Sequence record: MN496306.1
Reading direction: 5' to 3' (one strand)
DNA: 11,729 bases
Both the position numbers and the translations under genes were made by a program. Below the pieces are notes generated by a model, which made no database searches, had not been told where the DNA came from, and saw nothing but the letters and a program-made list of their open reading frames with translations. Numbering within the stretch: position 1 is the stretch's first letter; each line of letters opens with the position of its first letter. Shown here one piece after another: positions 1 to 11,729 of the stretch.

Positions 1-35
1 GCCCTTTATAAAGTCATAATCTTTTTTTACTTCTG
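1..35 (+). promoter_or_regulatory. T9-like promoter (TATA TTTATAAA at 5-12) followed by an oligo-T tract (21-28); leaderless start at ATG 36
   Basis: TATA box starts 31 nt before the ATG and there is no SD. Positions 1-27 match 7561-7587 at 24/27. Confidence 0.8.
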
Positions 36-284
36 ATGACTGCGTTAGGCGATACAATCTATGTAACATCTATCCTTTTCCCAGCTGTAGGCATTCTGAG
101 TAGAAACTATCTCATCAATTTAATGGGGTTTTTTGTTGGGACCCTAGGATTTCTTATCTTTGTACAAGGATACACAGACATTAGCTTTTCAGGGAGTACT
201 TTCTACTTAGCAATATTTCCTTTGCTGTTAGGGCTAGTAAACTTAGGCTTCTTCTTCAATTGGTTGAGGGAAGAAAGGATATGA
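36..284 (+). CDS. a82: Conserved fusellovirus membrane protein, SSV1 A82 homologue (82 aa)
   Basis: Hydrophobic; the motifs LISRNYL-like, FVQGYTDI and FFNWLREERI match A82 as I recall it; first gene after the vp block. Confidence 0.9.
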   Translation: MTALGDTIYVTSILFPAVGILSRNYLINLMGFFVGTLGFLIFVQGYTDISFSGSTFYLAIFPLLLGLVNLGFFFNWLREERI

Positions 285-583
285 GGTGGTTTCATGTTTC
301 TAACAGAGTTAATCCCCGAAAAAGTTCTCGTATACGGGGCAATCATAGATACAATATTTATTATTATGTATCTTCTTGCAAGAAAATCGAAGACCAAACA
401 AGAGAAATTCATAGAGAGATTGCAAAATATAAGGCTATTAGGATACTATCTCATAGGGGCTTCTATCTTTACGCTTCTGATAGTGCACATGGCGGAATTC
501 TCAGGCTTAGTAGATTATTACTTAGGTCTTTCGCTAGATTCGCTTCTATTCTTTATCGGGTTAAAAATGGTGATGAAGAATGA
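281..583 (+). CDS. Overprinted basic ORF, SSV1 C84-like position (100 aa from ATG 281, MRW...)
   Basis: ATG overlaps the a82 stop (ATGA), and the frame stays open across the whole a92-like gene. May not be translated. Confidence 0.35.
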   Translation: MRWFHVSNRVNPRKSSRIRGNHRYNIYYYVSSCKKIEDQTREIHREIAKYKAIRILSHRGFYLYASDSAHGGILRLSRLLLRSFARFASILYRVKNGDEE

Positions 584-587
584 GTAA
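294..587 (+). CDS. a92: Membrane protein, SSV1 A92-like (97 aa)
   Basis: SD GAGGTGG at 283-289; about three hydrophobic segments; syntenic; overlaps the b277 start. Confidence 0.75.
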   Translation: MFLTELIPEKVLVYGAIIDTIFIIMYLLARKSKTKQEKFIERLQNIRLLGYYLIGASIFTLLIVHMAEFSGLVDYYLGLSLDSLLFFIGLKMVMKNE

Positions 588-1395
588 TGGAAGTTTGGAA
601 AAGGCAATGGAAGAAGCACTCAAGAACGCTAAAACGCTGGAAGAATTAGAACAGCTCTACAGACAGATACCACAACCCTCAAAGAAACTCTACAAAGCCT
701 ATGAGAAACGAAAATTTGAGTTAAAGTATGAGCAATATAAGAAGCTAAAAGAGGAACTAGCACAGAAGCGGAAGAAGCTAAAGAAAGAGAAAGTTGATAT
801 TCGTGTTAAGATAACAAAGAAATGGATAAACAGCAGACTGTTCACAGCAGAGCATTATGTCGCATTGCTTCAGCAAAGTAAAGATGGTCTACAGTTAATG
901 TTTCTCAGAAAGGTGAAACTTGTTGAGAATCAAGGCTATTTAATGATTGAAAGTAAGAAGCTCAGAAAGGCATGGGTTCTTGTCGGTGAGCCGGTCCTTC
1001 TTGAAAAGAGCAGAATCTTTGGGAAGAAATTTGTTGCAGTGCACTTTGTCTTGCCAGATTTTCCATATACTCTTGACATAGCTGTGGATGAAAAATTAAG
1101 GCAATTAGCAATCAAAGGAGTAAACGGCCCACAGATATTGCATAGTGTCGTCAGGACCAAGTTCTTTGAAGCTTTGGCTAGAGTAGGCTCTGGACCAGAT
1201 TTGATGTATTTGATTTTGGGTGCAATCATGGGATTGGGGTTCGGTTTAGCAATTGGTTTCGGGATTGCAAACACAAACTTAGCCCACTCACTGCATCCAA
1301 CAGTAACTAATACAACAACAGTTACGCACCCAACTACAACAATACCACCTTCACCACCTACAACCACAACATCTGTTCCAACTCAGGTGGTGTAA
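580..1395 (+). CDS. b277: SSV1 B277 homologue: N-terminal coiled coil, C-terminal TM helix, Thr/Pro-rich tail (271 aa)
   Basis: Size, synteny, GGTGA SD, TM segment LILGAIMGLGFGLAIGFGIA. Confidence 0.85.
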   Translation: MSNGSLEKAMEEALKNAKTLEELEQLYRQIPQPSKKLYKAYEKRKFELKYEQYKKLKEELAQKRKKLKKEKVDIRVKITKKWINSRLFTAEHYVALLQQSKDGLQLMFLRKVKLVENQGYLMIESKKLRKAWVLVGEPVLLEKSRIFGKKFVAVHFVLPDFPYTLDIAVDEKLRQLAIKGVNGPQILHSVVRTKFFEALARVGSGPDLMYLILGAIMGLGFGLAIGFGIANTNLAHSLHPTVTNTTTVTHPTTTIPPSPPTTTTSVPTQVV

Positions 1396-1863
1396 CTGAC
1401 AAAGAAATCATCTGGTAACTCTACTGTAGAAGAGCTAAAGAAGGAAAATGAAGACTTGAAGAGGAAAATTGAAGAGCTAGAGGCATTGCTAAATGAGCAA
1501 GAAGAGGAAGATGAGGAAATACAAGAGATAGAGAATCCATATACTGTAACAAATCGCTCAATCACTGAACTTGTCGAACCAAAGGACACAATGCTTTATT
1601 TGAGTGGCAGTCAGATTAATCTGATTTTATCCGCTTACGAATTCGCCCGTTTACCCGTTTATTTTGGGGAAGAGCCAGTGCTAGAGTTGGCTGAGTTTGC
1701 GAGCAAATTGAAGTACTACTTAGTGAGTAAGGGCGGACGCGGTAGAAGAGACATACTCAGAGTACTGAGAGTAAGCAGTGGACAGACCCGTGAACAAGTG
1801 AATAAATCGATATTCAAACAACTACTCAAGGGTGGGGCAGATATAGATGAAGAAGCTGAGTGA
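1396..1863 (+). CDS. a154: SSV1 A154 homologue (155 aa if started at CTG 1396; the ORF track starts it at TTG 1456)
   Basis: The motifs EIENPYTVTNR and YYLVSKGGRGRRDILRVLRVSSGQ match A154. An in-frame extension (L)TKKSSGNSTVEELKKENEDL resembles the A154 N-terminus. SD AGGTGGTG at 1385-1392. Confidence 0.88.
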   Translation: MTKKSSGNSTVEELKKENEDLKRKIEELEALLNEQEEEDEEIQEIENPYTVTNRSITELVEPKDTMLYLSGSQINLILSAYEFARLPVYFGEEPVLELAEFASKLKYYLVSKGGRGRRDILRVLRVSSGQTREQVNKSIFKQLLKGGADIDEEAE

Positions 1864-2578
1864 GGTACAGAAAGGTGCTTCGTTAATTCTAGCCCGTGAA
1901 ATTGTTAGTGCATACAAAAATAATGGATTTACAAATATCTTGATATTCGGAAAACAAGGGGTAGGGAAAACTACGTATGCATTAAGGGTGGCTAAAGAAG
2001 TAGTCAAAATGCTGGATAACGATATCACGGAAGAGGAAGCATGGAGTAAAGCATTATCTTATCTAGTTTTTACACTTGAGGAAGCAATCCAGAAAATGAA
2101 AGCAGTCGTAGAGCTACACAAACAAGGTAACATTAACGCGAGACTTCCGCTTTTAATATTAGATGATGCATCAATAGACTTGATTAAGTATAAGTGGTAT
2201 GATGAGACAAATCAAGAGTTTTATAAGTTGAACGTATTAGCGAGAACTTGGGTTGCTTCATTAATCTACACCACACCAATGGTTTCTGATATTGCAAAAT
2301 TCCTCAGAGAAAAGGGATGGATTGTAGTCAAAATAACAAAGGGTGGGAATAAGAACACATCATTGGCCTATCTTTACAAAAGAGCCTTTGCATTAAATAG
2401 TACAAAAACCGATTTTGTAGGGAAATACAAGGTGATCGCGATAGATTACTTTACAAGAAGAATGCCAAATAGTATATATAATGAATATATGCAGAGAAGA
2501 GACAAAGTAATGATCTCGATAGCTGAGAAGATATTAAATGTGGACCTAAATAGTGAGGAAAAGTCCTTAAATGTTTAG
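1847..2578 (+). CDS. b251: P-loop ATPase, SSV1 B251 homologue (DnaA-like / putative replication or packaging ATPase, 243 aa)
   Basis: Walker A GKQGVGKT, Walker B LLILDD; syntenic after a154 and convergent with int. Confidence 0.93.
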   Translation: MKKLSEVQKGASLILAREIVSAYKNNGFTNILIFGKQGVGKTTYALRVAKEVVKMLDNDITEEEAWSKALSYLVFTLEEAIQKMKAVVELHKQGNINARLPLLILDDASIDLIKYKWYDETNQEFYKLNVLARTWVASLIYTTPMVSDIAKFLREKGWIVVKITKGGNKNTSLAYLYKRAFALNSTKTDFVGKYKVIAIDYFTRRMPNSIYNEYMQRRDKVMISIAEKILNVDLNSEEKSLNV

Positions 2579-2611
2579 GACTTGAGGGTTTTTTAGAGCG
2601 TAAATAAGGTC

Positions 2612-2617
<6 letters not shown>
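2573..2617. terminator. Putative terminator between convergent b251 and int
   Basis: T6 run at 2589-2594; 9-bp inverted repeat GTTTAGGAC (2573-2581) / GTCCTAAAC (2609-2617) containing both stop codons. Confidence 0.5.
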
Positions 2618-3649
<1,032 letters not shown>

Positions 3650-3669
3650 ATTCCCCTAATGTATTATGA

Positions 3670-3699
3670 TTGCCAAAAGAGGTTTATAAGCTCTGGCAA
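3670..3699 (-). promoter_or_regulatory. Putative int promoter: TATA (+ strand TTTATAAG, 3683-3690) flanked by an imperfect inverted repeat; SD-like AGGGGA before ATG 3649
   Basis: TATA-to-start spacing is plausible; arms TTGCC(AAA)AGAG and CTCTGGCAA. Confidence 0.55.
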
Positions 3700-3820
3700 C
3701 TCGTAAATTTTTGCCGTTAAAAAACGTAGAATTGAAAGTAGACGGCAAAGATTCCTAGGCAGTAATACTAAAAATATCGTATTATTATTATATAGTTATT
3801 TGAGCGAATTACCTATTACG

Positions 3821-3914
3821 CTAATAGCAGCATTGCTGCTACTAATAGCAGCGATTTTGGTATCGCTGCTAATAGCAGCGATTTAGCAAAACATTGCTGC
3901 TAATAGCAGCATTG
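3821..3914. repeat. Array of four CTAATAGCAGC units, partly within palindromes GCTGCTA-A-TAGCAGC
   Basis: Copies at 3821, 3842, 3869 and 3900; 21-bp palindrome ATCGCTGCTA-A-TAGCAGCGAT at 3862-3882. Confidence 0.9.
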
Positions 3915-3919
3915 TCGTA

Positions 3920-4474
3920 TTACTTTACGTAGACTGAAAGCCATCTCTTGAAACTTTTAGGCCTCATCCAGTCTTTCCATCTAGTGATAACATAGCTTCT
4001 TTCGTTTGTAGCAAACTCATTCGCAATTGTAGCTTTTCCATGTTTTTGCAATGTTCTCAACAGTGTGAAAGGCATGAATCTAACTTCACCCTCATTATCG
4101 GCAATATTGCAAAATGCCGTTCTAAATCCCTTAGATTCTAAGATTTCCGCAACACTGACTTTTACTCCTAACACAGCAACTATGGATCCTTTCAGATCCA
4201 TCCTATGGGCTCTGGCTATACTCTGGCCTTTTGTAAAAGAAGTACCAGTTATATCGATATAGAGCCTAAAGCGGGGAATGTAAAAATCAAACTTCTTGAA
4301 AGGATCCCCTTCCCATGTTTCGTCTACTCTGTCAGTTGACAATACACCAATTCCATTCACTGTAATGTCCTTTTCCTTAAGATTTAGGACCAAACGTAGC
4401 CATTTTTTCGCAATCTCTTCCCTAATTGAAGATATTGCCCAATACTTTTCGTATTTATCCTTCAGTTCGCTCAT
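3920..4474 (-). CDS. Putative PD-(D/E)XK-fold nuclease, D244/D212-like (184 aa)
   Basis: FDFYIP...YIDITGTS motif; position between int and d63; start overlaps the d63 stop. Confidence 0.7.
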   Translation of the reverse strand: MSELKDKYEKYWAISSIREEIAKKWLRLVLNLKEKDITVNGIGVLSTDRVDETWEGDPFKKFDFYIPRFRLYIDITGTSFTKGQSIARAHRMDLKGSIVAVLGVKVSVAEILESKGFRTAFCNIADNEGEVRFMPFTLLRTLQKHGKATIANEFATNERSYVITRWKDWMRPKSFKRWLSVYVK

Positions 4475-4647
4475 TCTTCTTCCCTCAGATGGTAGAGGTC
4501 CGCGAAAATCTGTTGACTTAGGAGTAGGGCCTTATCTATTTTCTCTTGGCAGTTTTTCTCTAACATTAGGTCAATTTTTATCTCGCGAACTAGAGATAAT
4601 AGTTCTCTTGCTTCTTTGTCTAAATTAAGCAGATAGCCCTCATCCAT
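4471..4647 (-). CDS. d63: SSV1 D63 homologue, helical-bundle adaptor (58 aa from ATG 4647; the track starts at TTG 4653)
   Basis: RELLSLVREIKID versus D63 RELLSLIHEIKID (recalled); SD GGTGA at 4659-4655. Confidence 0.85.
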   Translation of the reverse strand: MDEGYLLNLDKEARELLSLVREIKIDLMLEKNCQEKIDKALLLSQQIFADLYHLREEE

Positions 4648-4649
4648 CT

Positions 4650-5105
4650 TCAATTCACCAGTTCTTTTAATGCGGTAATTCGAGTTTCAAGGTCCTTCAT
4701 TCTTGCTGGTGGTAATAGATAGCCGTTGAGGTCCTTTCTAAAATTATACTTCTGAATTTGTCCTAACAGCGCTTCAAGTTCATTAATCGTAGTAAGTAGC
4801 TTTGGTACATCAATTTTGACTTCGGCTCTGGATTCACTTTCACTTATATTAATATTGAATGTAACTGTGTTGGTCCCTTCCTCTTTTGCTATCTCTATTC
4901 CTAATTCTCGTGTTATCTTGTTTAGTTCCTCTTTGTTGCCACCAAGAGCATAAATTGTTGCCTCAAGAACTTTCTTCACAATTCTTTTCTTTTCTGGGGT
5001 AAGGCTCTTGTATATTGCTTTTGTCCGTGTGCTAGTCCTGAAGAAAATTTCCGTTGACGTTTTTTCTATATTTTTTTGTATATACGAGTTTGTGTTTTCA
5101 CTCAT
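4650..5105 (-). CDS. Hypothetical early protein (151 aa) with possible N-terminal DNA-binding region and C-terminal coiled coil
   Basis: Coupled to neighbours by overlaps; SD GGTGG; no confident family assignment. Confidence 0.8.
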   Translation of the reverse strand: MSENTNSYIQKNIEKTSTEIFFRTSTRTKAIYKSLTPEKKRIVKKVLEATIYALGGNKEELNKITRELGIEIAKEEGTNTVTFNINISESESRAEVKIDVPKLLTTINELEALLGQIQKYNFRKDLNGYLLPPARMKDLETRITALKELVN

Positions 5106-5340
5106 TTTTTACCACCATCTGGTCGTTTGACTTCCAAACAATCCTTCTTGGGAAGTCTAATACCTCACAATAACCTTCTTCGTCTCTTTCGCACAAGATT
5201 TCCACCATCTTCAATATGTTGTATGCAGTAGATGGTGCTATTTCGAATTGTATTATCAAGTCTTCTACGGACAATTCCCCCTTCTTTTTGAGAATTTGAA
5301 GCGCGGACTTAGCTTTTTGGAACGAGTTTTGTCTGGGCAT
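5098..5340 (-). CDS. f112: Winged-helix transcription regulator, SSV1 F112 homologue (80 aa, lacks the long C-terminal tail)
   Basis: ILKKKGELSVEDLIIQFEIAPSTAYNI...ICER matches the F112 pattern; first gene after the T5-like promoter; SD GAGGGTGA. Confidence 0.85.
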   Translation of the reverse strand: MPRQNSFQKAKSALQILKKKGELSVEDLIIQFEIAPSTAYNILKMVEILCERDEEGYCEVLDFPRRIVWKSNDQMVVKNE

Positions 5341-5346
5341 ATCTTT

Positions 5347-5411
5347 TCACCCTCTATTCTTCTTCTATTCATTCTGAGTTTAAAAGTTTTACTCTTCTAT
5401 TCTTCTTCTTT
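5347..5411 (-). promoter_or_regulatory. T5-like early promoter (TATA 5379-5385) flanked by two tandem 11-bp operator pairs
   Basis: On the - strand: AAAGAAGAAGA ATAGAAGAGTA aaac TTTTAAA ctcagaatga ATAGAAGAAGA ATAGAGGGTGA; mirrors 6129-6193. Confidence 0.8.
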
Positions 5412-5440
5412 TCATTTTAGTTTCAACCAAGTGAGTATTC

Positions 5441-5473
5441 CTTATAATATAATTTGTATAATAGGGGCCAAAG
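5441..5473 (+). promoter_or_regulatory. Tind-like promoter for b49
   Basis: TTATAATA at 5442-5449, 32 nt before ATG 5474, similar to the spacing at the other leaderless promoters. Confidence 0.55.
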
Positions 5474-5620
5474 ATGGGGTGTCAGAGAGCAGAACTACTG
5501 GCCCTTCTTGAGTATATTGAAGAAGAATGCACGAAGAAAGACTGCATAAGCGTAGTGAGAGAGATAAAAGAGCGCGTAAAGAAGAACGCAATGCTAGAGG
5601 CAATCAACAGCCTGTACTAA
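5474..5620 (+). CDS. b49: SSV1 B49 homologue (48 aa, MGCQRAELLALLEYIEEECTKKDCISVVREIKERVKKNAMLEAINSLY); not in the ORF track
   Basis: Hand translation; MGC..ELL.LLEYI..EC...C....E..ERVKK.A..EAIN.L pattern as in B49; same position as the SSV1 Tind gene. Confidence 0.85.
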   Translation: MGCQRAELLALLEYIEEECTKKDCISVVREIKERVKKNAMLEAINSLY

Positions 5621-5632
5621 GCCCAACTCTTC

Positions 5633-5886
5633 TTTATTCTTTTTCTACACACATACACACAAATAGGGGACTCCATCCCCGGGGTCCAGTTTTTGCGGAG
5701 TCTGACAGACGTCTGACAGATTTTTTTATTCTTTTTCTACACACATACACACATATACACACAGAGTACAAAAGATTGTTTTATAGTGTTTTTGTCTGTC
5801 AGACATCTGACAGACGGTTTTTTCTAAACCCACTTTTTTCTTAGTGTTTGTTAATGTGTGTATATGTGTGTATGTGTGTAGAAAAA
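5633..5886. repeat. Repeat-rich non-coding region, putative replication origin
   Basis: 29-bp exact direct repeat (5633-5661, 5725-5753); 32-bp perfect inverted repeat (5732-5763, 5855-5886); four TCTG-W-CAGA units (5701, 5712, 5795, 5806). The origin role is inferred from position. Confidence 0.75.
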
Positions 5887-5908
5887 ATGAATAGACAGAA
5901 AAAAAAGG

Positions 5909-6073
5909 CTACGACTTCATGAGCTCTTCTATCCTACGTCTTACTGCATCTATCACAAACTCTTGTCTGCTAGTGTACCCAGCTTTCCCCATCTTCAAAA
6001 TTTCATCTATTTGGTCTGCCAATGATTTTGAAATTTTCACCCCTACCCATTCGATTTTATCTTTTTTAGGCAT
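5909..6073 (-). CDS. Ribbon-helix-helix repressor at the SSV1 F55 position (54 aa, MPKKDKIEWVGVKISKSLADQIDEILKMGKAGYTSRQEFVIDAVRRRIEELMKS); not in the ORF track
   Basis: Hand translation; RHH pattern (beta strand WVGVKIS, helix, GY.SR.EFV..AVR); SD GAGGT; divergent from the T6-like promoter. Confidence 0.85.
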   Translation of the reverse strand: MPKKDKIEWVGVKISKSLADQIDEILKMGKAGYTSRQEFVIDAVRRRIEELMKS

Positions 6074-6128
6074 CTTCGCTACCTCTATTATTCTTATAGT
6101 ATGTTTATTATTAAAAAGAAGATGGTGG

Positions 6129-6193
6129 ATAGAAGTAGAATAGAAGAGTAAAGTTTAAATATGAGAGTAGAATAGAAGTAGAATAGAGGTGGC
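6129..6193 (+). promoter_or_regulatory. T6-like early promoter (TATA TTTAAATA 6154-6161) flanked by two tandem 11-bp operator pairs
   Basis: ATAGAAGTAGA ATAGAAGAGTA (6129-6150) and ATAGAAGTAGA ATAGAGGTGGC (6172-6193). Confidence 0.8.
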
Positions 6194-6196
6194 AAA

Positions 6197-6499
6197 ATGG
6201 AAACCCCCAAACCCAAATACGAAATTGTTGGGGAAGAAGAAATACATTTTTTTACAAGAATATTTGAAGAAGAAGCGTCCTATAATAATGACAAATTCAT
6301 CGAGATAGAATTTGTCAAGCCTTTTGCTGATACTGGCAGATTTTATGCTGGTGACGCAAGAATCGAATATGTTGAAAGAGAGCTAAAATACATATTACAA
6401 TTATATAAAATATATAACAAAACAGCTAATGGCGAATTACAGTCCCAAATCAAGAAAGAGATACTAATAACTTTAGCGAAAATTGCCGGCATGTTGTGA
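6197..6499 (+). CDS. a100: SSV1 A100-like protein (100 aa)
   Basis: C-terminal ELKYILQLYKIY...IKKEILITLAKI resembles A100; first T6 gene; SD GAGGTGG. Confidence 0.75.
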   Translation: METPKPKYEIVGEEEIHFFTRIFEEEASYNNDKFIEIEFVKPFADTGRFYAGDARIEYVERELKYILQLYKIYNKTANGELQSQIKKEILITLAKIAGML

Positions 6500-6505
6500 T
6501 GCAAG

Positions 6506-6676
6506 ATGAAAGTAGTGACGTTTAAGCTAGAAGATGACTTGTTAAGGATTTTAGACTTATACGCTATCAAGACGAAAACGACAAGAAGCGACGTAATTCG
6601 CCAAGCATTGATGTTGTTATTGAAGGATGAAATAAACAAAGCGAGAGCAAAAGTTGAAACAATCCCGCTGAGGTGA
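6506..6676 (+). CDS. aCcr1: RHH regulator of the aCcr1 clade (56 aa, MKVVTFKLEDDLLRILDLYAIKTKTTRSDVIRQALMLLLKDEINKARAKVETIPLR); not in the ORF track
   Basis: Hand translation; shares VVTFK, DLL..LD.YAIK, RS..IR.A and terminal AKVE.I.L with Sulfolobales aCcr1 as I recall it. Confidence 0.82.
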   Translation: MKVVTFKLEDDLLRILDLYAIKTKTTRSDVIRQALMLLLKDEINKARAKVETIPLR

Positions 6677-6680
6677 AACT

Positions 6681-6848
6681 ATGTATTACCAATGTATAAA
6701 GTGCGGACAGATTTTTCCCAAGAGAAAACAAATAAGGACCCATCTTAGAACACAGCACAAAGTTAATGAAATCGTAGTTGCTTTCTTCATCTCAGCTTTT
6801 CCCCACTTTGGGTCTACAGAAAAAGAAGGGTGGGAATATGATTTATGA
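6681..6848 (+). CDS. Single C2H2 zinc-finger protein, SSV1 A45-like (55 aa, MYYQCIKCGQIFPKRKQIRTHLRTQH...); not in the ORF track
   Basis: C-x2-C-x12-H-x4-H; SD GAGGTGA at 6670-6676. Confidence 0.85.
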   Translation: MYYQCIKCGQIFPKRKQIRTHLRTQHKVNEIVVAFFISAFPHFGSTEKEGWEYDL

Positions 6849-7155
6849 TATAATATTGTTTTGCATACTCGAGTTTCACGATTATTTTAGTACTGTCTTG
6901 GCACTAAGAAAAACCCCTCAAATGCAAGAGATAAACCCAATACTGCACCCCGTACTTTCTTCACCAATAAAATTTGCAATCTTCAAGTTCGGGGCTGTTA
7001 CGATTGTAGTCTTGTTGATTCTGATTTTTTGGGAGCTTAACCCAATAGTCTTTGGATACACATTACTTGGTTTAGAGTTGTTTGAAGGGGCTGTGGTTTG
7101 CAATAACTTATATTTTTTATATGTTGCCTCTAAAAGTCAGAAAGGGATGGTATGA
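6838..7155 (+). CDS. Small multi-pass membrane protein (105 aa from ATG 6838), DUF5658 / SSV1 C102-like
   Basis: D..ST..AL......E.NP motif and three hydrophobic segments; SD GGGTGGG at 6828-6834; the longer track start (6778) would overlap the zinc-finger gene. Confidence 0.75.
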   Translation: MIYDIILFCILEFHDYFSTVLALRKTPQMQEINPILHPVLSSPIKFAIFKFGAVTIVVLLILIFWELNPIVFGYTLLGLELFEGAVVCNNLYFLYVASKSQKGMV

Positions 7156-7556
7156 TGAGCACTCCAGATACTCCTAATAGAGAATCAGGCGCCAAAAGTA
7201 GCCTGATTGATAACCACCCAAAAATTTCGTTACATGTGACTCGCAAAGAATTGGAAACATACCATAAACTTGACAGAGACAAGAAAAGGCTGATTCGTTC
7301 AATAGTTAGAACGTTACTTCAACACCCGGAATTGCTAGATTACGCTGACTTCTGGCAAAAGTTTTTCGCAAGTAAGATTGTAAGCGAATATGTCTGCCCG
7401 TTGTGTTTGATGCCCTTTCCTACCAGATTTTCTCTCATACAGCATATCCGATATGACGAACACGAGACTGAGTGCAAACTTTGCAAGAAGAAGTTTGTGA
7501 ACACAGACGCGTTAATGGACCATATTTGCAAAAAACATAACATCTGCATTTCCTAG
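7152..7556 (+). CDS. b129: Double C2H2 zinc-finger DNA-binding protein, SSV1 B129 homologue (134 aa)
   Basis: VCPLCLMPF....L.QHIRY.EH..C..CKK.F..TD...DH.CKKHNIC.S. Confidence 0.95.
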   Translation: MMSTPDTPNRESGAKSSLIDNHPKISLHVTRKELETYHKLDRDKKRLIRSIVRTLLQHPELLDYADFWQKFFASKIVSEYVCPLCLMPFPTRFSLIQHIRYDEHETECKLCKKKFVNTDALMDHICKKHNICIS

Positions 7557-7560
7557 TTGG

Positions 7561-7595
7561 GCTCTTTATAAAATCATATTCTTTTTTGCCCATTA
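7561..7595 (+). promoter_or_regulatory. T4-like promoter plus oligo-T terminator cassette
   Basis: TTTATAAA at 7565-7572, TCTTTTTT at 7580-7587, ATG at 7596; near copy of 1-27. Confidence 0.8.
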
Positions 7596-9989
7596 ATGAA
7601 GTGGCTACTATTTTTACTGCTATTACTAGGAGTTATAACAATAGTAGGACCAACTGTTAATGCTATAGTGGCCCCACCCCCCGGCAGTGGCGGGGCTTAT
7701 GCTACAACATGCAACTTCACATTACCAGTTACCACATATACAAAAACATGTCAAGTAGTGCAGAATGGTTCTACTTTCGCTTCAGCTTCATGGCGTAACC
7801 CATCGTATGTTAGTGTGTATAATACATACTATCTGCAAATATTGCCGAATCAAGAATACATAAACAATAACGTACCACTAGCTCTTTCGGCATCAGTAAT
7901 CGCATTAAATGCTACTTTTCAATTAGCTAGCAGTAGTAACAGCGGAAGTTATGGTGGTGTGGCAATAGGATACGGAACGCTTATAAACCCCAACATGGGT
8001 AACTATGGGCCTCAACCCCCATATTATGCTACTGGAATTGTTGTGTGGTTAGAACACGGTGCAATGAGTACATATCATCTATTTGTATTTTACAATGGGC
8101 AGATGGTGCTGAATGCCAGTGTTGGGAGTGTTGCTATTGGTCAGAAATTAGGAATAGGTTTTTGGTACACGTTTGGTCAACCAATAAAGATATACTACTA
8201 TAATGGTTCTGTGTACACGTATAGCTTATCTATATATAATTCTATGGCGACAATAAACAGCTATTATATCATATCAGCTTCTAACGCTGGCCCGGGTTAT
8301 GGTTATGGGCAATGGGTCCTTTTAAACATACAGTATTTCCAGACGCAAACGATTACTTACACAGCTACATTTTCTTATTACGCAGTTCAGTTGTCCAATG
8401 GCGTTAATGCATTAGTAGCATACACTGACGCTTACAACCCAGTAAACATAACTTCTAATGCGTCATATGGTGTTATCGCAATAGTGAAAGAAGTAAACTA
8501 TAGTGTCAGTAATGCACAATACCCCGTTTCTTCACCATTCTCATTTCTTCCTAGCTCTAACGGCATATATATCATAGCTTATTCTTATCCCTTCCCCTCA
8601 ATAAACTCATACTATATCAACATCACATTTAACTTCCAATTCGTGACACCGCAACAAACAGTTTTCAAGAACGTCACAATTCCAGTGATTGTCTTTGCAT
8701 TTGCATTCGCATTTTCCTATGTTAAGTTGCCAAACTCTACCTATCTTCCCGGCCAAACTGTGACTTTGACATATTCTGCTAGTCCAAATTATCCGCCAAA
8801 CATGGGGTACATACCGATTTCACCGCCAACAGTCTCAATTAATGCACCCGGTGTTGTACAAGCAAATTACCCTGTTACATTCAAAATACCTAATGTAACA
8901 ACACCACAAGCATTTAGTTACACAATAACGGTGAGTGAAGGTTCTTTCGTTATAGCTACATATAATGGTATGCTGTATGTTATAGTGCCTAACAAACTTC
9001 CCGTTATTTTCGTTCAACCTTATCCCACTACAGTGACCCAAGGACAAACTCTCAAACTAACATTCCAATTTAGTTATGCCACACCTCTAGAGAACATAAG
9101 TACAAGTGTATTTCAAAAAGGGGCAAATTACTTGTATTTGCCCGCACAAATAGTATCTGCAAATGCGGTCATACAGTTCTACGCATCTTGGAGCAGTTCC
9201 AATGATGGCCTAATCATATTCACAAATACTGTGAATTACATTATCCCCTTCAATGGCACAAACGCACTCACTTTCACAAATAACAGTATAAACACGCTAA
9301 CAATTTCTGTGTCCAATGGGACAATCCTTATTTCAAATGGAGTCAACAAACTGCTACTACAGAACACCTCACCAATTATCGGAATAGGCTTTTACAACCC
9401 ATACCCAATTAACATTAAATGGGTATATTTGTTTGGGATTGTCACCCCTACTGCGACTGCGGGTCAATCATATGTGATTCTCATAGGGCAAAACCCATCA
9501 ACATTGCAACAATACACAACTGGTTACGTTAATCAGTCAGGGTGGGCTACCGTAAGCATACCGATTACACAGACACCATATGAGCTGATTGATATTGATT
9601 GGTATGGCGTGAAATACATCATATTGAATATATCAGTAACTCAACCTACAACTACAACAACACCTACTGTGAATACTTCAACTCTCACTTACAACTACAC
9701 CCAACCATTCAGCAATAGCATCCAACCAAATAGCACATTGTATAATTTTGCAAATGCCCAGCCATGGGCGACTGTGATTGGGATAATAGTGGTTGTTGTC
9801 ATAGCATTATTGGGATGGAAATTTGGAAGTCTAAGCGGTGCAATAGGCGGTGCGACAGCGGGCCTAATAATGACAGCTTATCTTGGTCTACTGCCATGGT
9901 ATCTATTCTACATCTTTGTTCTCGGAATTGCAATGCTTCTCGCAAAATTGATAGCAGATAAATTCATGAGTGGTGATTCAGATGACTGA
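7596..9989 (+). CDS. vp4: VP4 tail / receptor-binding glycoprotein, SSV1 C792 homologue (797 aa)
   Basis: Signal peptide; Asn/Thr/Ser/Tyr-rich beta-type body with many N-x-S/T sequons; Thr linker; C-terminal TM helices. Confidence 0.92.
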   Translation: MKWLLFLLLLLGVITIVGPTVNAIVAPPPGSGGAYATTCNFTLPVTTYTKTCQVVQNGSTFASASWRNPSYVSVYNTYYLQILPNQEYINNNVPLALSASVIALNATFQLASSSNSGSYGGVAIGYGTLINPNMGNYGPQPPYYATGIVVWLEHGAMSTYHLFVFYNGQMVLNASVGSVAIGQKLGIGFWYTFGQPIKIYYYNGSVYTYSLSIYNSMATINSYYIISASNAGPGYGYGQWVLLNIQYFQTQTITYTATFSYYAVQLSNGVNALVAYTDAYNPVNITSNASYGVIAIVKEVNYSVSNAQYPVSSPFSFLPSSNGIYIIAYSYPFPSINSYYINITFNFQFVTPQQTVFKNVTIPVIVFAFAFAFSYVKLPNSTYLPGQTVTLTYSASPNYPPNMGYIPISPPTVSINAPGVVQANYPVTFKIPNVTTPQAFSYTITVSEGSFVIATYNGMLYVIVPNKLPVIFVQPYPTTVTQGQTLKLTFQFSYATPLENISTSVFQKGANYLYLPAQIVSANAVIQFYASWSSSNDGLIIFTNTVNYIIPFNGTNALTFTNNSINTLTISVSNGTILISNGVNKLLLQNTSPIIGIGFYNPYPINIKWVYLFGIVTPTATAGQSYVILIGQNPSTLQQYTTGYVNQSGWATVSIPITQTPYELIDIDWYGVKYIILNISVTQPTTTTTPTVNTSTLTYNYTQPFSNSIQPNSTLYNFANAQPWATVIGIIVVVVIALLGWKFGSLSGAIGGATAGLIMTAYLGLLPWYLFYIFVLGIAMLLAKLIADKFMSGDSDD

Positions 9990-10221
9990 TGCAATTAGTT
10001 TGGCTTTGGGGACTGGCTTAGGACCAATAATAGCGATTGTTATCATTATAGCAATGATGGGATTGACATACAAGATGGCGGGGAAGATTAGTGCAATAAT
10101 AGTGGGGATAGGGGCTACATTTGCAATGATGTTTTTAGATTTCATTCCGGTATACTGGGGTGTTGCAATAATTTTCGCTATGATAGCGGGCATATTTGTG
10201 GGTGAAAGATATGGGAACTAA
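9982..10221 (+). CDS. b78: Membrane protein, SSV1 B78 homologue (79 aa from ATG 9982)
   Basis: MTDAISLAL.TGLGP...; SD GGTGA at 9972-9976; follows vp4. Confidence 0.88.
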   Translation: MTDAISLALGTGLGPIIAIVIIIAMMGLTYKMAGKISAIIVGIGATFAMMFLDFIPVYWGVAIIFAMIAGIFVGERYGN

Positions 10222-10681
10222 ATTAGTTGTCTATGTTCTATTAGTTGATGTATTGTTGGCACTGATGATAGGTGCGTTCAGTGGAATATCTCTGCCATCT
10301 ATTCCGCAAACGCCTAGCTATCAACAAGCTGTACAAACAATGAGCTCAATATCGATTAGTGTGGGGTGGCCCGCTATCACATTAATTCCTAGCTTTAGCA
10401 TCCTTGGGGCTACAGTCCCAGCGCTACAAATACCAGCTGTCACATTGTTCTCGTTTAATTTTGGATTCTTAGCACCACTTTATTTCGGCATTCTCGTGGT
10501 TGACTGGTTCTTTACTATCATTTTTGATGTAGTGTCATACATCGTGTCAGTAATCAGTGGCGGTGTCACAATCTTGGTATCTGTTCCGGTAATTGGTCCC
10601 TTTTTGACTGCCATTTTAGTGTTGTTAAACTTCATATTGCTGTGGGAACTACTGAAGCTCATTTTGGGCGTGAGACTATGA
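10211..10681 (+). CDS. c166: Membrane protein, SSV1 C166 homologue (156 aa from ATG 10211)
   Basis: Starts MGTKLVVYVLL; ends LNFILLWELLKLI; SD GGTGA at 10201-10205. Confidence 0.9.
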   Translation: MGTKLVVYVLLVDVLLALMIGAFSGISLPSIPQTPSYQQAVQTMSSISISVGWPAITLIPSFSILGATVPALQIPAVTLFSFNFGFLAPLYFGILVVDWFFTIIFDVVSYIVSVISGGVTILVSVPVIGPFLTAILVLLNFILLWELLKLILGVRL

Positions 10682-11001
10682 CTTACAATGCAAATGAAAT
10701 AAGGGCCAAGATATTGCGAAAGAAGATACTGCAGTTGATAGCAGAAAATTACGTTTTGTCTGCCTCGCTGATATCGCACACATTATTATTAAGTTATGCT
10801 ACGGTCCTAAGGCATCTGCGAATCCTTCAAACCGAAGGATACATTGAACTACACAAAGAAGGGCGTACATTATATGCAAAAATTAAACAGAACAGTGAAC
10901 AAATTCAGATTCTGAATTCAGAACTAGGGCTTTTTAAAAAGCCTCAATCCCTGGTAGACTTGAAGAAAAATGAGGTTCGGAAAAAAGTTAGCAAAGGCTG
11001 A
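10678..11001 (+). CDS. b115: Winged-HTH regulator, SSV1 B115 homologue (107 aa from ATG 10678)
   Basis: LSASLISHTLLLSYATVLRHLRIL...GYIEL.K.GRTLYAKI; ATGA coupling to c166. Confidence 0.9.
   Translation: MTYNANEIRAKILRKKILQLIAENYVLSASLISHTLLLSYATVLRHLRILQTEGYIELHKEGRTLYAKIKQNSEQIQILNSELGLFKKPQSLVDLKKNEVRKKVSKG
10928..10943 (+). promoter_or_regulatory. Putative vp1 (T1/T2-like) promoter TATA embedded in b115, within a 16-bp palindrome
   Basis: GGCTTTTTAAAAAGCC about 30-40 nt upstream of the vp1 ATG. Confidence 0.6.
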
Positions 11002-11221
11002 AGGAGCAAATATCGGAACTTTGCTAGGGCTCTTCATATTTATTCTCGTAGGGATTGTGTTACTGCCGATAATAACATCCCAAGTAAATACCTTGACTGG
11101 CGGAACTAACCCACAAGTCACCGGGACAAACGCCACATTGCTAAATCTAGTCCCATTGTTCTACATCTTAGTGCTCTTGATAGTCCCCGCAGTTATCGCA
11201 TACAAAATCTATCGCCAGTGA
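10970..11221 (+). CDS. vp1: Major capsid protein VP1 precursor (83 aa; predicted mature form 73 aa from E11)
   Basis: EGANIGTLLGLFIFIL...QVTGTNATLLNLVPLFYILVL.IVPAV.AYKIY matches mature SSV VP1; NAT sequon. Confidence 0.96.
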   Translation: MRFGKKLAKAEGANIGTLLGLFIFILVGIVLLPIITSQVNTLTGGTNPQVTGTNATLLNLVPLFYILVLLIVPAVIAYKIYRQ

Positions 11222-11234
11222 AAGGTGATAATGG

Positions 11235-11501
11235 ATGGAGGTAAATCTAAAGCAAATTCTTTTTTTGTTTTTGTTTATCGTCATTGGAGTGGTGCTGTTA
11301 AGCCCTATCATGTCATATGTAACGACTCTAACAACTCCATATTTTACGACCGTTAGCGGAACTGTGACTTCAACTATTTCAAATTCGCAGTATGTAGGGC
11401 CAACTAACGCCACTCTCATATCATTAGTACCGATATTCTACATCTTGATACTCTTGGTCGTTCCCGCGGTCCTCGCGTATAAGATGTGGAGGGATGAGTA
11501 G
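11235..11501 (+). CDS. vp3: Minor capsid protein VP3 (88 aa), VP1 paralogue
   Basis: Two hydrophobic helices; [21 protein letters not shown]; SD AGGTGA. Confidence 0.95.
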
Positions 11502-11729
11502 ATGGTAGAAAAATGGATTCAAAAAGCGATAAAGAGGAAAGGCAGAGTGCACAGATATTTAATGCGACTTTACGGAAAACGCGCTTTCAAGAAGAATGGT
11601 GACATTAAAATTGAGTACATTAATAAAGCAATAAAGCATGTGAAAAGAAGCAAACTTAGTAAGGAAGAGAAAAGAAGCTTATTATCTGCACTTTATCTGG
11701 CAAAGCGCCTTAAGAAGATGCACAAATAG
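11502..11729 (+). CDS. vp2: Basic DNA-binding virion protein VP2 (75 aa)
   Basis: KW.QKAIKR.GRVHRYLMRLYGKRAF.K.GDIK...KRSLLSAL.LAKRLK.MH matches SSV1 VP2. Confidence 0.95.
   Translation: MVEKWIQKAIKRKGRVHRYLMRLYGKRAFKKNGDIKIEYINKAIKHVKRSKLSKEEKRSLLSALYLAKRLKKMHK

What the first reader, a model, noticed from the sequence alone, without database searches (positions are those of the whole stretch)
5347..6193. Symmetric SSV1-type lysogeny/induction switch with a different 11-bp operator
Seen: two back-to-back promoter pairs flank the repeat region (T5-like/b49 and RHH/T6-like). Both outward promoters have tandem 11-mers (consensus ATAGAAG(T/A)AGA) on each side of the TATA: 5347-5368, 5390-5411, 6129-6150, 6172-6193. 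A single unit, ATAGAGGTAGC (- strand, 6078-6088), overlaps the predicted start of the RHH gene. Known: SSV1 F55 represses T5, T6, Tind and its own promoter through tandem ATAGATAGAGT units. Inference: same circuit with diverged specificity, so this virus and SSV1 may be heteroimmune. No clear unit was found at the b49 promoter.
Basis: partly seen in the sequence, partly recalled or inferred. Interest (0 to 1): 0.62.

Follow-up and report, generated by a model that had tools for sequence, protein, structure and literature searches.

The report
SSV20 F55-type repressor switch, new operators
This small archaeal virus (SSV20) carries a close relative of the only worked-out fusellovirus carrier-state repressor (F55 of SSV1), with matching repeated docking sites of a different sequence on its early promoters, although reviews call that repressor unique to SSV1.

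Summary
The window is the complete 11,729-bp genome of Sulfolobus spindle-shaped virus SSV20 (MN496306.1).

**Observation:** confirmed. Tandem 11-bp units lie on both sides of the TATA boxes of two outward, mirror-image early promoters (T5-like and T6-like). One further unit lies at the start of a 54-aa ribbon-helix-helix (RHH) gene.

**Homology to SSV1:**
- The RHH is 64% identical to SSV1 F55.
- The unannotated 48-aa ORF is 53% identical to SSV1 B49.
- Gene order matches SSV1.

**Operators differ from SSV1:**
- The SSV20 unit is ATAGA(A/G)GT(A/G)GA; the SSV1 unit is ATAGATAGAGT.
- A matrix built only from units of two other elements ranks the SSV20 promoter units as the eight best hits in the genome.

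**Covariation with the protein:**
- The three inferred DNA-facing strand residues are W/G/K in SSV20 and Y/T/S in SSV1.
- This triad tracks the unit type in 5 SSV1-type and 3 SSV20-type lineages.
- Two elements carry both paralogs, and each paralog has its own unit type at its own start.

**Cassette swap:** SSV21/22 share SSV20's backbone but replace this cassette with another regulator and other repeats.

**Verdict:** a diverged-specificity F55 switch. Binding, UV induction and heteroimmunity are untested. Earlier notes of this scan describe analogous swapped cassettes in SSV13 and SSV17.

The parts
5098..5340 (-). First gene of the T5-like operon: 80-aa homolog of SSV1 F-112 (winged-helix protein)
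   Evidence: Pfam PF09645 F-112, E 4.7e-15. It holds the same position as F-112 in SSV1.
5347..5368 (-). T5 proximal operator pair (ATAGAAGAAGA, ATAGAGGGTGA) between the TATA box and the start codon. It covers the predicted TSS (about 5355).
   Evidence: PWM 14.2 and 11.2 bits. The TSS position is inferred from the mapped SSV1 T6 TSS and TATA spacing.
5378..5389 (-). T5-like TATA box (AAACTTTTAAAC on the - strand)
   Evidence: Read. It aligns with the annotated SSV1 box A.
5390..5411 (-). T5 distal operator pair (AAAGAAGAAGA, ATAGAAGAGTA) abutting the BRE side of the TATA box. It lies about 30 bp upstream of the b49 TATA box.
   Evidence: PWM 9.0 and 11.0 bits. Its start is 43 bp from the start of the proximal pair.
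5441..5471 (+). Putative Tind-like promoter: AT-rich TATA region (5441-5452) and a weak unit-like ATAGGGGCCAA (5461-5471) just before the b49 start codon
   Evidence: Read. The unit is below the top 30 PWM hits, so this is an inference only.
5474..5620 (+). 48-aa homolog of SSV1 B49 (product of the UV-inducible transcript Tind), not annotated in GenBank
   Evidence: 53% identity, E 2e-16. Homologs are present in SSV19, L006, L011 and L015. SSV19 versus SSV20 gives 4 synonymous and 3 non-synonymous codon changes in this frame, against 1 and 7 in the annotated overlapping frame.
5628..5898 (.). Repeat region between the convergent b49 and RHH genes. It holds a 32-nt perfect inverted repeat (5732-5763/5855-5886), CACACA-type repeats, GTCTGACAG repeats and T-runs. 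It is a candidate origin and bidirectional terminator.
   Evidence: I1, I3, I9, D2, D3. The equivalent SSV1 region is described as repeat-rich and a hypothesised origin. Function not tested here.
5909..6073 (-). 54-aa ribbon-helix-helix protein, homolog of the SSV1 repressor F55 (class B: strand residues W9, G11, K13)
   Evidence: 64% identity to F55. AlphaFold2 pLDDT 86 with an extended N-terminus and two helices. The top fold matches are NikR, ParD and HicB RHH domains. Against SSV19 there are 7 synonymous and 2 non-synonymous changes.
6078..6088 (-). Single unit ATAGAGGTAGC at the RHH gene's own promoter, over the predicted TSS: candidate autoregulatory site
   Evidence: PWM 13.2 bits, 4th best in the genome. 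The position is homologous to the single F55 site at SSV1 Tlys.
6104..6117 (-). Putative Tlys-like TATA box (TTTTTAATAATAAA on the - strand)
   Evidence: Read; inferred, not mapped.
6129..6150 (+). T6 distal operator pair (ATAGAAGTAGA, ATAGAAGAGTA) between the divergent Tlys-like and T6 TATA boxes
   Evidence: 17.7 and 11.0 bits.
6151..6162 (+). T6-like TATA box (AAGTTTAAATAT), identical in core to SSV1 T6 box A
6161..6193 (+). T6 proximal operators: a degenerate unit (6161-6171) plus ATAGAAGTAGA and ATAGAGGTGGC, covering the predicted TSS (about 6185)
   Evidence: D5; 17.7 and 12.9 bits. The TSS is inferred from SSV1.
6197..6499 (+). First gene of the T6-like operon, the 100-aa counterpart of SSV1 A-100
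   Evidence: Same position as A-100. Weak Pfam DUF5517 hit, E 4.7e-4, below the cut-off.
4993..6182 (.). Exchangeable regulatory cassette. It is absent from the otherwise 96-98% identical SSV21/22 and shared at 84-91% identity with SSV19, except for the central repeats.
   Evidence: blastn. SSV21/22 sequences. The right edge is set by eye at the shared ATAGAGGTGGC.

Best explanation
Region 5347-6193 is the early-gene control cassette of SSV20 and is a true homolog of the SSV1 F55 switch.

- **Repressor (inferred):** the 54-aa RHH protein (5909-6073, - strand) most likely forms dimers. These would bind the 11-bp direct repeats ATAGA(A/G)GT(A/G)GA in pairs.
- **Sites (shown in sequence):** at each of the two outward early promoters (T5-like and T6-like) one pair abuts the upstream (BRE) side of the TATA box. 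A second pair, whose start lies 43 bp (about four helical turns) further on, covers the transcription start. A single unit covers the start of the repressor's own transcript.
- **Action (inferred):** occupancy would block TBP/TFB/RNA polymerase. This would keep the early operons, and the repressor's own gene, low in the carrier state. Loss of occupancy would release them.
- **b49 (inferred):** its homolog between the promoters is the counterpart of the UV-inducible Tind.
- **Specificity:** it has diverged from SSV1. The three inferred DNA-facing strand residues are W9/G11/K13 instead of Y10/T12/S14. Unit positions 6-8 and 11 differ.

Shown: homology, layout, site statistics, covariation. Inferred: binding, repression, induction.
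For: 1. Homology and synteny:
   - RHH 64% identical to F55.
   - B49 homolog at 53% identity.
   - F-112 homolog as the first T5 gene.
   - Same order and orientation as SSV1.
2. Published SSV1 data. F55 binds tandem ATAGATAGAGT units at T5, T6 and Tind, two sites each over BRE and TSS, plus one site at Tlys (PMC9608457; PMC5569661). SSV20 has the same geometry.
3. Site specificity. A matrix from units of L006/L011 alone ranks the T5, T6 and own-promoter units as the 8 best hits in SSV20. The SSV1-type matrix has no promoter hit in SSV20, and the SSV20-type matrix has none in the SSV1 promoters.
4. Covariation:
   - Class A strands (Y-T-S/Q; SSV1, L015, L010, and the second genes of L006 and L011) have ATAGATAG/ATAGATAA directly upstream of their ATG.
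   - Class B strands (W-G-K; SSV19/20, and the first genes of L006 and L011) have ATAGA(A/G)G(T/C) there.
   - A-only elements carry A units at T5/T6. B-only and A+B elements carry B units.
5. Class B geometry is conserved in three lineages, with ATAG starts about -69, -58, -26 and -15 from the ATG.
6. The cassette swaps as a block. SSV21/22 have the same backbone but lack F55/B49 and carry an RH3-domain RHH with GATTGATAG repeats at the same promoter positions.
7. Purifying selection on the RHH: 7 synonymous and 2 non-synonymous changes against SSV19.
8. RHH fold.
Against: - No binding, transcript or induction data exist for SSV20. No sequencing run was listed.
- The covariation could partly reflect co-inheritance of linked DNA. 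The lineages are few: 3 of class B and 5 of class A.
- The F-112-like winged-helix gene travels in the same cassette, so it is not excluded as the binder by the SSV20/SSV21 comparison alone.
- The TSS-proximal ATAGAGG core is shared with SSV21/22, which lack the RHH. Part of the 'unit' is therefore core promoter or leader.
- Pfam RHH_1 is below its cut-off for the SSV20 protein (13.4 against 20.5 bits).
- No convincing unit lies at the b49 promoter, unlike SSV1 Tind.
- The assignment of W9/G11/K13 as base-contacting residues is inferred from strand alternation and the NikR alignment range. It was not modelled on DNA.
Confidence: 0.8

Rival explanations
1. The units are real regulatory sites, but another protein of the cassette or of the early operons binds them. 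Candidates are the F-112-like winged-helix protein (5098-5340) and the aCcr-like RHH (6506-6676). The 54-aa RHH would regulate only its own promoter, or something else.
For: The F-112 homolog is inside the swapped cassette. It co-occurs with F55-like genes in SSV1, L006, L011, L015 and L010. The cassette comparison alone cannot separate the two.
Against: In SSV1 the binder of the equivalent units is F55, by EMSA, footprint and in vivo assays as summarised. Elements with two RHH paralogs and one F-112 gene hold two unit types, each next to its own RHH gene. The aCcr-like RHH is also present in SSV21/22, which lack these units.
Confidence: 0.08
2. The repeats are mainly core-promoter architecture: duplicated early promoters with BRE/initiator/leader sequence read by host TFB/TBP, or by a host factor. 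They would then not be class-specific operators.
For: The ATAGAGG core at the TSS is shared by T6 of SSV1 and SSV19-22, whatever regulator is present. The proximal units contain a Shine-Dalgarno-like GAGGTG. T5 and T6 are near-copies of each other.
Against: The distal pairs and the first proximal unit differ sharply between SSV20, SSV1 and SSV21/22 on otherwise similar promoters. They follow the regulator class. The same unit appears at the RHH's own, otherwise unrelated promoter.
Confidence: 0.07
3. Specificity has not really diverged: F55 and the SSV20 RHH cross-recognise both unit types through the shared ATAGA...AG positions. The circuit would be the same, with no heteroimmunity.
For: The units share 7 of 11 positions (ATAGA, A9, G10). 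The helices of the two proteins are nearly identical.
Against: All three inferred DNA-facing strand residues differ. Both paralogs are kept side by side in two elements, each with its own unit type at its own promoter, which argues for non-redundant recognition. Neither matrix finds the other class's promoter sites.
Confidence: 0.2

Closest known systems
SSV1 F55/Tlys carrier-state switch (Fusco et al. 2013, 2015; summarised in PMC9608457 and PMC5569661)
   Same: - Homologous 54/55-aa RHH repressor (64% identity).
- Homologous B49/Tind ORF.
- F-112-type first T5 gene and A-100-type first T6 gene.
- Tandem 11-bp direct repeats on both sides of the T5 and T6 TATA boxes.
- One unit at the repressor's own start.
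- A repeat-rich region between the convergent Tind and Tlys genes.
   Different: - The unit sequence is ATAGA(A/G)GT(A/G)GA instead of ATAGATAGAGT (positions 6-8 and 11 differ).
- The strand triad is W/G/K instead of Y/T/S.
- The distal-to-proximal pair spacing is 43 bp instead of 39-41 bp.
- The T5-Tind interval is shorter, with no clear Tind operator.
- No experimental data exist.
Regulatory cassette of SSV21/SSV22 (same backbone as SSV20)
   Same: Same position between the T5-like and T6-like operons. Repeats sit at the same places around similar TATA boxes. A small RHH-type gene is transcribed divergently from T6.
   Different: The regulator is of another lineage (Pfam RH3_dom, E 6.7e-35). 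The repeats are GATTGATAG. There is no F55 or B49 homolog.
TGTACA-operator cassettes noted by this scan in SSV13, SSV17 and a Kamchatka SSV (notes s1-165124, s1-165176, s1-165144; not checked here)
   Same: The early-promoter control block between T5 and T6 has small RHH genes and operators shared across four promoters.
   Different: The operators are palindromic and the RHH genes belong to other lineages. They are analogs, not F55 homologs.
Immunity regions of lambdoid phages (CI/Cro with OL/OR)
   Same: By analogy only: a repressor gene sits between divergent early promoters that carry repeated operators, is autoregulated, and is exchanged as a cassette between otherwise similar genomes.
   Different: The fold is unrelated (RHH instead of HTH). 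The promoters are archaeal TATA/BRE promoters. The operators are direct repeats. Immunity has not been shown.

Membership tests
SSV1 F55-type early-promoter repressor switch | A small RHH repressor homologous to F55, encoded between Tind and T6 and transcribed divergently from T6 | tested here: met
   64% identity, E 8e-23. Position and orientation.
SSV1 F55-type early-promoter repressor switch | Two sites of two tandem 11-bp direct repeats at each of the T5 and T6 promoters, over BRE and TSS | tested here: met
SSV1 F55-type early-promoter repressor switch | A single site at the repressor's own (Tlys) promoter | tested here: met
   ATAGAGGTAGC at 6078-6088, 13.2 bits, 4th best hit in the genome.
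SSV1 F55-type early-promoter repressor switch | Sites at the Tind (b49) promoter | tested here: inconclusive
   The B49 homolog is present. Only a weak ATAGGGGCCAA lies at 5461-5471. The T5 distal pair lies about 30 bp upstream of the putative TATA box.
SSV1 F55-type early-promoter repressor switch | Operator consensus ATAGATAGAGT | tested here: not met
   The SSV1-type matrix has no hit in the SSV20 promoters; its best hit in the genome is at 8734-8744. SSV20 units differ at positions 6-8 and 11. This is what makes it a variant.
SSV1 F55-type early-promoter repressor switch | Sequence-specific binding, repression in the carrier state, release after UV, interaction with host RadA | not testable with these tools
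   No RNA or DNA run was listed. No experimental paper on SSV20 regulation was found in the held library.
Ribbon-helix-helix (CopG/Arc/MetJ) DNA-binding fold | An N-terminal strand followed by two helices, with matches to RHH families or structures | tested here: met
   AlphaFold2 pLDDT 86, extended residues before helix 16-28 and helix 36-53. The best Foldseek matches are NikR, HicB3 and ParD RHH domains, TM 0.60-0.71 but E at least 0.07. phmmer matches NikR at E 0.04. Pfam RHH_1 gives only 13.4 bits against a cut-off of 20.5, while SSV1 F55 itself scores 21.3.

The most novel reading that the evidence does not exclude
F55-family repressors fall into at least two orthogonal specificity classes: Y/T/S reading ATAGATAGAGT and W/G/K reading ATAGAAGTAGA. 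These classes define exchangeable, immunity-like cassettes in fuselloviruses. Some elements stack both classes into a two-repressor switch. SSV20 and SSV21/22 form a natural near-isogenic pair that differs only in this cassette. The F55/B49 cassette would then be the determinant of UV inducibility, so far regarded as peculiar to SSV1.
Probability: 0.4. Interest if true: 0.72.

Novelty: new variant of a known kind. Interest (0 to 1): 0.6.

Why it matters
F55 of SSV1 is the best-understood lysogeny/induction regulator of any crenarchaeal virus. Held reviews state that F55, its promoter and B49 are unique to SSV1 (PMC6080066; PMC9608457).

That statement is an annotation artefact. F55 is not annotated in NC_001338. 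In the 2022 pangenome table the SSV19 and SSV20 homologs sit alone in orthogroup OG0000105.

Why the second class is useful:
- A second natural specificity class, with cognate operators, gives a direct handle on how an archaeal RHH reads direct repeats: three strand residues against four bases.
- SSV20 and SSV21/22 have the same backbone and the same host and differ only in the cassette. They allow a clean test of whether the F55/B49 cassette confers UV inducibility and cross-regulation.

Tried and rejected
- **IMG/VR, single protein:** found no relative. With the alignment it found only SSV1 itself and one new class A element, L015.
- **Word-index protein searches:** each returned only one cluster, the SSV19 homolog P0005 for P0001 and P0006 itself for P0006.
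- **Exact 19-mer of the class B operator:** no hit in IMG/VR. The six hits in metagenome contigs are single chance matches, with no RHH gene and no second pair.
- **More distant RHH hits (P0010, P0011):** they lie in unrelated contexts without ATAG repeats. Other genome hits (L018-L023, Promethearchaeota, DHVE2 and others) are generic RHH proteins and were not pursued.
- **Sequencing runs:** none was listed, so expression could not be examined.
- **Papers not held:** Zhang et al. 2020 (SSV19-22 description) and Fusco et al. 2013 and 2015. I cannot exclude that Zhang et al. noted the F55 homolog.
- **Operator-like sequence inside b49:** I considered whether the sequence at the YI(D/E)xE codons covaries with class. 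I rejected it because L015 (class A) does not fit and GAAGAAGAA is ordinary coding sequence.
- **Pfam on B49:** no hit.
- **CP146017:** not in the annotated collections.
Full report
**Identity of the window**

The window is identical over its whole length to MN496306.1. This is the complete circular genome of Sulfolobus spindle-shaped virus SSV20, from Sulfolobus sp. E5-1, Naghaso hot spring, Philippines. Its relatives in the phage collection are SSV19, SSV21 and SSV22 from the same spring, and more distantly SSV1.

**The observation**

| Promoter | Strand | Layout in the direction of transcription |
|---|---|---|
| T5-like | - | AAAGAAGAAGA ATAGAAGAGTA, TATA, 11 nt, ATAGAAGAAGA ATAGAGGGTGA, 6 nt, ATG |
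| T6-like | + | ATAGAAGTAGA ATAGAAGAGTA, TATA, one degenerate unit, ATAGAAGTAGA ATAGAGGTGGC, 3 nt, ATG |

- The two promoters are imperfect inverted copies of each other (27-nt arms, 85-89% complementary).
- ATAGAGGTAGC lies 4 nt upstream of the start codon of the 54-aa ORF on the - strand.
- Chance does not explain this. With up to two mismatches there are 32 matches against 10.4 +/- 3.4 expected.
- A weight matrix built only from units of two other elements (L006, L011) places eight of the nine named units as the eight best hits on both strands of the 11.7-kb genome. All eight fall inside 5347-6193.

**The genes**

- The 54-aa ORF (5909-6073, -) is 64% identical to SSV1 F55 (E 8e-23). F55 itself is not annotated in the SSV1 RefSeq record and had to be read from the ORF list.
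  - The AlphaFold2 model (pLDDT 86) has an extended N-terminus followed by helices 16-28 and 36-53.
  - Its best structural matches are RHH domains of NikR, HicB3 and ParD. TM scores are 0.60-0.71, but the E-values are weak, as expected for 54 residues.
- The 48-aa ORF at 5474-5620 (+) is 53% identical to SSV1 B49, the product of the UV-inducible transcript Tind.
  - GenBank does not annotate it. It annotates an overlapping 105-aa frame (5527-5844) that runs through the repeat region.
  - Between SSV19 and SSV20 the b49 frame shows 4 synonymous and 3 non-synonymous codon changes. The annotated frame shows 1 and 7.
- The first T5 gene (5098-5340) belongs to the F-112 family (Pfam E 4.7e-15), as in SSV1.

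The gene order F-112, T5 promoter, b49, repeats, F55-like, T6 promoter, A-100-like is that of SSV1.

**What is known for SSV1**

According to two held reviews, F55 binds an 11-nt sequence with consensus ATAGATAGAGT.

- T5, T6 and Tind each have two sites of two tandem repeats, overlapping BRE and TSS.
- Tlys has one site.
- F55 leaves Tind first and T5/T6 later after UV.
- A RadA-F55-DNA complex is proposed as the damage sensor (PMC9608457; PMC5569661).

The primary papers are not held.

**Same architecture, different units**

- Aligned at the TATA box, the SSV20 and SSV1 T6 promoters share the box (AAAGTTTAAATA) and the TSS-proximal ATAGAGG. The repeated units differ at positions 6-8 and 11.
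- The SSV1-type matrix finds none of the SSV20 promoter sites. The SSV20-type matrix finds none of the SSV1 promoter sites.
- The proteins differ most in the N-terminal strand: EYVTVSIP in F55 against EWVGVKIS in SSV20. The helices are nearly identical.
- In an RHH strand the alternate hydrophobic residues (V, V, I) face the core. The DNA-facing residues are therefore inferred to be Y10/T12/S14 in F55 and W9/G11/K13 in SSV20. This is an inference from the fold, in line with the NikR alignment range.

**The comparative test**

An exhaustive profile-free search of 1.84 billion representatives found only a handful of close relatives. Their contigs were fetched. Two strand classes emerge: class A is Y-(V/I)-T-V-(S/Q) and class B is W-V-G-(V/C)-K.

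The unit directly upstream of each gene's own ATG follows the class.

| Class | Element | Unit upstream of own ATG |
|---|---|---|
| A | SSV1 | ATAGATAGCGT |
| A | L015 | ATAGATAACTC |
| A | L006 (second gene) | ATAGATAGAGT |
| A | L011 (second gene) | ATAGATAGAGT |
| A | L010 | ATAGATAGAGT |
| B | SSV20 | ATAGAGGTAGC |
| B | SSV19 | AAAGAGGTAGC |
| B | L006 (first gene) | ATAGAAGCAGA |
| B | L011 (first gene) | ATAGAAGTTGA |

- L006-type and L011-type elements carry both paralogs side by side, and each paralog has its own unit type. This is the strongest argument that the two classes are read differently.
- At T5/T6, the A-only elements (SSV1, L015) carry A units. The B-only elements (SSV19/20) and the A+B elements carry B units.
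- Class B geometry is fixed in all three lineages and at both promoters. ATAG starts lie about 69, 58, 26 and 15 nt before the ATG, so the pair starts are 43 bp apart. In class A the spacing is 39-41 bp.

**The cassette moves as a block**

- SSV20 and SSV21 are 96-98% identical except for 4993 to about 6182.
- There SSV21/22 lack F55 and B49.
- Instead they encode an RH3-domain RHH protein in the F55 position (Pfam E 6.7e-35).
- They carry GATTGATAG repeats at the same places around their T5 and T6 TATA boxes.
- The SSV20 cassette is 84-91% identical to that of SSV19, a virus with a different structural module. Only the central repeat region differs.
- Earlier notes of this scan describe analogous cassettes with TGTACA operators in SSV13, SSV17 and a Kamchatka virus. 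I did not check them.

**Mechanism proposed**

- Dimers of the 54-aa RHH occupy adjacent 11-bp units on one face of the helix.
- One pair abuts the BRE side of the TATA box and one pair covers the TSS.
- The T6 distal pair sits between the divergent T6 and Tlys-like TATA boxes. The T5 distal pair sits between the T5 and b49 TATA boxes.
- Occupancy would exclude TFB/TBP or RNA polymerase. The single unit on the RHH's own TSS would give negative autoregulation.
- Release after DNA damage, and the role of b49, are carried over from SSV1 and are untested.

**Caveats**

- The ATAGAGG core at the TSS is common to viruses with and without F55. It also holds a Shine-Dalgarno-like GAGGTG, so it is not purely an operator.
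- The b49 promoter has at best a weak unit (5461-5471).
- The F-112-like gene is linked to the cassette.
- The lineages are few.

**Novelty**

- Goodman and Stedman (2018) and the 2022 minireview state that F55, its promoter and B49 are unique to SSV1.
- The minireview's own orthogroup table places the SSV19 and SSV20 proteins (QGA87221, QGA87245) alone in OG0000105, with no SSV1 member, because F55 is missing from the SSV1 protein set.
- No held paper links SSV19/20 to F55.
- The original description of SSV19-22 is not held, so prior mention there cannot be excluded.

I rate this a new variant of a known kind: a homologous switch with a second operator specificity. It is useful mainly because SSV20 and SSV21/22 offer a natural cassette-swap experiment.

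**Heteroimmunity**

This remains speculative. A review reports that SSV20 and SSV22 can co-infect and recombine (PMC10970483). That fits cassette-specific control but does not show it.

Noticed in passing
window 5527-5844 (+) and 5474-5620 (+): The GenBank CDS QGA87244.1 (105 aa) overlaps b49 out of frame and runs through the repeat region. Substitutions against SSV19 favour the unannotated b49 frame: 4 synonymous and 3 non-synonymous, against 1 and 7. The annotated CDS is probably spurious.
   Followed up: partly
window 5628-5898: Dense repeats lie between the convergent b49 and RHH genes: a perfect 32-nt inverted repeat (5732-5763/5855-5886), a third copy at 5640-5665, and GTCTGACAGACGTCTGACAG with an inverted partner (5700-5720/5795-5815). 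Similar CACACA-type inverted repeats lie between the two RHH genes of L006. SSV1 has TGTCTGAC repeats at L002:5073-5095. SSV19 has a different sequence here. It is a candidate origin or bidirectional terminator, flanked by degenerate unit-like GTAGAAAAAGA.
   Followed up: partly
L004:5416-6077 and L005:5330-5989 (SSV21/SSV22): This is the alternative cassette. It has an RH3-domain RHH (L004:5727-5957, -), a second 76-aa ORF, a 59-aa RHH-like first T5 gene, and GGATTGATAG repeats on both sides of the T5 TATA box and downstream of the T6 TATA box. It is a likely independent regulator/operator pair.
   Followed up: partly
L006:2885-3942, L011:2486-3460: These fusellovirus-like elements carry two F55 paralogs, class B then class A, on the same strand. 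A b49 homolog lies on the opposite strand; it is truncated to 29 aa in L011. The class A paralog has only its own-promoter site at up to one mismatch, so its other targets are unknown.
   Followed up: partly
L009, L016, L017 (NZ_JBLYQL010000032.1, 13,279 bp) and L006 (JAVZAS010000002.1): A fusellovirus-like 13.3-kb contig sits in an assembly labelled Brevundimonas sp., which is probably contamination. The same RHH is labelled Thermoplasmatales archaeon in a MAG with a 60-kb contig that also has an archease gene beside the element. The host assignment is unverified.
   Followed up: no
L002:5510-5677 (-) (SSV1): F55 is not annotated as a CDS in NC_001338.1 or X07234.1. This explains why pangenome tables treat it as absent or unique.
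   Followed up: yes
P0005 (SSV19 RHH): The identical protein is recorded on a 2.55-Mb contig of Sulfolobus sp. E11-6. This suggests that SSV19 is integrated in its host chromosome.
   Followed up: no
L010:585-674: A class A-like RHH (Y-T-Q) element has an F-112-type promoter with three 11-bp-spaced units downstream of the TATA box (ATAGATGAGAG, ATAGAGGTGAG, ATAGGTG...). Upstream of the TATA box it has unrelated CCTTAG/GACGGTCC repeats. This may be a third operator variant.
   Followed up: no

Follow-up and report, generated by a model that had tools for sequence, protein, structure and literature searches.

The closest described relatives of the protein considered here are the aCcr repressors of Sulfolobales and their viral homologues. 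The three host paralogs aCcr1, aCcr2, and aCcr3 all bind the cdvA promoter (PcdvA), and their overexpression enlarges the cells (PMC13199686). In the case of aCcr2, overexpression had no phenotype in Li et al. but produced one in the 2026 paper, which also identifies S24 (S. islandicus numbering) as its regulatory serine (PMC13199686). DNA binding by aCcr1 depends on the essential residues R2, K7, and R27; overexpression of each of the viral homologues SIRV2 gp21, SMV3 gp63, and ATV gp29 leads to cells that are enlarged and polyploid; the AGTATTA motif is a binding site of SIRV2 gp21, and viral homologues in purified form bind to the region of the cdvA promoter (PMC9976878, PMC9976892). SIRV2 infection itself does not enlarge the cells, and host aCcr1 is unable to substitute for gp21 in SIRV2, which suggests that the viral homologues may have functions beyond, or different from, a block of division. 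Fuselloviridae are among the families listed with homologues by Yang et al. (2023). Their soft-core gene C80 forms a cluster described as divergent two-RHH proteins, apart from aCcr1, and the C80 homologues of SSV19–22 were called highly similar to aCcr1 in a 2022 minireview (PMC9608457).

The window analyzed here (11,729 nucleotides) represents the entire genome of Sulfolobus spindle-shaped virus SSV20 (MN496306.1); the natural hosts are Sulfolobus sp. E5-1 and E11-6. The gene for a 56-residue ribbon-helix-helix (RHH) protein proposed by an initial annotation of this DNA (Table 1) is real according to the ORF call, the GenBank annotation (QGA87247.1, product name “putative transcriptional regulator”), Pfam, and AlphaFold2. 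The protein (MKVVTFKLEDDLLRILDLYAIKTKTTRSDVIRQALMLLLKDEINKARAKVETIPLR) matches Pfam RHH_1 with E=5.1e-9 and 36.2 bits (cut-off 20.5), and its AlphaFold2 model (mean pLDDT 83.8) consists of an extended N-terminal segment and helices at residues 10–23 and 27–50. Foldseek superposes the model on CopG, Arc, and SvtR with an rmsd of ~1 Å over ~41 residues; the protein has the ribbon-helix-helix fold in one domain, in line with the single domain of ~40–60 residues expected of the family. A sequence search of the PDB retrieved no solved relative, and the sole match in a word-indexed protein search was a mis-started provirus copy in the genome of Sulfolobus sp. E11-6. An initial genome scan with the single SSV20 protein as query gave no match, and an alignment served as query instead. 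The protein is identical in SSV19, SSV21, SSV22, and two E11-6 proviruses. Among these copies, the gene shows three synonymous and no non-synonymous differences, and the flanks are 75–86% identical; an identical protein amid such flanks is counted as evidence of selection in favor of the explanation preferred below.

Table 1. Features of the SSV20 genome around the aCcr-family RHH gene and upstream of int
Feature	Position	Strand	Basis or remark
int-upstream region with candidate aCcr-type boxes	3661..3924	.	sequence matches
GTATTA seed	3661-3666		between int TATA box (3683-3689) and int ATG (3649)
candidate palindromic box AGTAATACT	3761-3769		int-upstream
candidate box AATAATAC	3779-3786	-	int-upstream
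candidate box AGTAATAC	3917-3924	-	int-upstream
inverted operator copies upstream of divergent T5-like operon	5344..5416	-	T5-like start codon at 5340, minus strand
B-49 (Tind) homologue, absent from GenBank annotation	5474..5620	+	53% identical to SSV1 B-49, E=2e-16; phrog_25221 E=2e-17
F55 homologue (RHH), candidate carrier-state repressor at operators	5909..6073	-	63% identical to SSV1 F55, E=6e-22
T6-like promoter	6129..6187	+	box A AAAGTTTAAATA at 6150-6161; tandem operator repeats ATAGAAGTAGAATAGA at 6129, 6161, 6172
first gene of operon, weak SSV1 A-100 homologue	6197..6499	+	BLASTP 37%/41 aa, E=4e-7; phrog_4746
56-aa aCcr-family RHH gene	6506..6676	+	ATG-to-TGA ORF; QGA87247.1; C80 slot of T6-like operon
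55-aa C2H2 zinc-finger gene, A-79-like position	6681..6848	+	weak Pfam zf-C2H2; phrog_6283 E=5e-11; SSV1 T6 order
DUF5658 membrane-protein gene, SSV1 C-102b-like	6838..7155	+	PF18902 recorded for product; phrog_7761
B-129-like double zinc-finger gene, end of T6-like operon	7152..7556	+	Pfam B129_C2H2-zf E=6e-9; phrog_9259 E=1e-48

The relationship to the aCcr family is evident at full length. Authentic aCcr1 of S. islandicus was recovered as a 58-aa protein (P0116), identified by its length, the residues R2/K7/R27 and Y23/M38/L43/R47 given in PMC9976878, its position at ~0.17–0.19 Mb, and synteny with S. acidocaldarius. BLASTP aligns the SSV20 protein with it from end to end (30/58 identities, 52%, E=4e-18), so that the initial estimate of roughly half identity holds against the real protein; the aCcr1 sequence used for that estimate differs from the authentic protein at residues 47, 52, and 57. 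The recognition strand and the aCcr1-like tail that had been singled out both lie inside this alignment (VVTFK; A.VE.I.L) and, together with the overall identity, support the assignment as a virus-encoded RHH protein of the aCcr family. The C-terminal tail ARAKVETIPLR aligns with that of aCcr1 with a three-residue gap and follows helix 2 in the manner of the aCcr1 pattern ..VPVA[KR]VEKI[KR]L; a related KVQEL tail is found in 62–69-aa proteins of integrated elements.

The NCBIfam model aCcr1_fam (NF053762) scores the SSV20 protein at 59.4 bits (E=2e-16), 0.6 bit short of the cut-off of 60, and the next family reaches 17 bits. The controls comprise aCcr1 (78–79 bits), an aCcr2-type protein (73 bits), the tested viral homologues (64.5–72 bits), and A59 of Acidianus spindle-shaped virus 1 (ASV1; 75 bits), which makes the SSV20 protein the most divergent of those compared (59.4 vs. 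64.5–79 bits). The essential residues of aCcr1, R2, K7, and R27 (plus T5), correspond to K2, K7, and R27 (plus T5) in SSV20. F6 and K7 are invariant among 50 family members, R27 is also invariant in a five-sequence alignment with the tested viral homologues, and the first contact position is Lys both in the SSV20 protein and in the functional SIRV2 gp21. Identity to SIRV2 gp21, SMV3 gp63, and ATV gp29 is 49–51%; the best-matching ATV protein is gp27 (ORF59b) and not the tested gp29, which was compared separately.

Membership in the aCcr1 clade, which the initial annotation had assumed and for which clustering had been set beforehand as the test, did not withstand this analysis: in the phylogeny, the SSV20 protein is outside the clade and sits between the aCcr1-type and aCcr2-type groups. 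In the tree, which was built on only 41–58 columns and is therefore of limited resolution, a starred branch with a support of 97/96 separates 27 aCcr1-type rows from the SSV20 protein and the aCcr2-type rows. The SSV20 protein attaches on the internode between aCcr1 and aCcr2, with a support of 94/92 on the other side (78/83 with core columns only). The trees contain no verified sequences of aCcr3, SiRe_1373, and SiRe_0131; a 62-aa protein of S. islandicus (P0241) was rejected as a candidate for aCcr3 because it sits in integrated elements beside integrases. A tree of 82 sequences was set aside as too poorly resolved; the nearest neighbors of the SSV20 protein in that tree are aCcr2-type. The short clade is taken to be aCcr2 on the fit of residue numbering (T5/T6, S24, and T49) and on the spacing between P0134 and P0230, which at 433 kb agrees with that between Saci_0942 and Saci_1391 in S. 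acidocaldarius.

Clade-specific HMMs (aCcr1 vs. aCcr2) are tied for the full-length protein (61.8 vs. 63.5 bits), whereas its core alone scores 56.1 vs. 62.6 bits. The same pair of models yields 106 vs. 53 bits for SMV3 gp63, 85 vs. 50 bits for SIRV2 gp21, and 96 vs. 49 bits for ATV gp29; SIRV9 gp19 favors the aCcr2 model (58 vs. 72 bits). Among 10 diagnostic columns, in which the host aCcr1 and aCcr2 types share no residue, the SSV20 protein agrees with aCcr1 in three, with aCcr2 in five, and with neither in two. Its identity to aCcr2-type proteins reaches 67% over 42 aa (L012) and 59% in the case of the Saci_1391-type protein P0230. The core motifs of the aCcr2 type are mostly kept (LDLYAIK and RSDVIRQA; clade, LDLYA.N and RSE[IV]IR[ED]A), and K22 occupies a position where the aCcr2 clade has an invariant N22.

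The genomic context agrees with the claim of an early T6-like operon with an operator-flanked promoter: the RHH gene is second in the operon, and repeats flank the TATA box. Only 6 nt separate the stop codon of the A-100-like gene from the start of the RHH gene, which holds the syntenic C80 position. The gene order in SSV20 is A-100-like, RHH, zinc finger, DUF5658, and B-129-like, compared with A-100, A-132, C-80, A-79, A-45, C-102b, and B-129 in the T6 operon of SSV1. The box-A string is identical in the T6 promoters of both viruses, which also have the repeat-TATA-repeat arrangement in common. The repeat GTAGAATAGA is present in exactly three copies within 52 bp at the T6-like promoter and in four copies genome-wide. 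Upstream of the divergent T5-like operon, three inverted repeats (I4–I6) of 27 nt are 78–89% complementary to positions 6126–6196, with one-mismatch matches at 5353 and 5396. The operator consensus of SSV1 F55 (ATAGATAGAGT) does not occur as such in SSV20, and the SSV20 operators consist of a repeat that is related to, but distinct from, the SSV1 F55 operator. Between the F55 homologue and the aCcr-like RHH protein, no similarity is detectable.

Matches to aCcr-type boxes upstream of int, which had also been pointed out in the initial annotation, are present, but the accompanying notion of a wiring peculiar to SSV20 has to be abandoned because SSV1 and further SSVs contain the same boxes. The strict AGTAWTAC sites of the SSV20 genome, three in number, all lie upstream of int, and at least three such sites in this 300-nt window occurred in none of 1000 Markov simulations (0/1000); of the GTATTA seeds, 4/11 lie within ~270 nt upstream of int. 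The double box at int is conserved in SSV1, SSV19, an M.03 isolate, SSV-RH, and SEV, and the C80 of SSV1, which shares the double box, is not aCcr1-like. Genome-wide, aCcr boxes are not enriched in SSV20 (AGTATTA, 2 observed vs. 3.1 expected; DRTRDTAC, 14 vs. 15.5; AGTAWTA, 6 vs. 6.0); therefore, a genome-wide viral aCcr regulon was dropped, and only the int-upstream cluster was kept. A scan of the T6-like promoter found no aCcr box, and simple autoregulation at this promoter is therefore not proposed. That the conserved sites, a double box AGTAATACT-N8-AGTATTAC (at about -137 and -120) and the GTATTA seed, are genuine aCcr operators is doubtful. If they were, host cell-cycle repressors would gate the SSV integrase generally, joined in SSV19–22 by the virus's own F55-released aCcr1/aCcr2 intermediate, and one small RHH family would couple integration/excision, replication of the virus, and the division cycle of the host.

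The best explanation of these findings, to which a probability of roughly 0.55 is assigned, is that SSV20 encodes a dimeric RHH repressor of the aCcr family in an F55-controlled T6-like operon, which most likely represses host promoters with aCcr boxes, including that of cdvA. In the carrier state, the F55 homologue would occupy the T6-like promoter on its tandem operators; induction would release the promoter, and an early operon of the SSV1 T6 type would be transcribed with the RHH gene in second position, a timing predicted by homology with SSV1. The N-terminal strand (K2-V3-V4-T5-F6-K7) of the repressor would most likely insert into boxes of the GTATTA type, so that host promoters with such boxes would be repressed. 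Repression of the cdvA promoter, the best-documented target of the family, would delay ESCRT-based cytokinesis while DNA synthesis goes on, and the viral int, with its box-rich promoter region, may be a further site of action of the protein. Which DNA the SSV20 protein would recognize, what its targets in the host would be, and whether it would affect division are extrapolated from its relatives, and repression of host division is plausible on the strength of tested proteins that are ~50% identical. The functional prediction would be independent of the clade, because aCcr1, aCcr2, and aCcr3 all bind PcdvA and enlarge cells.

Rather unlikely is a role mainly in the regulation of viral genes, e.g., in the int-upstream region, which would represent the fuselloviral C80 function and leave host division without a significant effect. 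The RHH gene lies in the slot of a soft-core fusellovirus gene, every strict aCcr-type box is located upstream of int, with a GTATTA seed in the interval from the TATA box to the ATG, and these boxes are conserved also in SSVs with a divergent C80. Moreover, a division block looks costly for non-lytic viruses in a carrier state, and SIRV2 gp21 is not replaceable by host aCcr1 during infection. However, the SSV20 protein resembles host aCcr1 and aCcr2 (52–62% identity) far more than SSV1 C80 (46% over 35 aa), its recognition strand is that of proteins that bind host promoters, and binding to viral and host boxes can coexist.

The intermediate position of the protein bears on an alternative that appears improbable, namely that it is an aCcr2-like or hybrid factor, acting either as a brake that is broad and constitutive and evades or exploits control by the host kinase aCcrK (ePK2) or in mixed dimers that alter the activity of host aCcr proteins. 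Although its core favors the aCcr2 model (62.6 vs. 56.1 bits), its nearest tree neighbors and top identities are aCcr2-type (67% over 42 aa with L012 and 59% with P0230), and 5 of the 10 diagnostic columns are aCcr2-like, it keeps an aCcr1-type C-terminal tail that aCcr2 lacks. The loop with T23, T25, and T26, where aCcr2 has its regulatory Ser (S24), is not diagnostic because aCcr1 of S. acidocaldarius also carries T23, and heterodimerization with a host aCcr is pure speculation. It is highly improbable that the resemblance to aCcr stems from the fold alone, in which case the protein would be some other small RHH protein without kinship to the family (e.g., an antitoxin or a CopG-like repressor of a generic kind). 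Proteins with an RHH are short and mutually similar, many antitoxins are among the Foldseek matches, and the NCBIfam score is slightly below the cut-off, but the identity to aCcr proteins (52–67%, E 1e-17 to 1e-18) extends across the whole domain, the second-best NCBIfam family scores just 17 bits, and a specific tail motif is common to the SSV20 protein and aCcr1. An antitoxin was rejected for want of a partner gene, as no toxin gene adjoins the RHH gene.

For the question of how viruses manipulate the ESCRT-based, eukaryote-like division cycle of Sulfolobales, viral copies of aCcr currently offer the best lead. Fuselloviruses, which are temperate and non-lytic, lend themselves to genetic manipulation, so that a 12-kb SSV with an aCcr gene under an F55-type switch would be a compact system that would let one ask when and why a virus brakes the division of its host. 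The presence of the gene in SSV19–22 and its resemblance to aCcr1 are already published and therefore not a discovery; the remark in the initial annotation that the clade is described was borne out to the extent that the C80 homologues of SSV19–22 themselves had already been named aCcr1-like (PMC9608457). What is added here is the placement between the aCcr1 and aCcr2 groups, the tie between the clade HMMs, the 59.4-bit score, and the int-upstream boxes common to SSVs. This sharpens the questions of which paralog is mimicked, whether there is a division phenotype, and whether the same circuit includes the boxes conserved at the int promoter.

Among the known systems, aCcr1 (SiRe_0197/SiL_0190/Saci_0942) resembles the SSV20 protein in being a single RHH of similar length (58 vs. 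56 aa) that is 52% identical from end to end, with the strand.VVTFK, identical K7 and R27 (R2 being replaced by K), and the tail A[KR]VE.I.L. Unlike aCcr1, the SSV20 protein has the aCcr2-type residues L18, K24, T26, and L39 and a tail that is three residues shorter, and its gene is viral and lies in an operon controlled by F55-type operators, whereas that of aCcr1 occupies a conserved chromosomal locus. The similarity of the core is greatest to aCcr2 (SiRe_1157/SIL_RS14755/Saci_1391; 59–67% over 41–42 aa), with which the SSV20 protein has the motifs LDLYAI and RS.VIR.AL and a Ser/Thr-rich loop ahead of helix 2 in common. However, aCcr2-type proteins comprise 41–49 aa without a KVE.I.L tail, whereas the SSV20 protein has 56 aa and a tail of the aCcr1 type.

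The viral homologues SIRV2 gp21, SMV3 gp63, ATV gp29, and that of STIV (gp35 in the text of PMC9976892) are likewise single RHH proteins with the same strand and tail (45–51% identity). By contrast, the tested gp63, gp21, and gp29 favor the aCcr1-clade HMM by 35–54 bits, where the SSV20 protein ties, and the tested homologues come from rudi-, bicauda-, and turriviruses, whereas SSV20 is a 12-kb temperate fusellovirus. SSV1 C-80 occupies the same T6 slot between the A-100 and zinc-finger genes and contains an RHH. However, it has 80 aa and an N-terminal extension beginning with MKARVEYIKL, which places its RHH at residues 39–80, whereas that of SSV20 starts at residue 1; the two are 46% identical over just 35 aa (residues 39–73 of C80), and the aCcr1-clade HMM gives SSV1 C80 18 bits. 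The SSV20 protein, a single RHH of 56 aa, also differs from the typical C80, a two-part protein of ~66–80 aa with an N-terminal extension. The other single-RHH protein that a fusellovirus encodes in this slot is ASV1 A59, and its similarity to Saci_0942 was already recorded in the 2009-era annotation. Unlike the SSV20 protein, A59 is clearly aCcr1-type (110 vs. 57 bits with the clade HMMs); since its identity to the SSV20 protein is also just 46%, the genes of the two fuselloviruses are not closely related and may represent separate acquisitions.

The SSV20 gene named in the initial annotation as encoding an aCcr1-like repressor of cell division is an intact open reading frame. Its product (QGA87247.1), labeled “putative transcriptional regulator” in GenBank, exceeds the gathering score of the Pfam model RHH_1 (E = 5.1e-9). 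The AlphaFold2 model (mean pLDDT 83.8; input alignment of 50 sequences) predicts an extended N-terminus, helices at residues 10–23 and 27–50, and disorder in the final four residues, and superposes in Foldseek on CopG, Arc, SvtR, and RHH antitoxins (~1 Å over ~41 residues); a search for solved structures of close relatives found none. ORF, domain match, and predicted fold thus bear out the assignment as a 56-aa RHH protein. The 11,729-bp window matches the complete SSV20 genome (MN496306.1) from end to end at 100% identity. SSV20 itself is an alphafusellovirus with a circular genome, which originates from a Philippine hot spring (host: Sulfolobus sp. E5-1) and has SSV21, SSV22, and SSV19 as its nearest relatives.

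The host aCcr1 reference was recovered independently of the sequence given in the initial annotation. A profile scan of species-representative genomes revealed a 58-aa protein kept across Sulfolobales, and a subsequent protein search yielded the copies of S. islandicus (P0116) and S. acidocaldarius (P0134). P0116 matches the published aCcr1 (PMC9976878) in length (58 aa) and in residues R2, K7, R27, and Y23/M38/L43/R47, and its locus at ~0.17–0.19 Mb is the position expected for SiRe_0197; P0134 agrees with the paper in T23, L38, and T47 but has I43 instead of the stated T43 and one other change. Both genes lie in a common neighborhood (ABC transporter, AsnC-type, 104–105-aa gene, RHH, metallo-beta-lactamase-fold, HMGL-like). 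The SSV20 protein shares 30 of 58 positions with P0116 (52%; E = 4e-18); VVTFK and the A.VE.I.L tail are among them, so the estimate of roughly half identity holds for authentic aCcr1. The sequence in the initial annotation differs from P0116 at only three positions.

Its placement among the host paralogs is less straightforward. Sulfolobales possess five related RHH genes. For aCcr1, aCcr2, and aCcr3 alike, binding to the cdvA promoter and cell enlargement on overexpression were found (2026 study, PMC13199686); in the earlier study of Li et al., overexpression of aCcr2 gave no phenotype. The genome scan recovered a second conserved host clade of 41–48 aa that lacks the C-terminal tail. We identify this clade as putative aCcr2 (SiRe_1157, SIL_RS14755, Saci_1391) because its residues agree with the published numbering (T5 in the S. 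acidocaldarius protein and, shifted by one residue, S24 and T49 in that of S. islandicus) and because the 58-aa and 43-aa genes are 433 kb apart in one S. acidocaldarius genome, which fits the distance of 449 genes between Saci_0942 and Saci_1391.

With clade profiles built on host proteins (17 aCcr1-type, 13 aCcr2-type), the SSV20 protein scored 61.8 (aCcr1) vs. 63.5 bits (aCcr2), and its core alone 56.1 vs. 62.6 bits. By contrast, SMV3 gp63, SIRV2 gp21, ATV gp29, and ASV1 A59 favored the aCcr1 profile by 35–54 bits, whereas SIRV9 gp19 favored aCcr2. In maximum-likelihood trees of 44 sequences, one branch (97/96) separates 27 aCcr1-type sequences from all others, including SSV20, and a second (94/92; 78/83 with core columns only) splits SSV20 from the aCcr2-type sequences; excluded by both, the SSV20 protein falls on the internode, outside the aCcr1 clade but still adjacent to it, a placement that is not robust because the alignments are short and that goes halfway toward contradicting the initial annotation. 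Among ten columns without a residue common to both host types, SSV20 has three aCcr1, five aCcr2, and two other residues. In the curated aCcr1_fam model of NCBI, which spans all these paralogs (cut-off 60 bits), it scored 59.4 bits and the controls 64.5–79. From these comparisons, we conclude that the protein belongs to the aCcr family but has diverged, combining a tail like that of aCcr1 with a core that leans toward aCcr2, and that it is clearly not a typical copy of aCcr1. Its core has its closest relative outside the SSVs in a 103-aa metagenomic tandem-RHH protein (P0002; 61% identity). A third aCcr-like type of 62–69 aa, ending in KVQEL or GREL, is located in integrated elements beside integrase genes, without a conserved chromosomal locus; the loci behind these two observations are L085–L088 (S. 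islandicus), L030, and L039.

Among phage and archaeal-virus records, tblastn found the identical protein in SSV19, SSV21, and SSV22, and full-length relatives with 41–53% identity in rudiviruses, bicaudaviruses, turriviruses, AFV1, YNP1, and ASV1. They include SIRV2 gp21 and SMV3 gp63, whose overexpression causes growth retardation, enlarged cells, and extra chromosomes; gp21 binds an AGTATTA motif, and purified viral homologs bind the cdvA promoter region (PMC9976878, PMC9976892). In ATV, the best match is gp27, and the tested gp29 is 50% identical. Residues R2, K7, and R27 of aCcr1, which are essential for DNA binding and phenotype (PMC9976878), correspond to K2, K7, and R27 in SSV20; the functional SIRV2 gp21 likewise has a lysine at the R2 position. 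The protein is identical also in two SSV19-like proviruses (L075, L080) in the chromosome of Sulfolobus sp. E11-6 (CP045706.1), one copy of which is mis-started in RefSeq as a 46-aa protein (WP_238842145.1). Across SSV19–22 and both proviruses, the gene shows only three differences, all synonymous and at third codon positions, whereas the 150-nt flanks are 75–86% identical.

In typical C80 proteins of fuselloviruses (SSV1 C-80, L068 6510–6752; L070 2438–2638), the N-terminal sequence is MKARVEYIKLP, which is the C-terminal tail motif of aCcr1 (A[KR]VEKIKL) moved to a position before the RHH; this suggests that C80 goes back to an aCcr-like ancestor, tandem or permuted. Three bacterial assemblies labeled Colwellia asteriadis, Streptomyces gamaensis, and Planomonospora alba (L027–L029) share one and the same SIRV-like gp21 gene (MKIVTFKIPDEMLLLLEAYAMKHKMNRSEVIRLAIEKLVVDEMKNEPVPKAKVEKIKL), which is almost certainly contamination by rudivirus or Sulfolobales DNA.

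Coordinates of features in SSV20 and in other loci compared (L-numbers)
Feature	Sequence	Position	Strand	Remarks
GTATTA seed	SSV20	3661–3666		between int TATA box (3683–3689) and ATG at 3649
CTAATAGCAGC	SSV20	3821, 3842, 3869, 3900	+	copies of the GCTGCTATTAGCAGC palindrome
B-49/Tind homolog	SSV20	5474–5620	+	53% identity to SSV1 B-49
F55 homolog	SSV20	5909–6073	-	63% identity to SSV1 F55
T6-like operon	SSV20	6197–7556		weak A-100 homolog, RHH, small zinc-finger gene, DUF5658 gene, B-129 homolog
RHH ORF	SSV20	ATG 6506, TGA 6674–6676	+	56 residues
AGTAWTACT box	L003	578–586		
AGTAWTACT box	L031	3966–3974		
AGTAWTACT box	L036	3871–3879		
AGTAWTACT box	L061	3912–3920		

The gene order of the T6-like operon parallels the early transcript T6 of SSV1 (A-100, A-132, C-80, A-79, A-45, C-102b, B-129), which places the RHH gene in the C-80 slot. 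The promoters of SSV1 T6 (...tagatagagtatagatagagtAAAGTTTAAATActtatatagatagagtatagatagaggg...ATG) and SSV20 (...atagaagtagaatagaagagtAAAGTTTAAATAtgagagtagaatagaagtagaatagagg...ATG) have an identical box A and tandem repeats on either side, with a different repeat sequence in each virus; upstream of the divergent T5-like operon, the SSV20 repeat recurs in inverted copies. Homologs of the SSV1 repressor F55 and of B-49 (Tind) lie between the two operons. In SSV1, F55 sits on the promoter repeats of T5, T6, and Tind and leaves after UV damage (PMC9608457). By homology with this system, the proposal of an operator-flanked early operon coupled to induction appears well founded. The same source, a 2022 minireview, gives F55 as unique to SSV1, whereas SSV20 has a clear homolog; the B-49-like ORF is missing from the annotation of MN496306, which has an overlapping 105-aa ORF (5527–5844) in its place. 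The region between both genes (5630–5890) contains CA/TG-rich inverted repeats with perfect 32-nt arms (5732–5763, 5855–5886), recurring GTCTGACAGAC palindromes, and more terminator-like hairpins than expected (8 vs. 1.5), which makes it a candidate for a replication origin or a regulatory hub.

Candidate boxes had also been noted at int. Across the SSV20 genome, aCcr-box patterns occur at chance frequency, but each of the three strict AGTAWTAC matches falls in the 300 nt before the integrase start, a stretch that contained at least three in 0 of 1000 first-order Markov simulations. The matches cluster likewise in SSV19 and SSV1 (3 of 4), and 4 of 11 GTATTA seeds fall into the ~270-nt intergenic region upstream of int; as caveats, one palindromic site is counted on both strands, SSV20, SSV19, and SSV1 are homologous there, and the region is AT-rich. 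A AGTAATACT-ACTTTTTT-AGTATTAC(C/T) element is kept in SSV1, a Kamchatka isolate, SSV-RH, and SEV even where the upstream flanks differ, is weaker in SSV6 and ASV1, and is absent from SSV5. The clustering relative to simulations and the conservation across SSVs indicate that the boxes are real and non-random; however, many fuselloviruses share them, among them SSV1 with a C80 that is not aCcr1-like. A literature search found no paper describing them as aCcr sites, and they could also be sites of another factor or a hairpin-forming signal. That they are aCcr operators, with int gated by host aCcr and, in SSV19–22, also by the viral protein, is unlikely.

Four copies of the palindrome GCTGCTATTAGCAGC (3821–3912) also lie in the intergenic stretch that separates int from the nuclease gene; they are absent from the aligned SSV1 region and could represent a protein-binding array or origin-like element. 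Palindromic AGTAWTACT occurs 15–23 nt upstream of the start codon of SMV3 gp63 and within ~130 nt upstream of RHH genes on three Desulfurococcales contigs, which may point to autoregulation for part of the family; no such box precedes the SSV20 operon.

The best-supported mechanism is an induction-coupled repression of host promoters. Release of the F55 homolog from its operators would allow transcription of the T6-like operon; the 56-aa protein would dimerize and contact GTATTA-type boxes via its N-terminal strand. Repression of cdvA and similar host promoters would then delay cytokinesis while DNA synthesis goes on, and the viral int promoter may be a further target. Of this scheme, the present analysis shows the parts visible at sequence level. 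Among the rival readings, a role mainly as regulator of viral genes seems unlikely. An aCcr2-like, kinase-related, or heterodimer factor, for which the aCcr2-leaning core speaks and against which the aCcr1-like tail does, is quite improbable. An unrelated RHH protein is very unlikely; the family next to aCcr1_fam scored 17 bits.

As a bioinformatic statement, a fuselloviral aCcr1-like protein is already known, because Yang et al. reported aCcr1 homologs in five virus families, including Fuselloviridae, Li et al. detected members of their gp21 cluster in 87 of the 153 genomes of archaeal viruses, the 2022 minireview (PMC9608457) describes the C80 homologs of SSV19–22 as very similar to aCcr1, and the annotation of ASV1 had noted a likeness to Saci_0942; the clade is thus described, as initially stated. 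To this, our analysis adds the intermediate character of the SSV19–22 protein between aCcr1 and aCcr2, the borderline score that the curated model gives the SSV20 protein, the cluster of conserved boxes at int, and the detailed parallel between the SSV20 operon and the F55/T6 switch of SSV1.
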